Shown here: one piece after another, positions 1-64,000 of the stretch
How positions within the stretch are numbered: position 1 is the stretch's first letter
How the letters are laid out: each line of letters opens with the position of its first letter
Origin: a virus
Reading direction: 5' to 3' (one strand)
DNA: 64,000 bases
Virus record (IMG/VR): IMGVR_UViG_3300031949_000350
Span: 1-64,000 of that record
Notes under the pieces: generated by a model
What the model was told of the DNA's origin: nothing
Seen by the model: only the letters and a program-made list of their open reading frames with translations
Database searches by the model: none
Position numbers and translations under genes: made by a program

Positions 1-2
1 TG

Positions 3-392
3 GTGATGGGTGCCATCGGTCGTGGAGTTGCCACGAAGTTCCTGGGCTATCTTCAGAACACCACGGCGGTCGTTCCGCCCGAGGTGATCGTGAAGAGCCC
101 CGAAACTGCACCGGTGCCCGGGGTGCGGGCGCTCGATGCCCTCTACGCTACGGAGTCGTCGCTTGAATACTACATCAAGCAGAATCCGCAGCATTGGAAG
201 GCCGGGCTAATCTACGCCACGCGCAAGGAAATGCTGGACGAGGTAGGTGTGCTGCTTGCGTATGCTGTGATGGCAGTGATCAATACCTTCCCCGAGAAGC
301 AGCGACAGGCTGCCATGCTGGACTTTGATCTGTGGGACAAGGTGTACACTCGGTACTCTCAGATCATCCAGGCGGTGGAGAACAACAACTAG
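3..392 (+). CDS. C-terminal part of a probable MoxR-like AAA+ ATPase (truncated by window edge)
   Basis: Open frame from the window start. It sits directly upstream of a metallopeptidase/VWA gene, the usual partner of MoxR ATPases. No Walker motifs in the visible part, so the call is mostly contextual. Confidence 0.45.
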   Translation: MMGAIGRGVATKFLGYLQNTTAVVPPEVIVKSPETAPVPGVRALDALYATESSLEYYIKQNPQHWKAGLIYATRKEMLDEVGVLLAYAVMAVINTFPEKQRQAAMLDFDLWDKVYTRYSQIIQAVENNN

Positions 393-394
393 TG

Positions 395-557
395 GGAAGA
401 TGAAGAATCCCATAGCATCAATGCTAGTCTACAGCACGCGGCCATTGGGCAATAGAGAAGTGGCTATGAGTTATCCTAGGTACTCATATGCCACTCGCTC
501 AGTGCGATAAGAACAAGGTAGACTAAGGGGTAGGGTCGTACCGTGTGACCCTACCCC
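395..557 (+). ncRNA. Structured intergenic element (candidate ncRNA or cis-regulatory RNA)
   Basis: Nested stems 425-432/518-525, 443-450/497-504 (two G-U pairs) and 459-471/482-495, then an 11-bp hairpin 527-537/547-557. Confidence 0.4.
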
Positions 558-567
558 GGCGCTGTGG

Positions 568-596
568 TTGACAAGCGGGAATGGCTTTGCTATACT
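568..596 (+). promoter_or_regulatory. Host sigma70-type early promoter
   Basis: TTGACA (568-573), 17-bp spacer, TATACT (591-596), upstream of ATG 653. Confidence 0.85.
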
Positions 597-652
597 TGTG
601 GTGACAGGGTGCCGCTGCCGGTATTGTTCCGAGCAGCATTCAGGGGGATGGA

Positions 653-2116
653 ATGAGCGATCTTACTTCGGCTGCCGATAAGAAAGGCTTCGATCCGACA
701 TCGTACTACCGGGACACCCCGAAGTCGGGGACTCCTGCTGCTGAACTTCTTAGCTCTGCTCGATTGACGTTGCTTCGGAAGTATCCCTTCTACGGCAAGA
801 TTGCGATGAGCATGGTGCTTGTCGCATCGGATGAGGTTCCGACTACTGCTGTTGATCCCAAGGGTCGTATGTTCTACAACCCGAAGTGGGTGAATGCCTT
901 TACGTTTGAGGATGCGGTGTTCGAGTTTGCCCATGAGGCGACGCACATGGTGCAGCGTCTCTTCGGTCGGCGCGGCAACCGCAACCCTGGTATCTTCAAC
1001 GTTGCTGCTGACTACTGCGCTGACACGCAGCTTGTTGACTCTGGCCTGAAGCAGAGCTTCGCATCGAGTCTGGTCATCGGGCAGAAAGAGTTTGATCTGG
1101 TTCATGAACTCAAGCGAGTTGAGCCTATCTATGATCATCTGCTTCAGAAAGCGAAGGACAATGAGGATTGCCCGGCCTGTAAGCAGGCGCTTGAGGATCT
1201 CGCCAAGCTGAGCGGTAAGGAAGACGCTGAGGATAGCAAGGCCCGAGGCAAGGCAGAGAAAGGCGAGGGAGAGGGTGACGGCGGAGAGGGTGACGGCGGA
1301 GAGGGCGAGGGTCAGGGCGACGGTCACAGTCACAAGCCCGGACAGGGTAGTGGCTGCGGTGGCGGGAAGCCTAAGCCTAAGCACACTTGCGGTACGGTGA
1401 GGAAGTGCTGCGCTGGTACCTCGGCGGATATTGAGAAGGCCAGCCCCGCTGACGTACAGAAGGCTATTCAGAACGTCATCGCTGCGAAGATGTACGCCGA
1501 GGGGAAGGGCAACATGCCCGGCTTCCTCGGCGATCAGATTGATGAGCTTACCCGAAGTAAGGTGCGCTGGCAGGATCATATCAGGACGGCAGCGAATAGG
1601 GTATTCTCTCGTGGTCGGTATACCTACAAGCGACCCCATAAGCGGGGACAGGCGCTCAGTATCCGGCTTCAGACTACCCAGCCCGAGAGTAGGTCGGCGG
1701 TGGTTGCGGTGGATACGTCTGGCTCGATGGGCTATGATCAGATTGTTCAGTGCATCAGCGAGACGGCAGCTATCATCCTGGCTGCGGGGTGCGATAAGAT
1801 CTGGCTTATCCTGCATGACTGTGCGATCTATTACAGTGGCTACATTGGGAGGGAAGATCTCACAAAGATCAAGATGAGTCGTGGCGGCACGTCGCATCTG
1901 CCTGTGTTCGATTGCCTCAATCGGAAGCATTCGGTTAGGGAGTTGAACCTTCCGACGAGCGAGCATTGTGAGCTTGCGGTAATGTTCACTGACTTGGGGA
2001 CTGACTTCCCCGATGAGCGCCCGTCCTTCCCGGTCATCTGGGGCGTCCCCGTTCCCAGCGCCCCGGGGATGAATGCAGAGGTTCCCTTTGGAAAGAAAAT
2101 CGCAGTCGAGCTTTAA
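653..2116 (+). CDS. Putative metallopeptidase plus VWA-like domain protein (DUF2201-type)
   Basis: HEATH (HExxH), NVAAD motif, Gly/Glu linker, VAVDTSGSM MIDAS-like motif, GGT and FTD motifs. Confidence 0.85.
   Translation: MSDLTSAADKKGFDPTSYYRDTPKSGTPAAELLSSARLTLLRKYPFYGKIAMSMVLVASDEVPTTAVDPKGRMFYNPKWVNAFTFEDAVFEFAHEATHMVQRLFGRRGNRNPGIFNVAADYCADTQLVDSGLKQSFASSLVIGQKEFDLVHELKRVEPIYDHLLQKAKDNEDCPACKQALEDLAKLSGKEDAEDSKARGKAEKGEGEGDGGEGDGGEGEGQGDGHSHKPGQGSGCGGGKPKPKHTCGTVRKCCAGTSADIEKASPADVQKAIQNVIAAKMYAEGKGNMPGFLGDQIDELTRSKVRWQDHIRTAANRVFSRGRYTYKRPHKRGQALSIRLQTTQPESRSAVVAVDTSGSMGYDQIVQCISETAAIILAAGCDKIWLILHDCAIYYSGYIGREDLTKIKMSRGGTSHLPVFDCLNRKHSVRELNLPTSEHCELAVMFTDLGTDFPDERPSFPVIWGVPVPSAPGMNAEVPFGKKIAVEL
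1268..1305 (+). repeat. 15-nt tandem repeat encoding a GEGDG linker
   Basis: GGAGAGGGTGACGGC twice plus a partial copy, inside the VWA gene. Confidence 0.8.
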
Positions 2117-2654
2117 GATCGGAGAGCGTGGGTGGAGGTACCATCCCACGACTCAATATCGGAAGATTCGGAATCGAGACGAGGCTGATCCTCTCGTTGC
2201 CGCACTCTCCAAGATGTTCTACAACAGGCAGTTTGCCTACTCTGACGAGAAGCAAGCTATTTCAGCATCGATAGCACATTGCAACTTCTATGGGATGAGG
2301 GACGATGAGCGAAAGGAGTTAGGATGTAAAGGCTATCCTAACTGGATCGGACGGGCACACATGATTACTTTGTTCAAAGAGATGGGGGTGATGACTCCCA
2401 CTGGTAGGGGCAAGCAACCGTATAAGGTAACTATCCTTGACGATTGGCGGGTAGTGATTGACCGAGGTAAGTTCGTGCGAGTGACTCACTTCCACGAGGG
2501 CGGCGAGGCATGGAGGGCGAACCGATTCACCGGGAAGGACAAGGAAACGGGCGAGACTGTTAGTTTAGGTTGGAAGTGTATCAAGTGCCAAGAGCCCGAG
2601 CCGCTGAGGGTCAAGGGATTCGTTATGCTTCACACTATTGGGGGCGACAAATGA
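2073..2654 (+). CDS. Hypothetical protein with C-terminal CxxC
   Basis: ORF in the co-oriented chain; WKCIKC near the C-terminus; start uncertain. Confidence 0.55.
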   Translation: MQRFPLERKSQSSFKIGERGWRYHPTTQYRKIRNRDEADPLVAALSKMFYNRQFAYSDEKQAISASIAHCNFYGMRDDERKELGCKGYPNWIGRAHMITLFKEMGVMTPTGRGKQPYKVTILDDWRVVIDRGKFVRVTHFHEGGEAWRANRFTGKDKETGETVSLGWKCIKCQEPEPLRVKGFVMLHTIGGDK

Positions 2655-2875
2655 CGAGAGAGCAGGCTGACTCACTCTATTCTAAGATCAAGGATAGTGT
2701 GAATAATCATCTCAAGGCAATCGAGGTACTGAAGAAGCTAGCAATCTCGATTGAGTGGGAAGTGGGCAAGTCCGATGGTGAGGGGTTCACCGCGGCCGGC
2801 TGGGAATGGCGGAAGGCTGAAGTCCTGTACAGTATGGGGCTTGGGCCTAAGCCTAATAAGTGGAGGAGGTACTAG
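2651..2875 (+). CDS. Hypothetical protein
   Basis: ATG overlaps the upstream stop (ATGA); MTREQADSLY... Confidence 0.55.
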   Translation: MTREQADSLYSKIKDSVNNHLKAIEVLKKLAISIEWEVGKSDGEGFTAAGWEWRKAEVLYSMGLGPKPNKWRRY

Positions 2876-2876
2876 A

Positions 2877-2996
2877 ATGCGTAAGATGATTGCAGCTATG
2901 GTGCTGGCCTTGACGATCCTGCCCGGGTGTGGTATGATCTTCGAGAGCAGCGACCGGTCGGTGCCGGCGCGAAACCACCGCGAGTGTGGTAGGTAG
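2877..2996 (+). CDS. Small putative lipoprotein
   Basis: GGAGG RBS; MRKMIAAMVLALTILPGC signal ending in a lipobox-like Cys. Confidence 0.45.
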   Translation: MRKMIAAMVLALTILPGCGMIFESSDRSVPARNHRECGR

Positions 2997-2998
2997 TC

Positions 2999-3841
2999 AT
3001 GGCTAATATAAAGAAGCGGCTACACTTCAACACTAAAGCTAAGCAAAAGGATCAGTTCTATACTAATCCTGAGTTAGCTGCAAAGTTGGTAGACTTTACA
3101 GTGAGAGCACTACCAGTGGAACGGCGTGCTCTACTGTTGGAGCCGTCAGCGGGGACAGGAGCGTTTCTTGTTCCTATGAAGAAGCATGGCCGAGCTATCG
3201 GGTTGGATATTGACCCGAAGCACGGATGGGTAAAGGAAGGCAACTTTCTTGAGTCCTCATCGAAGGACTTCGGAGGGTTGAGAACGGATGAAGTGTGCGT
3301 AATCGGTAATCCTCCGTTTGGGTTCGCTGCCAACCTAGCTGTTCTTTTTTTCAACCACGCAGCTACCATGGCAGACACGATTGCGTTTATCGTGCCTCGA
3401 ACATTCCGAAAGGCTTCCGTTCATAACAAGCTGAACCTTAACTTTTGGCTATTTGATGATCAGGATGTAGGTAAGGACGCTTTTATTTTTCAGGATGAAG
3501 CATATGATGTGCCGTGTTGCTTCCAGATATGGGAGCGAAGAGACAGAAAGCGTGTGAAGGTAAAGCTTGAGGAGTCGCCTCTCTTTACTTTTACTACACC
3601 GGACGATGCTGATTTCGCTGTGCGTAGGGTTGGCGGCGGGGCCGGTAAGACGGTCGATGCGGATGGCACTAAGCCTCCTAGTCATCACTACATTAAGGCA
3701 AGCCATGGTGTGGTTGTAGCTAAGCTTAGAGCTATGATAGATGGGCTAAACTTTGACAAAGAGAAGAACGCTACTGCTGGGGTAAGGTCTATCTCAAAGC
3801 AGGAGTTTGTGGCTAAGACGAATAAGGAGATTCCGTCATGA
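2999..3841 (+). CDS. DNA amino-methyltransferase (N6-adenine/N4-cytosine)
   Basis: DQFYT, LEPSAGTG (SAM-binding motif I), GLDIDP and VIGNPPFG (catalytic motif IV). Confidence 0.9.
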   Translation: MANIKKRLHFNTKAKQKDQFYTNPELAAKLVDFTVRALPVERRALLLEPSAGTGAFLVPMKKHGRAIGLDIDPKHGWVKEGNFLESSSKDFGGLRTDEVCVIGNPPFGFAANLAVLFFNHAATMADTIAFIVPRTFRKASVHNKLNLNFWLFDDQDVGKDAFIFQDEAYDVPCCFQIWERRDRKRVKVKLEESPLFTFTTPDDADFAVRRVGGGAGKTVDADGTKPPSHHYIKASHGVVVAKLRAMIDGLNFDKEKNATAGVRSISKQEFVAKTNKEIPS

Positions 3842-4347
3842 AGTTTTCTACTTCAAACATCTTTCTGTTGAAAGATTTTACTCAACATGTATGGTGGCTC
3901 GATGACAGTTATCTCAAAGACAAGCTAGACGGTAGGTGGTACGGCTTGATTGCCGATCATCTGGTAAACCGACTGTTTGATGACTCTTCACTTGCCCAAA
4001 GTGCTACGGAGAAAGGGTATGATATTATTGTCAACAGTTGGCCGTATCGAGGTATTTGGGAGGTAAAGACGTACGGTAAGAGCGGTGCGCAACTTCCGCC
4101 GTCCTTTACTAGAGGCACTGGCAGAACGCCAATGACGGAAGCAGAGTTCAGAGAATGGAATGAGAGGTTGAACCTACGAGGATTTATCATCGTGGACGTA
4201 ACCAAGGTGCATCTAAATGAGGTAAGAATCCGAGCCATCGAATACACAAGTATGGAGTCTTCTGGGTACTTTGGGCGAGTACTGAAGGAGCTGAATACTA
4301 ACAACGGCCCTAGATTCTTCAGTGACATTACTGAAGTGGTTGTATAA
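3838..4347 (+). CDS. Putative PD-(D/E)xK endonuclease, coupled to the MTase
   Basis: GYD...WEVKT pattern; ATGA overlap with the MTase; AT-richer than the flanks. Confidence 0.5.
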   Translation: MKFSTSNIFLLKDFTQHVWWLDDSYLKDKLDGRWYGLIADHLVNRLFDDSSLAQSATEKGYDIIVNSWPYRGIWEVKTYGKSGAQLPPSFTRGTGRTPMTEAEFREWNERLNLRGFIIVDVTKVHLNEVRIRAIEYTSMESSGYFGRVLKELNTNNGPRFFSDITEVVV

Positions 4348-4404
4348 ATGCTGGCAGAAGTCACGGTGACAACTGATTCTGTTCTATAAGAAGGAGACGC
4401 CCAA

Positions 4405-4620
4405 GTGGGCAAGACTAGACGACATGTTCGACGTGACGAAGAGACGGATGACGAGAGGGCGATTCGAGTCATGGAGCAAACGAAAGCGGCAGGACGGTTG
4501 CCGGTTGCTCCTCCGGGATACTTTCATGATACGGACCGGGATCGCCCCGGCCGTAAGCGGGATCGCAAGCGCACGCAGCGGGAGCTTCGTGAGGCGGCAG
4601 ATGAGTATAACCGGTCATAA
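4405..4620 (+). CDS. Small Arg-rich hypothetical protein
   Basis: AAGGAG RBS with GTG start. Confidence 0.55.
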   Translation: MGKTRRHVRRDEETDDERAIRVMEQTKAAGRLPVAPPGYFHDTDRDRPGRKRDRKRTQRELREAADEYNRS

Positions 4621-4846
4621 GGGTGAGCTTGAAAAAGACTGGGACCTTGTTACTGTAGCGTTGGGTCCGAAGTCTAACCTTAAGGAAGATAGGACACTCA
4701 TGTACGCTAGTCACCGTAACTGCGGCTGGGTCCCCCCGCAGAACAACAGTGATGAGCCGAGGTGTTCTGAGTGCGGCGCTAAGCTGAACGAGAAGGCGCA
4801 TCGGATGATCCGTGTTCATAACTTCGTAATGAAGATTGGAGTTTGA
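4601..4846 (+). CDS. Hypothetical Zn-binding protein
   Basis: GAGG before ATG 4601; SHRNC...RCSEC. Confidence 0.5.
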   Translation: MSITGHKGELEKDWDLVTVALGPKSNLKEDRTLMYASHRNCGWVPPQNNSDEPRCSECGAKLNEKAHRMIRVHNFVMKIGV

Positions 4847-5285
4847 CGTGGCTAAAGATAAGACTGAAGATCTTGAGTTGACTTCTGACATTGAGTTTCG
4901 GCGTGGACTGGTTGTCCATACCACCGTGGAGGAAGCACAGGAAGTAATCTATCGTCTGCTCGCTGAGACACCGAATGGTTACTTTATCTGGACTTCGCTG
5001 GACGATTCAAAGGTGTGGTGGCTCCGGTATCCTCGCCCTGAATCCAGGGAAGTCAAGCAGTGGCTCAACGGTAAGGAGACTTACATCATCCATATCTGTG
5101 ACCCGATTCGGTACGTCGAGCACGCTAAGCGTGGGGAGTATCGCTCATTGTCTAGCTACAGTGGCTACGCTAACGATGATCAGGCTTGCTATCAGTGCAA
5201 ACAAATCATCCCTGAAACGATCAAGGAGACAGCGGTTCGGATGACCCGGATGCTGAACTTCACTGCAAAGTTTGCGGAGGTCTGA
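4836..5285 (+). CDS. Hypothetical Zn-binding protein
   Basis: IHIC...ACYQC; likely start GTG 4848 after GGAG. Confidence 0.55.
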   Translation: MEFDVAKDKTEDLELTSDIEFRRGLVVHTTVEEAQEVIYRLLAETPNGYFIWTSLDDSKVWWLRYPRPESREVKQWLNGKETYIIHICDPIRYVEHAKRGEYRSLSSYSGYANDDQACYQCKQIIPETIKETAVRMTRMLNFTAKFAEV

Positions 5286-5612
5286 CATGCTGTGGCTTTG
5301 TCTATTCTTTCATCGCTGGGGTAAGTGGACTCACTACTCCTCGGGTACGGTATCTTATCATGGTAAGGTACAAGGTAAGATGATCATTCAGCAGCGGTGG
5401 TGCTCTAGGTGTGAGTATTTTGATTACCGTAAGCAGGAGATTGTACTCCGATGACGTGCAAGCATAAGTGCAGTCAGCATATCACCGTCAAGAATGGTCT
5501 GAAGCTGGGCGCTGCCATCTATACGTTACATCTGTTTGTTCATGTTGTAGCTTTCATGATTTCCCCCACGTTGGGTGCGATCCTGCTGGCACTGTTCTAG
5601 AGGATAACTACG

Positions 5613-6035
5613 ATGCGTAAGTTCTTTGAGTATTTCTTTCGTGTTCTGTATTTGGTAGTGTTCGTCGCTATCCCGGCTTTCATCATCTACACGGTGATTT
5701 TCACTGCGCTATGTGCTCCGGCTCGTGGTACTGAGATTGTCAAGGCTAATGATCATTTCTTTACCGCTACTCAACTCAAGGCGCTGTGCGACAGTGGTAG
5801 CGAGAAGTGCGGCGGGTACGTCTTCGGTGTGATCGACACCCTGACCTCGTCGCTTGAGTGTAAGGGGACTGCGGGCCAGATTACTTCAAATGAAGTGGCG
5901 ACCTATCTCAATAAGGTCCTTGAGACTACCCGCCCTGAGATTCTCAACAAGGTAAGCGGTGCGGCAATGGTGAGCTTCGCTTTCAGTCAGACGACTGTTA
6001 GCAAGCGTTGTGTCGCGGAATCGAAGGGCATCTAA
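5613..6035 (+). CDS. Membrane-anchored Rap1a/Tai4-like immunity-domain protein
   Basis: N-terminal TM helix, then FTATQLKALC...CGGYVFGVIDTL...C...RPE...AAMVSFAF, which fits the Rap1a pattern. Confidence 0.55.
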   Translation: MRKFFEYFFRVLYLVVFVAIPAFIIYTVIFTALCAPARGTEIVKANDHFFTATQLKALCDSGSEKCGGYVFGVIDTLTSSLECKGTAGQITSNEVATYLNKVLETTRPEILNKVSGAAMVSFAFSQTTVSKRCVAESKGI

Positions 6036-6149
6036 TGTCCACAATCTTCGCTATCGGACTCGTGTTCGTCATCGTGGTGCACTTCATCCTTGAATATCGC
6101 CGCGAGCAGAGACATCTTCGACGTTTCATCGAGGAGCATAAGGAGAAGT

Positions 6150-6356
6150 ATGAACGACTTGATTGATCGGCTAGGACTGCATGAGCTTCCGGTTCTGGAG
6201 CTTCTGGAGGAAGTTCTCTGGCAAGAGATCCGCTCTCAGAACGAGGGAACCGAAGAAGAGATCCAGCGAATCGTGCTGATCTTTGGACGTGTGCTCAAGG
6301 CTGCCATCGAGCTTGCGAAGGAGAACAAGAATGGCCCTCACCTCAGTAACGAATAA
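6150..6356 (+). CDS. Hypothetical protein
   Basis: AGGAG RBS before ATG 6150. Confidence 0.5.
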   Translation: MNDLIDRLGLHELPVLELLEEVLWQEIRSQNEGTEEEIQRIVLIFGRVLKAAIELAKENKNGPHLSNE

Positions 6357-6666
6357 GGATGACGAGAAGAAGGAAGTCAACGCTAGGGAGTTGATCCTGA
6401 AGGCGCTGAAGAATCTAACTTTCCGCTACCGCCTGTTTGCTACAGGCTTCCTGTTCAGTATCGGGCTGATGGCAATGGCGGCGTATTTTATCCACCCTGG
6501 ACTGGCGGCACTAATCGTCACGACGTACATTACCTACTTTATGCGAGTCAATCTGATCAACATTGACGGACAGCGACAGCAGCTTGAACAGACTATTCAG
6601 CACGCATTCAATCAGGCTCAGAAGGGCAATCCTTTGGGCGATCACCACAAGGGGGCGTATCTGTGA
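6331..6666 (+). CDS. Two-TM membrane protein
   Basis: AAGGAG RBS; two hydrophobic segments. Confidence 0.55.
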   Translation: MALTSVTNKDDEKKEVNARELILKALKNLTFRYRLFATGFLFSIGLMAMAAYFIHPGLAALIVTTYITYFMRVNLINIDGQRQQLEQTIQHAFNQAQKGNPLGDHHKGAYL

Positions 6667-7139
6667 GCAAGGGTGTAGGCTACTGTGAAAACACCGACTG
6701 CCTTGATTTCCACAAGGGAGTCTTCCTGCTCAACTTCAGCGATCAGTTCTACTGCCCCGTGTGCCGTAGCACGGGTCAGCTTGTCGCTGAGCAACGAGAC
6801 GAGGTAGACATTCGAGCTGTCCTGTACACGATGGTGATAGTCAACTTTGATTACACGCCCGCCGAGAAGCGGTACAAAGCGAGGGCTATCGTGCAGATAG
6901 AACCACGCAGAGATGGGTCGATCTACAACTACTCGTCGCCGCTGATCAAGACCGAGATCAGGGCGCTGAAGATTGGCGAGAGTCTACTGGTGGCGCTCAA
7001 CAGCGGGGCAACCACGAACGATTTGCTAACGTGCGAGACTGTGCTATCCTTTGATCAAGGGGCCGATGAGTTCAAGGCTTCGCTCAAGCGGCTTGAGTAT
7101 CGACTAGATGAACGAGAGAGGAGACTCAATGAGTATTGA
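6663..7139 (+). CDS. Zn-ribbon hypothetical protein upstream of the sigma factor
   Basis: YCENTDC...YCPVC; GTGA overlap with the upstream gene. Confidence 0.6.
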   Translation: MSKGVGYCENTDCLDFHKGVFLLNFSDQFYCPVCRSTGQLVAEQRDEVDIRAVLYTMVIVNFDYTPAEKRYKARAIVQIEPRRDGSIYNYSSPLIKTEIRALKIGESLLVALNSGATTNDLLTCETVLSFDQGADEFKASLKRLEYRLDERERRLNEY

Positions 7140-8466
7140 TTACAGCGATGCGGACATGGGCAATGCGATCTATGATGAGGAGCCGGCCCCCAAGACTACG
7201 CACACCCGTCAGATAGTTCATAACTCGGTCGAGTCTGTTCAGGCTGACTTGACCAATAAGCAGCGGGCAAAGGTTGTCGTGCGGCTGCGCGAGGCTCTGA
7301 CCGATTACGAGGTTCAGGCACTTGGTGCCTACCCCGTGCGTGATTACATCTATCGCCTCTACAATAGCAAGGTGACGGATGAACTTGCGGTCAGTGCGCT
7401 GAGTCGTGACTTCAACATGAGCGTTCACGGCCACAATCAGGAACTCGGCAAGAAGGTTGCCAGACTGCTGCTAGAGGCGTGCGAGAACGATAACAAAGGA
7501 AACAAGCTGGAAGCGTTCAAGCTGCTCCTCGACATCCGGGTTCGCTACGATATCCTTCTGAGCGAGGAAGTTGTAGGCGTCCTGACTACGCTTAGGTACG
7601 ATCTAACTACGGTGTCCAACATTGTTGACTACCGGAAGCTGCTGTTCTCTAGCGTAGCGAAGATGGTGTCGAGCATTGCCCTGAAGCGACATCGCGGACT
7701 GTCTGGTGGCGTGATTGAAGACGTGGACCTGATTCAAGAGGCACTGCTTCACGCTAAGATCGGCATCGATTCGTACCAGCCTGACTTCACTGCGAATGAG
7801 GATGCTGGGAAGTCGTTTACTTCCTTCATCTATCGTTGGGTGGGTGGGATGCTCAGCAAGTTCATCAATGACAACACCCGGAACGTCCGGGTGCCTCGGA
7901 CTGCCATCGACCGCAGCCGGCCTGTCTACTACGCTATCGAGAAGTTGGGTAATGTAGGCTACGAGAAGCTAGCGGACGAGGCGACCCGTATCCTGGCGGA
8001 CATTCGGCTGAAGAACGCGCGGCGTAAGCTCATTCAGAACGAGCGGTACTCGGCTGAGGAAGTGTACGACATCCTCACCCACACGCAGGACGAGGCGAGC
8101 ATGGATGCCGTCATCTCGACCGATGAGTTCGGGCATGAGAACACGTTCGGTGAGTTGATCCCAGCCGCGACCCCTCATGTGGAACATCTTGTGGACAACA
8201 AGCAGAGTCAGTCCAAACTGGTTGCCGTGCTCCATGACTACTGCGACACCGCTGAGGAACGGGAGGTGCTTTCGATTCGGTGGGGAGGCGAGAAGTACCG
8301 TGGGCTGAAGTCTACGGCTGACTTCTATCGGGACAGCACTCGACGTTCGATGAACAAGACGAAGGTGGCTGAGATCGAGAATAAGGTGTTCGACCGGATT
8401 CGTATGGCTATCTCGCAGGGTGCCGAGAACCGTGTGAACGAGGTGGCCGAGGCTCTGTCTAGCTAA
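7129..8466 (+). CDS. Phage-encoded sigma70-family RNA polymerase sigma factor
   Basis: Region 2 (DVDLIQEALL...IDSY...FTSFIYRWV), NVRVP, region 3 (SMDA...TFGELI) and region 4-like (EREVLSIRWG...VAEIENKVFDRIR). Confidence 0.8.
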   Translation: MSIDYSDADMGNAIYDEEPAPKTTHTRQIVHNSVESVQADLTNKQRAKVVVRLREALTDYEVQALGAYPVRDYIYRLYNSKVTDELAVSALSRDFNMSVHGHNQELGKKVARLLLEACENDNKGNKLEAFKLLLDIRVRYDILLSEEVVGVLTTLRYDLTTVSNIVDYRKLLFSSVAKMVSSIALKRHRGLSGGVIEDVDLIQEALLHAKIGIDSYQPDFTANEDAGKSFTSFIYRWVGGMLSKFINDNTRNVRVPRTAIDRSRPVYYAIEKLGNVGYEKLADEATRILADIRLKNARRKLIQNERYSAEEVYDILTHTQDEASMDAVISTDEFGHENTFGELIPAATPHVEHLVDNKQSQSKLVAVLHDYCDTAEEREVLSIRWGGEKYRGLKSTADFYRDSTRRSMNKTKVAEIENKVFDRIRMAISQGAENRVNEVAEALSS

Positions 8467-8489
8467 ACTGTGAAGATGATCGTTCGATT

Positions 8490-8514
8490 GAAACGGTATT
8501 ATCTAATAGGAGCA
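8490..8514 (+). promoter_or_regulatory. Conserved phage promoter-like motif, copy 1
   Basis: GAAACGGTATTATCTAATAGGAGCA, identical to 22900-22924; intergenic. Confidence 0.75.
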
Positions 8515-8542
8515 CGCTGTACCTTGGAATGAGGAGAAAGTA

Positions 8543-8689
8543 ATGGCGATCAACTTCGGACTAGACTTGAGCGGCGTGAAGGCAGCACTTGAACGAATCG
8601 TTCGAGCGCTGGAATCTGTGGCAGAAGAAGTCAAGACGATCCGAAAGATCATGGAGCAGAAGAATGCCGAGAAGGGGAAGAGGACATAA
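8543..8689 (+). CDS. 48-aa coiled-coil hypothetical protein (not in the ORF track)
   Basis: GAGGAG RBS; MAINFGLDLSGVKAALERIVRALE... Confidence 0.55.
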   Translation: MAINFGLDLSGVKAALERIVRALESVAEEVKTIRKIMEQKNAEKGKRT

Positions 8690-9134
8690 GAACACTGCTG
8701 AAGATTTCTGGGCTAATGTTCAGAAAGGTGACGGGTGTTGGTTGTGGACTGCTTATTGTGACGGCTACGGACATGGTATCTTTAGGTGGAATGGTAAGAC
8801 AACTGGTGCGCATAGGATAGCTTGGGAATTGACGTTTGGAGCTACTGATCTATGTGTACTGCACAAATGTGATAACCCTCCTTGCGTGAATCCTGATCAT
8901 TTGTTTAAAGGCACGAAGGGTGATAACAATAGAGATTGCGTTGCCAAGAAACGTCATCATCATTCACGAAAGACACATTGCTTTAGGGGGCATAAGTTCA
9001 CCGATGAAAACACAAGATACTACAAGAACGGAAGATGGTGTCGAAAGTGTAATGCTGACTACGCGAAGGCCACCCGTAAAAAGAAAAAAGAAGAAGGCGG
9101 GAAGGCCCCCGAGATCACTACGCAAAGCAATTGA
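8664..9134 (+). CDS. HNH homing endonuclease
   Basis: CWLW, AHRIAW, VLHKCDNPPCVNPDHL, THCFRGH. Confidence 0.9.
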   Translation: MPRRGRGHKNTAEDFWANVQKGDGCWLWTAYCDGYGHGIFRWNGKTTGAHRIAWELTFGATDLCVLHKCDNPPCVNPDHLFKGTKGDNNRDCVAKKRHHHSRKTHCFRGHKFTDENTRYYKNGRWCRKCNADYAKATRKKKKEEGGKAPEITTQSN

Positions 9135-9291
9135 TCAGAAATGTAAGTCATGTATTTATGATGATTGCGCCCCAGGAACGTGGCGGATTCAGGTAGAGGA
9201 ATGCACAATCGTTGACTGTCCCCTCTACAACGTCCGACCCAAGAGCAAGAGGGAGAAGGTAGATGCGGCTACTGTTGCTGATCCTGTTTGA
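9052..9291 (+). CDS. Small Cys-rich phage protein
   Basis: SLRKAIDQKCKSCIYD...WRIQVEEC...CPLY. Confidence 0.5.
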   Translation: MLTTRRPPVKRKKKKAGRPPRSLRKAIDQKCKSCIYDDCAPGTWRIQVEECTIVDCPLYNVRPKSKREKVDAATVADPV

Positions 9292-9407
9292 ACTGACTAT
9301 TCTTAGTTGCGCAAAGCCGAAGACTCACGAGGATTGGGCAGTACGTTGCCTTGGCAGGACTGGGGTAGCGTTCGAGAAATGCGTTGAACAATGGGAGGTA
9401 TGGCGAG

Positions 9408-9689
9408 ATGAGCAAGACTAAGAGAGTGAGTGTGAAAGCCGAATGCGTCGCGTGCGGCTGCACTGGCGTCTACTCTGGGTTCTGTGAGCCGAAGGGGACG
9501 GCTGTAGTTTGTCTGATCTGTGACGGGACAGGGTGTGAGGTGGTGCGCTATACTCCCTTTACCGGGCGACGCGAAAAGCGTGGTATCAAGACGGTGAGCC
9601 TTTCTCGGGGGGGATTCATCGCTACCGGAGTTGGGGCGGTCGGTAAGTCAATCCCCTACAGTGAGTTCAAGAAAGGGAAGAAACCGTGA
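9408..9689 (+). CDS. DnaJ-type Zn-finger-like protein
   Basis: CVACGCTG and CLICDGTG; GGAGG RBS. Confidence 0.6.
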   Translation: MSKTKRVSVKAECVACGCTGVYSGFCEPKGTAVVCLICDGTGCEVVRYTPFTGRREKRGIKTVSLSRGGFIATGVGAVGKSIPYSEFKKGKKP

Positions 9690-9931
9690 ACATCTACGAA
9701 GGATTCAAACCCATTGCGCATCGGGATCAGCGGGGGATGCCGACCACTACGATCAGCTTCAATCCGGCAACCAAGAAGTTCCTGCTCGTGGTCGCAGGCA
9801 AGGCAGGTGGCCCCTTCAGTCTAGATGAACTGAAGTCGCTGCTGGCGAACATCACGGATGTGATTGACCTCGGCGGGCGGTATCTTTACATCGATGGGTT
9901 CTCGGCCAATGGCGAACGCATCGACGAATAG
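9686..9931 (+). CDS. Hypothetical protein
   Basis: GTGA coupling with the upstream gene. Confidence 0.5.
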   Translation: MNIYEGFKPIAHRDQRGMPTTTISFNPATKKFLLVVAGKAGGPFSLDELKSLLANITDVIDLGGRYLYIDGFSANGERIDE

Positions 9932-10122
9932 GAAGCGACTCAAGCGAATTCAGTACGCCTCCATGTACGGCGCGGCGCACCCTAATTTTGTCTGCTGCCG
10001 AAATAGGATAGGCGCCATCGATCTTCCTCATTCGCATAGAACATGCGTAATGTGTGCTGGGACTGGCGTCGCTGCGATTCCTGTGAACGAAATCAACATC
10101 AATGTTCTACTGGAGCTAACCA

Positions 10123-10767
10123 ATGATTGAACGCATTCGGTTTGACGATGTCCTCTGGCAGAGCGGCGACGCTAAGCTGAAGGGCAAGGAGCTTGACCGG
10201 TTCAAAATGCACATTGACTGGTGCGGAGGAATCGACGTATCGCTCACCCCGGCTATTCTGTGCCAGGAGATGGATGAGTTCCCCGAGGGAATCGTTTACC
10301 TCAAGCAGTTGATCGACCTTGGCGTGGTAATGGATCTACACGGCTGGGATCATGGGCCGTATGCACCGCGACCCCAAGAAGAGGTAGAGAGCCATCTTGA
10401 ACAATCACTCGAATGGTTTGATCAGAACTTAGGTGTGACTCCGGTGCGGTGGGTTACCCCTCACGGAGCGAATAGCAGGGCAATGATCAATGCCTCCCGC
10501 AAGTATGGACTGACTATTGAGACGACTCAAGACCCGGTGATTGATCAGCGTGAAGCTGACAAGGTACTGCGAGTGAGTCGAAATCTGACCAAGCTAGATG
10601 GTAAAGTGATCATGGTTCATTGGTGGGAGCGAGGTAACGCCCTGTATCGCATCGCTCAGATCGTGCGACATGGTACTGTAGACAAGGCAATCATGGCTTC
10701 TAGCGCCGATATGGACGAGCGGGCGCTGAGTCAAGTATGGGGCGCTGGTTGGGAGAGAAAGATGTGA
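10123..10767 (+). CDS. Polysaccharide deacetylase-like (NodB/CE4) protein
   Basis: RFDD, LHGWDH, TPHG and VIMVH motifs. Confidence 0.7.
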   Translation: MIERIRFDDVLWQSGDAKLKGKELDRFKMHIDWCGGIDVSLTPAILCQEMDEFPEGIVYLKQLIDLGVVMDLHGWDHGPYAPRPQEEVESHLEQSLEWFDQNLGVTPVRWVTPHGANSRAMINASRKYGLTIETTQDPVIDQREADKVLRVSRNLTKLDGKVIMVHWWERGNALYRIAQIVRHGTVDKAIMASSADMDERALSQVWGAGWERKM

Positions 10768-11198
10768 GTTGGACGCACTTCTTCGATAAAGTAAAGATCA
10801 TTGACGATTGCTGGCTATGGACAGGTGCGCGCAGCGGAGACGGTTACGGTGCGTTTACTATGGAAGGTAAGATGACAGGAGCACACAGACTCAGCTTCAC
10901 TTATTTCAAAGATGAAATCCCCGATGGCATGTTCGTTTGTCATCGTTGCGATAATCCTGTTTGTGTGAACCCTGATCATTTGTGGCTTGGCACCCCGGCA
11001 GATAATATGAACGATAAATCAATCAAAGGCAGGACACCCAAGACGCTTAAGACGCCTGATCGCTGTAAGCGCGGTCACCTTTGGAGCGAACATGCTGTGA
11101 CTTATTTCAATGGAGAGAGAACAGCACGGCGATGTAAGACATGCTGGAGTATGAAGAGGAGAGAGCGTGAGCGGCGCAAGCGTAGCTTGGTGGATTAA
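10764..11198 (+). CDS. HNH homing endonuclease
   Basis: CWLWTG, GAHRLSF, VCHRCDNPVCVNPDHL, CKRGH. Confidence 0.9.
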   Translation: MSWTHFFDKVKIIDDCWLWTGARSGDGYGAFTMEGKMTGAHRLSFTYFKDEIPDGMFVCHRCDNPVCVNPDHLWLGTPADNMNDKSIKGRTPKTLKTPDRCKRGHLWSEHAVTYFNGERTARRCKTCWSMKRRERERRKRSLVD

Positions 11199-11448
11199 CG
11201 CCATCACGGTAGTGACTGTGTTCATCTCAATCGCCAAGTACTGGTGGCTGGGGCAGGGCGTGGACGGAGTACGCGGTCAGTGCTATACTCAGTTCGTCGC
11301 CTGTGGCCTTCAGCTTGTGTACAATGCGTTGATCTATCACACCAATCCAGCCCTATGGGGTTCGCTCCTCTATCAGCCGCTTCTGCTGTGGGGGGCCGTC
11401 ATGGCGATGAAAGGACTGAAGAATGCAGATAAAGATTCAGGCAGATGA
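11167..11448 (+). CDS. Small three-TM membrane protein
   Basis: Three hydrophobic segments. Confidence 0.55.
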   Translation: MSGASVAWWINAITVVTVFISIAKYWWLGQGVDGVRGQCYTQFVACGLQLVYNALIYHTNPALWGSLLYQPLLLWGAVMAMKGLKNADKDSGR

Positions 11449-12916
11449 TCTTTGGACCTTTGTTTATACTGACGATCAGCCTCGGCTTCTGAGCTACATC
11501 GTGGGCGACCTTATGGCTGAGGTGCCCGGAGCCAAGTACACTTGGAAGTTCAAGACCGGCGAGTGGGACGGCCGGGTGCAGCTTTTCACTCAGTACCCTA
11601 GCTGCTTCGCGTTCAGGACCGGACTGCTTGAGTCAGTTCTAACTAGATTCCTTGGTCATGGCGTTCAGATCAGTAGCTTCAACAATGCTGTGCGGAGGCC
11701 GTGTACTATCAACTGGTCGGCTCATTTCGCTAAGCCCGTTCAGCTTCGCCCCTACCAAGAGCAGGCGGTGAATGCGATGTTGCGCAATAAGCTGCCCACC
11801 CTCAACGGGGTAGGCCAGTTGAGTTGGCATCGTGGCATCCTGCAAGTGGCAACGGGCGGGGGCAAGACCGAGATTGCTGTGGCTCTCTATCAGCGCAATC
11901 CAGTCCAGACTATGTTCCTCGTTCACCGCAAGGATCTGCTCTATCAGGCGAAGGAGAGGTTCGCCAAGTATGGGATCAAGACTGGCACCATCGGCGACGG
12001 TAAGTGGGACACCATGCACCCTATCATCATCGCTACGATGCAGACGCTCATGTCTCGCATGGAAGACATTGGCGTTATAGGGCTCTGCGCCAAAACGGAT
12101 CAAGTGTTCTTTGATGAGGCTCACTTGATGGCAAGCTCGCTAGACAAGGGCAACCAGTTCACTAAGGTTGCCGATATGTTCAGTTCGGCGCGCTATCGTT
12201 GGGGGCTGACCGCTACGCCGTTCATGCGCAGTAAGTACGATAACCTTCTGTTGGAGGGCGTAACCGGTAAGGTTCTCTATCAGATCTCCAATGCCGATCT
12301 AATTGCTCAAGGACATCTGACCCCGCCGAAAGTCATCATGAAGCGTGTGCCTGGACTCTTGCCGGTTGCCCCTCCTAAGTTCAATCCTCGCAAGCGCACA
12401 GCGGGAGGAGCATACTGGCGTGAGGTGGAGGAGACTGGGATCAAGTTCAACGCAGTTCGTACCGAGATCATCGCCGATGAGATTGCCAAGGGGCCTTATC
12501 CGGTGCTCGTGCTGAGCAAGACGGTTGATCAGGCGGAGTTCATCCGTGAGAAGTACATGCAGAAGTATGGCGTGCGACTGTTGATTCTAACTGGAAAGGC
12601 CACTGCTGTTGCCCGTAGGGACGCCGTGGCTGATCTCAAGACGGGCGCGCTCAAGGCAGTTATTGCTACCACTATCTGGGACGAGGGTGTAGATGTACCT
12701 GAGCTAGCTAAAATTATCCTAAGTTCTGGAGGGAAGAGTCAAGTCAAGGGTTTGCAGCGGGTTGGGCGCGGGTTGCGTACTTCTCCGGGCAAGACTGAAG
12801 TTGTAATCGTGGACTTTCAGGACACACATCACACCATGCTGAGGAAGCACGCACTTGAGCGGCTGAAGGTGTGGAAGGACGAGGGCTTTGAAGTTCTCGT
12901 AGAAGGTAAAGCATGA
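11423..12916 (+). CDS. SF2 DEAH helicase (UvsW/XPB-like)
   Basis: LRPYQ, ATGGGKT, DEAH, LTATP, DEGVD and QRVGRGLR motifs. Confidence 0.92.
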   Translation: MQIKIQADDLWTFVYTDDQPRLLSYIVGDLMAEVPGAKYTWKFKTGEWDGRVQLFTQYPSCFAFRTGLLESVLTRFLGHGVQISSFNNAVRRPCTINWSAHFAKPVQLRPYQEQAVNAMLRNKLPTLNGVGQLSWHRGILQVATGGGKTEIAVALYQRNPVQTMFLVHRKDLLYQAKERFAKYGIKTGTIGDGKWDTMHPIIIATMQTLMSRMEDIGVIGLCAKTDQVFFDEAHLMASSLDKGNQFTKVADMFSSARYRWGLTATPFMRSKYDNLLLEGVTGKVLYQISNADLIAQGHLTPPKVIMKRVPGLLPVAPPKFNPRKRTAGGAYWREVEETGIKFNAVRTEIIADEIAKGPYPVLVLSKTVDQAEFIREKYMQKYGVRLLILTGKATAVARRDAVADLKTGALKAVIATTIWDEGVDVPELAKIILSSGGKSQVKGLQRVGRGLRTSPGKTEVVIVDFQDTHHTMLRKHALERLKVWKDEGFEVLVEGKA

Positions 12917-14358
12917 AAAGGTTTGACGAGATCGCGTTCGTTTGCGCTTTGGTTGAGCGCGAGGCGGACGCACAAGAGATGAAGAAGATCTTCAACCCGG
13001 AATGGCTCTCCGAGAAGAGCAACATGCCGGTCGTGAAGGCGATTTTCGATTACATGGATAAGTACAAGTGCCCGCCGAGCTTCAAGGCGCTGCACGAATA
13101 CATGAATGACGTGGACAAGGAGAAGTACGAGGCCAGGTATCGTGAGAAGCTGACGATGCTGGAGGCAGTTCAGGTAGACAAATCCAAGCAAGTGATGGCT
13201 ATCGCCAAGGCCAAGGAAAGCGCGGCGGCTATGTCGCTGAGCACTATGGTCAGCACACCGACCTTTCAGGAATTGCTAAGCGAAGGCGAAGGTGATAGAC
13301 TTCGGTCTGAGGTAGCCCGCTGGCTATCCATGCACACCGAGAAGGTAGGCGAGGAAGTCATTGACATTCGCGCCGGTCTGGACAAGCTGATTGATGATGT
13401 AGGCTATGATGGCCGTCCCAAGAAGATTTCAACTGGCATCTCGTGCATTGATAGCTGGACGCACGGTGGGACTCGCCCCGGGACGCTTGGTATCCTGATG
13501 GCACCAACCGGCAACGGCAAGTCGGCTGTGCTGATGAACATTGCGCTTCACATCGCTACGGCGGAAGAGAAATCTGTCCTCTTCCTGACCAATGAGCTTA
13601 CGATTCAGGAGCAGTTGGAACGGTTCCTAGTTCGTATGCAGGCCCCTGATCTGGGACCGGACGGCAAAGAGATCTACTATCCTTTGCAGGCCGTTCAGGA
13701 TGATCCTACGATTGCCTACCGTGGGCTCAAGCGGCGCTGGCAGTACGGGCTTGAGAGGCGATTGTTCGTTGGTAACACTGACCTCAACGCCACTTGCGAT
13801 CAGATCGAGGAAAGGCTACAATTGATGAGGGTTCAGTACGGGTTCAAGCCGTCGTCCCTAGTGATCGACTTCATGGAGCGCATGGCCCCGTCATCCAAGA
13901 TTTCCCGAGGGGACAAGGAGTACATCTACTTCGGCGAGATTGCGAAGGAGCTTGTCCGCCTTGCCAAGCGGACCAACACGGCGATCTGGACAGCAGTTCA
14001 GACTAACCGTGGAGGGTTGAACAAGGGTGTCGAGCAAAGCATGGAGTTCGGTCAGGGTTCTATCCGTCACTTTCAGGAAGCGGCCTGTGTGATCGGGCTT
14101 CGGAAGGAAGTGATCAATCTGGACGCTGAAGGCAATGACAAGGTTGAGGTGCTTGCGTTCAAGGAATTGAAGCAGCGGCACTCAGCAATGAACGACCGAG
14201 GGGTCAGGCTGAAGGTTCACCTTGATCGTATGTACATCACCGGGGAAGAGGTTGAAGTTCCTGAGGATGCAGACATAGAGGTTCCCCCGGATCAGGATGT
14301 GGTGAAGAAGAAGGGTAAGAAGAAACTCAAGACACAATGGGAGGCACGAGGTAAATGA
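12913..14358 (+). CDS. DnaB-like replicative helicase
   Basis: ISTG, APTGNGKS, VIDFM, WTAVQTNR and LKQRH motifs. Confidence 0.9.
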   Translation: MKRFDEIAFVCALVEREADAQEMKKIFNPEWLSEKSNMPVVKAIFDYMDKYKCPPSFKALHEYMNDVDKEKYEARYREKLTMLEAVQVDKSKQVMAIAKAKESAAAMSLSTMVSTPTFQELLSEGEGDRLRSEVARWLSMHTEKVGEEVIDIRAGLDKLIDDVGYDGRPKKISTGISCIDSWTHGGTRPGTLGILMAPTGNGKSAVLMNIALHIATAEEKSVLFLTNELTIQEQLERFLVRMQAPDLGPDGKEIYYPLQAVQDDPTIAYRGLKRRWQYGLERRLFVGNTDLNATCDQIEERLQLMRVQYGFKPSSLVIDFMERMAPSSKISRGDKEYIYFGEIAKELVRLAKRTNTAIWTAVQTNRGGLNKGVEQSMEFGQGSIRHFQEAACVIGLRKEVINLDAEGNDKVEVLAFKELKQRHSAMNDRGVRLKVHLDRMYITGEEVEVPEDADIEVPPDQDVVKKKGKKKLKTQWEARGK

Positions 14359-14729
14359 GAATTGAGCGAACAACTTTCGGCAAGGTGAGTCAGCCTACTC
14401 TGACTCATCTGAAGCGGCTGACGCTGCCCGAGGGCTGGATGCAGGCCGCCGCTGAGGCGGACCCGAAGACCCCTACCTTCATAATTTTCGACGCATTTGA
14501 CAAACCGCTGGCGTGGGCTATACTTACCACTCGCTACGCGGGATGGGTTCGGGGGGAGCGGGCACTGATGCTGTTTGTTCACCATAGGGTTCGGCGGGCC
14601 GGCTACGGCAAGATACTGCACAAGGCGGCCAAATCATTTATGGGGAAGCTCAACCCAAATCTGATCATGATCGTATTTCCGCATGACAATATTTCTCGTG
14701 GATTCTTCAAGGCTGTGAAGGAGGTGTGA
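14355..14729 (+). CDS. GNAT acetyltransferase
   Basis: LFVHHRVRRAGYGK acetyl-CoA motif; GFF near the end. Confidence 0.75.
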   Translation: MRIERTTFGKVSQPTLTHLKRLTLPEGWMQAAAEADPKTPTFIIFDAFDKPLAWAILTTRYAGWVRGERALMLFVHHRVRRAGYGKILHKAAKSFMGKLNPNLIMIVFPHDNISRGFFKAVKEV

Positions 14730-14730
14730 C

Positions 14731-15678
14731 ATGGGCTTTCGTAAGTACGATCACGTAGAGCGGTTCGGTACCGATGAAGTTGAAGGGATCGAGATTGGCG
14801 ACGTTCTTGTATTTCCCAAACTAGATGGAACGAACGCTTCAGTGTGGCGGAGCCAGCCATACATCGTCGGTGCTGGATCGCGCAGCCGTATTTTGTCAGA
14901 TGAGAATGACAATGCAGGGTTCCATGCTTGGGTACAAAAGCAAATGTGGATGCGTGACTTCTTTGAGGCAACGCAGGATATTGTCATTTACGGTGAGTGG
15001 TTGGTGCCGCACACGCTGAATACCTATCGAGATGAAGCGTGGCGGAAGTTCTGGGTGTTCGACGTATGGAACAGGGATGAGGAGCGTTATGTACATTACG
15101 ATGAATATTCACCCATTCTTTCGCAATGGGGTTTCAACGTCATCGAGCCGAAGTCGCGCTACATGAGCCCTCCTAGCGAGGAGCAACTGTGGACTGAGGT
15201 GGCAACCAACACTTATCTGCTGCAAGACGGGCATGTGGGTGAAGGTATCGTCATCAAGAACTATGCATGGCGCAACAAGTACGGGCGGCAGCCTTGGGCC
15301 AAGCTGGTCCGGGCTGAGTTCAAGGAAGAGAATCGGCGGGCCTTTGGCACGACCGAGAAGGAAGGCGAGAAGTCAGTTGAGGGTGAGATCGCAGAGAGGT
15401 ATGTGACCAAGGCGCTGGTAGACAAGACCTACGCTAAGATCCAGCAAGAAGTGGAGAATGACGAAGTCAACGTGCCTCACCCTGAAAGAGCTGCGAAGAA
15501 TCCAAATTTCTATCGAGGCAAGGTTATCCCTCGGCTACTTCAGACAGTGTTCTACGATCTGGTTCGTGAGGAGAGTTGGAACTTTGTGAAGGGACACAAG
15601 AATCCAACGATCAACTTCAAGAAGCTTCAGCAGTACACGGTGTACTGGGTGAAGAAGCATCTACCGGAGGTATTCTAA
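14731..15678 (+). CDS. ATP-dependent RNA ligase (Rnl2-like)
   Basis: KLDGTN (motif I), YGEW, FDV, EGIVIK and KLV motifs. Confidence 0.85.
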   Translation: MGFRKYDHVERFGTDEVEGIEIGDVLVFPKLDGTNASVWRSQPYIVGAGSRSRILSDENDNAGFHAWVQKQMWMRDFFEATQDIVIYGEWLVPHTLNTYRDEAWRKFWVFDVWNRDEERYVHYDEYSPILSQWGFNVIEPKSRYMSPPSEEQLWTEVATNTYLLQDGHVGEGIVIKNYAWRNKYGRQPWAKLVRAEFKEENRRAFGTTEKEGEKSVEGEIAERYVTKALVDKTYAKIQQEVENDEVNVPHPERAAKNPNFYRGKVIPRLLQTVFYDLVREESWNFVKGHKNPTINFKKLQQYTVYWVKKHLPEVF

Positions 15679-15679
15679 C

Positions 15680-16102
15680 ATGGACGGGTTTACGGTCAAT
15701 CTGAACAAGCTCATTAGCAAGCCTTCTGCCGACCCCGAGAAGTGCGTCGGTAAGGAGATCTCTAGTCTGGTTATCTCTGACAGCCTGATGCGCATCCGGT
15801 TCACGGATGGCTACTTCCTCGATCTTTGGGACGGCGGTCAGTCCTGCTGTGAGTCCCGTTACATGAGCACCGACGACAATCTCGATGACTTCGTAGGTGC
15901 TACGTTCAGTGGCGCTCGTATCGAAGATGCAGAGAGTGAAGGCGATGAAAGCTACGGCGAGCATGAGGTGCAGTTCCTCCTCATCGATACGTCCAAGGGG
16001 ACGTTCACCATTGCCAATCACAATGAGCACAATGGCTACTACGGCGGCTTCTCGCTGACGTGCAAGATGGGAGGGACTCGTGAGCTACGCACGCAAGATT
16101 AA
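15680..16102 (+). CDS. Conserved phage hypothetical protein
   Basis: QSCCESRY and NEHNGYYGG motifs; GGAGG RBS. Confidence 0.65.
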   Translation: MDGFTVNLNKLISKPSADPEKCVGKEISSLVISDSLMRIRFTDGYFLDLWDGGQSCCESRYMSTDDNLDDFVGATFSGARIEDAESEGDESYGEHEVQFLLIDTSKGTFTIANHNEHNGYYGGFSLTCKMGGTRELRTQD

Positions 16103-16343
16103 CGCAGACTGGCAAGTTGAAGATTGGTACGTCGGTAAGTCCCTACCGCAGCGTACTGAGATTGATCTGGATAACTTCGCCGATGACATGACTGAGGAAG
16201 ACATCGAGGAAGAAGTGCTCAATCAGATTCAGAACGACTTCGTTGATCGGATCACTTGGGGCTGCTCTAATCTGGATGATGTAATCGCAGCGGTAAGTGC
16301 TGAACTAGACCGCCGCGCAGGAGAGAACGATGGGGACGAGTAA
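16080..16343 (+). CDS. Acidic hypothetical protein
   Basis: GGAGG RBS with GTG start; D/E-rich. Confidence 0.55.
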   Translation: MSYARKINADWQVEDWYVGKSLPQRTEIDLDNFADDMTEEDIEEEVLNQIQNDFVDRITWGCSNLDDVIAAVSAELDRRAGENDGDE

Positions 16344-17526
16344 TCACATTGATCTGTTCGGGGGCAGTGTCAAGTCTTGGACGAAGGGCGTCCCGCTTGA
16401 TCAGGTGACGATTGGGCAGGTGCTCGATACGTCTAAGCTTCCGTTCATCTTCAAGCACGTTGCCCTCATGCCCGATGCCCACCTTGGGATCGGTGCCACG
16501 GTTGGGTCCGTGGTGCCGACCAAGGGGGCGATCATCCCGGCTGCTGTTGGGGTGGACATTGGTTGCGGGATGGCCGCAGTCCAGCTTGACATGAACGCCG
16601 CTCAGTTGCCTGACAGCCTTGCAAAGCTCCGTCAGGCGATTGAGCGGCTCATCCCGGTCGGTCAGGGTAAGCATGAACATGTAGCTCCGGCTATGGCTAA
16701 CGCCTGGGAGCAGCATCTCCTCAGCCGCTACAAGCGGATCGAGGATCTCATGGGCAAGAAGCTGGAGAGGGCTGATCCGGTTCGGCAGCTTGCTACTCTC
16801 GGCGGAGGAAACCACTTCATCGAGATCTGCGTTGATGAGAGCGATAACGTGTGGCTTGTCCTTCACAGTGGATCGCGTGGTATCGGCAACAAGATCGGCA
16901 CGCACTTCATTGAGATCGCGAAGAAAGACATGCGGAAATGGATGATCAATCTCCCTGACAAGGACCTGTCCTACTTCCCTGAGGGGACTGATCATTACGA
17001 TAGCTACATGTTTGCTGTCAGGTGGGCGCAGGAGTATGCTGCAATCAACCGTGAGCTAATGATGAACTCGCTGGTCGTGATGCTTCAGTCTAAGTACGGA
17101 CCGCACTTCCAGCCTATCAAGGAGGTGATCAGTTGTCATCACAACTACGTCGATAGGGAGAACCACTTTGGGGAGAATGTATGGGTCACTCGAAAGGGTG
17201 CTGTTCGTGCTCGTGAAGGCGACCTCGGTATCATTCCCGGGTCGATGGGGACGAAGAGTTACATTGTTCGAGGTCGCGGTAACCCTCTCAGCTTCAATAG
17301 TTGCTCTCATGGCGCTGGACGTGTTCTAAGTCGTGGCAAGGCCAAGGCTACGTTCACCGTCGAGGATCATATCAAGGCGACCGAGGGTGTTGAGTGCCGA
17401 AAGGATGCTGGCGTACTTGACGAGACACCTGGGGCTTACAAGGACATTGACGCTGTAATGGCCGCACAGACGGACCTTGTTGAGATTGTTCATACGTTGC
17501 GTCAGGTTGTCTGTGTTAAAGGCTGA
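16330..17526 (+). CDS. rtcB: RtcB RNA-splicing/repair ligase
   Basis: MPDAHLG, VGVDIGCG, GGGNHF, HSGSRG, HHNY, PGSMG, HGAGR and YKDI motifs. Confidence 0.97.
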   Translation: MGTSNHIDLFGGSVKSWTKGVPLDQVTIGQVLDTSKLPFIFKHVALMPDAHLGIGATVGSVVPTKGAIIPAAVGVDIGCGMAAVQLDMNAAQLPDSLAKLRQAIERLIPVGQGKHEHVAPAMANAWEQHLLSRYKRIEDLMGKKLERADPVRQLATLGGGNHFIEICVDESDNVWLVLHSGSRGIGNKIGTHFIEIAKKDMRKWMINLPDKDLSYFPEGTDHYDSYMFAVRWAQEYAAINRELMMNSLVVMLQSKYGPHFQPIKEVISCHHNYVDRENHFGENVWVTRKGAVRAREGDLGIIPGSMGTKSYIVRGRGNPLSFNSCSHGAGRVLSRGKAKATFTVEDHIKATEGVECRKDAGVLDETPGAYKDIDAVMAAQTDLVEIVHTLRQVVCVKG

Positions 17527-17905
17527 TTGCCACGGCACCCGCAAGCATTACGCTAAGGGTATGTGCAGGCCATGCTGGAGCGTTCAATATAACGCTCAGC
17601 CTCATGAACGGAAAAAGAGGAAGGTGTACAATAAGAAGTACCATGCAGCCAGAAAGAAGCGAATAGGCAAGATAGGGATTAGAAACCAATCACTTAAGCA
17701 TAGGTACGGTATTACTGTTGCTGAATTTAATCGAATGCTGAAGAAACAAAGAGGGAAATGTGCGCTGTGCGATAGGCCGGCAAAGGTTGTCGATCATAAC
17801 CATAGTACGAAGAAAATCCGAGGGCTTCTGTGCTACGGATGCAACTTCGCACTCAGTAGAGTGGAAGAAGTTGGATGGGTGGGAAGGGCTAAGAAATATG
17901 CCTAA
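17477..17905 (+). CDS. Endonuclease VII-like nuclease
   Basis: YGIT...Q.GKCALC...VDHNH...IRGLLCYGCN; start uncertain. Confidence 0.85.
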   Translation: MLRLFIRCVRLSVLKADCHGTRKHYAKGMCRPCWSVQYNAQPHERKKRKVYNKKYHAARKKRIGKIGIRNQSLKHRYGITVAEFNRMLKKQRGKCALCDRPAKVVDHNHSTKKIRGLLCYGCNFALSRVEEVGWVGRAKKYA

Positions 17906-18812
17906 GTCATACGCGCAGAAGGCGATTCTAGATTGGCTTCACCGGTCTATCGGCGTCAATGCGATGCCGAACCCGCATGAAGTCAACTCAATCTGTCCCG
18001 TCTGCGGTAGTGACGTGTTCTTCTTCAACATCAGGAAGAAGATTGGGATCTGTCATAAGGCAAGCTGTAACTATCGCCCGAATCTTGAGATGCTTATCGA
18101 GGTGATCGGGTTCGCCCCTGACGAATCAGGCGATTGGGAGTCCCTGGAAGAAACGCCCCCTCCTGAGGTCGTGCTCCAGGGGCTCCCGATCCTGAGGATG
18201 GAAGACGGTAAGCTCTTGACTTCCAATCAGGAAGCGCTAGACTATCTGCGTGGCCGAGGCATTCAGGACCAGATCACGCTGAACTGGGGGATGACATGCG
18301 ACGGAAACCGAATCTATCTGCCGATCAAGCACGAAGGCAAGCTCGTGAACTTCAATTCGAGGATCTTGCCTTTCCGCGAGGGAAAGAAGTATCTATATTC
18401 CAAAGGCGCACGGACGAGTCACTACATACTTGGCTGGGAAGAATGCCGAGACTGGAAGACAATGGTACTTGTGGAGAACTCCTACGTCTCGCTAGCATAT
18501 CGCCACTTGATGTATTGTTCTACCTCTTTTGGCTCCAACATCTCGGATGTTCAAGCGGACATGATCGGCCGGAGCAAGGTGCAGACGGTAGCGATTCTGT
18601 GGGACGAGAAGGCGGAGAAGAACGCGCATCGTGCTATAAAGAAGTTGCATGCGAACGGTGTGGAATCCGCGTACTGGTCTATCAAGGGACAGCCGGATAA
18701 CTATCCGACTGAGTGGGTGGTGAAGCAGGCTCAGCGAGTGTTTGAGGCTGCGAAAGTTGGAATAAACTGTGTGGATCTGAAGGAGGAATGCGATGCCTGT
18801 TTACGATTATGA
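17898..18812 (+). CDS. DNA primase-like protein (Zn finger plus TOPRIM)
   Basis: CPVC...CHKASC, YLRGRGI, NSR, KYL, VLVE; acidic TOPRIM residues look atypical. Confidence 0.8.
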   Translation: MPKSYAQKAILDWLHRSIGVNAMPNPHEVNSICPVCGSDVFFFNIRKKIGICHKASCNYRPNLEMLIEVIGFAPDESGDWESLEETPPPEVVLQGLPILRMEDGKLLTSNQEALDYLRGRGIQDQITLNWGMTCDGNRIYLPIKHEGKLVNFNSRILPFREGKKYLYSKGARTSHYILGWEECRDWKTMVLVENSYVSLAYRHLMYCSTSFGSNISDVQADMIGRSKVQTVAILWDEKAEKNAHRAIKKLHANGVESAYWSIKGQPDNYPTEWVVKQAQRVFEAAKVGINCVDLKEECDACLRL

Positions 18813-18987
18813 ACATGTGGGGTGTGTTCGGCCTGAGTGCAAGGAGCCTACGGTGTTTGAGGTAACTCAGCCCATCAAGGATGAGGCTCTGACTCACTAC
18901 CCTACTTGCAACAGCCTGGTGAGGCGGCTCATCTCCAGAACTTCGTTCACATGGAAGAATGGCGCGCCTACACCTCGTCATTATTAG
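18793..18987 (+). CDS. FmdB-like Zn-ribbon protein
   Basis: MPVYDYE...FEV...RRLIS..SF pattern. Confidence 0.7.
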   Translation: MPVYDYEHVGCVRPECKEPTVFEVTQPIKDEALTHYPTCNSLVRRLISRTSFTWKNGAPTPRHY

Positions 18988-19183
18988 AGATGCACATAGT
19001 ATGCTGCCGTTGCTTTAGAAGATTCCTAAGCTTTAGCAAAGACCCGATATATTGTCCTGGGCCGGCAAAACAGCATCGTGGAAAGAACGGAGAAGAAGAC
19101 TGCGGTAAAGCGGACTGTAAATCATGTTATGAATGTAGGCACGTCATCTGTGCTACTTGCATAGAAGTATATGGAGAATTCTA

Positions 19184-21805
19184 ATGGGTCAGTGTAACGG
19201 CAGTACGAATCCCCTTTGCCCGTTGGGTACGATGGGGTGCAATTATGTGGAGTTGCCGGGGAACTCCGCTGAGAACGTACTGCGCTCTCAGGCTGCAAGG
19301 AAAAAGGATTGCATCGATCTCCCGCCGCTGGCCCCCGGTCAGTATGATCTGATGATCATTGGCGGTAGTCCGTCGATGGACGACGATAATCGTGGCATTG
19401 TCTTCCAAGATAACGCTGGCGGTCTGATCCTCGACTTCCTTCAGAAAGCTGGTGCGGACCTGAACCGTACCTACATGACCCACATCACGAAGTGCCGGCC
19501 GAGGGCGAACCGAAAGCCTACCGTGCAGGAGATCAACATCTGCCGGGACGAGTATCTACAGAAGGAGATCGAGCTTATCCAGCCCAAAGTAGTAATGGTT
19601 GTTGGCGCTGTCGCCATTAGAGCGTTCAATCTGGGAGGAAACGGCGGCCTCAACACTATCCACGGCAGGGTGTTCGAGGAGAAGTTTGCTGGGTGGGAGG
19701 AGAGCCCTGAGTTCAAGGTGATCCCTACGATCAACCCGGCGGTCTTCTTCTTCAAGCCCAACGATAAGCTCAAGGCGCGCATCTGCAATGATTACCGGAT
19801 CGCAGTTGATGTAGTCAAAGGCAACGAGGCTACCGAGCACTTCATTCCCAAGGGCTGGCATCTGATCGACACGGAAGAGAAGCTGGATTGGCTGGCAGAG
19901 CAGATCGAAACTGTCGGCTATGTGGCGTGGGACACGGAGTCAGCTCACCTTGGGTTCCGCAAGGCTCCGCTACTGTGCTTCAGCTTCTCGTGGGGCTGGG
20001 ACGGTCACGAGTGCGCGGTGCTCCCTATTCTTCAGCACGACCCGAACGCTCCCGAGGAGAAGACCTATCACACGCAATCGGCTTTCGGGGCGCTGAACGA
20101 GGAAGCCGTCAAGCGGTTCCTGACTCGCGTGTTCACCAATCCGACGACGGCCAAGGCAGCGCATAACTACAAGTACGACTACAATGTCCTGCGCTACAAC
20201 TACGGCATCCAGTGTGCTGGCACGCTCTACGACACGATGGTGCTGGCACATCTGCTGGACGAGAATCAGTCGGTCGGTCTGGACTTCTGTGTTGATATTG
20301 AGTACGGCTGGGGTGACTATTCGGCTGCTGTACGGGCGATCACAGGGCACGGCAAGAAGCTCCGCGAGACTTACGACAAGGTGCCCAACGAAACCCTATG
20401 GCCTTACGCCGCAACCGACGCGCTGGGCACATCAAGACTGCTGCGTACCTACGTCGAACGGCTGAGATGCAAGTCCAATCTTTACAAGTTCTATCATGAG
20501 GAGACTGAGCCGCTGATTCGTCCGCTGGCGAAGGCTGAGTTCAAGGGCGCGCTGCTCGACCTCCCCGTGCTCAATGCGCTCAAGACCGAATACGAGGCGG
20601 ATCAGCTTCAACTTATCACGGATCTACGCTCCAAGACGTGGCCCGACTTCAATCCGATGAGCAATGATCAGGTGCTCAAAGCATTCCTCAACATTGGTGT
20701 CCCCTCAGTTGATCTGGAAGATGACTCGAACGCGAGCGGGTACAGCACCAACAAGAACACTCTGAACACACTGATCGAAAAGAGGGTCGAGCCGGCGGCC
20801 AGTCTCGCCTCGTGGATCATGTCCTATCGAAACAGACAGAAGCTCATCAGCACCTATTTGGTCAATGCGCTCAACGACATGGACGATGACGGGCGAGTGC
20901 GCTATACTTGGTTCCAAGCGGGACCGGTGACGGGGAGGCTGTCGTGCCGATTCTTCCATCAGATCCCCAAGATCGAAGAGGATCGCTTTCTGAACAATAA
21001 GCCGGTGATGCGCGGAATGCTCGTGGTCCCACCGGGGTATAAGTACATCTATGGCGACTTCAGTCAGGTTGAGCTTTGGATTCTGGCAATTCTGGCGAAG
21101 GACGAGGAGATGTACAACATTCTGAGCGGTGGCGGTGACCTTCACCGTGTCACGGCGTTCGAGTTCCTTCGCAGCGCGTGGCCCGGGCTAACTGAGGCAT
21201 TGATCAGCAAGAAGAACCGTACCGAAGTAGGTAAGCGAATCAACTTCGGCCTCGCCTACGGCTCCGAGGGCTTCTCGCTGGTGAATAGTGGTAAGTGGTT
21301 CGACGCAAACAACGTGGAGCGTAACTTTACTTGGGAGATGCTCAATCAGGGTATGGCCCGCTGGAAGAAGCGCTTCAAGGGGGTCGGTGAGTTCATCGAG
21401 TTCACTCCTGATCTCGTCCGTGGTAAGGGCTGTGTGGCGACCAACGTATTCGGCCGCGAGCGACGGTACGGCCCGGTACTCAACTCCTACAAGGATGGGG
21501 AGCGGAAGGCGGCCGAGCGGGAGTGCATCAACTTCTTCATTCAATCTGTAGCGTCCTGTCTGACTAACCGAACGATCATCGAGATGGACAAGATGCTGAC
21601 ACAGTACGAGGTGCCTGAGGGCGTGGTGTGTCTGATCAACACGGTCCACGACTCGATTGCCTATGAAGTTCGAGACTCCCATGTGGAGTGGTTCATTGAG
21701 GCGCTGAAACAGATCTCTGCGCGCCCCATCTACGAGCTTGACAACAACTGCTTCAAGTTCGACATCGGTATCGGACAAAGCTGGGCTGAGGCGGAAGGCG
21801 TATGA
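19184..21805 (+). CDS. Family A DNA polymerase with N-terminal UDG-like domain and 3'-5' exonuclease
   Basis: KCRP.NRKP...C (UDG family 4-like), DTE/HNYKYD/YAATD exonuclease motifs, TGRLS, DFSQVE, KRINFGLAYG, VHDS. Confidence 0.95.
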   Translation: MGQCNGSTNPLCPLGTMGCNYVELPGNSAENVLRSQAARKKDCIDLPPLAPGQYDLMIIGGSPSMDDDNRGIVFQDNAGGLILDFLQKAGADLNRTYMTHITKCRPRANRKPTVQEINICRDEYLQKEIELIQPKVVMVVGAVAIRAFNLGGNGGLNTIHGRVFEEKFAGWEESPEFKVIPTINPAVFFFKPNDKLKARICNDYRIAVDVVKGNEATEHFIPKGWHLIDTEEKLDWLAEQIETVGYVAWDTESAHLGFRKAPLLCFSFSWGWDGHECAVLPILQHDPNAPEEKTYHTQSAFGALNEEAVKRFLTRVFTNPTTAKAAHNYKYDYNVLRYNYGIQCAGTLYDTMVLAHLLDENQSVGLDFCVDIEYGWGDYSAAVRAITGHGKKLRETYDKVPNETLWPYAATDALGTSRLLRTYVERLRCKSNLYKFYHEETEPLIRPLAKAEFKGALLDLPVLNALKTEYEADQLQLITDLRSKTWPDFNPMSNDQVLKAFLNIGVPSVDLEDDSNASGYSTNKNTLNTLIEKRVEPAASLASWIMSYRNRQKLISTYLVNALNDMDDDGRVRYTWFQAGPVTGRLSCRFFHQIPKIEEDRFLNNKPVMRGMLVVPPGYKYIYGDFSQVELWILAILAKDEEMYNILSGGGDLHRVTAFEFLRSAWPGLTEALISKKNRTEVGKRINFGLAYGSEGFSLVNSGKWFDANNVERNFTWEMLNQGMARWKKRFKGVGEFIEFTPDLVRGKGCVATNVFGRERRYGPVLNSYKDGERKAAERECINFFIQSVASCLTNRTIIEMDKMLTQYEVPEGVVCLINTVHDSIAYEVRDSHVEWFIEALKQISARPIYELDNNCFKFDIGIGQSWAEAEGV

Positions 21806-21943
21806 CGTTCCAATGGCGAGGGTTCTATTTCAGGGCTTGGTGCCCTCCGTCTAAGGGAATCGAAATTACTTTTCAGTGGACACCCCCATATAAGGGGCCA
21901 ATTCACAAGACATCAGTGAAATTCATAGAAATGAGGGACAAAC

Positions 21944-22363
21944 ATGAGTGATTGTACTGGAGGTTGTGAATGTTGTGGGAATGATTATTTTAGTAACTTC
22001 GGCATGGTAAGAGAGTTCCACCGCAAGTATAAGGTGCCGGTCGGCAAGCTTGGACATAAGCTCACGGCTGTGCGACAGATGCTTCGGGTGCGACTGATGA
22101 CCGAGGAGCTTGCTGAAGTAATCAAAGCCATGCAGACTGGCGATTACGAGAATTTTGCGAAGGAGCTTGCCGATCTACTCTATGTAGTCTATGGCGCAGC
22201 GGACGAGGCAGGCATCCCTATCGATAGTGTATTCGCTGAGGTTCATCGATCAAACATGACGAAGACGTCTGCGAAGGACGTAGGCGGAAAGGTCCAGAAG
22301 GGGCCGGAGTATGAGCCGCCCGACATTGAGGCGGCATTGACTGGGAGGGAGTCCAATGGCTGA
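21944..22363 (+). CDS. MazG-like/PRA-PH nucleotide pyrophosphohydrolase
   Basis: EELAE, KELADLLYV, EVHRSNMTK and GKVQKG motifs. Confidence 0.85.
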   Translation: MSDCTGGCECCGNDYFSNFGMVREFHRKYKVPVGKLGHKLTAVRQMLRVRLMTEELAEVIKAMQTGDYENFAKELADLLYVVYGAADEAGIPIDSVFAEVHRSNMTKTSAKDVGGKVQKGPEYEPPDIEAALTGRESNG

Positions 22364-22423
22364 AACAATGGTGTTCGCGCTAGTAGTTATGGCGTTCGCA
22401 ATGGGCTTTCTATTTGGGAGGGT

Positions 22424-22891
22424 ATGATAATGGAGTTCATGTACGTTGAGCGGCTTCGGCCGACCACGGATGGCCAGTGGGGATGGGTGGCCGAGCTTGA
22501 GCAGTTCGATGTGGAGACTGACTTCCATATCAATGAGTCTCAGATCGAGCGGGAGATCTGTCGCACGGGTCAGCTTATGGCGCGCTATGGCACTGTGGCC
22601 GGCGAGCAGGAGGCGAACCTGAAGCGAAAGGAGGAGCATGTCAAATATGTGGCGGCTCAGCTTTCCGCAGCTATCCGCTCGACGGCAGAGAAGGCCGGGG
22701 CGAAGACGACCGAGGGTAAGATCACCGAGGAGCTTACAGTTCACCCTGACTATCAGGCGGCGCTGTCCGGGCTTCACATCCTGCGCGCCGATGCGACGAA
22801 GGCTGATCATTGGTGGCGCGCAATCCTCAAGCGCGCCGATCTCCTCAACTCCCTGTCCTACCGGCAGGGTGCGGAATTCAAGCGGACGTAA
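22424..22891 (+). CDS. UvsY-like recombination mediator
   Basis: Helical protein with KTTE..I...HPDY pattern, near SSB and RecA. Confidence 0.55.
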   Translation: MIMEFMYVERLRPTTDGQWGWVAELEQFDVETDFHINESQIEREICRTGQLMARYGTVAGEQEANLKRKEEHVKYVAAQLSAAIRSTAEKAGAKTTEGKITEELTVHPDYQAALSGLHILRADATKADHWWRAILKRADLLNSLSYRQGAEFKRT

Positions 22892-22899
22892 CATTTGCG

Positions 22900-22924
22900 G
22901 AAACGGTATTATCTAATAGGAGCA
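22900..22924 (+). promoter_or_regulatory. Conserved phage promoter-like motif, copy 2
   Basis: GAAACGGTATTATCTAATAGGAGCA upstream of the SSB gene. Confidence 0.75.
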
Positions 22925-22964
22925 AAGTGGCTGATTAGCCGAAAGCTCAACCAAAGGAGAAAAG

Positions 22965-23927
22965 ATGAAATACTACAATCGAGACGAAGCCGCCGTTGCG
23001 GCTGAGCAGGCGCAGATCGAGCGCCGCGCCGCCGAGTATGGGGTTCAGGTGCCCATGCTCTATCTGTACCCCGGGACGACCGTTGTCCGCATTCTGCCTC
23101 CGTTCAGCGAGGCCGGGATGTTCTTCAGTCGTGTTCGTAAGCACCGCGTCGCCCGTGGTAAGGGTGCTGACGTTTTCGCCTGCCCGCAGGCGATGAACGA
23201 CACGTTCTGTGCTGTCTGCGCCAAGGCTAAGGAGCTTGTTGACTCCAAGGACCCGGTGAAGATGGACTACGTTCGTGATAACCTCCGGGCTCGTGAGTAC
23301 TCGCTGTACAATGTGCTTGTTATCTCTGGCCCTGCCAACAATAAGGGTGAGGTCCCTGCTTTCGGTACTGTCTATGTCCTTGAGGCTCCTGTCACTGCCC
23401 ACCGGCAGATCATCAGTCTCGATCAGGACACGGCTACCGGCTGGGCTGACGTTACCAACCCTGAGAAGGGCGTCAACCTCGTGATCAAGCGGTCGGGTGT
23501 GAAGTTCGACACGAAGTACGAGGTTCACCCTCACGGTGCTGGTAGGTCCAATCTGTGGAACGACCTCACGGGTCGTGGTATCGACCCTAACGCGCTGACG
23601 CTCCACGACCTCAATGCTGTCTATTCAGTGCCTAGCGAAGACTTTGTTAACGACATTGCCTCTAACATTCCTAGCAACTTTGGTGGCCCTGTGGCGCAGC
23701 CCGGTCCCTCGACTTGGACTCCGCCGCAACCTTTGGCCACCACCGCCCCGCAGGCTCCTGCTCCTACTCAGCAGGCCGCACCGCCGCCTCTCCGCGTCTT
23801 TGCACCGCCTTCGGGGTTCCCGCCTGCCTCGTCAGCGACTCCGTTGCCTCCGCAGCCGGTCACTCAGAACGGCCCGCCCCAGCCGCAGCCTAGCGGCCCG
23901 TTCCTCCCGCCCCCGCCTAAGGCTTAG
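22965..23927 (+). CDS. gp32-like single-stranded DNA-binding protein
   Basis: VRILP, H...CP...CAVC Zn site, DVTNPEKG..LVIKRSG...TKY; Pro-rich tail. Confidence 0.8.
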   Translation: MKYYNRDEAAVAAEQAQIERRAAEYGVQVPMLYLYPGTTVVRILPPFSEAGMFFSRVRKHRVARGKGADVFACPQAMNDTFCAVCAKAKELVDSKDPVKMDYVRDNLRAREYSLYNVLVISGPANNKGEVPAFGTVYVLEAPVTAHRQIISLDQDTATGWADVTNPEKGVNLVIKRSGVKFDTKYEVHPHGAGRSNLWNDLTGRGIDPNALTLHDLNAVYSVPSEDFVNDIASNIPSNFGGPVAQPGPSTWTPPQPLATTAPQAPAPTQQAAPPPLRVFAPPSGFPPASSATPLPPQPVTQNGPPQPQPSGPFLPPPPKA

Positions 23928-23930
23928 TGA

Positions 23931-24329
23931 ATGGCGCACGAGAGCAAGAGTAAGCTAACTGAGGAACAGTGGGCAAAAGTCTGTGCCTACTATCAGGAAG
24001 GGCACACTTTAATTGAGTGTGAAACGATGACTGGCGTAACCCGCCAGTCCATCTCCCGTCAGTTGAAGCTTCGCGGAGTTCAAGTCCGCGCTCAATGGGA
24101 GCCTTCCCGACCCGAGAAAGCTGCTCGCGTGCGATCTCCCTCAGTCAAGGCGAAGTATGTTACCCCTCAGGAGCCTCTTGGAAGCCAGGAGGAGATCACT
24201 CCTGAGGGGTGCATAACCCCACCGAAGCGAAAGATCATTTCGCTGGCTGGTAACGGTGGAGAAGGCAGAATGTTGTACGAGAAGAATGTAACTGGAGGTT
24301 ATGATGGCTATCGACCCCGAAATCGCTGA
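23931..24329 (+). CDS. HTH DNA-binding protein
   Basis: YQEGHTLIECETMTGVTRQSISRQLK helix-turn-helix pattern. Confidence 0.65.
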   Translation: MAHESKSKLTEEQWAKVCAYYQEGHTLIECETMTGVTRQSISRQLKLRGVQVRAQWEPSRPEKAARVRSPSVKAKYVTPQEPLGSQEEITPEGCITPPKRKIISLAGNGGEGRMLYEKNVTGGYDGYRPRNR

Positions 24330-25374
24330 ACTGTTCAACGCACTGAAGAAGGACAAAGACATCGCTGGGCTCGTCTGGAAGGGCGATGATCTTTCGATGG
24401 ATTCAATTCCTCCCTTCGGCATCCCGACTGGAATCCCTGAGCTTGATCTTTATCTCGGTAAGAGGGGCGGCTATCCGGTCGCTAAGATCATTGAGTTCTA
24501 CGGCTTCCAGATGTGCGGCAAGACGACGGCCGCGTATCAGGCGGCGGCTGAGTGGCAAAAGCGCAATGGCATCGTGTTCTTCATCGACACCGAGAAGAGC
24601 TTCGATCCCAAGCGTGCGACTCAACTTGGGTGTCAGTCAGAGAACATCATCGTCATGGAGGCGAACACTATTGAGCAAGTGTTCAGTCACATCATCGATA
24701 AGATCCTTGAGCCCGGCAAGAAGGGCGGAGTCACACGTCCGGTGCTCATTATTGTTGACTCTGTCAATGGTGTACCCACTGCGCGGGACGCAGAGGAAGC
24801 CATCGACAAGAACGATCAAGTAGGATTTGAGGCTCGTCAGATCAAGCGTGGGTGCCGAAAGATCAACCCGATCCTGAGTGACTACGAGTTCAACCCTACG
24901 ATCATCTTCATCAATCACGCCTATGCCAAGATCGGCGGCTACGGTGGGGCTGAGTCTGGCGGTGGGCACGGTATCAAGTTCTACGCTACGGTTCGTGTGT
25001 GCTTCACCCATATCTCGGCTGTGCGTGAGAAGGAAGAGCGGGTAGGTCAGAAGATCGCTGTCCAGATTACGAAGCTCAAGGGGGGTGCACTCGACCATGA
25101 CAAGCTTCAGCTTCAGCTTGACAACGAGGGAGGGTTCAACAAGTATCTCTCCCTGCGAGACGCAATGACGGCTACGGAGTACGCCTACCGAGCCAAAAGT
25201 TCGCAAGTGCTTACGATGTTCTACAACACTGAGAACGCCGTAGACATCAAGAATACCGACTTCAAGGAGTGGGTCGAGGAGAACGGCGGCTACGACGCAG
25301 TCTATCTCAACTTCCGACGTTGGTGCATTCAGAACGGCTTCATTGAGCCTTGGGGCGGCACAGCAAATGGATAA
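24301..25374 (+). CDS. RecA/UvsX-like recombinase
   Basis: PTGIPELD, EFYG...GKTT, FIDTE, IVDSV and GG.GIKFYA motifs. Confidence 0.92.
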   Translation: MMAIDPEIAELFNALKKDKDIAGLVWKGDDLSMDSIPPFGIPTGIPELDLYLGKRGGYPVAKIIEFYGFQMCGKTTAAYQAAAEWQKRNGIVFFIDTEKSFDPKRATQLGCQSENIIVMEANTIEQVFSHIIDKILEPGKKGGVTRPVLIIVDSVNGVPTARDAEEAIDKNDQVGFEARQIKRGCRKINPILSDYEFNPTIIFINHAYAKIGGYGGAESGGGHGIKFYATVRVCFTHISAVREKEERVGQKIAVQITKLKGGALDHDKLQLQLDNEGGFNKYLSLRDAMTATEYAYRAKSSQVLTMFYNTENAVDIKNTDFKEWVEENGGYDAVYLNFRRWCIQNGFIEPWGGTANG

Positions 25375-25591
25375 TATGCCGCCGTGGTGGTTTGTATACG
25401 GTATTGTGGGTATCATCTACATGCTGATGGAGCACCGCACGTTCGAGTTCGACTTCTCACAGGCCACGAATGGGCAGATGCTTCTCGTGGCGCTTCAACA
25501 GTCGATTCATTACCTTCGTGTGGCAGTAGCGTGGCCGACGTACTTGGTGGAAGACTTTCTGATCTATCTGTCTAACCGGGAGGATGTGTGA
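25367..25591 (+). CDS. Small membrane protein
   Basis: Hydrophobic segments; in the gene chain. Confidence 0.5.
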   Translation: MDNMPPWWFVYGIVGIIYMLMEHRTFEFDFSQATNGQMLLVALQQSIHYLRVAVAWPTYLVEDFLIYLSNREDV

Positions 25592-26607
25592 CAACGATGC
25601 GCCGTCTATTCTTCAGTGATCTGCACCTCCATACTTGGACATACGGGGCGCACACAATGGACAGCGGCTTCAACAGTCGGCTTTGGTACCAGTGGCTTGC
25701 CCTTCAGCAGATGATCAAGTACATTGATGAGCACGACATTCGCTATGTTTACTTTACTGGCGATCTCTTCCACACGCACGCGAATATCCCCGCACAGGCT
25801 CTTTCTGTGGCAGGAGAACTCTTCAGACAGTTGAAGATTCGCGACATCAAGGTTCGGGCCATCCCCGGTAATCACGACTTCGCGTCCCGTAGTGGGAACA
25901 TTCATTCACTGTCCTGGCTTCCTGACGGCGTGCTGGATGGCGACTGGCTGGATGACGACATTCAAGTTTGTGCGCTACCCTATACGGACGATGAGGAAAA
26001 GTTGAAGCGGTTTCTGGGGAGTGTGGAAAAGATGGCTGACGGGACTATCGTCATGCTACATCAGGGAGTGGCAGGAGTGCCGCTGTCTTCGGGGTTTCTC
26101 ATGGATGAGAAACTGACCCCCGACATGATTCCCACGAATGTAGTGGCCTTCACCGGGCATTACCACTTCTTCAGGCGTGTAACTACAAACCTCACGGTCG
26201 TAGGAAACCTCACCCCGTTGAACTGGAATGACATCGATCAGCAGAAAGGTTGGGTGATCTACGACGACGAAACGCGAACGGTTGAACAAATCAAGCAGAC
26301 AGTCGCCCCGGAATTTCGATTGGTTGGACGAGATCATCGAGAATGCGGAGCCCACTTTGTACGATGCAGTGATGCGGTCAGCAGCGGAGAGCAGGAAGAA
26401 GTCCGCCAGGGACTCATCAAGGCAGGAGCCCTCACCGTCGAGTTCACCGCCGCGCTCGCGACGGAAGGAACGAAGGGGGAAGGAGCGTGGTCGGGAGAGG
26501 AAGTAACCCTCGATCACCTCGTCAAGACGTTTGAGGCTAAGGATATGGAGCCGCGCAGACGCGAGGTAGGTAGCCAAGTCAGAGAGGGTAATTATGTTCG
26601 GCCCTAA
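25588..26607 (+). CDS. SbcD/Mre11/gp47-like nuclease
   Basis: SDLH, GDLF, GNHD, HQG and GHYH metallophosphoesterase motifs. Confidence 0.9.
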   Translation: MTTMRRLFFSDLHLHTWTYGAHTMDSGFNSRLWYQWLALQQMIKYIDEHDIRYVYFTGDLFHTHANIPAQALSVAGELFRQLKIRDIKVRAIPGNHDFASRSGNIHSLSWLPDGVLDGDWLDDDIQVCALPYTDDEEKLKRFLGSVEKMADGTIVMLHQGVAGVPLSSGFLMDEKLTPDMIPTNVVAFTGHYHFFRRVTTNLTVVGNLTPLNWNDIDQQKGWVIYDDETRTVEQIKQTVAPEFRLVGRDHRECGAHFVRCSDAVSSGEQEEVRQGLIKAGALTVEFTAALATEGTKGEGAWSGEEVTLDHLVKTFEAKDMEPRRREVGSQVREGNYVRP

Positions 26608-26750
26608 GATCTGGCTTGCTATGTCGGTCACGAATCTGGTGATGGCAGTGTTCAATATGTACTATCTACAAAACATGCCCTCATTCCTGATCAATGCCGT
26701 AGCTGCTATCATCTGTGCTCTGGTCATGCTGATCAAATCCGAAAAGGGGG

Positions 26751-28625
26751 ATGACCGTGAAGCTGATTAGATTTCGCGCAAAGCATCTTTTCAGTCTGGG
26801 TGAAATTGACCTGAATCTGGAGGGCCGGGGACTTACCCTAGTCACTGGCTATTCCAAGGACGAAGGGAGTAGTAATGGAGCAGGAAAGTCAAGCCTCGCA
26901 AACAAGGGGCTTCTATGGACGCTATTCGGCGAAACTGCGGGAGGCATCAAGGGAGATGGCGTGGGTAATCGGCACGCTACTAAGGGAACGTATGGAGAGG
27001 TCTTATTCCACGGTGCTGATGGACGCCTGTACACAATCCGTCGCGAACGCCCTGCGTCTCTTAGTCTCAGTAGAGAGGGAGTTGACATTAGCGCAAAGAT
27101 CGCGAAAGACACCCAAGACCAGATCGACAAAGCGCTCGGCATCGACTTCAAGACGTTCCTCCAGACCTCGTTCTTCGGGCAAGGCCGCAGCCTCAGCTAC
27201 GCCTCGCTCACGCCGAAAGACCAGAAAGCAGTCCTAGAGCAGATCCTTCCGATGGAGGAAGTGGACAAGTGGGCGCAGTATGCCGACCTCAAGCTGAAGG
27301 AGACTTCAAAGCTCCTCGGCGACGCTGAGCGGGTCGTCCAGACCGCTCAGGTCCGCCTCAGCACTCTCATGGAGGAGAAAGTCGATACGGGGCGGCGTGC
27401 TGACCGTTGGAGTCAGAACAAACTGGACACGATCAAGCGATTCGAGGATGAGTTCGCAAATATCGATGGCAAATACGCCCGTGACTGGACGACACTTGAA
27501 GTAGAGAAGGCTCAGTTTAGCCAAGTCGATCACGAAGCATGGGAGAAGAAGATCTCTGAGAGCATTCTGAATTTGGACAAGGAGTATGAGGATAACAACA
27601 TCACTCTTCAGGAAGCGAATCAATCTGTTCGTGCGTGGCAGAATGCTTACTACCAGCGGGCCACGAAGATCAACAGATTGAACGATGTGAAGGGGATCTG
27701 CTCCGAATGCCAGCGGCCCTATACTGATTTCAGTGAACAGGATCACAAAGCGCTACTCCATGAGGCCAGGACCATGCTCGATGAGTCTGAAGCGAACATT
27801 CGGATGGCTAAGGAAGCTGAAAGCCACTATGCTAAGGTGTGCATGGAGATCAAGGCTAAGATCAAGAAGAATTCACTTGACCATGAGGCGTGTTCTACTT
27901 CGTGGCACCAGAAGGAAATGCACGGCCAGCGGGTTGCTGCCCTCCAAGACAAGATCAATACGGATAAGGTCAACTATCTACAGAACATCGAGAACATGAA
28001 GGGCGCTGAGAATCCGTTCTCGTCGCAGATCTCCGCCTTCGACTTCAAGATCGAACAGGCCAAGACTGAATGGACTGAAGCTAATCTGGCTCTCGCCGCC
28101 CTGAACGGGGAGGTGGAGCATCTTACCTATTGGCGGGATGTCTACGCCAAGGAACTGAAACTCAAGCTCTTTGAAGATGCCTGTCCCTTCCTTGATGCGA
28201 GAGTGAACTATCACCTCGGAAGGTTGAACAATGGGCAACTCCAAGTCAAGTTCTCTACGATCAAACGGCTCGCAAACGGCTCAGCGAAAGAAGAGTTCAA
28301 TGTTCATGTCGAGTCTAAGACTGGAGGCTCGGGATTTGATAGTCTTAGTGGCGGTGAGCAGCAGATGGTCAGTTTCAGCATTGGCCTTGGGTTGGCTGAT
28401 CTTGCTGGGCGCACGAGTTCTGGAAGAAGTAATCTCTTGGTGCTTGACGAGCCTTTCACTGAGCTAGACGAGCGCAACAGCGATTCTATCGTTACCTACC
28501 TCAATAGCGAGGTGAATAACGGGAAGGATACGATCCTTCTGATCTCGAATGATGAGTCCCTGAAGGGACTTATCGCCAACCGCATCCATGCGGTAAAGGA
28601 ACACGGTGTAACCCATGTCGAGTAA
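26751..28625 (+). CDS. SbcC/Rad50/gp46-like ATPase
   Basis: NGAGKSS, coiled coil with CSEC hook, LSGGEQ, LDEPF. Confidence 0.93.
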   Translation: MTVKLIRFRAKHLFSLGEIDLNLEGRGLTLVTGYSKDEGSSNGAGKSSLANKGLLWTLFGETAGGIKGDGVGNRHATKGTYGEVLFHGADGRLYTIRRERPASLSLSREGVDISAKIAKDTQDQIDKALGIDFKTFLQTSFFGQGRSLSYASLTPKDQKAVLEQILPMEEVDKWAQYADLKLKETSKLLGDAERVVQTAQVRLSTLMEEKVDTGRRADRWSQNKLDTIKRFEDEFANIDGKYARDWTTLEVEKAQFSQVDHEAWEKKISESILNLDKEYEDNNITLQEANQSVRAWQNAYYQRATKINRLNDVKGICSECQRPYTDFSEQDHKALLHEARTMLDESEANIRMAKEAESHYAKVCMEIKAKIKKNSLDHEACSTSWHQKEMHGQRVAALQDKINTDKVNYLQNIENMKGAENPFSSQISAFDFKIEQAKTEWTEANLALAALNGEVEHLTYWRDVYAKELKLKLFEDACPFLDARVNYHLGRLNNGQLQVKFSTIKRLANGSAKEEFNVHVESKTGGSGFDSLSGGEQQMVSFSIGLGLADLAGRTSSGRSNLLVLDEPFTELDERNSDSIVTYLNSEVNNGKDTILLISNDESLKGLIANRIHAVKEHGVTHVE

Positions 28626-29310
28626 ATACGAGTTCTTTGAGGCGATCAAGTTCGTACATGAGAACGATTTGGACCCCATCGGGTTCCAGATCTATCTTGT
28701 CGGCAGAGAAGACCTTGGCATGGCTGAGATGGAGACTGGAGAGCCCGGGGTTGAGTTCAAAATGGCTAACAGATTCATCAAGAATCTGGACATCCTGAAC
28801 AACATTGACCCGGATCGACCCATCCTGATCTCCTTGAAGACATGCGGCGGAGACGTGATTGAGGGCATGGCTATCTATGACGCCATCGTGTCCACTTCCA
28901 ACCCGGTCACCATTGTCAGCTATACTCACGCGCGAAGCATGAGCGGCATTATCCTTCAGGCGGCCAACAAGCGCATCCTCATGCAGAACAGTTACTTCAT
29001 GTTCCACGAAGGAGATCAAGAGGCTGGAGGAACTACCAAGCAAGTGAAGAGCTATACTGAGTTCTTCGCCAAGCAATTCGACCCTGCAATGTGCTCTATC
29101 TACGTTGACCGAATGAAGCACACGCCCGGGAGCAATGTTAGCACTTGGAAGGAAGATCGTATCCACAAGTGGCTCAAGGAGCAGATGGATGAGAAAGAAG
29201 ATGTTTATCTGAGCGCGCATGAGGCAGTGCAATGGGGATTCGCGGACGAGGTGTTCTCGTCTTGGGATACGATCTTTGATTATACTACGCAGCAGAAGGG
29301 GATCAAGTAA
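28615..29310 (+). CDS. ClpP-like protease
   Basis: GGDVIEGMAIYD, ARSMS (Ser), FMFH (His), YLSAHEAVQWGFAD. Confidence 0.85.
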   Translation: MSSKYEFFEAIKFVHENDLDPIGFQIYLVGREDLGMAEMETGEPGVEFKMANRFIKNLDILNNIDPDRPILISLKTCGGDVIEGMAIYDAIVSTSNPVTIVSYTHARSMSGIILQAANKRILMQNSYFMFHEGDQEAGGTTKQVKSYTEFFAKQFDPAMCSIYVDRMKHTPGSNVSTWKEDRIHKWLKEQMDEKEDVYLSAHEAVQWGFADEVFSSWDTIFDYTTQQKGIK

Positions 29311-29975
29311 TGTGGGTTGAACTCTCTATCCTCGTGTGGAACACTCACGGGCTCCCGTTGATTGGATCTGACCCTTATAAGGTGTCCGATTTCGCGCGTA
29401 GACAATCCGCTGATATTTCCATGTATCAGGAAGTGTGGACCGCTCGGCGTGCTAAGCTGCTCACTCCGCCGAATGGTTTCACCTCGCGCTGGACCTCGGC
29501 GGGACTGGTTACGAGCGCGCGTTATAGTAACCCAATGATCATCAGCAGCTACGAAGTCAAATTCAAGGACACGACTTGGTCGAAGATGGATTGGCTAGTA
29601 AAGAAGGGGGCCCTGTTTACGGTTAATGATGATTTCGTTATGTTCGTTAACACTCATCTTGACGCCGGCCGCGACGAGGAGAGCATCATTGTTCGCGCCT
29701 TGCAGCTTGATCAGATTCTTACTGAGGTTAAGAAGCATACTGGACCAGTGGTTCTCGCCGGCGATCTCAACCTAAAGCCGAAGGAACTGATGGACGGCCT
29801 CCTGCTGGCGGCCTTCTGTAAGAATGGAAATTTCGTGGTGTCGGCTCAGGGGTCGAATGGGAAGGACTTCATTCTGACTCGCGGAGACGTGACGATTAAG
29901 CATGTGGTCGAGCACAAAAATGATATCAGTGACCATTTCGCTCTGACTGCTACGGTGACCTATGACAACGATTGA
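29310..29975 (+). CDS. Endonuclease/exonuclease/phosphatase (EEP) family protein
   Basis: WNTHG, QEVW, NTHL, GDLN and SDH motifs. Confidence 0.85.
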   Translation: MWVELSILVWNTHGLPLIGSDPYKVSDFARRQSADISMYQEVWTARRAKLLTPPNGFTSRWTSAGLVTSARYSNPMIISSYEVKFKDTTWSKMDWLVKKGALFTVNDDFVMFVNTHLDAGRDEESIIVRALQLDQILTEVKKHTGPVVLAGDLNLKPKELMDGLLLAAFCKNGNFVVSAQGSNGKDFILTRGDVTIKHVVEHKNDISDHFALTATVTYDND

Positions 29976-30195
29976 CTTTATCGGGCATGTGGGCTACGCT
30001 CTTTTGGTAGTAGGTATGATTCTCGTGGCTCGAAAGAAGACAATGGGGTGGCTGTTTAGATTAACTGGAGAATTCATTTGGGCCGGATTAGGACTTAAAC
30101 TAGGCTTGACATCGATCTGGTTCTGGGGAGTAATATTCATCATGATTGACATACTAGCTTACTGTCATTGGAGGATCAGTGATGAAAACTCCTGA
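29962..30195 (+). CDS. Small three-TM (PnuC-like) membrane protein
   Basis: Three TMs; RKKTMGW; W-rich. Confidence 0.55.
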   Translation: MTTIDFIGHVGYALLVVGMILVARKKTMGWLFRLTGEFIWAGLGLKLGLTSIWFWGVIFIMIDILAYCHWRISDENS

Positions 30196-30787
30196 TAAGA
30201 TGAAAGATCCTCCTGGCTGTTATGCTAGGAAAAAGTTGAACAGGGCAGGTAAACGTCGTTGCCGGCGATGTACCGCTGTTTTTAATTTGGTAAAAGGTGA
30301 TAAAACTATCCTATGTGAAAGGTGTCGAGTACATTGTTGTAGGTGTGATATTGAATTGACCGAAGATACTAAGGATAAGTCAGCTTCTAAGCGTAATCAA
30401 TATTACTGTAAGAAATGTGTTGCAGAAGTAGTGCGTCTTACTAGAGACAAGATGAAACAGCGAGATTATGATCTGCTTCGGAAGTACGGTATCACTGTTC
30501 TTGAGTATGAGGCTATCCTAGTCAGTCAAAATGGGGTATGTTGGATATGCCAGAAGTCCCCCACTGGAAACCGATTAGCAGTAGATCACAAGCATGAAGT
30601 AGGAGAAAAGAAGCGCAATCCCAGAGAGATTAGACCAAGAGTTAGAGGATTATTGTGCTGGGACTGTAATAGGGCGCTAGGAAAGTTTAGAGATAATCCG
30701 AGCGCGCTTAGAAAGGCGGCCGATTATCTAGAGATTTGGCCCGCTCAGAAAATTCTAACTCCTGATAAGGAGGACGGCGATGTCTAA
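30179..30787 (+). CDS. Endonuclease VII-like nuclease
   Basis: KYGIT, CWIC, AVDHKH, VRGLLCWDCN; AT-rich. Confidence 0.88.
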   Translation: MMKTPDKMKDPPGCYARKKLNRAGKRRCRRCTAVFNLVKGDKTILCERCRVHCCRCDIELTEDTKDKSASKRNQYYCKKCVAEVVRLTRDKMKQRDYDLLRKYGITVLEYEAILVSQNGVCWICQKSPTGNRLAVDHKHEVGEKKRNPREIRPRVRGLLCWDCNRALGKFRDNPSALRKAADYLEIWPAQKILTPDKEDGDV

Positions 30788-31640
30788 GATCACGGAAGTC
30801 GTTTATTTCGGGTTCGAGCTTGAGCTTCTTGAGGCTCACATCGCTGAGCACCGACAGCACGTTGACCGTCTGATCGTGGCGGAGCAGCAGCTTACCTCAA
30901 CTGGCTACCCTAAGCCGCTGTTCGCCCGTGACAATCGAAGTCGCTTTGAGAAGTACGATGTCGAGCTTGTCGAGGTTCCCACGGACGGCTACCAGAAGAT
31001 TGTCCCCGAGACGAACCGTCCTGGCTTCCCGTTCGAGGGTCGCCTCATCCATCAGGAGAAGATCAAGAAGCGCTTCATGCACCCTATCGTTAGATCTGGT
31101 GTTGACTACGTGCTGCACAGCGACACGGACGAGATCATCACCGAGTGGGACAAGGTGAAGGCGACGCTTGATGAGGGTAAAGGAATTAATGATCATGTCG
31201 GGATTGGGCTAACTGAGACGAGCGGCTATGTTAACGTCAAGAGCGGTCATCGTGATGTCTACCGATTCGCTCGTGCCGTTGAAGGGTTCGATCCGTCGCA
31301 CGCTCTAAAGAGCTTGCCTCGTGGATTCGTTGCTGGTCACTGTGGCTGGCACTTCAGTATGTGCTGCTCGCGTCTTGAAGAGTACTACTGGAAGTGGCTC
31401 AACCGTACCGATGACTGGGGCTCCTACGGTGATACGCCTCCTACCCTCCTGGCTGCGCTGCCGAAGCTAAGCTGGTATCTGTCTAACATGGGGCCTACTA
31501 CGGACCCGATGCTGATCTTTGCCGGGAAGCACTTTGCTGTCCCGACTCCTGAGAACGTGGTGGAGCTTTCGGATCTTCCCAGCTTCATCGGAGAGAACAT
31601 CAATCTCTTCCCGCACATCGAGGTTCAGAATGAAGTGTAA
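30780..31640 (+). CDS. GT17-like glycosyltransferase
   Basis: FELELL...VDRLIVAE...GYPKPL, SDTDEI, GWHFS. Confidence 0.7.
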   Translation: MSKITEVVYFGFELELLEAHIAEHRQHVDRLIVAEQQLTSTGYPKPLFARDNRSRFEKYDVELVEVPTDGYQKIVPETNRPGFPFEGRLIHQEKIKKRFMHPIVRSGVDYVLHSDTDEIITEWDKVKATLDEGKGINDHVGIGLTETSGYVNVKSGHRDVYRFARAVEGFDPSHALKSLPRGFVAGHCGWHFSMCCSRLEEYYWKWLNRTDDWGSYGDTPPTLLAALPKLSWYLSNMGPTTDPMLIFAGKHFAVPTPENVVELSDLPSFIGENINLFPHIEVQNEV

Positions 31641-33153
31641 GCACTGCAAGAGCGAGAATGTTGAATACCGAGGCGCTCGTGGAGAAGGCAAGAAGCGCCA
31701 GTTCTGTCAGGATTGCAGGAAGTGGTCTACAGTTAAAGTAGACTATAAGTCGATTCCTAAGTTCGAGTATCTGGGTGAGAGTTCTGAGCGTGCTGTCAAG
31801 AAGCACAATACGTTCATCGTCACCTCGGCTCAGAACAACACTCCGGTGGACAAGCTGTTCTGGCAGTCGCTACTCAATCTTCAGAAGCACTACGACGCCG
31901 CGCTATTCGTTATCCCTACTCTTTATCGAAACCCGTCGGTTCCTGGTATCGAGAAGGAAGATGCGTGGTGGCCCCAGGAAGTGATTCCCTATCTGATTGA
32001 CGAAGGCATCCAGCTTGCTCCGGGTATCGTGGTGATGGCTCAAGTAAAGATTGGAGCGACGACCGATAACCCGCTGACCGGACTAGATAGTCTTTCGCGC
32101 GGCGACTCTGCCATCTTTGGGCACGCACAGATCCAGATGAAGACTGTGGCAACTCCACAGCACAAGCTCCCGAAGATCCTGATGACGACAGGCTCGACCA
32201 GTGTTAAGTCCTACGGAATGAGTAAGGCAGGTATCAAGGGTGCTTTCCATCATGCGCTTGGAGCGGCTATTGTTGAGATAAACGGTGACGTATTCCATAT
32301 CCGTGGCGTGGTTGGTGATGAAAAGTCTGAGTTCTACGATCTTGATCTTCATGTGACTGCCAAAGGAGTTAGGAGTGGAAAGCGAATCGAAGCGCTAGTC
32401 GTGGGCGATGAACATAGTATGTTCACTTGCCCTGATGTAGTAAAGGCTACCTTCACGGACTCAGATTCCATTGTCAACGTGCTCAAGCCGAAGTACATCG
32501 TGAGACATGACGTGATCGACGCTTATACGATCAGTCATCACCACGACCACAGTCCTAGCAAGCAATATTCCAAGTACAAGTTCAACAAGAATCGACTGAT
32601 CGATGAGCTTGAACTGACTGCGCGCTACATCGAGAAGACGACCCCCAAGGGCTCGACCAACGTCATCGTCCCCTCGAACCACCACAACCATATCGCAAAA
32701 TGGCTTGAACTGGCGGACTGGCGGAGTGAGCCGTGGAATGCTAAGATTTACCATGAGATGTGGGCCGCGTGGCTGGACGCAATCGACAACGGGTTGAAAT
32801 TCCATCCGTTCACTTGGTGGATGAAGAACAACTGCAAGGCTGACACGCTGTATCTATTCGATGACTATCCGTTTATTGTCAAGGGAGTCTACCTCAGCTA
32901 TCACGGAGACAAGGGCATCAACGGAGCGAAGGGAAACCTCAGGCAATTCAGCAAGATAGGAGTGAAAACTGTGATTGGACACTGGCACTCTCCGGGCATC
33001 GAAAAGGGTGCCTATCTTGTAGGCACCAGCAGCAAGCTCAGCCTTGAGTACACTTCCGGGCCGAGTAGCTGGCTCAATTCACACTGTATCATCAGTGCGA
33101 ATGGTAAGCGGCAGATCATCAACATCATCAAGGGTCAGTGGAGGAAAGGGTAA
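31630..33153 (+). CDS. T5 A1-like metallophosphoesterase/nuclease
   Basis: TSAQNNT, GDEH, HD..D, SNH, HGDKGINGAKG, GHWHSP and SSW motifs; N-terminal Zn ribbon. Confidence 0.75.
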   Translation: MKCKHCKSENVEYRGARGEGKKRQFCQDCRKWSTVKVDYKSIPKFEYLGESSERAVKKHNTFIVTSAQNNTPVDKLFWQSLLNLQKHYDAALFVIPTLYRNPSVPGIEKEDAWWPQEVIPYLIDEGIQLAPGIVVMAQVKIGATTDNPLTGLDSLSRGDSAIFGHAQIQMKTVATPQHKLPKILMTTGSTSVKSYGMSKAGIKGAFHHALGAAIVEINGDVFHIRGVVGDEKSEFYDLDLHVTAKGVRSGKRIEALVVGDEHSMFTCPDVVKATFTDSDSIVNVLKPKYIVRHDVIDAYTISHHHDHSPSKQYSKYKFNKNRLIDELELTARYIEKTTPKGSTNVIVPSNHHNHIAKWLELADWRSEPWNAKIYHEMWAAWLDAIDNGLKFHPFTWWMKNNCKADTLYLFDDYPFIVKGVYLSYHGDKGINGAKGNLRQFSKIGVKTVIGHWHSPGIEKGAYLVGTSSKLSLEYTSGPSSWLNSHCIISANGKRQIINIIKGQWRKG

Positions 33154-33368
33154 TGCGGGAAGTAAATAGTCGAGTCATCAAGGCTTACGCTCGCGCTCTG
33201 GAGAGTCTCAAGGTGGCTATCCATGACGATCTCACGAAGAAGTTCCCTGATGACGCAGTCGTCGCAGAGTCCTTTGACCGGAGGATTCACGAGGTCGCTG
33301 AGGATCTTTGGATCTTCGCTCACGATCTCGCCCGTAAGGAGTTCGACATGGAGTGGGAGAAGTCGTGA
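33153..33368 (+). CDS. Hypothetical protein
   Basis: TAATG coupling; GGAGG RBS. Confidence 0.5.
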   Translation: MREVNSRVIKAYARALESLKVAIHDDLTKKFPDDAVVAESFDRRIHEVAEDLWIFAHDLARKEFDMEWEKS

Positions 33369-33892
33369 CGATTAATAAAGGATGCTGGCACCACGTCCTT
33401 ACCACGGTTGGCGAGGGCGGCACTCTACTTGAACTAGGCTCCGGGGAGACGAGCCAGCGCTTTGTCAACTACGGCCTCAAGGTCTACTCCATTGAGCACG
33501 ATCCCGAGTGGGTTGGCAAGTATCCCGGCGTGAACTACATTTATGCTCCTTTGGTTAGGCAGGACGAGGAAGACTTCCATCCGTACTTCCTCAGGATGGA
33601 TTGCGTGCCTGAGTGGTATGACCATACGATTGTGCATAACGCGATCAAGGATCTGAAGTACGACGCCCTGCTCTTGGATGGCCCGCAGCGTAAATACCGT
33701 CCAGGGTTCTTCTACAACCACGCTATGTTCGATACCTCTGTGCCGTGGTTCGCAGACGACATGAATCGGCCTGAGTGGTTTCGAGCACTTCTCTGGACAG
33801 CGGTGGAGAGGGGGCTGGACTCATTCCCAGAGATTCACGGCGTTCAAACTGATCACGCCTGGACAGTGTTCCCGGCGCAGGGAGGTAAGTAA
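33353..33892 (+). CDS. Class I SAM-dependent methyltransferase-like protein
   Basis: LELGSG, SIEHD..W, LLDGP and DD motifs. Confidence 0.75.
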   Translation: MGEVVTINKGCWHHVLTTVGEGGTLLELGSGETSQRFVNYGLKVYSIEHDPEWVGKYPGVNYIYAPLVRQDEEDFHPYFLRMDCVPEWYDHTIVHNAIKDLKYDALLLDGPQRKYRPGFFYNHAMFDTSVPWFADDMNRPEWFRALLWTAVERGLDSFPEIHGVQTDHAWTVFPAQGGK

Positions 33893-33893
33893 G

Positions 33894-34637
33894 ATGCTGG
33901 ACAAGCTACTCGACCTTATCAAGCGTAGGGGCGGGCACCGTATGATTACACGAGATGGAAAGCCTTACCTTGAACGCTTCTATCTGTTCAAGACTAGCTG
34001 GCTCACGATCATGATTCACAAGTTCTGGGCGAGCGACCCGGACGAGCCGCATGACCATCCGTGGAATTGGGCTTCGCTCGTGCTTCGCGGTAGCTATCGA
34101 GAGCACGGAGTTGACGGGGTTAGTACCCTACGCCATCCTCTTAGTTTCCGCATCCGGCGAGCCGAAGAGTTCCATAGGATTGAGGCTTTCTGTCCTGGCT
34201 GGACGACTACTCTCTTCTTCACTGGCAAACGTCGCCGTGAGTGGGGCTTCCTCCGGGGCGAGAAGTGGATTCCTGCTAGCGAGTATGACCGGCAGGAAGT
34301 GGAGATCCAGGGCCGTGACTTCGTAGTCGAGGGGATCTTCTTCCCGAAAGTGCGATATCTCAAAGCTCGGCACACTCATCTCGATGCTGAGACTGATTGT
34401 ATGCTACCGGTGAAGACAGGAGATCCGATTGTAAAGCATGAACCTGCACGGAGGTTCACGGATGAGCAGATCATTCAAGGGCTGTTTGGGGTGTTTCCAG
34501 TTCCGGCTTCCTCCAATGCAACAGACGGCCGCTTTGCCATTGAGAAGCTGATCGAAGTCGTGGACTACGTTGCGAAGCTAGAAGCCAGGGTAGATGAACT
34601 GGAGTGGGACAAGATTGAGGAGGATAATTGGTGCTGA
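33894..34637 (+). CDS. Cupin-domain protein with C-terminal coiled coil
   Basis: PYLER, HDHPW, GSYRE, FHRI and EWGF motifs. Confidence 0.7.
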   Translation: MLDKLLDLIKRRGGHRMITRDGKPYLERFYLFKTSWLTIMIHKFWASDPDEPHDHPWNWASLVLRGSYREHGVDGVSTLRHPLSFRIRRAEEFHRIEAFCPGWTTTLFFTGKRRREWGFLRGEKWIPASEYDRQEVEIQGRDFVVEGIFFPKVRYLKARHTHLDAETDCMLPVKTGDPIVKHEPARRFTDEQIIQGLFGVFPVPASSNATDGRFAIEKLIEVVDYVAKLEARVDELEWDKIEEDNWC

Positions 34638-34730
34638 ACAAGTATGAGCGATTCTTTCTGTGGTTTGCGGCCGGTCTGTCAGTGGGTCACTTTGCTGATT
34701 ACATTTGGTCACTTATGGAGAAACTATAAT

Positions 34731-34883
34731 ATGTCACAAGCAGCAGTCGATGCAACAAGCGCTCTCAGAGCCAATAACAAGTTTCTTGCTGAGAAAGTGG
34801 TTGAGTTGATTGATTATATCTCCAATCTTGAGGCTAGGATCAAGAGTCTTGAGGATAATGATAGTTGGGCGGTTTGGGTATGA
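34731..34883 (+). CDS. Small coiled-coil protein
   Basis: GGAG RBS; similar to the C-terminus of the upstream gene. Confidence 0.45.
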   Translation: MSQAAVDATSALRANNKFLAEKVVELIDYISNLEARIKSLEDNDSWAVWV

Positions 34884-35878
34884 AGATTGGTCTTAGCTAT
34901 GGTGACGTGTGCATGGTGCCGCGGTATAATAACGTGGTCAGCCGCTCCGTCCCTTCCTTCAAGACAATGGCTACTAAGAACAGCTTCATGAGCATCCCGA
35001 TCTTCGCGGCCAACATGGACACGATTATCGGGCCGGAGCTTGCGGAGGTGCTGATCAAGTTCGGTAGCATCCCGATCTTCCACCGCTTCTACCGGGAGAA
35101 TGATGACACTGTTCATATCAACATGCGGCCGAAGTCTGAACTGATTGATTTGGTCCATAAGTACGAGGAGAGGTGTTATGTATCTTGGGGTGCTGGTGAT
35201 CTTGGCTCTTTGTTTAGCTTACTCGCTGATAACGCGCTCAAACCGAGAGGGGTATGTATCGACATCGCACATGGTCACTCGATCATGGTCGAGGAAGCAA
35301 TCAAGCGCATCAAGGACCGATTCGATGGGACCGAAGTAATCGCTGGGAATGTCTGCACGGTAGACGCGGTAATGGATCTTGCCCACTGGGGCGCTGACGC
35401 TGTCAAGGTAGGGATCGGCCCAGGATCGGTCTGTACCACCCGTCGGATCACAGCTTTCGGCGCTCCCCAGTTCACTGCGGTACAGGAATGTGCAGAGATG
35501 GGCAAGCGCCTCAAGGTGCCGATCATCGCAGATGGCGGTATCCGAGGCTCGCGTGAGATGATCCTGGCGCTCGCCGCGGGGGCTTCCTCCGTCATGATCG
35601 GGGGACTCTTTGCTGAGACTTATGAGGCCGCTGGAAAGGGCAGCTTCCGCGGTCAGGCATCTCAGGCGTTCCAGAACGACTACTTTGGTGGTGTCAAGGA
35701 AGGTACCGTGCCAGAGGGTGTAAGTCGAACAGTCAAGCAGTATGTGTCGGCTGAGGCGAAGATCAAGGATCTACTCGCTGGACTGGCGTCCGGTATGACC
35801 TACGCTGGAGCAAAGACTATCACTGAACTTCAGGAGAAGGCCGAGTTCATGCAGATTACGCCGAGTTATTGGGGCTAG
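34880..35878 (+). CDS. IMP dehydrogenase/GMP reductase family protein (no CBS domains)
   Basis: ANMDT, DIAHGH, AGNV, GIGPGSVCTTR, ADGGI and PEGV motifs. Confidence 0.9.
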   Translation: MKIGLSYGDVCMVPRYNNVVSRSVPSFKTMATKNSFMSIPIFAANMDTIIGPELAEVLIKFGSIPIFHRFYRENDDTVHINMRPKSELIDLVHKYEERCYVSWGAGDLGSLFSLLADNALKPRGVCIDIAHGHSIMVEEAIKRIKDRFDGTEVIAGNVCTVDAVMDLAHWGADAVKVGIGPGSVCTTRRITAFGAPQFTAVQECAEMGKRLKVPIIADGGIRGSREMILALAAGASSVMIGGLFAETYEAAGKGSFRGQASQAFQNDYFGGVKEGTVPEGVSRTVKQYVSAEAKIKDLLAGLASGMTYAGAKTITELQEKAEFMQITPSYWG

Positions 35879-36145
35879 CGATGAAGTGCAAGCATTGCCG
35901 CAAGGATGTCTACAAGCTTGGGCTGTGCAAGATGCACTATCTTCAATACACATTGAGAAAGAAGAACAAGTGATGGAACGATGCGACAGATTCATTCCCG
36001 GCCATAAGGGCGTAGGAACTCAGTGTATTCTAACTAAGGGTCATCAGGATTCCAAGAAGCCTGAGTATGCCGTTTGCTGTGCGGACGCGGCTACGCTACT
36101 TCATCGCGCTAAAGACGGCAAGTATCTCGACAAACCGGCCAAGCC

Positions 36146-36634
36146 GTGATGTTCGGATTCATCCCGCCTGAAGTGGCGAGCTATCTACAGATGATGCAGG
36201 CTGCGTTCGAGGCAGATGAGGCCAATACGCAGATCATCAAGTTAGTAGTCAAGAAGACCCGTTGCATGGGCTGCGGCAAATTCATGAGTTTGGACAACAC
36301 TTATCTGAACATTATGCCAATGGGCTACGGACACATGATCGAGTCCTGCATTACCAGCATCGTCACTAAGATCAGAGCCAACATGGAATCGTGGGACTGG
36401 AACAAGCACGAGCAGATCAACCCTAAGCCAGATACGATTATGTCGGCTAGAGAGGAAAGCGATGAAGAACGGAGAGATCGAGTTCAAGCTGAAGGCGAAG
36501 GACATCGAGAAGTACAAGAGGCGGAAGCCGGAATTTGGCCCGTTGGGGCTATTGACTTACAAGCGGACCTATGCCCGCCTGCTGGAGAATGGGAAGACGG
36601 AGGATTGGTGGCAGACAGTTCAGAGGGTGGTTGA
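36146..36634 (+). CDS. Hypothetical protein (3' part overlaps nrdJ)
   Basis: CMGC...H...C; GTGA coupling; long overlap makes the C-terminus doubtful. Confidence 0.35.
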   Translation: MMFGFIPPEVASYLQMMQAAFEADEANTQIIKLVVKKTRCMGCGKFMSLDNTYLNIMPMGYGHMIESCITSIVTKIRANMESWDWNKHEQINPKPDTIMSAREESDEERRDRVQAEGEGHREVQEAEAGIWPVGAIDLQADLCPPAGEWEDGGLVADSSEGG

Positions 36635-38432
36635 GGGTTGCTTTCTCGTTCAAAAGCAACATTGTCTTTGGTGGAAGTTGATCTGGAACGAGCGGCAGGC
36701 GCAGATCTCCGCGTTGAACATGTACGATCTGATCTTCAGCTTCAAGTTCCTTCCTCCGGGCCGTGGCCTGTGGAGTATGGGCACTCCCTTCATGTTTGAG
36801 AAGGGCTCAGCTTGTTTGAACAATTGCGGGTTCGTCTCGACTGATAACATCAACAAGGAGTTCGTGGAGCCATTCGTCTGGCTGATGGATATGAGCATGA
36901 ATGGTGTGGGGGTGGGTTTCGATACGGATGGAGCGAAGAAGAATGTCTTCCTGCGCAAACCTCACCGTGGTACAGAGATTCACGTCGTGGAAGACTCCAG
37001 GGAGGGCTGGGTTGTTGCTTTCCGGCGGGTTCTTGAGGCATACACAGGGAGAAATACTCTCCCTGCTAGCTTCGACTACAGTCTGATTCGTCCTGCCGGT
37101 TCCGTCATCAAGGGCTTCGGTGGAATCGCCCCCGGGCCTGATCCTTTGATCAAACTGGTAGAGCGGACGGAGCGGCTCTGTGAATCCTACGTCACGGCTG
37201 ATGAATGGGTGGATTCTACGTTTATTGTTGATTTGATGAATTATGTCGGTGCGGCCGTTGTAGCGGGTGGTATCCGCCGAACGGCTGAGATCGCTTTCGG
37301 CTCTCCTCTGGACGAGGCGTTCCTTACCCTGAAGGATCAGGCAAACATCGACAATCCTGAGCTTGCCCGCTGGGCTAGCAACAATTCACTGATCGTCAAG
37401 GTTGGGGAGTCCTATTCCGCAGCGATTCGTTCCGCGACGAATGGGGAGCCCGGTTTCTTCTGGTTGGATAACGCACGGGCGTATGGACGCATCGCTGACG
37501 GCAAAAACTGGAAGGACAAAAGGGCAAAGGGCTGCAATCCGTGCGGGGAGCAGACCTTGGAGTCGTTCGAGCTTTGCAACCTCGTGGAGACGTTTCCGTC
37601 ACGGCATGAGAGTCTGAAGGAGTATATGGGGACGTTGAAGTACGCCTATATGTACGCCAAGACCACGACTCTTCTCCCAACCCATGACGGTCGGACGAAC
37701 GCGGTTATGTTCCGCAATCGGCGGATCGGATTATCGCAGTCTGGTATCATCGAGAACATCAACAGGGTCGGCTTCCGTGAGCACATCAATTGGTGCGACA
37801 AGGGCTATGATGAGGTGCAGCGGTGGGATGAGATTTATTCTGATTGGCTGTGTGTACCGCGCTCGATTAAGACGACCACGGTCAAGCCTAGCGGCACAGT
37901 GAGTCTATTGCCCGGCATTTCCCCTGGTATTCACTTTCCTCACTCCGAATACTACATTCGGCGCGTGCGACTGAACAAGACAAGTGAACTGGTTGACAAG
38001 CTGATGAATGCAGGCTATCATGTTGAACAGGACTTTTACGAAAAGGATCAGACCGTAGTAGCAGAGTTCCCTGTCCATGAGAAGCACTTCAAACGGAGCA
38101 AGGATGAGGTGAGCATCTGGGAGCAGCTTGAGTTAGCGGCAGCTATGCAAGCTAAATGGTCTGATAATCAGGTTAGCATTACGATCACTGTGAGGCCGGA
38201 AGAGGCCCGTGACCTCCCCCGCGCCCTATCTATGTATGAGAAGCGGCTGAAGGCGGTCAGCTTCCTCCCGCTTCGGGGGGATCAGGTCTACAAGCAGGCT
38301 CCTTATGAAGCGATCACGAAAGAGAAGTATGAAGAGATGGACGCTAAGCTCAAGCCACTCAAGCTGGATGTGACAGATCAGGCCGACCGCGTGATTGACA
38401 AGATGTGCGATGGGGAGACTTGTTTAATCTAA
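36462..38432 (+). CDS. nrdJ: Class II (B12-dependent) ribonucleotide reductase
   Basis: YKRTYAR, PPGRGLW, LNNC, GVGVGF, NPCGEQ.L...ELCNL, VKPSGT; C-terminal CDGETC. Confidence 0.93.
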   Translation: MKNGEIEFKLKAKDIEKYKRRKPEFGPLGLLTYKRTYARLLENGKTEDWWQTVQRVVEGCFLVQKQHCLWWKLIWNERQAQISALNMYDLIFSFKFLPPGRGLWSMGTPFMFEKGSACLNNCGFVSTDNINKEFVEPFVWLMDMSMNGVGVGFDTDGAKKNVFLRKPHRGTEIHVVEDSREGWVVAFRRVLEAYTGRNTLPASFDYSLIRPAGSVIKGFGGIAPGPDPLIKLVERTERLCESYVTADEWVDSTFIVDLMNYVGAAVVAGGIRRTAEIAFGSPLDEAFLTLKDQANIDNPELARWASNNSLIVKVGESYSAAIRSATNGEPGFFWLDNARAYGRIADGKNWKDKRAKGCNPCGEQTLESFELCNLVETFPSRHESLKEYMGTLKYAYMYAKTTTLLPTHDGRTNAVMFRNRRIGLSQSGIIENINRVGFREHINWCDKGYDEVQRWDEIYSDWLCVPRSIKTTTVKPSGTVSLLPGISPGIHFPHSEYYIRRVRLNKTSELVDKLMNAGYHVEQDFYEKDQTVVAEFPVHEKHFKRSKDEVSIWEQLELAAAMQAKWSDNQVSITITVRPEEARDLPRALSMYEKRLKAVSFLPLRGDQVYKQAPYEAITKEKYEEMDAKLKPLKLDVTDQADRVIDKMCDGETCLI

Positions 38433-38451
38433 CTGGGACAGCGCTCAGCGC

Positions 38452-38473
38452 GAAACGGTATTATCTAGTAGGG
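38452..38473 (+). promoter_or_regulatory. Conserved phage promoter-like motif, copy 3
   Basis: GAAACGGTATTATCTAGTAGGG, intergenic, just before the GGAGG RBS. Confidence 0.72.
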
Positions 38474-38483
38474 AGGAAACCAA

Positions 38484-39626
38484 ATGACACAGAATTTTGC
38501 CTGGATGGATACGCTCATTGCCTCGGGTCACCGGTTCGCGGTCAACGACAACTGCTCATTCTCGATGCTCTTTCAGTTCTCCGCCAACTTCACCGCGAGA
38601 CATATTGTCTCTCACCGGGTGAATGGGCTGGTGGACATCGACAAGCTCACCTCCATTTTGGAATCGAAGGGTATGGAGCAGATCCGTACCCACAAGATGC
38701 ACGGTACGGCTAGTGAGCTTATTGGCAACACCGTCATCAAGAATGAGTTCCAAAAGACTTCGTCCATCTACTCGACTGACTGGACCTTCGTTATGTTGGT
38801 GCGCAATGCGTACAATCCAGGCTTCGATCTGCACGTCATGGATGCCTCGGAGAATAAGGAGTTCAGCACCCTGTTCGAGACTGAACTGTTCCAAATGTTC
38901 ACCAACGACAAAGAGAAGAAGGGATCGGTATTCGCCCTGATGATGAACGACGGATCGCTGGATCTTGCCAAGCTGGGTGAGATGAAAGACCCACTCGTGA
39001 AGGAAAACTACATGCCGGAAGTGGTCGAGGCGTTCGATCACATCTGCGCTTGCCTGTCCTCTCAGACTCCCTGTGGGCGCATCGCGATGCTGGACGGGCC
39101 TCCCGGTACCGGCAAGAGCTTCATGATCCGCAGTCTGATCCATCAAGTGAAGGGCGTCCACATCATCATCCCTGGCAGCATGGTTGCGGATCTCAGCAGT
39201 CCTAACTTCCTCTCCATTCTTCATGGGGCGCACGAGGCGGGCAAGCCGCTCGTGCTGATCATCGAAGATGCGGATCTGCTCGTGGTCAACCGTAAGCAGG
39301 GCAACCTCCGTATTCTCTCTGACGTGCTCAACCTCGGAGATGGACTTCTCGGCCAGATGCTCGACATCCGAATCATTGCCAGCACCAACGCCAAGCGGAT
39401 TGAGCTTGACGAGGCAGTGACTCGGCCCGGCCGTATGTGCCGTCACACGACGATCAGTACGCTTCCTTATGATCAGGCGAAGGAAATCTACAAGCGCCTG
39501 ACTGATAAGGAGGCCACCTTCAAGAAGCGTACCTACACTCTGGCTGAGATCTATCGCTTCGCACGCCAGGACGGCTGGACGGCGGAGGAGAAGACTCCGA
39601 CGTATGAGGGCGGAAACTATGCCTAA
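38484..39626 (+). CDS. AAA+ ATPase
   Basis: GPPGTGKS, IIEDAD, STN and RPGR motifs. Confidence 0.88.
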   Translation: MTQNFAWMDTLIASGHRFAVNDNCSFSMLFQFSANFTARHIVSHRVNGLVDIDKLTSILESKGMEQIRTHKMHGTASELIGNTVIKNEFQKTSSIYSTDWTFVMLVRNAYNPGFDLHVMDASENKEFSTLFETELFQMFTNDKEKKGSVFALMMNDGSLDLAKLGEMKDPLVKENYMPEVVEAFDHICACLSSQTPCGRIAMLDGPPGTGKSFMIRSLIHQVKGVHIIIPGSMVADLSSPNFLSILHGAHEAGKPLVLIIEDADLLVVNRKQGNLRILSDVLNLGDGLLGQMLDIRIIASTNAKRIELDEAVTRPGRMCRHTTISTLPYDQAKEIYKRLTDKEATFKKRTYTLAEIYRFARQDGWTAEEKTPTYEGGNYA

Positions 39627-39807
39627 GGTATTTATCGTCCAGTTCAGAGATTCCTTTGAAGAGGATTGGTGGGTTGAGAAGGTCTATTCCAACAAAGAAG
39701 CTGCCGATAAGGAGTCGGAAAGACTGAACAAGAAGCACCTATCTAAGACTAGAGACATGTACGGAGACGGATGGAGTGTGATAGAGCAGGAGGTTCATGA
39801 TGCCTAA
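39619..39807 (+). CDS. Hypothetical protein
   Basis: MPKVFIV...KVYSNKEAA, a pattern common in small phage proteins. Confidence 0.55.
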   Translation: MPKVFIVQFRDSFEEDWWVEKVYSNKEAADKESERLNKKHLSKTRDMYGDGWSVIEQEVHDA

Positions 39808-40492
39808 CATGCACACAGGAGTCAAAGCCTCCGTTCTCGATCATGGTTATGTTCAACTCTACGACTACATGGGGGACGATCTGAGGATCGTGAACAACGC
39901 CCGGCAGTCATTCGGGCAGTCATCGGTCGAGTTCGGAGAGAAGGAAGAGGGGTTGATCAACTTCCTGATGAAGAACCGCCACGGCACTCCGTTCGAGGCT
40001 GTGGTATATCAGTTCAATGTGAAGTGCCCGATCTTCGTGGCCCGGGAGTGGTTCCGACATCGCATCGGTAGCTTCAATGAGTACAGCGGGCGCTACTCCA
40101 AGATGATCAATGAGTTCTACATACCCGAGAACGTTCGCACTCAGACTGGTAAGCCTGGAGCCTACAAGTTCGGTCCCATCGATGACGGGTCGGAGGCTTG
40201 GTTCAAGAGCGAGCTATATGCCTCTTGCGGCAATGCCTTCATCCTCTACGAAAATGCTCTGAAGGCCGGAGTCGCAAAGGAGCTTGCCAGACTCGTGCTT
40301 CCGGTGAATATCTACACACAGTTCACTTGGACTGTGAACCTTCGCTCCCTGCTCAACTTCGTCAGCCTACGCAGCGCTGAGAACGCCATGTACGAGATTC
40401 GGCGCTACTCGTTGACCATCGAGAACATGATCCACGAGACAGTGCCTTCGGCCTACAAGGCGTTCGTGGCAAATGGAGGTGAAGCACCGTGA
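39797..40492 (+). CDS. thyX: FAD-dependent thymidylate synthase
   Basis: HGTPFE, REWFRHR...NEYSGRY and NLRSLLNFVSLR motifs. Confidence 0.96.
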   Translation: MMPNMHTGVKASVLDHGYVQLYDYMGDDLRIVNNARQSFGQSSVEFGEKEEGLINFLMKNRHGTPFEAVVYQFNVKCPIFVAREWFRHRIGSFNEYSGRYSKMINEFYIPENVRTQTGKPGAYKFGPIDDGSEAWFKSELYASCGNAFILYENALKAGVAKELARLVLPVNIYTQFTWTVNLRSLLNFVSLRSAENAMYEIRRYSLTIENMIHETVPSAYKAFVANGGEAP

Positions 40493-40676
40493 TGGCATAC
40501 GATATCGTTCGAGTCATGCGTGATCTTACAGATGCGTGCAAGCAGTATGAGATTTCAGATCTCAACTGCTCTCGTATGCTCCCACAGCACGCAGAAGAAG
40601 TGATGCTGGAATTTGAGAGGTTTGTTAAACTGATCACCCAAATGCAGGGTGAAATTAAAGAAAGGAAATAGTACAC

Positions 40677-40895
40677 ATGACGAATGATGAAATTCTTAAT
40701 CGATTCACTTATCACAAAGCTAGCCCTGAGGGGACTGTTAAGCATCATGAGCTTTCCAGGTTATTCGTTGAGCTTGCCAGTCAAGTTGATCTGCTCTGCC
40801 CGGACGGGCGGGAGAAGTCGCTGACCTTCACGGCGCTTCAGGAGGCCAAGATGTGGGCGAGCGCGGCGGTTGCTTGCAACCCCAAGACGTGCTAG
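40677..40895 (+). CDS. Acb2/Tad1-like helical-hairpin protein (candidate anti-defence sponge)
   Basis: NRFTYH...CPDGREKSL..TALQEAKMWASAAVA. Confidence 0.6.
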   Translation: MTNDEILNRFTYHKASPEGTVKHHELSRLFVELASQVDLLCPDGREKSLTFTALQEAKMWASAAVACNPKTC

Positions 40896-40929
40896 TTAGT
40901 ATAAACTAGCCGGACGGCATCTTTCGACA

Positions 40930-40949
40930 GACGGTATTATCTAAGTAGA
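40930..40949 (+). promoter_or_regulatory. Conserved phage promoter-like motif, copy 4
   Basis: GACGGTATTATCTAAGTAGA, intergenic; preceded by a small inverted repeat at 40891-40910. Confidence 0.65.
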
Positions 40950-40991
40950 GGCGGTTTCAGTAGCAGGAGCTATTAAACAAAGGAGACGAAT

Positions 40992-41198
40992 ATGGCTAAT
41001 TTCACTGTTGGTGAGCGTGTGTTCATCGAGTCGGGAGTTCCGAAGCGGTATCTCGACCGTACCGGTGTGATCACTGGTACCGTTCCCCGCGGCCGTGGCG
41101 TTCAGTACACGGTTGCTTTTCCGGGTCGCCGCGTTCGCGATTTCCGGGTGTCTGGTGCTAACCTTACGCGAGCGATCAAACAGTATTTTGCCGCTTGA
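40992..41198 (+). CDS. Small basic KOW/SH3-like protein
   Basis: AAGGAG RBS; FTVGERVFIESG...YLDRTGVI KOW-like pattern; Arg-rich; ends in YFAA. Confidence 0.65.
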   Translation: MANFTVGERVFIESGVPKRYLDRTGVITGTVPRGRGVQYTVAFPGRRVRDFRVSGANLTRAIKQYFAA

Positions 41199-41199
41199 T

Positions 41200-41470
41200 T
41201 TAAAGTATAGGGAAAGCCGCCTTCAGGCTTGACTGGTAGGAGAGACTGCCACTTCTTGGCATAGGCCAAACAGCAACGGACCACCGGAAGGGAAACTGCT
41301 GGATCGTGTCCCGAAAGGGCCGCCTACTTAGAGCGCGCTGCGGAGCAGGACGACACTTACTGAACTTACACGGTCTGGTCTATGCCAAGAAGTGGTTGGG
41401 TAAAGCAATGCCAACACGCGGGTTTCAATGGCGTTTCGAGTAGCAACGCAAATTCCCAGGCTACCGAACA
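41200..41470 (+). ncRNA. Unidentified structured ncRNA
   Basis: 21-bp stem 41248-41268/41376-41396 with two G-U pairs, a GAAA-tetraloop hairpin at 41308-41320 and several further hairpins, in a 300-nt gap. Confidence 0.6.
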
Positions 41471-41496
41471 CTTCTAATTTCAAAGGGAGGATCAAT

Positions 41497-42072
41497 ATGA
41501 TTCGTAGTGGACTCAAGATTGGCTTCATGGGTGCGGGTGGTACTGGCAAGACGACCACTGCGAAGGTGGTAAGCGAGACTCTCAACGTACCGACCATCAA
41601 GTCAGCGAGCCGGGCTGTCTATGAACAGGACAATCTCTCTGAAGAGAAGTGCATGGCTCTTGATAATGTGGGCAAATACGAACTTCAGTTCCGCATCTTC
41701 GGGATGAAGACAGAGCTTGATAAGCAGACTTTCGCGTTTGTGGCAGACCGCACACTCCTTGATCATTGGGCGTACTGCCTGATGTACTGCGGGTCATTTA
41801 TCCCAAATGATGAATACACCCAGTTTGAAGAGAACGTGCGCGTTCATATGCGCTCAACCTACACTCATCTCTTCTACTTCCCCTTCGGCTACTGGTTCCC
41901 TGAGAAGGGCGATGGTGTGCGACAGGATCATTACTCGTGGCAGAGCGCCATCGACGCGATCATTCTCGGCTACATTCACCGTTGGCGGCTACCAGTGACG
42001 GAAGTGAAGCAGAATAGCGGGGCGCTCGCGCGAAACGAGTTCGTTCTGAACACGATTCGGAGGACCATGTGA
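41497..42072 (+). CDS. P-loop kinase (NadR/AAA_28 or dNMP-kinase-like)
   Basis: GAGGTGKTT, ADRTLLD..AY and DGVR motifs; GGAGG RBS. Confidence 0.8.
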   Translation: MIRSGLKIGFMGAGGTGKTTTAKVVSETLNVPTIKSASRAVYEQDNLSEEKCMALDNVGKYELQFRIFGMKTELDKQTFAFVADRTLLDHWAYCLMYCGSFIPNDEYTQFEENVRVHMRSTYTHLFYFPFGYWFPEKGDGVRQDHYSWQSAIDAIILGYIHRWRLPVTEVKQNSGALARNEFVLNTIRRTM

Positions 42073-42395
42073 AAAGGCTATTGGCAGTCTGCTTACTCTG
42101 CCTGCTTAGCACAGGCTGTAGCACCGGCTACCAGAAGACTATCCTTCTCAGTGAGAACGATGCGGAAGAATGCAAGCCCCAGTTCTACCGAAGTGCCCGT
42201 AAGTATGTCCACATCAACTTATACAGCAGGAAGAGCCTATTGATCGGAGTCCATGAGTTCCCTGTCTGGCTTGAGCTTGGGCGAATCGTGAGAGGGGCTA
42301 GCGTCCCTACCAATCGTGATAGATTCCTCGGAGAGAAGCCCAAGAAGATGTGGGGAGCCAAGATCGTCATCCCCTACAAGGAGCCTACGCTATGA
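42069..42395 (+). CDS. Putative lipoprotein
   Basis: MKRLLAVCLLCLLSTGC lipobox-like signal. Confidence 0.55.
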   Translation: MKRLLAVCLLCLLSTGCSTGYQKTILLSENDAEECKPQFYRSARKYVHINLYSRKSLLIGVHEFPVWLELGRIVRGASVPTNRDRFLGEKPKKMWGAKIVIPYKEPTL

Positions 42396-42545
42396 AGGCA
42401 TACAACTTCCAACTGCTGGTCATTCCTCCGAACGGTATGACCGAGGAACAGATCACGGAGCAATTTGATCTGATCTTTGACAAGCTCGCCGAGGAGAAGG
42501 GCATTCTTGTCGTCTCTAGCTTCCTAAATGAAATCGAGGCCACCA

Positions 42546-45500
42546 ATGCCCTTTAACAAGAACGGAATTTGGATCGACCCCACGGCAAAGGATCTCGATG
42601 AGTTCCGGCGTCAGCTTACCGAGAAGGAGGCGGTGACGACAGAGATCACTCCGAACATTGTCAAGGCCCTCACGACGGGTCTGGCCGAAAGCCAGACTTC
42701 CGAGGGCAATGAGGCGCTCTTCAGCGCCATCAGTCGCCTTCAGGGTCCGGTGGACGTAGTCATCCCCGTCTATGCCGGGCTTCATGTCGTCAAGCCGTGC
42801 ATCGACGCTCTCCGAGCCAGGACAGACTGGCCGTATCAGCTTATTGTAGTTGATGACGCATCCCCGGACCCCGTGACGAAGGAGTACCTTACTCGACTGA
42901 AGGATGAGGGTGCGAAGGTACTGTTCAACAACAACAACCGCGGCTTCGCGGCTACGGTCAACCGTGGCGTGGCAGCCGGCGAGAACCCATACGTCGTGGT
43001 GCTGAATTCCGACACATTGGTGACCGAGAACTGGCTTACCAAGATGCTGATCGCGCTGGAGTCAGATCCCGCCAACATGATCTGCAATCCGGCGACGAAC
43101 AACACGGCTATGATCAATGTCAACATGTATACGGGTCAGAACTACCTTGACATGGCCCGTGCAATGGACAAGCTCCGCGGCATCAAGTACCCTGAGCTTA
43201 TGCCGACTGGATTCTGCTTCATGTTCCGCCGTGCCCTGTGGAATGTGGTCGGCCCGTTTGACGAGGCATACGTCTCCTACGGCGAGGAGTCCGATTTCTG
43301 GTTCAAGACGATCCGCCTCGTGGATGAGGAAGGATTCATGCTCAACTACAAGGCGGTGCTGGCGGACAATGCCTATGTCTACCACGAGCGCGGGACCAGC
43401 TTCAGTCAGCTTGGTGCAGTCAACCATAAGAAGCAGCGAGACGCAGGCAGCGCGCGCTTCAAGGTTCTCCATCCTCAGTTCGGTGAGTGGGTGAAGGGAT
43501 ATAAGGTGGACGAGGCGGTGGGCCATCTCCGCAACGGCATTCCGCCCACAGCGTTCAAACATACCTTCAAAGGCAACGTAGCGTGGGTCGTGAAGTCGGC
43601 TGGCCCTTGTGGTGGCATGTACTTCATCGCCGATATCATCAATCAGATGATCGAGGATGGCTATAATGTCAAGCTCTGCGTAATCAATGAGCTTCAATCC
43701 GAGGAACTTCCGGTGGTGGGCAACCTTCATTGTCAGCCCATTCACTTCTCCTCCGTTGATGATTTCGTGGCTACGTTCGAGAGTCGATGCTTCAGTGAGG
43801 GTACACTGCTGGCTGCTGTGACGGAGCTTACCCCTGCCGTCTACCGAGTGCATAACCGCAATCCCAAAATCCAGATCTTCAATCATGTTCAGAGTTGGGA
43901 TGTGGATCTCGCCAACTTCATTGGGAAGCCCGAGCTTGCCGCGGAATTTGTTGAATCCTACAAGCGAGTTCCCAACATCGTCTGCTCTATGTGGGTAGCC
44001 GATAAGGTGATTGAAGTAGAGGGAGAGGTGGCCGGCGTAGTGCGTCCTGGCGTGAATCCTCTGCTCTTCCATAGTCGATACCGAGAGAAGCATGATGATC
44101 GATTCACGGTCGGTGTGCTTCTTCTTCAGAATTATCCTTTCAAGGGCTTCAACCGTGGGGCCGAGTATTGCAAGAAGCTGATCGAGATCGCTCGTGATAG
44201 CGGTAAAGAGATCAAAGTCGTAGGCATCGGTATTGATGCTATGATAAGTGTTCCTGGTGTGACTTGCATCGGGTCACTCAGTCTGAGTAAGATGGCTGAC
44301 GTGATGGGTAACGAGATCGATGTGTTCGTGGACCCGGCGGATCTTCACTCCTACGGACTCCCGGCACTTGAGGCGCTCGTATCAGGATGCAAGGCCATCA
44401 CGTTCCAGAACAAGGGTGTCTATGAGTACGCCATGAACTGGGGAGATCGGATCTATATCGCTAATGATGTGGACGACGCTGTCGAAGCTACGATGGGCTT
44501 CTTTGAGAAGAAGATCAATCGGACGGTCACCCGAGAGCAAGTAGCACTGCATAGTCGGGCGGAAGCGGTGGATAAATTTATTCAGGCTGTATTCCCGCCC
44601 CCGGTTGAGTCCAAGAGCGTGAGAATTGAAGTCGTTACCCCGCATCTTCGTAAGCATGGAGGCCCGACTACGAACATCGCGCTGGCTAACAACTTGATTG
44701 AACTGGGTCACAACGTGACGATAAGCATGATCCACACGGACTGGAACCCGGAAGTCTTCAGCATGTCGAAGGCACGGGTGCGGACGAAATGGGACAAGGT
44801 ACCCAGCGACGCCAAGGCGGTTATCATCAACTCCGACAATCCGTATGCGGAGAAGATCATGACCGAGAACCCAGGGCGCAAGTATATCATGTACAAGCTC
44901 TCCCACAACGCGCGCTTCAAGATCGAGGAGTCGAATAACCTCAATCTACCGTGGGACCACATCATCACGAGCACTCAATGGCTCAAAGATGCTTGCCATA
45001 CGCTGCTGCCAGAGTGGGAGCACAAGACGTGGCCGGATGAGAAGGTCACTGTCGTGGGTTGGTATCACTATGGGCACCCGATCTTCAACTGCGATCCGCA
45101 CAACCGGAACTATGGAGATACGACTTCCGGCTTCCGAGTGGCGACGCTGATCCACGGGCACCCGCTCAAGGGTAGCGAGAACGCGGTGGCGGCTATGACC
45201 GGAGTGAAGAAGAAGTACGGTAACTACTTCCACCCGGTCGGCATCGGTGAGGTGCCGAAGACGAAGCTCCCCCAGTTCATGCAGTACATCCTCTCTCCCA
45301 ACCGTCAGGATCTCGCGCACGTCTTCCGTCAAGTGGACATCTGGTTCGGTGCGAGCCACACGGAGGGCCTTGGGCGGCTGGCGCTTGAGGCGATGAGTTC
45401 TGGGACCGCGGTCATCACGACTGACACTGGTGCCGAGTTCATGAAGCACGAGGAGAACTGCCTACTCTATCCGGTTGGGAATCCACAAGCCGGCGCTGAG

Positions 45501-45647
45501 GCGATTGACCGGCTGATCAATGACCGCAAGCTGATGACCAAGGTCGTGATCAATGGTTATTCGACTGCGAAGCTGGCGGCTAGCCCTGAGCCCTTCAAGG
45601 CCAAGGTGAACAAAGTGATTCTGGAGGTTATAGATGAAAAAGTGTAG
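42546..45647 (+). CDS. Multidomain glycosyltransferase (GT2 plus two GT-B/GT4-like domains)
   Basis: VVIPVY, VDDAS, GFAATVNRG, LNSD; then GG...KG...YGLPALEALVSG; then HGG...KG...EGLGRLALEAMSSG. Confidence 0.9.
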   Translation: MPFNKNGIWIDPTAKDLDEFRRQLTEKEAVTTEITPNIVKALTTGLAESQTSEGNEALFSAISRLQGPVDVVIPVYAGLHVVKPCIDALRARTDWPYQLIVVDDASPDPVTKEYLTRLKDEGAKVLFNNNNRGFAATVNRGVAAGENPYVVVLNSDTLVTENWLTKMLIALESDPANMICNPATNNTAMINVNMYTGQNYLDMARAMDKLRGIKYPELMPTGFCFMFRRALWNVVGPFDEAYVSYGEESDFWFKTIRLVDEEGFMLNYKAVLADNAYVYHERGTSFSQLGAVNHKKQRDAGSARFKVLHPQFGEWVKGYKVDEAVGHLRNGIPPTAFKHTFKGNVAWVVKSAGPCGGMYFIADIINQMIEDGYNVKLCVINELQSEELPVVGNLHCQPIHFSSVDDFVATFESRCFSEGTLLAAVTELTPAVYRVHNRNPKIQIFNHVQSWDVDLANFIGKPELAAEFVESYKRVPNIVCSMWVADKVIEVEGEVAGVVRPGVNPLLFHSRYREKHDDRFTVGVLLLQNYPFKGFNRGAEYCKKLIEIARDSGKEIKVVGIGIDAMISVPGVTCIGSLSLSKMADVMGNEIDVFVDPADLHSYGLPALEALVSGCKAITFQNKGVYEYAMNWGDRIYIANDVDDAVEATMGFFEKKINRTVTREQVALHSRAEAVDKFIQAVFPPPVESKSVRIEVVTPHLRKHGGPTTNIALANNLIELGHNVTISMIHTDWNPEVFSMSKARVRTKWDKVPSDAKAVIINSDNPYAEKIMTENPGRKYIMYKLSHNARFKIEESNNLNLPWDHIITSTQWLKDACHTLLPEWEHKTWPDEKVTVVGWYHYGHPIFNCDPHNRNYGDTTSGFRVATLIHGHPLKGSENAVAAMTGVKKKYGNYFHPVGIGEVPKTKLPQFMQYILSPNRQDLAHVFRQVDIWFGASHTEGLGRLALEAMSSGTAVITTDTGAEFMKHEENCLLYPVGNPQAGAEAIDRLINDRKLMTKVVINGYSTAKLAASPEPFKAKVNKVILEVIDEKV

Positions 45648-46065
45648 CAGATGTCAAATAGAGAAAGAACTCACTGAGTTCTCAAAAGATAAGAGACTAG
45701 CTAGCGGGATCGGGGCTCAATGTAAACAATGCGTAAATGAACGTCATGGAATATGGTATGAAGCTAATAAAGATTTAGCTTTTACTCTTACCAAAGACTG
45801 GCAGAAGCGTAATCCTGATAAAGTGAAATACTATTCGCGTACAAGAGATTTACGCAGATATGGGCTTGAAAGATCTGACTTTGAGAATATGTTAGACCTT
45901 CAAGAAGGTAAATGCAATGTTTGTTTAAAAGAATTTCTTTCAACTCCGTGTGTAGAGCATTGTCATAAAACTAAGAAAGTAAGAGGATTGGTGTGTAAAC
46001 ACTGTAATACTAGTCTGGCTTGGTTTGAAAAGAATAAAGAAAGGATCATGGATCATGTCATTTAA
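45634..46065 (+). CDS. Endonuclease VII-like nuclease
   Basis: KKCSRC..EK...F, RYGL, CNVC, EHCH...VRGLVCKHCN; very AT-rich. Confidence 0.88.
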   Translation: MKKCSRCQIEKELTEFSKDKRLASGIGAQCKQCVNERHGIWYEANKDLAFTLTKDWQKRNPDKVKYYSRTRDLRRYGLERSDFENMLDLQEGKCNVCLKEFLSTPCVEHCHKTKKVRGLVCKHCNTSLAWFEKNKERIMDHVI

Positions 46066-46804
46066 AATCCGCCGTGGCGTAGGAATCGCCCACTACAATC
46101 GACTCGACACTCTGGACACTATCGTCAAGGCAGTCCTTGATACGGTGCCGGAAGATTGCCGTGTGGTCATCGCCGACGACGGATCTGAGGGTGATGTTGC
46201 CAAGGTGGCACGAGAGAATAATGTGATTCTTATTCAGGGTCCGAACGCTGGTGTGGCGGCCAATAAGAATCGAGTGCTTTGGGCATTACAAGACACGCAC
46301 TTCATCACAATCCTTGAGGATGATCTGATGCCCATTGAGAGGGGGTGGTTCGAGGCTTATGAGCAGGCAGCGACACTTTCAGGCATTCATCACTTCTGTC
46401 GCGTACAGAGGCGCATGGTTGCGGAAGCAATTCCTTCGTTCACTACCTTCATGGCTAGCCACAATTACACTCCTGCTTATGGTCCTAGTCCCCGGGGTGA
46501 TTTTACTTTTCTTACTAGTGCTGTTATCGCTCGTGTTGGTGGATTCAACCCGCGCTTTCGCGGAGCGGGCTATGCGCACGGAGAGTGGAGTAATCGGGTT
46601 CATCGGGCGGGTCTTATCCCGCATCCGAACAAGTGGGTGGACATCGCGGAAGCGGGGCTGAAGTTCAAGCAGATTGGCGACACGGTCGGCGGGCGCTGGG
46701 TTCAGGATGAGGCCGCCATCAAGCGGCAGATCAACCGCAACAAGACGGTCTACAAGGAGCTTCAGAAGCTAGACTATACCTACCATCCCCTGGTGCTTGA
46801 ATGA
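46055..46804 (+). CDS. GT2 glycosyltransferase
   Basis: HYNR, IADDGS, GVAANKN, LEDD and VGGF motifs. Confidence 0.85.
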   Translation: MSFKIRRGVGIAHYNRLDTLDTIVKAVLDTVPEDCRVVIADDGSEGDVAKVARENNVILIQGPNAGVAANKNRVLWALQDTHFITILEDDLMPIERGWFEAYEQAATLSGIHHFCRVQRRMVAEAIPSFTTFMASHNYTPAYGPSPRGDFTFLTSAVIARVGGFNPRFRGAGYAHGEWSNRVHRAGLIPHPNKWVDIAEAGLKFKQIGDTVGGRWVQDEAAIKRQINRNKTVYKELQKLDYTYHPLVLE

Positions 46805-46933
46805 GCAATCTACCCTCCATCTTTACATACAATGATGCCACGGTAGAGATCAGATTCACAGATACTCATGTAGAAGTATCGGTGTTTATAGGTGATAGAG
46901 AGCTACGATCAAGAGCACCTATTCCGAGGAGCA

Positions 46934-47530
46934 ATGATGCAGAGTGAAGAAAAGGAGCCGTTCGTTATTCGCCTCGGTGACAATCTGTTCACTTGGGTAG
47001 ACCAAGAGGATTCCTGTCTGGCTGGTATGGGCTGGACCGCGAAACAGAGCGGTAGGAAGGGTATCCCCCACTACTATGCAGAAAATATCACAAAGATTGC
47101 CGGTCAGGTCTTCCGTCATAATCTACATACACTGGTTTGGGAGCGCATGATGGAGGCTCAGCTTCCCCCGAACTTCCTCGTAGATCATATCAACGGAGAC
47201 AAGCTCGACAACCGGAGGAGCAACCTACGGCTCGCTACCCGGAGCGATAACGAGGGCAACAAGCGCAAGCGCAGGAGCCACAAGAAGAAGGACGGCACCA
47301 CGGACACGAGTTCCAAGTACAAAGGCGTCACCCAGATCAAGGATGGGCGAAAGAAGTGCTGGCGTGCTATCATCTCTACGAACGCCAACAACATGGGCAA
47401 GACGAAGCAAGTCAACCTCGGCACCTACTACTCTGAGCGGGAAGCCGCTGAGGCGTACAACAAGGCGGCCCTTGAACAATTCGGGGAGTTCGCGCTGATC
47501 AATGAATTCGAGGAGGATGAGAATGTCTGA
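46934..47530 (+). CDS. HNH-AP2 endonuclease
   Basis: VDHINGDKLDNRRSNLR, SKYKGV, LGTY..EREAAEAYN...GEFA. Confidence 0.9.
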   Translation: MMQSEEKEPFVIRLGDNLFTWVDQEDSCLAGMGWTAKQSGRKGIPHYYAENITKIAGQVFRHNLHTLVWERMMEAQLPPNFLVDHINGDKLDNRRSNLRLATRSDNEGNKRKRRSHKKKDGTTDTSSKYKGVTQIKDGRKKCWRAIISTNANNMGKTKQVNLGTYYSEREAAEAYNKAALEQFGEFALINEFEEDENV

Positions 47531-48329
47531 CGAAGTGACGCTTGAGCCTACTACCGAGGTGACCCTTCTCCCCGACGAGATCGTCTGGGATGTGGAGAAG
47601 CCCGAGATGGAACTTGACTTGATCGTCTGGCCTGAGCCGTTCCTTCGCTACAATGCCGCCCCCTTCACGGAGGAGCAGATCAAGTCTGAACTCGTCCGCA
47701 ATGTGACGGGTGCTATGATCCGGGCCATGTACCGCTACAGGGGTGTGGGGCTCGCCGCGGAGCAAGTGGGCGTGCCGCAGTCGGTCATCGTGATCGATTC
47801 CGAATACCTCAAGACCGAGAAGAAGAACCCCAAGGTCTTCTACAACCCAGTGATCGTGGGTGAGGATGGTGGCGTAGTTGAGGTGGAGCATCCTGGCGAG
47901 GGCTGTCTGTCACTCCCCTACGGCTACTACCAGCCGGTGTCACGCGCCAAGCGAATCGAGCTTGAGTGGCTGGACCACAAGGGTGAGTTCCACACGGAGT
48001 GGTTCGATGGTATGGAGGCGATCATCCTTCAGCATGAAGTGGACCATCTCTACGGCACGCTCTTCGTGGATCGGCTGAGCCGTGTCAAGCGCGATATGTT
48101 CAAGCGTCGCGCTCGCAAGGTTCGGAGACAGATCGAGAACCAATACAAGCGGCGGCTGAGTGAACTGAAGAATGCGCCGCGCACGCACGCCTTCAATCTG
48201 GAGCGGGCGCGGAAGTGGGAGATCAAAGTTCAAGGGAGGAAGACAAATGAAAATCGGAACGATACTGCACGAGAAGGTGATGTGGATCTGGGTGTTGCCG
48301 CAGGGCTGCTCGGAGAAGCTCTGGTTTAG
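47523..48329 (+). CDS. def: Peptide deformylase
   Basis: GVGLAAEQVG, EGCLS and QHEVDHL motifs; long basic C-terminal extension. Confidence 0.93.
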   Translation: MSDEVTLEPTTEVTLLPDEIVWDVEKPEMELDLIVWPEPFLRYNAAPFTEEQIKSELVRNVTGAMIRAMYRYRGVGLAAEQVGVPQSVIVIDSEYLKTEKKNPKVFYNPVIVGEDGGVVEVEHPGEGCLSLPYGYYQPVSRAKRIELEWLDHKGEFHTEWFDGMEAIILQHEVDHLYGTLFVDRLSRVKRDMFKRRARKVRRQIENQYKRRLSELKNAPRTHAFNLERARKWEIKVQGRKTNENRNDTAREGDVDLGVAAGLLGEALV

Positions 48330-48531
48330 GTGTGATACGGCCAATGAGTTTGCAGGCGCTCAACAGTTCTTCTACGCCAATGTGGAAAATCAGTTCTGCA
48401 AGCAAATCGCGAAGGACAGGAAAGTCATGTATGAGCTTGGGTGGAAGGACGCCAAGAGCAAGAAGCCGAAGAAGGATACATTCAGCGGATGCTTGAATAC
48501 GGCCGATGAAAGCGTGGCGTGGACGGAGTAA
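48247..48531 (+). CDS. Hypothetical protein
   Basis: GGAGG RBS; overlaps the def 3' end. Confidence 0.5.
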   Translation: MKIGTILHEKVMWIWVLPQGCSEKLWFRCDTANEFAGAQQFFYANVENQFCKQIAKDRKVMYELGWKDAKSKKPKKDTFSGCLNTADESVAWTE

Positions 48532-48532
48532 C

Positions 48533-49447
48533 ATGAAGATCCTTGTAGCGCACAACGGGAAGATGTTCGATAGTCAGCCTATCGAAACGTATGCCCGGTC
48601 GATGATTCGTGTCCTGCGGGAGCGTGGGCACGAGGTAATCGAATCGCCCAAGCACCCGCCGGTGGCTCGTGCTGTCTACAAGGAAGTGGACCTTCTACTT
48701 GACATTGACTGTGGCCGTGATGACAAGGGTCAGCTTCGATGGCACGGGGAGAAGGATAAGCCTGATTGTCCCAGCGCGGTCTATCTCATCGATTCCCACG
48801 GTTACCCGGAGATGCACCAGAAACTTGCTCGCAAATACGACCACGTCTTCTTCGCAGTGTGGAGCAAGCGGGATCTCTTCGCTGCCCACAAGTCGGCGCA
48901 TTGGAGCCCAAACTTCACGGACGACAAGTGGTTCGACCGGGAACTCTTCCAAGGCTCCAGGCTCCACTATGACTTCGGGTTCTTCGGCTCCAAGGGTGGC
49001 CTTGACAGGGCGAACCCCATGAAAGAAGTCGCCGAGAAGTACGGGTGGGCTGTCCGCATTGATCAGATCCGGCGCCCTGAGAAGCATCGCTGGCCCTACA
49101 CGGGACAGGCTATGTACGAGTGCAACTATCTATTCAACCACGGCCAAAAGCACGACGGGCCGAATCTCCGGGTGATGGAATCAATGCTGGTGGGGCGAAC
49201 GCTGATCAATAACTCTGATAGCAGAGACGGAATGAACAAGCTATTCGAGCCGTATATTCACTATGTCCCCTTCGGCGAGTTCAAGGAAGGCACCTACCGT
49301 TGTGACGATCTTAGGGATGCGATGCTCTTCTGCAAGAACAATCCCCTGAGCGCGCGACTGATCGCAGGGCACGCCTACAATGAGGTCAAGGCCAAGCATC
49401 TCGTGGGTAACCGAATCGATCAGATCTTGGAAATCGTCAATGCATGA
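48533..49447 (+). CDS. GT-B glycosyltransferase (CgeB-like)
   Basis: FGFFGS, NLRVMES, IA..AY..V.AKH...NRIDQIL. Confidence 0.75.
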   Translation: MKILVAHNGKMFDSQPIETYARSMIRVLRERGHEVIESPKHPPVARAVYKEVDLLLDIDCGRDDKGQLRWHGEKDKPDCPSAVYLIDSHGYPEMHQKLARKYDHVFFAVWSKRDLFAAHKSAHWSPNFTDDKWFDRELFQGSRLHYDFGFFGSKGGLDRANPMKEVAEKYGWAVRIDQIRRPEKHRWPYTGQAMYECNYLFNHGQKHDGPNLRVMESMLVGRTLINNSDSRDGMNKLFEPYIHYVPFGEFKEGTYRCDDLRDAMLFCKNNPLSARLIAGHAYNEVKAKHLVGNRIDQILEIVNA

Positions 49448-49606
49448 CGTAACTAAGACTCAATACGTTTGCGTTCCGCCGGAAGACAGCAAGCTCAGTA
49501 TACTCGAACTGACTGATTACGGCGCCGAAGTCGCGTACATCCTTTGTAAGCAGGGTTACGAAGTCTATCGTGTGACAACCACTTGGGAAAAGTTGGGAGG
49601 CTAGAA

Positions 49607-50425
49607 ATGGAGACTGGCATTCGACTCGGGTTCATTGGTGCAGGATTCGTGGGTGGCGCGATGATCCGCGGCTTCTCGAATTTCTTCCCGATCACTATCT
49701 ATGACAAGGGTAAGGACATCGGCTCACTTCAATCGGTTGCCGAGAACTCCGATGTCATTTTCCTCTGCCTGCCCACTCCTGAAGGGCCTGATGGCGAATG
49801 CGATACTTCCATCGTGCATTCGACTCTGATGGACCTCCATTCCGCACTCGAAAATGCACAACTGTGCGACAAAGAAGTAGTGATCCGGTCCACGGTACCC
49901 CCTGAATGGATTTCCTCAGCCACGCGCGGTTTCGACCGTTTCAACCTATTGTTCATGCCTGAGTTCCTTACTGCACGCTGTGCGGATCTCGATTTCATCA
50001 CTTCCAGCCGATTCATCATTGGAACGGCAGAGCCGAATGATTGTTTCGACTATGAGTTAACTGAATTTGTGTTCAAGCTTCGATTCCCGGGTGCCCCGAT
50101 TAAGATCATGACGTGGGAGGAAGCGGCTATGCTCAAGTACGCCGTGAACAACTTCTTCATAGTCAAGGTCAGCTTCTTCAATGAGATCTACGACATGTGT
50201 GTGAATATGGGCGTTGACCCTGACCGGGTGATCCATGAGATGCTGAACGATGGCCGTATTGGCCGGTCGCACTGGCAAGTGCCGGGGCCGGATGGGAAGC
50301 GAGGGTTCGGAGGGGCTTGCTTCCCTAAAGATAGTAGCGCCTATTGTCATATTGCAAGGAGTGTAGACGTAGAACCTATTATGGTAGAGGCAGCCCGCAA
50401 GGTCAACAAGCGAGTGCGACGATGA
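49607..50425 (+). CDS. Short UDP-glucose/GDP-mannose dehydrogenase family protein
   Basis: GAGFVG, CLPTP, RSTVPP, PEFL, GFGGACFPKD; lacks the C-terminal domain. Confidence 0.9.
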   Translation: METGIRLGFIGAGFVGGAMIRGFSNFFPITIYDKGKDIGSLQSVAENSDVIFLCLPTPEGPDGECDTSIVHSTLMDLHSALENAQLCDKEVVIRSTVPPEWISSATRGFDRFNLLFMPEFLTARCADLDFITSSRFIIGTAEPNDCFDYELTEFVFKLRFPGAPIKIMTWEEAAMLKYAVNNFFIVKVSFFNEIYDMCVNMGVDPDRVIHEMLNDGRIGRSHWQVPGPDGKRGFGGACFPKDSSAYCHIARSVDVEPIMVEAARKVNKRVRR

Positions 50426-50569
50426 CAGTTGAAGAATGCCCGAACTGTGGCCGGTTCTTAGGCAGGAGCAGCTTCTACGATGGCTACTTCTATTCGTGGT
50501 GGTGTGACATCCACGGCTTCAATGGCGGTGGATTTAAGCTTATCCCGTTCAATTTCGAGGAGATCAACA

Positions 50570-51232
50570 ATGCGCAAGATTGATCTTAGTTTTGACGGCG
50601 CACCGCTGCGGCCGGAGATGATCATTGAGCACACCAAGCATCATGTGGGAGATGCCCACATCGGTAAGAACCATCCCTGGAACCGCGAGGTGAAGCCGTG
50701 GATGGACTACCCGTGGAAGAAGACGAAGATGCACACCGACCTTGAGTGCCACTACTTCTACCGCACAGCCAAGCTGATCGGCACTGGAAACTATCTCAGC
50801 CTCGGCGCCTATAAGGGACTCTCTACCGCCTGTCTGGCGATGGGCCTTCGGAACTCCGGCTGCCAAGGTAAGGTCTACGCTGTGGATCTCTTCAATCACG
50901 GTGAAGGCTCTCGCGAGTCGTTCAACATGGGCATGGATAGTACCGGGCTTTGGCCTTGGGTTGAAGTCTGTGTGGGCTTCACTCAGGACTGGGCTCCCCA
51001 GTTCATGGAGCAGGGTCTTAGATTCAAGTTCATTCTCATTGACGCTGATCATGGCTACGAGACTTGCAAGCTGGACTTTGAACTCTACAATGAGCTTCTG
51101 ACCCCGGACGGATTGATCGCTTTCCACGATGTCAACTTCACCACTGTCAACCGTGTGATCGAAGAGATCGACAAGGACCAGTGGGAGCAAGTAGATCACG
51201 TCTATCGGCTGAAGACGTTCGCACGGAGGTAG
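50570..51232 (+). CDS. Class I SAM methyltransferase (Methyltransf_24-like)
   Basis: LGAYKGLST, AVDLF, IDADHGYE and FHD motifs. Confidence 0.85.
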   Translation: MRKIDLSFDGAPLRPEMIIEHTKHHVGDAHIGKNHPWNREVKPWMDYPWKKTKMHTDLECHYFYRTAKLIGTGNYLSLGAYKGLSTACLAMGLRNSGCQGKVYAVDLFNHGEGSRESFNMGMDSTGLWPWVEVCVGFTQDWAPQFMEQGLRFKFILIDADHGYETCKLDFELYNELLTPDGLIAFHDVNFTTVNRVIEEIDKDQWEQVDHVYRLKTFARR

Positions 51233-51233
51233 T

Positions 51234-51995
51234 ATGGGTAACCCTAGTGTTATGGTATTGGTCAAAAATGAGGCGTATTGGCTGCCCTATACTTTGTGGC
51301 AGACTAAGGGCATCTTCGACAGCTATGTCATCTACGACATCGGCTCCACCGACGGAACCCAGCATATCATCAAGAAATTTACAGATGAAATGGACGAGAA
51401 AGCGGACTTCTTCATTCGCTATCTCCCGCACTGCCCGCCTGAGGTGCAGGGCGCCTTCCGCAATTCCATGATCGCTGAAGGTGACCGGGATATTTACTTC
51501 CTTCTCGACGGTGATGAGCTTTACTCTCCCGCCGACTTACTGAAGATCCCGCAATATGCGGATAATCTCGCAGGCCGAAATGAGGATGACCACAACAAAA
51601 AGTACGGCGTGTTCAAGCGAGTGGAGGTTACCTCTGATCTCAGTCAGCGCTATCTTGAAGAACGAACCCATCATCGACTCTATCATCAGACCGCATGGTG
51701 GACGGGGACTCATCCTGGCGAGCGGCCCTTCTATGATTTGAAGAATGCCCGCGAAATGAACTTCTTCGACATTACTTGCTGGCACATGCACAACACACTT
51801 CGCTCTCCTAGTGAGGATGAAGTGCCGAAGCGTATGAAGCGAAAGAGCCAAGGGACATATCATCCAGGCAATGAGCTTGGAGTTCTTGGCATCAGCCTGC
51901 TCGATATTCTCCCGATTCTACGCAAGCCTGTGGCTTCCTTCCCCGTCAACCCAGCGTTGGCGAAGCTTCAGGAGGAGTATCGCAATGCTCAGTAA
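51234..51995 (+). CDS. GT2-like glycosyltransferase
   Basis: VKNE, DIGSTDGT, FRN and LDGDE motifs. Confidence 0.82.
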   Translation: MGNPSVMVLVKNEAYWLPYTLWQTKGIFDSYVIYDIGSTDGTQHIIKKFTDEMDEKADFFIRYLPHCPPEVQGAFRNSMIAEGDRDIYFLLDGDELYSPADLLKIPQYADNLAGRNEDDHNKKYGVFKRVEVTSDLSQRYLEERTHHRLYHQTAWWTGTHPGERPFYDLKNAREMNFFDITCWHMHNTLRSPSEDEVPKRMKRKSQGTYHPGNELGVLGISLLDILPILRKPVASFPVNPALAKLQEEYRNAQ

Positions 51996-52148
51996 ATGTT
52001 CATGTGGTAGGTATACGAATTACGGCTCTACCTGCGTCTCATGCGCTATGGCTAAGAAGAGCGGGCAAGAGTACGAAGAGATTGATATTGACGATCTCTT
52101 CATGACCGACGAGGAAGAGGAAGAGCGCGATAATAAGAAGGATGAGAA

Positions 52149-52742
52149 ATGACACCCGAAATGCTCGAACAGTTCGCTCGTAAGAATAGGCTGGCGGTGG
52201 ACCAGGCTACATCCAAAGACGTAGCCTATTGTTGCTCGAATGATGAAGCCATCGTACTCTACACGACCGCGCTTCAGCTTCGGCCAGCAGCCATCTTTGA
52301 GTGCGGCACGGCAGTTGGATGGAGTTCCTATTGGCTGGCCGCTGGGGCGAATGCTAACGAGCACCATCGGCATGTGCCGGCCAGGGATTGGGATGTCCCG
52401 GTCTATTCGTTCGATGTATGGAAACGGGATCAGCTATTCTCACATGACTGTGTTCAGAAGATCATCGGACGCTATAATGAACTTATCAACCATTACGGTA
52501 GTCGGTTCTATGGACGGACGAAGCTCTTCTTCATTGACGGAAATCACTCACTGGAAGGAATCCAGAAGGATTGGTTCGCTACTGAGTCTGTAGTCGAGCC
52601 AGGAGACAAGATCATATTTCATGACGTAATCTCGGAGACTGGGTCGCGTCGATTCGACGAACAGTTCCAAGATTCCTTCCCGAACTACCGCCGAGAACTC
52701 TACCGAACCTACAACGGGATCGTGGTCTACACCGCGACGTAG
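52149..52742 (+). CDS. Class I SAM methyltransferase (Methyltransf_24-like)
   Basis: ECGTAVGWS, FIDGNHS and IIFHD motifs. Confidence 0.82.
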   Translation: MTPEMLEQFARKNRLAVDQATSKDVAYCCSNDEAIVLYTTALQLRPAAIFECGTAVGWSSYWLAAGANANEHHRHVPARDWDVPVYSFDVWKRDQLFSHDCVQKIIGRYNELINHYGSRFYGRTKLFFIDGNHSLEGIQKDWFATESVVEPGDKIIFHDVISETGSRRFDEQFQDSFPNYRRELYRTYNGIVVYTAT

Positions 52743-53683
52743 TGCTTGGAGAATGTATCGAGGATGAACTGAATCACCTCATCCTTGGGGTGGCGGTTGT
52801 CCTCGCGGTAGGAGTCCGCGAAGAAGCTGGTTACGATCTCATACGCCGGCCAGTAGTAGACGCCAGTCTGATTCATTCGCATCACCTCATCTACCGACGC
52901 CCTAAGAATCGCCTTAGAGACGCTGTTGGCCGTGATGCACGAGACTGGCCGGAAGGTAGCGTTGAGAGGCACCGGAGACAAAGTGAAGATGATCTTTGCG
53001 TTCGGGTTATACTTCTGTACGAGCCTGACGACCTTGACCAGATTGCCGCGGTTCTCCTCTACCGTGCTCACACGGAAGCCGTGGATGAGCGGGTCGTAGT
53101 TCTCCTTCGGAATGGTCCGCCAGAACACATTCCATGTCCTTTTGTCATACCAAACTTCAGACAACCCTAGAGTCAAGATAAACACATCCGTCTTGTCGAA
53201 GATCGTCTTAGTTGCAAGGCGCATCTCTTCGGTAGGAGTGATGAGGTTCACACCCTTGTCATGCCACAATCCGTCGAAGTGCGCATTCTCCCAGGCCCAC
53301 TTGAACTGCTGAAGAATGGCGAACGTGGTGCTGATGGCCTCCCCGTTATTAATGATAGGTAGAGGCTGATGATCCTCGATGTCGTGTGTGAGAATCGAAC
53401 GGCCTTTGAGGTGCTTACGGATGTATTGAGCGAAGCAGCTACCGAACGCGGTCACGTTCGTGCCCGGTCCAATCAGCGGTGCCTCGGGGAGCCATCCATG
53501 AAGGACGTACTTCTCTATCGCGCCCTCCTCAGTCAGATTCAACTTAGACGGGATGAAGTTCATCGTTTCACCGCGAAACCATTCCTTGGCCGTGGTACGC
53601 TTGCCATCCTCGCCTATCTTGTAGACTAGATCATCGTTCATTACGTTCGGCTTGCCGTCTTTGATCCTAAGCAGTGACATCAC
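52727..53683 (-). CDS. GSCFA-domain protein
   Basis: FGSCFA, LTLGLSEVW, TLSPVPL, SKAILR, YWPAYE and DNRHP motifs. Confidence 0.9.
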   Translation of the reverse strand: MMSLLRIKDGKPNVMNDDLVYKIGEDGKRTTAKEWFRGETMNFIPSKLNLTEEGAIEKYVLHGWLPEAPLIGPGTNVTAFGSCFAQYIRKHLKGRSILTHDIEDHQPLPIINNGEAISTTFAILQQFKWAWENAHFDGLWHDKGVNLITPTEEMRLATKTIFDKTDVFILTLGLSEVWYDKRTWNVFWRTIPKENYDPLIHGFRVSTVEENRGNLVKVVRLVQKYNPNAKIIFTLSPVPLNATFRPVSCITANSVSKAILRASVDEVMRMNQTGVYYWPAYEIVTSFFADSYREDNRHPKDEVIQFILDTFSKHYVAV

Positions 53684-54399
53684 ATACCTCTATGGACTAG
53701 CGCCCGCACATGGCTTGGCACGATCTCCGCGCCGCACATCTGAGTAGCGTATCGCCGTAACACCGTCTCCGGGTGCAACCATCCCAGCCCTGTGAGCCCG
53801 TCTCCGTGAGAGTCCTCGATCTCAGCGAGGTACTCGGGTAAGTTCCCCCAGATGCCGGTGACCTTGCGCATGATCTCCGCAGGCCCCCAGAAGCATTGAT
53901 CACTCATCAGAGTAGCGCCTTCAGCGAAAATATGTCTACGGTCACAGCCAATTTGATTAGGCTGCATCTCCTTGAAGCCCACCTCGAATCCTTTTGGGAA
54001 CCGCTGGTCCACCCGGCATTTGATGATGTAGTCAAAGTCCAATCCTACAAGCTTTGTCGCAAGAGTCATCAGCAAGAACATCCGTAGAGTGGACTGGCGG
54101 TTATTCTTGACCTTGGGTTGCTCTGTGATCTCTCCGCCCACAATCTTCTTCCTAAGATCAATCAGATCAGGCTTCAGCCTCCCGTAATTCAGCCAAAACA
54201 GATACTCGTGATCCTTGAATGCTTCAGGAAATACAAGCGCCTGCCGCCGTGGCTTGAATGCCTCCAAGGCTTTCCAAGCCAGTGGCTCCCTCCACGTCGC
54301 CAGGAAGTAGACCGGGTTCAAATGCGCGAAGTTCTCCTTCAGGGCTTCGTAACCACCGTAGGATCGTGCCTGCCCGGATAGACAAACTGCTACCTTCAT
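53680..54399 (-). CDS. Putative glycosyltransferase-like protein
   Basis: KVAVCLSGQAR, DYIIKCRVD, SDQ and HPE, typical of viral glycan-cluster genes. Confidence 0.6.
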   Translation of the reverse strand: MKVAVCLSGQARSYGGYEALKENFAHLNPVYFLATWREPLAWKALEAFKPRRQALVFPEAFKDHEYLFWLNYGRLKPDLIDLRKKIVGGEITEQPKVKNNRQSTLRMFLLMTLATKLVGLDFDYIIKCRVDQRFPKGFEVGFKEMQPNQIGCDRRHIFAEGATLMSDQCFWGPAEIMRKVTGIWGNLPEYLAEIEDSHGDGLTGLGWLHPETVLRRYATQMCGAEIVPSHVRALVHRGM

Positions 54400-55235
54400 C
54401 GCTGAAACCGCTTGGAGGGCTGGTCCTTGGCGGGTTCAATGGGATACTCCGGGGACACCCAAGTCTTGAAGAATTCCCAGTTGTCTTGGATGGACTTCGG
54501 CATCTCGTCCTTCACGCCGTCCGTCCACACATTGGGAGCGCCATACTTGTCGTCCCGGTAGTACATACTGTACTCATTGGGCTGAAGACCTTCAAGGACT
54601 TCCTTCGTGACGTTGCGGTAGTGCATGAAATTGGCTAGCTTATACTTCACCCTATCTGTACCTCCCATGAACGTGAAGTGGTAACCGTAGGGCTCCTCAT
54701 TGAACAAAGTGAGATAATCTCGCTTCGTAGGAGGGCATAGGAATCTGGCGTCACCATCGAGACGACTGAAGCGGAACACCTCATACGGGAACGCGGGGAA
54801 CTCCCAATCAAGGTAGTTTCGGAATTGCCGCAGATAGAGGCGGACTTGCTTGGGGCGAGTCTTCAGATGCTCCATCAGCCGGGGCCAGTGGCGACGGTCC
54901 ACAATTTCATCAAGGTCATTGTGGACACAGTAATCATAGTTCCGCATCCACTCCGGGTGCCGGAGGAGCGGCCAATACTGCTGAATGTTCTGATTCGCTC
55001 GGGTATCCCCCCAGAAGAGCGAGTCCGACATGTCAAACGGCATGTACTGGATCTTGCCCATGTACGGCTTGAACACCTCAGCATTCTCCAAGAAGAAGTA
55101 AGGCTTCTCGCGCTTGGCGTAGGTGTGGGCCGCTTCTGAAATTACAAATCTATCCACAAAATCCCAATGTTCTTCGATGTGGACCTTCAGAAGTTCCACC
55201 TCATTGAAGAATGTCAGTAGCTCAATGATTTTCAT
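54396..55235 (-). CDS. GT17-like glycosyltransferase
   Basis: FFNEVELL...VDRFVISEA..T...KP, DLDEI, GYHFTFMGG...KL.NF.H. Confidence 0.8.
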   Translation of the reverse strand: MKIIELLTFFNEVELLKVHIEEHWDFVDRFVISEAAHTYAKREKPYFFLENAEVFKPYMGKIQYMPFDMSDSLFWGDTRANQNIQQYWPLLRHPEWMRNYDYCVHNDLDEIVDRRHWPRLMEHLKTRPKQVRLYLRQFRNYLDWEFPAFPYEVFRFSRLDGDARFLCPPTKRDYLTLFNEEPYGYHFTFMGGTDRVKYKLANFMHYRNVTKEVLEGLQPNEYSMYYRDDKYGAPNVWTDGVKDEMPKSIQDNWEFFKTWVSPEYPIEPAKDQPSKRFQR

Positions 55236-55948
55236 CTCTTGTCTCCCACGAAAGCGGCCAGATCTTCGGGCGTACCAAGCCCGATCATCCTGAAAGGATA
55301 GAAGGCCGTCACAAGATCGCCCTTTGCGATGGCCTCATTATAGACAGGTGCGTTATAATACTCACCGTTGACCCGAAGTCCCTTGGACATCATCTTGTCC
55401 GCGGCCTCGACATAGTCGCTCCAGTGTGCCCAATAATACACTCCAACAGTCGCGATCTCGCTGATAGGGCGCTTCTCTGCGACCTCAACCACGCGGCCGT
55501 TCTCGATTCTGGCGTAGCTCCACTTGGGGTGGGAGACAGGACCGAAGCACCAAATACAATGACCCCGGTTCTCCGAGAGATGAAGCTCCCAAAGACCGGG
55601 GGCGTATTCGATCAATTGATCACAATTTGTAACAATTATCGGCACCTCGGGAGCGATGCGATCCCTGGCCTGGATGATGGTTCCCACCGCGCCGTCCGAG
55701 TGAGGAACGACCGGGATGCAGCGGCCCTCAATGTCCATCTTGGAGATGAGGAGTTCCATGCGGGCCTGATGCTGAGGCTTGACAAGATAGGTGAAGTATC
55801 CAGACAGCGGCCGAAGGTTCTCGGTCACCACTTGGATCATGGGCTTGTTGTCTAGGACTGGAAGGAAGGGCTTATCAAGCTTATAGCCAGCGTCCTTGAA
55901 GCGCTGACCTTCTCCCGCCATAGGTATGATCACTTCGCAATGCGACAT
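55232..55948 (-). CDS. Sugar-phosphate nucleotidyltransferase
   Basis: IPMAGEGQRF...KP, NCDQ, AEK, VGVYYW, NGEYY.APVYN and LGTPEDL motifs. Confidence 0.88.
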   Translation of the reverse strand: MSHCEVIIPMAGEGQRFKDAGYKLDKPFLPVLDNKPMIQVVTENLRPLSGYFTYLVKPQHQARMELLISKMDIEGRCIPVVPHSDGAVGTIIQARDRIAPEVPIIVTNCDQLIEYAPGLWELHLSENRGHCIWCFGPVSHPKWSYARIENGRVVEVAEKRPISEIATVGVYYWAHWSDYVEAADKMMSKGLRVNGEYYNAPVYNEAIAKGDLVTAFYPFRMIGLGTPEDLAAFVGDKR

Positions 55949-56541
55949 CTCAACATCTCCCAGTTTACCTTATCTACACCGCTCACCGCTACCACGATGG
56001 CACCGGAAGCCTTAGCTGCCTTGATACCGACCTCACTATCTTCAACAATGATAGTCTCGAACGGCTTAGCGCCGAGAACCTCCATCGCCTTCAGATAGCC
56101 TTCCGGGTCGGGCTTAGGCCGCTCAACGTCCTCATTAGAAATGATTAGATCAACATGCTGCCACACCCCGATCAGGCGGAGCAAATGTTCAACAGTCTCA
56201 CGCACAGCGTTCGAGACGACAGCGATCTTGAGCTTTCGGTCCTTGATGTGCTTGAACAAGTTGGTCTTGACTTGATCATGATGGAACATAGAGTTCGCAC
56301 AGCGGATCGTCATCTCCTGCTTGATGCGACAGATCTCAGGAATGTCCTCTTCCTTGATGTGTCCCAATCCCACCAGCATGTTCAGCTTGACTTTGGTCGG
56401 GCGGCCCTCATACAGATGGAAGTCTGAAGCCGGGATCTCATACCCGGACACCGCTATGAGCGCAAAGTTTAGCGCGCGTCTGTGAAGCTCACAAGCATCC
56501 ACCAGCACACCATCTAGATCGAACAGGATCGCTTTGCTCAT
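55930..56541 (-). CDS. HAD-family phosphatase
   Basis: FDLDGVL, SNA, KPDP and EDSEVG motifs. Confidence 0.9.
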   Translation of the reverse strand: MSKAILFDLDGVLVDACELHRRALNFALIAVSGYEIPASDFHLYEGRPTKVKLNMLVGLGHIKEEDIPEICRIKQEMTIRCANSMFHHDQVKTNLFKHIKDRKLKIAVVSNAVRETVEHLLRLIGVWQHVDLIISNEDVERPKPDPEGYLKAMEVLGAKPFETIIVEDSEVGIKAAKASGAIVVAVSGVDKVNWEMLRCRIAK

Positions 56542-56542
56542 G

Positions 56543-56803
56543 CTAGACCTCCCGACAAACGACCCCGTAGATGCCAACTGAATTGTTGTATTTCTTGATG
56601 TCATCTTCGGTAGGCTGAAGATGATTCTTGAACATCAGTAGGAACAAGCTCTGCTGAGCTTCGATGTAGTTCGACAGCCTCTCACAATCCCAAGTGTATT
56701 GATCAATGTTCGGTGTGTCGTTCTGATGGCCGTGTTTGTGGTGAGCCTTGGCCTGCCCGCTCAGTAGGGAAATGAACAAGACCACGACGATCTTCCACTT
56801 CAT
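56543..56803 (-). CDS. Small secreted protein
   Basis: Signal-peptide-like N-terminus ending AKA. Confidence 0.55.
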   Translation of the reverse strand: MKWKIVVVLFISLLSGQAKAHHKHGHQNDTPNIDQYTWDCERLSNYIEAQQSLFLLMFKNHLQPTEDDIKKYNNSVGIYGVVCREV

Positions 56804-59800
56804 CTAATCTCCAGACGAGAACGGTAGGGGTAGATCTCCCGCGTTGATGTGAAGGCCACGAGCCTTATTCATCTCACGAATCTGAAGTTCAGTGCGGACC
56901 TGACGGGCAATCTCGCGCTGATGATGGTTCTTGCTCTTGTTGGCTTCCCGGTACGCAGTCAGACGCATGAGAAGCTCCTCCTGAGTCACGCCCCGGAATG
57001 CGGACGACTCAGGCATACCCTTGATCATGTTCAGCACCCAATCCTCGAACTTCTTGTCCGCAGTCTCGGAGTTGGAGTACTCAGCGATGAAGCTATTCTT
57101 CACGGCAGCCAGCGAAGCACGAGTGCTAGCCTGATCGCCAGTGTTACGAATGGAGTCATAGATGTTATTCTCATAGACGCCGCGCATCTCATCGAACCGC
57201 CGGTTTCGCTCATTGTCCTTGCGATGCACATTGTTCGGTGAACCCTGAAAGCTCTTCGCGGAACCGAAGAAGTTGTTCATCCAGAAGTCCATAGTATGTT
57301 CGCCGGGCCGCTGCGAGTCAGGGTCATTCATGATCCCGAGGTCGGTGAACAAACGCCGGGCATTGATCGAATAGCCACCCAGAGTACCGGCCACACCGGC
57401 GCCAGCGGCGGTGCCCCACGGAACATTACCGAGAAGCGAGCCGGCCTTGGCAGCACCCTTAGCGTACTGCGCGTACTTAGCGCCGCCGAGAGCGGTCAGA
57501 CCAAAGCCAGCAGCAGCACCCAAAGCCGCAGTGATCGACTTGTGGCTGATACCCTGATCGGTCAATTCAAGCTCACTAGGGTGACTGAGCAGGCTACCGT
57601 TCTTGGCATACGCCTCAACCAGATCAATCGGGTTCCCATCAGGGCCGCTGATTTTCATGCCGTACTTCTGCATCCACGGAGGAGCGAGGAAGGCGAGAAA
57701 GTTCAATGCAGTCTTGGACACGCCCTCGAACCCGCTGCGCGCATGAATGTCCTTGCCGAAGGAGTCCTTGCCGGAGATGATGTCAACCATCGGCATGACG
57801 ATTGCGAACGGTTCAACCGGTGAGAGGTTGATCAGCGTGCGACTGCCCTCAATGCCCGTAGTGGGAACATCGTCGCCGGGGTTGAGCTTAGCAAGCTCGT
57901 AATCAGAAGTCGTGGTAGGCGTCAGCGCCGTGAGCGGGAGGAAGTCCGCCATGTAAGCGCGAACTCGCTCATTCTCACGGGCAACATTCTGATCCTGCAC
58001 TTCCTTTTGGCTGAGCCACTGGGAAGCAAGGCCCGCCCCGAGGCCGAGAGCGCCACCGATAGCCATGCCAGGAACACCGCCACCCATCATGCCGCCAGCC
58101 ACGGCACCAGCCACAAGGCCCGCCGTAGGAGCCGGAGCAGCGCCGAGGCCAGCGGCGCCAATCGCCGCGCCCCCAAGTGCGCCCATAGGGCTACCCGTGG
58201 CGATAGTGCCAGCCACAGCACCAGCTAGTGCGCCACCGGCGCCACCGACCACGCCCTGAGCCGACTGCTCGCCAACCAGCACAGTGGACCACTTGTCACC
58301 CCACTTCGGAACAGTCTTCAGTGCGTCGTCATACTCTTGGAAGCTAGGGCCAAGACCAGCACCAGAGACGATGCCCTGCGCAATGTCAGGAGCGTGCATC
58401 CAAGTGAACATGGACATGGGGTTGTCCATCAGATTGTTCTTGGTGATGCGCGAGGCTTCAGCCGAGAACGTCATCCAAGGAAACCACAGCTTGCGGGCGC
58501 CCTTGGTCAAACTACCTACAGTCTGGTACTGCGGAAGGCGACGGCCAACCTCACGAAGAATGGCGTCATCGCCCCAGCCCTTGCGGCGGAGGTGAAGCGC
58601 ATATTGCATCTTGGGGATCATGTCCTCACCGAGATACGCAGCCGAAGCATTCTTCAGCACGTTCTCAATGCCCGGGACATGACCTACGCCAGCGATAGCA
58701 GTAGCCGCAGCCTTGACCGCAGTAGCGCCGTGACCGGCTTCAGTTCGGCCGATGCGTTCAATCTGATCGATCAGTTTCTCAGCGTGCTGAAGACCTTCCA
58801 CCGAATCGAACCCCTGCTCCTCGATCAGTCCACGCATGGCGGGCGAGGAGAAGAACTCAGCGAGATCAATGTCGCCGCCGTGGTTGTCCTTCATGATTCG
58901 CTCAACGCCCATATTGTCAAGAATCTTAGACACCGAAGGGAGATCGAACACGACACGCTCGATGCGGCCCACAGCCTCACGGCCGCCGCCGGTCGCGGCA
59001 GCCTGAAGGGTAGACCGGTGCTGTTTGGCAGCACGAATGAACAGTCGAGTGATCATCCGGGCGTCATGAGTAGCCTGCGACGAGAACGGGTTGTAGCCTG
59101 CCATCGCCAGGAACATGTAGTTGCCCACGATGTTGTTCATGTGGGTGGCGGGGTTCAGAGCCGTCATGCTCGTCTTATGGACAGTGGAGATAAGCTCAAA
59201 GAACTTGCCGAAGAGCGAGGCGGAGCTAGCCGCCGAATTCGGGTGTCGGCCCCACAGACTCTCCACGAAGTCCTTGGCGATACCACCCGGCATCATGGAA
59301 TCTGTGACCTTCATTCCTTCACCGGCCATCTTGACATTGACCATTCGCTTCATGCGATCACTGAGCCCGGGAACCACTTCGTTAAGCTCATCGAACTTGA
59401 GCCAGTGGCGTGCCGCGCCGTCAGGCAATGCAGCCAAGTCGGTCTGAGAGATGAACTGATGAAGCGCGGCCTCATCCTTCTTGATGAAACCGGAAATCGA
59501 ATCCCTGAACATACGGTGAACATTCGTCAAGAGTGTGTCACGAATAAGGCCACCGCGAAGGATCGACTCCGGGTTAGTGATCAGGCTATCGATGTCCTGC
59601 ACCACTTCATCAGCCGTGGTGTACTTGACTCGCTGCTTCATGGTGGGGGGAGAGAGAAAGCGAGCAACGTCAGTCTGCACTTCGGTCGTGATACGCGGCG
59701 CACGGGCACCCTGAGCCAAACCCGAAGCGTACTCCGAGGTCATCGCCAGCGTGTCCGCATCGGGCGTCATCTTCTTCAGAGCAGGAAGGTGGAATTCACT

Positions 59801-61360
59801 ACCGACCTTATCCTTGTCCATGAAGAGCTTGTAGGTATCCTCTTCGATCATGCCCTCATCGAACTGGGACTGGAAGAGTTCCTTGGCCTTGGTGCGATAA
59901 CCTTCCACGAAGGTCATGGCCGGAGCACCGATATCCTTCGCGAGCGTAGCAGGATCACCCTGCCCCAGCCAATACTTGTAGATTGCCTTCTCGTGTTCAG
60001 GCTTGAGATCAATAGGCGCCGCTGCCAGCCACTTGTCAAGCCCGGCCTCCTTGAAGAAGGTGTGAAGATTCTTGGCGCTGGCAGGCGTCATGGAGGTGAG
60101 CGTATCGTAGTAGGTATTGCGGAACTTCTCTTGGAACCACCACGAAGCCTTCTCGCGCGGGCTGGTAAGCTGATTACGCATGGCGCGCTTGCGGAGCGTG
60201 AGGTATGCCATCTCGTGGTGATCGCTGATCAGGATTTTGCGAAGCTCCTGCGGCGAGACGAGCTTGGCAACGTCCTCGGGAGTCTTGGCAAGCTTGAGTG
60301 CTTCAACCGTGGACTCCTTGAAAAGCTGACGCCCCTCGTTATACTTGCCATAGGCAAGGTTCTTCACGAGGTTCGCGTGATCATCAAAGCGATAAGCGAG
60401 ATTCGTACCGAGGAAGCCGCGGCCCTCAGCCTTGAAGCCGAACTTGCTGATGGTAGGCTTAAACATCACCTGAGCCTCATCGATGGCCTGCATCGGATGA
60501 GGGGTGATGACCTGACCACCGAGCTTGGCGATCTCGTCGGCACGCTTAGCGACACGAGCACCCTTCATCCACGCCGCCCCAATCGGGAAGGCATAGGACG
60601 CTACGGTTAGCGCAGAGATGTACGGATGTTCAGTCAACTGCTGCTTCATGTTGTCGAAGCCGAACTTGACGCCATCCTCATCCCACTTGATACCGGCAAG
60701 TGCCATGTCATCCGAGAACACGAAGTTCAGGGTATCACGGATCGCATCGACCGGCTTGAAGCTCTTGTGGACATACTCCGGCGGGATGACACTAGCATCG
60801 GTCGAGAAATACTGAACCTCGGGCTCCTGAGCGAGTGCCTTCCTCTCAGCAGTCTTCGCATCAGTACCGATGTGGTTCTCGAAACTGCGGAGCGGGATGG
60901 GGACACCCTGCTCACGAAGATCAGCAATCGTCTCCTGCTGCGAGAGCAACTTGCGGTCCTGATAGACTTCCCTAGCCTTGGAGCTAAGCAACGCAACGTC
61001 GCCCCCCTGAAGATCAGGGGTGCCAGTAGGACTGAGCAGCGAATCAATGAGCGGGTCAGAATGTGCTTCTGCATCAGCATCAGTAGTCGAGGGGGCGCCC
61101 TGACCGGTGAGCGGGGCCGGAGGCGGGGGAGCCTGCTCAAGCTGACCGGTCTGGGAGTTCCATGACAGGCGGTGCCGGCTCAGCAGTCCCTCAAGAGGCT
61201 CATCAGCGGGCGGAGGAGTATACTTCGGGGGCTTCGCGAAAAGCTCAGGCGTCTCGACGGCCGGGTCATGAAGAAGCTCATCCCCGGGAATGAACAGGCG
61301 GGGGGTATCCAGCTTGGCAGTCGAGGACTCGTCATCAGGAAGTAGCTTGGGAAGAGCCAT
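56804..61360 (-). CDS. Large protein, probable internal virion/ejection protein
   Basis: 1518 aa; ALNPATHMNN, PWMTF, glycine-zipper stretch and SGKDSFGKDI, which resemble large phage internal proteins; function inferred. Confidence 0.55.
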   Translation of the reverse strand: MALPKLLPDDESSTAKLDTPRLFIPGDELLHDPAVETPELFAKPPKYTPPPADEPLEGLLSRHRLSWNSQTGQLEQAPPPPAPLTGQGAPSTTDADAEAHSDPLIDSLLSPTGTPDLQGGDVALLSSKAREVYQDRKLLSQQETIADLREQGVPIPLRSFENHIGTDAKTAERKALAQEPEVQYFSTDASVIPPEYVHKSFKPVDAIRDTLNFVFSDDMALAGIKWDEDGVKFGFDNMKQQLTEHPYISALTVASYAFPIGAAWMKGARVAKRADEIAKLGGQVITPHPMQAIDEAQVMFKPTISKFGFKAEGRGFLGTNLAYRFDDHANLVKNLAYGKYNEGRQLFKESTVEALKLAKTPEDVAKLVSPQELRKILISDHHEMAYLTLRKRAMRNQLTSPREKASWWFQEKFRNTYYDTLTSMTPASAKNLHTFFKEAGLDKWLAAAPIDLKPEHEKAIYKYWLGQGDPATLAKDIGAPAMTFVEGYRTKAKELFQSQFDEGMIEEDTYKLFMDKDKVGSEFHLPALKKMTPDADTLAMTSEYASGLAQGARAPRITTEVQTDVARFLSPPTMKQRVKYTTADEVVQDIDSLITNPESILRGGLIRDTLLTNVHRMFRDSISGFIKKDEAALHQFISQTDLAALPDGAARHWLKFDELNEVVPGLSDRMKRMVNVKMAGEGMKVTDSMMPGGIAKDFVESLWGRHPNSAASSASLFGKFFELISTVHKTSMTALNPATHMNNIVGNYMFLAMAGYNPFSSQATHDARMITRLFIRAAKQHRSTLQAAATGGGREAVGRIERVVFDLPSVSKILDNMGVERIMKDNHGGDIDLAEFFSSPAMRGLIEEQGFDSVEGLQHAEKLIDQIERIGRTEAGHGATAVKAAATAIAGVGHVPGIENVLKNASAAYLGEDMIPKMQYALHLRRKGWGDDAILREVGRRLPQYQTVGSLTKGARKLWFPWMTFSAEASRITKNNLMDNPMSMFTWMHAPDIAQGIVSGAGLGPSFQEYDDALKTVPKWGDKWSTVLVGEQSAQGVVGGAGGALAGAVAGTIATGSPMGALGGAAIGAAGLGAAPAPTAGLVAGAVAGGMMGGGVPGMAIGGALGLGAGLASQWLSQKEVQDQNVARENERVRAYMADFLPLTALTPTTTSDYELAKLNPGDDVPTTGIEGSRTLINLSPVEPFAIVMPMVDIISGKDSFGKDIHARSGFEGVSKTALNFLAFLAPPWMQKYGMKISGPDGNPIDLVEAYAKNGSLLSHPSELELTDQGISHKSITAALGAAAGFGLTALGGAKYAQYAKGAAKAGSLLGNVPWGTAAGAGVAGTLGGYSINARRLFTDLGIMNDPDSQRPGEHTMDFWMNNFFGSAKSFQGSPNNVHRKDNERNRRFDEMRGVYENNIYDSIRNTGDQASTRASLAAVKNSFIAEYSNSETADKKFEDWVLNMIKGMPESSAFRGVTQEELLMRLTAYREANKSKNHHQREIARQVRTELQIREMNKARGLHINAGDLPLPFSSGD

Positions 61361-63600
61361 TACCTAGCCTCAAGTTGAGCGGCTTCAATAGCTTCCTTAA
61401 TCTGGTTCCTCACTGCCAGCGCAGCGGGAGCATCAGTCGGAGGCAGCGAAGTGAGAATGTTCATGAGGAGTTCCGGGTCTTGTCCGAAGTAAGGGTTCGG
61501 CGGCTTGAAGCCGAACGGGAGCCCGGTGCCTGCTACAATCGGCTGAGCCGGGGACTGCGCGGGTGCGGGTGCTACGTTAGGAGCGAGCGCACGGAAAGCA
61601 CGGGGGATGGGAGCATCAGGATCGACATCCCAAGGGCCGGGCCTATTCGTCTTATTGCTGCGGACGGGTTGACTGCCCTGATCCACAGGCTCAGCGTTGT
61701 CGGACTGAGTGCCAATGGGCTGACCGGGGGCCGGAGTCGCGCCGCGTGGCTGACGCGGCCGAGTCAAAAGTCTATCGGTATCAGGAGCGGCCGACTCTAC
61801 ATCACTACCAAGCTGTGCGTGGGGTTTGGCAGGATCGGGCGAGAGATAGTAGAGACGATCTGCGTCAGCATCGAATTGTTCCTGCTCCGACGCCTGATTC
61901 TGCGTCTGAATGGCAGCAGCCTCAAGGGCGTTCTCATTACGGGCCGCGTTGTAAGCCTGATTGTATTCTGCCTGAGCAACCGGGGAACGGTCGGGAGCAA
62001 TCGGACGACGAAGGACATACTCAGCCGCCACACGCGGACCGTCCGCACGGATCATGCGTTCAGCAGCCGGAGAGATCTCGTGGCCGGCAGAACGAGCCTC
62101 AGCGATGTACTGATCCACAACCTGATCAAGAATCTGACGAACACCGTCCTGCGTTCTAGCAATCTCAGCGAAGCGATTCTGAATCGCGTAGTTCTCGGCC
62201 TGAACCCGGCCCTCACCGGACAATGCGATCTGCTCAAGAGCGGCCTGGACCTGAGGATTACGCCACATGCCCTGAGCCGCCATCTCCTGAACATTGATGT
62301 CAGCGCCGACAGCACGGACGGCTGCCGCCCGCTCATCAGGGCTAAGAGCCTCAAGCTTAGTCTGGACACCGTTAGCAAGCTCAGTAGCACGCTGCTTGAT
62401 GAGGCCCTTGTAGCCGGGGTCCGTGTCCCTGAGGATCTGCGGCCAAGTGTCAGGCTTGCCAAGCTCCGAGATAGGAATAGGCATAAGGCCAGCCTTCTGT
62501 CGGGCAGCAATACCAGCAAGCGCAGCCCTAGCCTGAGCCTGTCGCGTATCCCAGATGCCGCCCTTCATGCCGTACAGACCAGAAAGCTCCGCCTGCTCCT
62601 GAGGGGACGGCTGACGATCACCGGAAAGGAGAGCGGGGTCCATGCCCCTGGCAACATCCTCATACCCGGGTTCAGTGACACCAGCACGGCCGAAGCGAGC
62701 GCCGGCAGCCATGCCGCCGCGAGCACCGAGAATGCCAAGCTGGGACTCTTCAGTCGCCGCCCGGGATTGATCAATATCAGCCTGCATCTTCTGACGGCGA
62801 AGCATCACCTCAGCCTGCCGCTGCGGGTTAGTCTCAGCAGTAGCAGCCTGACCAGCAAGCTGCGTAGTATGCTCAAGGATCGTCTTGGCAGCCTGATCAG
62901 CAAAAGGATTACCAGCATACTCACCAAAGAGATCAAGTAACTGCATGGTCTTCTGACCGTAGGAATCCCAATACGCATCAGTAAACTGACCGTGAATCTT
63001 AATAGCGCGAGGATCGCTAAGATCCACAGGAAGACCAGTGGAAGGATCAACAATCGAAAGAGCGTCATACGTCTCAACGGCGCCGATCTGACCCTGACCG
63101 AGCGCAGGGTTCGGAGCGGGCGGAGCCGCCTGTGGGACAAGCTGCGTCAACGGCTTGCCGTCCTTGTCCTTCTTCCCAGTGGGCTGCTCGACCATCGTGG
63201 GCTCACCGCCCGCAACAGTCTCAGCAAGCATCTGACCATCAACCGCGTTCACCGTGCGCTGAATAGGGCGGGTGGCAATCGCCAACCCCTGGCGGAGCTT
63301 CTCGACATCATCTTGCATGGACTGAAGGATCGGCGCCACCTTCGTCTTACGGACAAGCTCGAACTCCTTCTTGAAGTATCGCTCCTGCATGGACTTCGCC
63401 ATCGTCTCGCCGGTAATCTTACCGCCTTCAATGACAGCACCAGCGGCTTGCGGGGCTTTGGCCTTCTCCCACAGCGCAGCCAGACCAGCAGCACTCTGAA
63501 TGTAGGACTGCTGCATGAGAGCAGAAGCCTGCTTGTTAGTAGCGCGGTCCTCGGCAATATCGCCGGAGTTACCAGTCATCTTGTCCCAGAAGCCAGCCAT
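61360..63600 (-). CDS. Ala/Gln/Pro-rich protein, probable internal virion protein
   Basis: 746-aa ORF with GGAG RBS, coupled to the 1518-aa gene. Confidence 0.5.
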   Translation of the reverse strand: MAGFWDKMTGNSGDIAEDRATNKQASALMQQSYIQSAAGLAALWEKAKAPQAAGAVIEGGKITGETMAKSMQERYFKKEFELVRKTKVAPILQSMQDDVEKLRQGLAIATRPIQRTVNAVDGQMLAETVAGGEPTMVEQPTGKKDKDGKPLTQLVPQAAPPAPNPALGQGQIGAVETYDALSIVDPSTGLPVDLSDPRAIKIHGQFTDAYWDSYGQKTMQLLDLFGEYAGNPFADQAAKTILEHTTQLAGQAATAETNPQRQAEVMLRRQKMQADIDQSRAATEESQLGILGARGGMAAGARFGRAGVTEPGYEDVARGMDPALLSGDRQPSPQEQAELSGLYGMKGGIWDTRQAQARAALAGIAARQKAGLMPIPISELGKPDTWPQILRDTDPGYKGLIKQRATELANGVQTKLEALSPDERAAAVRAVGADINVQEMAAQGMWRNPQVQAALEQIALSGEGRVQAENYAIQNRFAEIARTQDGVRQILDQVVDQYIAEARSAGHEISPAAERMIRADGPRVAAEYVLRRPIAPDRSPVAQAEYNQAYNAARNENALEAAAIQTQNQASEQEQFDADADRLYYLSPDPAKPHAQLGSDVESAAPDTDRLLTRPRQPRGATPAPGQPIGTQSDNAEPVDQGSQPVRSNKTNRPGPWDVDPDAPIPRAFRALAPNVAPAPAQSPAQPIVAGTGLPFGFKPPNPYFGQDPELLMNILTSLPPTDAPAALAVRNQIKEAIEAAQLEAR

Positions 63601-63609
63601 TTAGTTCTC

Positions 63610-64000
63610 CTAGCCCATCATGAACTGGCCGCCAGCGTAAGATCCGCCAGGCCCGGCCGTAGGAGTAGAGCCACCGCCACCCATGAGGCCAGTCAAGCTA
63701 CTGAGCCCGCCGCCACCGCCCATGCCGCCCATTAGGCCATTACCGAGACTGCTAACGCCGTTCGCGATGGAGGCAATCTTCGTCTGGTTAGCCTCATTAA
63801 TAGCCTGATGGTAAGTAGCACTAGCATCCTGCATCTTCTCAGTGGAGCGCTGATTCATCTGAGCCGCTGCCACAGGCCATGTCTGCGACCAGAATGTGCG
63901 GAGGTTGACGAGTGCATTAGTATAGCTATCTCGGATACCAGCGTGGTTAGCGGTCCATGCCTGAGCGAAGCTCTGAACCTTCATAGCATTATCGCGGGTC
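63610..64000 (-). CDS. C-terminal part of a Gly-rich probable virion protein
   Basis: Frame appears to continue to the window edge; Gly/Met-rich tail. Confidence 0.45.
   Translation of the reverse strand, partial: TRDNAMKVQSFAQAWTANHAGIRDSYTNALVNLRTFWSQTWPVAAAQMNQRSTEKMQDASATYHQAINEANQTKIASIANGVSSLGNGLMGGMGGGGGLSSLTGLMGGGGSTPTAGPGGSYAGGQFMMG

What the first reader, a model, noticed from the sequence alone, without database searches (positions are those of the whole stretch)
40930..41470. Promoter, small KOW-like protein and ~270-nt structured RNA: candidate undescribed phage RNP module
Seen: a copy of the conserved promoter motif precedes a 68-aa Arg-rich protein with a KOW/SH3-like start. 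A 300-nt gap follows, which is unusual here because most genes overlap or abut. The gap holds a 21-bp stem (41248-41268/41376-41396) whose only non-Watson-Crick pairs are G-U, which suggests selection at the RNA level. It encloses about 107 nt including a GAAA-tetraloop hairpin, with further hairpins at 41214-41230, about 41395-41415 and GCGTT...AACGC, and a possible closing pair GGTAG/CTACC. Known: KOW domains often bind RNA. Inference: protein and RNA form a complex, for example a 6S-like decoy that sequesters host sigma70 holoenzyme in favour of the phage sigma, an RNase III-processed sRNA, or a decoy for a defence system. I could not match it to tRNA, tmRNA, SRP, RNase P or a riboswitch.
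Basis: partly seen in the sequence, partly recalled or inferred. Interest (0 to 1): 0.8.

Follow-up and report, generated by a model that had tools for sequence, protein, structure and literature searches.

The report
Phage folded RNA with clamp stem
The gap behind a small phage gene holds a real, evolutionarily maintained folded RNA, made of a widespread but uncatalogued phage RNA module plus a long stem peculiar to this phage lineage; what it does is still untested.

Summary
The 21-bp stem is exact, and two G-U pairs are its only non-Watson-Crick pairs.

Three related metagenomic phages keep the stem through compensatory and G-U changes that work only on the + strand. It is therefore an RNA structure.

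The RNA has two layers:
- **Module (41209-41250).** This is a copy of a small two-hairpin module: a GGRAA bulge, a covarying hairpin, UGAC, then a covarying hairpin with an invariant GAGAGA loop. I found it in about 45 other phage and prophage loci from many phyla. It is usually present once per genome, sometimes directly before a tRNA, and it is absent from Rfam 15. Earlier notes of this scan describe the same module on other DNA.
- **Long stem and interior (41248-41396).** These occur only in this lineage. In two relatives the 3' arm contains the next gene's ribosome-binding site.

The last 100 nt are not conserved.

The small protein accompanies the RNA in 4 of 4 lineage loci, and both are missing from a fifth relative. 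However, 45 of 49 module-bearing sources lack the protein.

I read the element as a cis-acting processing or translation-control element. The RNP and 6S readings are weak. Its function is unproven.

The parts
40931..40947 (+). Copy of the window's repeated promoter-like motif (ACGGTATTATCTA..), 45-60 nt before the small gene's start
   Evidence: 4 exact copies at 8493, 22903, 38455 and 40931, all on the + strand and upstream of start codons. 0 of 100 shuffles reach the 7 matches seen. Promoter function is inferred.
40992..41198 (+). 68-aa Arg-rich protein, predicted small SH3-like beta-barrel
   Evidence: ORF. Five close relatives among 5.8 billion proteins. A profile finds 24 representatives at E<=0.001, mostly 60-75 aa. 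AlphaFold pLDDT 76.3 with five strands. No Pfam or PHROG family at E<=0.1. Profile against PDB: eL21 E 0.008, uL24 E 0.15.
41209..41250 (+). Widespread two-hairpin module. Bulge GGGAA 41210-41214. P1 AGCC 41215-41218 / GGCU 41226-41229. Junction UGAC 41230-41233. P2 GGUAG 41235-41239 / CUGCC 41246-41250, with loop GAGAGA 41240-41245.
   Evidence: Model R2 scores 61.8 bits, E 4.8e-12, at 41203-41256. Covariation over 25 distinct rows: 86.6% of cells paired against 72.9% shuffled, 37 double changes against 11.7, 0 of 500 shuffles.
41248..41268 (+). 5' arm of the long stem P3. Its pyrimidine start (CUUCUU) is also the module's 3' tail.
   Evidence: Kept in L002, L003 and L004 with compensatory changes.
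41269..41375 (+). Branched interior. P4 41271-41275/41297-41301. P5 41302-41309/41368-41375. P6 CCC-GAAA-GGG 41310-41319.
   Evidence: P4, P5 and P6 each have pairs changed on both sides among window, L002 and L004. The interior of L003 is different.
41376..41396 (+). 3' arm of P3, purine-rich (AAGAAGUGG). In L003 and L004 the matching arm contains the Shine-Dalgarno sequence of the next gene.
41397..41496 (+). Spacer that is not conserved. It holds two local hairpins and the ATPase gene's Shine-Dalgarno sequence (GGGAGGA).
   Evidence: No counterpart in L003 or L004.
41497..42072 (+). Downstream AAA_28-type P-loop NTPase gene
   Evidence: Pfam PF13521, E 4.3e-13. 62-67% identical in L002-L004.

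Best explanation
The gap encodes a + strand, cis-acting RNA element. It sits at the junction between the small-protein cistron and the downstream ATPase and glycan-synthesis genes, and it is transcribed from the motif at 40931.

The element is composite:
- Its 5' end is one copy of a widespread, uncatalogued phage RNA module. The module is a hairpin with a GGRAA bulge, then UGAC, then a hairpin capped by GAGAGA, then a pyrimidine tail.
- In this lineage the tail is extended into a helix of about 21 bp that clamps a variable, branched domain of about 107 nt.

My proposed mechanism is as follows. The helix masks or positions the start region of the next cistron; in L003 and L004 its 3' arm holds that cistron's ribosome-binding site. 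Being two turns of near-perfect duplex, the helix is also a likely host RNase III site. Cleavage there would separate the upstream and downstream messages and leave the module at the 3' end of the small-protein mRNA.

The SH3-like protein is a lineage-specific companion that may bind this RNA, but the module does not require it.

Shown: the structure, its strand, the two-layer make-up, the module's spread, and the linkage within the lineage. Inferred: transcription, RNase III cleavage, control of translation, and any protein binding.
For: Stem and strand:
- Exact 21-bp stem with two G-U pairs.
- Arms pair in all four lineage members: duplex energies -40.5, -32.1, -28.4 and -17.9 kcal/mol.
- Changes such as C-G to A-U, G-U to G-C to A-U, and five G-U pairs in L003 would be mismatches on the - strand.
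- On the MAFFT alignment A5, 84.6% of cells pair, against 78.3% in shuffles and 35-46% when partners are slid. 12 pairs change on both sides, against a mean of 5.0; 0 of 500 shuffles reach this. RNAalifold finds 13 of 38 pairs with compensatory change.

Link to the next gene: in L003 the 3' arm ends GAGGGAG five nt before the ATPase ATG. In L004 it runs into AGGAGGAG before a small ORF.

Composite nature:
- The module is found by patterns and by model R2 in viral contigs (27 hits) and in 11 places in genome contigs of many phyla, with strong covariation.
- With the loop left free in the search pattern, 18 of the 27 matches with a fully paired P2 have GAGAGA.
- There is one strong copy in each of 5 of 5 viral records, one of which also holds a weak second match (21.6 bits). 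The window's own genome has one + strand copy plus a weak - strand match over the same stem.
- The long stem is restricted to this lineage. Only the window, L002 and L004 stand out among the 41 instances tested. L003 was not in that set and has a bulged version.

Linkage: the small protein and the RNA are present together in 4 of 4 lineage loci and both absent in L010.
Against: - No transcript data exist: no RNA run holds this DNA (see Tried and rejected).
- In the window itself and in L002 the next gene's ribosome-binding site lies 70-100 nt beyond the stem, so masking cannot be the stem's role there.
- RNase III cleavage is inferred from helix length alone, and the L003 helix is broken by a 6-nt bulge.
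- The module's function is unknown, so the role of half the element is unexplained.
- A stem that clamps a folded domain also fits a stable, excised, trans-acting RNA.
- Only four lineage sequences exist, and two of them (L003, L004) are close in the 5' part.
- The single-sequence fold z-scores are modest.
Confidence: 0.45

Rival explanations
1. A free-standing, stable, trans-acting non-coding RNA. The long stem zips the ends of a folded domain, and host RNases such as RNase III release it from the operon transcript. It then acts on a host or phage target as a decoy, sponge or guide.
For: An end-to-end helix closing a branched interior is typical of stable RNAs. The interior helices P4-P6 are kept, with double changes, in the window, L002 and L004. 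In the window and L002 the stem is not next to a start codon. In other phages the module sits inside tRNA arrays, where RNAs are cut out of precursors (L022).
Against: The interior differs greatly in L003, which argues against a conserved trans-acting surface. No target complementarity was sought or found. There are no expression data.
Confidence: 0.2
2. One reading: the 68-aa SH3-like protein and the RNA form a dedicated ribonucleoprotein, for example a 6S-like decoy of host RNA polymerase or a defence decoy.
For: Protein and RNA are adjacent in 4 of 4 lineage loci and both missing in L010. The fold resembles RNA-binding SH3-like barrels: eL21 E 0.008 by profile; KOW6-7 Z 7.5; eL21 Z 6.7. The protein is Arg-rich.
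Against: - 45 of 49 module-bearing sources have no relative of the protein within the DNA held (median 7.9 kb).
- The fold matches are in the range the tool calls a common arrangement (best Z 7.9; no Foldseek hit at E<=0.001).
- There is no Pfam KOW or L21e match at E<=0.1.
- There is no 6S match in Rfam and no 6S-like rod with a central bubble.
- Adjacency in one small lineage can simply be shared descent.
Confidence: 0.15
3. The GAGAGA module is itself the active part: a self-contained RNA device. It could be a self-cleaving ribozyme or a knot that marks or protects RNA ends. It could also be a nascent-RNA element that acts on RNA polymerase, as HK022 put does. On this view the long stem is only a local add-on.
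For: - The unpaired nucleotides (GGRAA, UGAC, GAGAGA) are nearly invariant while the stems covary freely.
- The module occurs about once per genome.
- It is found in phages assigned to many phyla, which suggests independence from any one host factor.
- It lies 6-19 nt before a same-strand tRNA in 6 of 43 distinct instances.
- The tail can pair with the bulge in 15 of 24 instances, against 4 of 24 for a control window.
Against: - No match to any ribozyme family of Rfam 15, even at E<=10 on short stretches.
- Model R2 finds nothing at the put sites of HK022.
- No conserved cleavage site was identified.
- The bulge-tail pairing cannot be told apart from a plain U/C-rich tract.
- There is no biochemical test.
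Confidence: 0.15
4. A DNA-level element, such as a replication origin, a recombination or packaging site, or the scar of a mobile element with terminal inverted repeats, and not an RNA.
For: The inverted repeat is long. An HNH gene (L002) and extra partial module copies (L002, L004) lie beside it, which suggests a recombination-prone spot.
Against: G-U and U-G pairs are tolerated on the + strand only: five in L003, others in the window and L004, and in P2 of several phages. All copies examined share the orientation of the neighbouring genes. Stems covary while loops stay fixed.
Confidence: 0.05

Closest known systems
RNase III processing sites of T7-like phages and lambda (R0.3-R18.5, the N leader, sib); recalled from textbook knowledge, not from a call
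   Same: These are intergenic, + strand helices of about two turns inside polycistronic phage transcripts. They separate messages, stabilise the upstream 3' end, or unmask a downstream start.
   Different: Those sites are simple hairpins of about 50-60 nt with an internal loop. This element is a 21-bp stem closing a 107-nt branched domain, preceded by a conserved two-hairpin module. Cleavage here is not shown.
HK022 put RNAs (putL, putR): passages of PMC9378689 read
   Same: A phage RNA of about 60-70 nt made of two stem-loops, acting without a phage protein and lying in early operons.
   Different: Model R2 has no hit at the put regions of HK022; the best hits elsewhere have E 0.29 and 0.69. 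put is known from lambdoid phages only: ten sequences were aligned in that paper. This module is found in phages of many phyla and before tRNAs.
Uncatalogued 'GAGAGA / pseudoknot' phage RNA module noted earlier in this scan (e1-5802752, e1-5781944, e1-5873756, e1-5963372, e1-6033714, e1-3431241); AI notes, unpublished
   Same: A GAGAGA-capped hairpin next to a conserved small fold. It is widespread in phages of many phyla, usually present once per genome, lies just before a gene or a tRNA, and is absent from Rfam. I derived the same features here before reading those notes.
   Different: Here the module's tail is fused to a lineage-specific 21-bp clamp and sits beside a dedicated small protein gene. 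The notes' claim that phage P1 carries the module was not reproduced with my model or patterns.
SH3-like RNA-binding barrels: ribosomal proteins eL21 and uL24, and KOW domains of NusG/Spt5
   Same: A five-stranded small barrel. The profile of the family aligns to eL21 over residues 3-47 (E 0.008) and to the C-terminal part of uL24 (E 0.15). VIA Z is 7.5 to KOW6-7 and 6.7 to eL21.
   Different: No Pfam family at E<=0.1. The structural scores are in the range given by unrelated small barrels: PWWP and Tudor score as high. No ribosomal context.

Membership tests
Any Rfam 15 family (6S RNA, riboswitches, ribozymes, tRNA, tmRNA, Y RNA and others) | Covariance-model match at the family's gathering score | tested here: not met
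   0 matches in the 64-kb window. In 40850-41550 at E<=10 there were only three chance-level rows. Module copies L027 and L004 gave nothing relevant at E<=10. Loci holding other copies gave only tRNA and tmRNA. ARAGORN found none in the window.
6S RNA | A rod of about 180 nt: two long irregular helices around a large central bubble that mimics an open promoter (recalled definition) | tested here: not met
   The fold is one 21-bp stem closing a three-helix branched interior. No RF00013 match.
RNase III substrate | About 20 bp or more of near-continuous double-stranded RNA | tested here: met
   21 bp with two G-U pairs in the window. 19-20 bp in L002 and L004. 10+10 bp with a 6-nt bulge in L003.
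RNase III substrate | Cleavage by RNase III in vivo or in vitro | not testable with these tools
   No RNA reads were available. An enzyme assay is needed.
GAGAGA two-hairpin phage module (unnamed, from this scan) | GGRAA bulge, covarying P1, UGAC junction, and a 4-5 bp covarying P2 with a GAGAGA loop | tested here: met
   R2 gives 61.8 bits, E 4.8e-12, at 41203-41256. All elements can be read. The window has UAGGGAA where most copies have CAGGRAA.
HK022 put RNA | Sequence and structure likeness to putL or putR | tested here: not met
   R2 against the whole HK022 genome with filters off: no hit in the immunity region, best E 0.29 elsewhere. The reverse test, a put model against the window, was not possible: I did not check whether Rfam holds a put model, and I built none.
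KOW domain (Pfam PF00467) / Ribosomal_L21e (PF01157) | Profile match at or near the curated threshold | tested here: not met
   No Pfam family at E<=0.1 for the 68-aa protein.
SH3-like small beta-barrel fold | Five-stranded barrel with structural likeness to known members | tested here: inconclusive
   pLDDT 76.3, strands at 9-12, 27-35, 38-42, 51-54 and 58-60. Foldseek best E 0.088. VIA best Z 7.9, with 158 chains at Z>=5. The tool warns that Z under 8 may be only a common arrangement.
Intrinsic terminator | G+C-rich hairpin followed by a T run | tested here: not met
   0 terminator-like sites in 40400-42200. In some other phages P2 is followed by a U run (L016, L027, L007), but copies inside tRNA arrays must be read through.

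The most novel reading that the evidence does not exclude
The GAGAGA module is a new class of self-contained functional RNA. It could be a small self-cleaving ribozyme, an RNA knot that blocks nucleases or marks RNA ends, or an element that acts on RNA polymerase or the ribosome. Phages of many phyla carry it about once per genome. In this lineage it has been coupled to a 21-bp clamp and to a dedicated SH3-like RNA-binding protein, which would make it a protein-tuned version of that device.
Probability: 0.2. Interest if true: 0.85.

Novelty: new variant of a known kind. Interest (0 to 1): 0.6.

Why it matters
Phage transcripts are punctuated by RNA structures that decide which messages survive and get translated, and only a few kinds have been worked out. 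This element shows one small module reused across very different phages. Its unpaired nucleotides are almost invariant, it matches no RNA family in Rfam 15, and here it is built into a larger lineage-specific structure beside a candidate RNA-binding protein.

If the module proves to be a ribozyme, a nuclease block or a polymerase-directed element, it would be a new and very widespread tool of phage gene expression. It would also be a compact part for synthetic biology. If it is only a processing or stability hairpin, the finding is still a well-supported new RNA family worth adding to Rfam.

Tried and rejected
Expression. The look-up of sequencing runs listed no RNA holder. It listed four soil-metagenome DNA runs from four studies, one of which may be the source of this DNA. 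Read laying gave only contigs identical to the window over the RNA, so it added no variation and no ends.

Relatives of the small protein:
- Viral contigs gave none.
- Genome contigs gave none.
- Metagenome contigs gave four loci. I dropped L005 as spurious: it is a 30-residue match in unrelated high-GC DNA.
Their RNA context is unknown.
- BLAST of the region and of a module copy against cultured phages found no match.

First pattern scan: 3 of 4 hits (L006, L008, L009) were AT-rich coding matches and were dropped. In later scans I dropped L015, L026 and L028 as doubtful. Most of the 119 or more rows of the loose scan are chance matches: 88 of 115 lack a fully paired P2.

Phage P1. Earlier notes say P1 carries the module. 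R2 found nothing at E<=1. One pattern hit lies inside the portal gene. A stricter pattern found nothing. The claim was not reproduced, but my model may be too narrow.

HK022 put: no R2 hit at the put regions.

Other readings considered:
- Hidden ORFs in the gap. The + and - strand ORFs of 31-60 aa are not kept in relatives, and the alignments have indels that are not multiples of three.
- Group I intron or homing element. The HNH gene in L002 is free-standing, and nothing follows it before the ATPase gene.
- Repeated promoter or terminator. The module occurs only once in this genome.
- SD masking by the module's tail as a general rule. In L027 and L029 the SD follows directly and is unpaired. 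A long downstream partner for the tail exists only in this lineage.
- Open-frame test of module copies. 11 of 42 copies lie in a long same-strand open frame and 12 of 42 in a long opposite-strand one. This is too noisy in GC-rich DNA to use.
- Bulge-tail pseudoknot. The result is suggestive only. My regular expression picked a neighbouring G-run instead of the true bulge in at least L013 and L024.

Literature. Two full-text searches and passages of PMC9378689 and PMC10690425 gave no description of this motif.

Complex prediction was not used, because it does not take RNA.

Full report
**What is there.** The window is part of a 79.5-kb IMG/VR virus record, estimated 66% complete. Around the finding, all on the + strand, lie:
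- a ThyX gene;
- a 72-aa Acb2/Tad1-hairpin protein gene (Pfam PF24729, E 1e-14);
- the 68-aa ORF at 40992-41198;
- a 298-nt gap;
- an AAA_28 NTPase gene (41497-42072);
- a 1039-aa glycosyltransferase gene.

The motif ACGGTATTAT at 40931 is one of four exact + strand copies. Each lies upstream of a start codon, and they share ACGGTATTATCTA. Counting one-mismatch copies gives 7 matches, and 0 of 100 shuffles give as many. No sigma-70-type promoter or intrinsic terminator is predicted on the + strand nearby.

**The stem.** From the sequence, 41248-41268 pairs with 41376-41396 over 21 bp. The repeat finder reports the overlapping 23-nt arms. The single-sequence fold is only modestly better than shuffles: z -1.83 on the + strand and -2.40 on the - strand. 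One sequence alone would therefore not establish a structure.

**Relatives.** The small protein is rare. It has five close relatives among 5.8 billion proteins. It has none in viral or genome contigs. It has three usable loci in JGI metagenomes (L002, L003, L004). A fourth locus, L005, I judged spurious.

All three loci keep the same gene order: an Acb2-like gene, a secreted Gly-rich protein, the small protein, a gap, the ATPase and the large glycosyltransferase. L002 has an HNH gene, and L004 a small membrane ORF, inserted between the gap and the ATPase gene.

A fifth relative, L010, was found through the ATPase. It has ThyX, the secreted protein, the ATPase and the glycosyltransferase, but neither the small protein nor the RNA (no R2 hit).

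**Structure is selected, on the + strand.**
- The arms pair in all four loci.
- Position by position the stem shows C-G to A-U, then G-U to G-C to A-U, then A-U to U-A to U-G.
- L003 keeps a 10+10-bp stem with a 6-nt bulge and five G-U pairs. These would be C-A mismatches on the other strand.
- On the unfitted MAFFT alignment A5, 84.6% of cells pair, against 78.3% in shuffles and 35-46% when partners are slid.
- 12 of 44 pairs change on both sides, against a mean of 5.0; 0 of 500 shuffles reach this.
- RNAalifold agrees: 13 of 38 pairs show compensatory change.
- Interior helices P4, P5 and the GNRA-capped P6 are kept in the window, L002 and L004. The interior of L003 is largely different.
- The last 100 nt of the window's gap have no counterpart in L003 or L004.

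**The turn: the 5' part is a widespread module.** The invariant stretch just before the stem (GGYAG-GAGAGA-CURCC, preceded by UGAC and a hairpin) was used as a search pattern. It recurred in unrelated phages:
- viral contigs: 7 and 18 stretches;
- genome contigs: 12 stretches, labelled Verrucomicrobiota, Pseudomonadota, Acidobacteriota, Planctomycetota, Bacteroidota, Actinomycetota and Bacillota.

A 60-position covariance model, R2, built from seven copies, gave 27 hits at E<=1 in the viral loci. It gave 11 hits at E<=0.1 in the genome loci.

Over 25 distinct rows, 86.6% of cells pair (72.9% shuffled; 26-41% slid), and 37 cells show double changes against 11.7. No shuffle out of 500 reaches the observed values. 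That alignment is fitted to the model, and my patterns fixed the loop and the junction. The 3' strand of P2, however, was in no pattern.

I then left the loop free. Of the 27 matches with a fully paired P2, 18 had exactly GAGAGA, and the other nine loops included no sequence seen more than twice. The loop is therefore truly conserved.

The module occurs as one strong copy in each of 5 of 5 viral records searched whole. One of these also holds a weak second match of 21.6 bits. The window's own genome has one + strand copy, plus a weak - strand match over the same stem. A same-strand tRNA starts 6-19 nt after P2 in 6 of 43 distinct copies, and one copy lies between two tRNAs of a 360-kb phage.

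No Rfam 15 family matches any copy tested. Notes from earlier sessions of this scan describe what is evidently the same module on other DNA. I read them only after deriving it.

**How the two layers join.** The module's pyrimidine tail (CUUCUU) is the start of the long stem's 5' arm. A strong downstream partner for the tail exists only in this lineage: 3 of 41 copies tested, namely the window, L002 and L004. L003 was not in that set.

In L003 and L004 the purine-rich 3' arm contains the Shine-Dalgarno sequence of the next gene. In the window and L002, insertions have moved the next start 70-100 nt away.

The tail can also pair with the GGRAA bulge: 15 of 24 copies, against 4 of 24 for a control window. 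This would compete with the stem, but the test cannot separate it from a plain U/C-rich tract.

Partial second module copies lie before the small gene in L004 (28.7 bits) and before the HNH gene in L002 (22 bits).

**The protein.**
- There is no Pfam or PHROG family at E<=0.1.
- A profile search finds 24 representatives at E<=0.001, most of them 60-75 aa, sharing the core P.RY.GRTG...GRG.QY.V.FPGRR.
- The AlphaFold model (pLDDT 76.3) is a five-stranded small barrel.
- Foldseek has no match at E<=0.001; the top rows are PWWP and eL21.
- VIA gives Z 7.9 (PWWP), 7.5 (KOW6-7) and 6.7 (eL21), a range the tool calls possibly a common arrangement.
- The family profile aligns to eL21 at E 0.008 and to uL24 at E 0.15.

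'SH3/KOW-like' is therefore reasonable as a fold. It is not a family assignment, and RNA binding is only a guess.

Relatives of the protein occur in only 4 of 49 module-bearing sources, all of this lineage (median DNA held 7.9 kb).

**Reading.** The RNA is real and composite. I favour a cis-acting junction element with confidence 0.45. On this reading the clamp helix is a processing site (probably for RNase III) and, where it abuts a start, a mask. The module is left at the 3' end of the upstream message.

The rivals are:
- an excised trans-acting RNA (0.2);
- a self-contained active module such as a ribozyme, an end-protecting knot or a polymerase-directed element (0.15);
- a DNA-level element (0.05).

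The 6S idea fails on architecture and on Rfam. HK022 put is the nearest published analogue of the module in form, but R2 does not find it.

I found no published description in two searches and two papers read in passages. The closed supplements of PMC10690425 might list it.

Noticed in passing
window 40677-40895: 72-aa protein with the Acb2/Tad1 hairpin domain (Pfam PF24729, E 1e-14; phrog_1454, E 2.4e-20). It is a candidate sponge for immune signalling nucleotides and lies directly upstream of the finding. It is conserved in L002 and L003.
   Followed up: partly
window 16330-17526: Phage-encoded RtcB RNA ligase (Pfam PF01139, E 7e-128). By eye, L002 (1271-1660) and L003 (778-1260) also carry a GGQ-motif release-factor-like ORF upstream of the Acb2-like gene. 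That ORF was not scanned against any family library. Together they hint at RNA or ribosome repair functions.
   Followed up: no
window 19157-21805: 882-aa protein that joins a uracil-DNA glycosylase superfamily domain to the 3'-5' exonuclease and polymerase domains of a family A DNA polymerase.
   Followed up: no
L004 333-397 and L002 2945-3005: Second, weaker copies of the GAGAGA module lie just before the small-protein gene (L004) and just before an inserted HNH gene (L002). In the L002 copy the GGAGAGA loop serves as the HNH gene's Shine-Dalgarno sequence. The module may mark sites where cassettes are inserted.
   Followed up: partly
L007 5372-5470 (- strand): An unrelated phage has the P2 hairpin followed by CACUUUUUCU. 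This can pair with the AGGAGGAAGU ribosome-binding site of a small gene lying before an SSB gene. It looks like a miniature of the window's clamp.
   Followed up: partly
L022 2600-3700: tRNA array of a 360-kb phage with a module copy exactly between tRNA-Arg and tRNA-His. ARAGORN also calls a tRNA with a four-base anticodon (ctta) at 3255-3330.
   Followed up: no
L031 2821-3206: A 163-kb phage record carries a tmRNA gene (Rfam RF00023, 73.8 bits) as well as a module copy.
   Followed up: no
window 40600-42100: Pieces identical to this stretch occur in contigs of soil-metagenome runs from other studies (X2, X3). The phage, or a near-identical one, therefore recurs in soils.
   Followed up: partly
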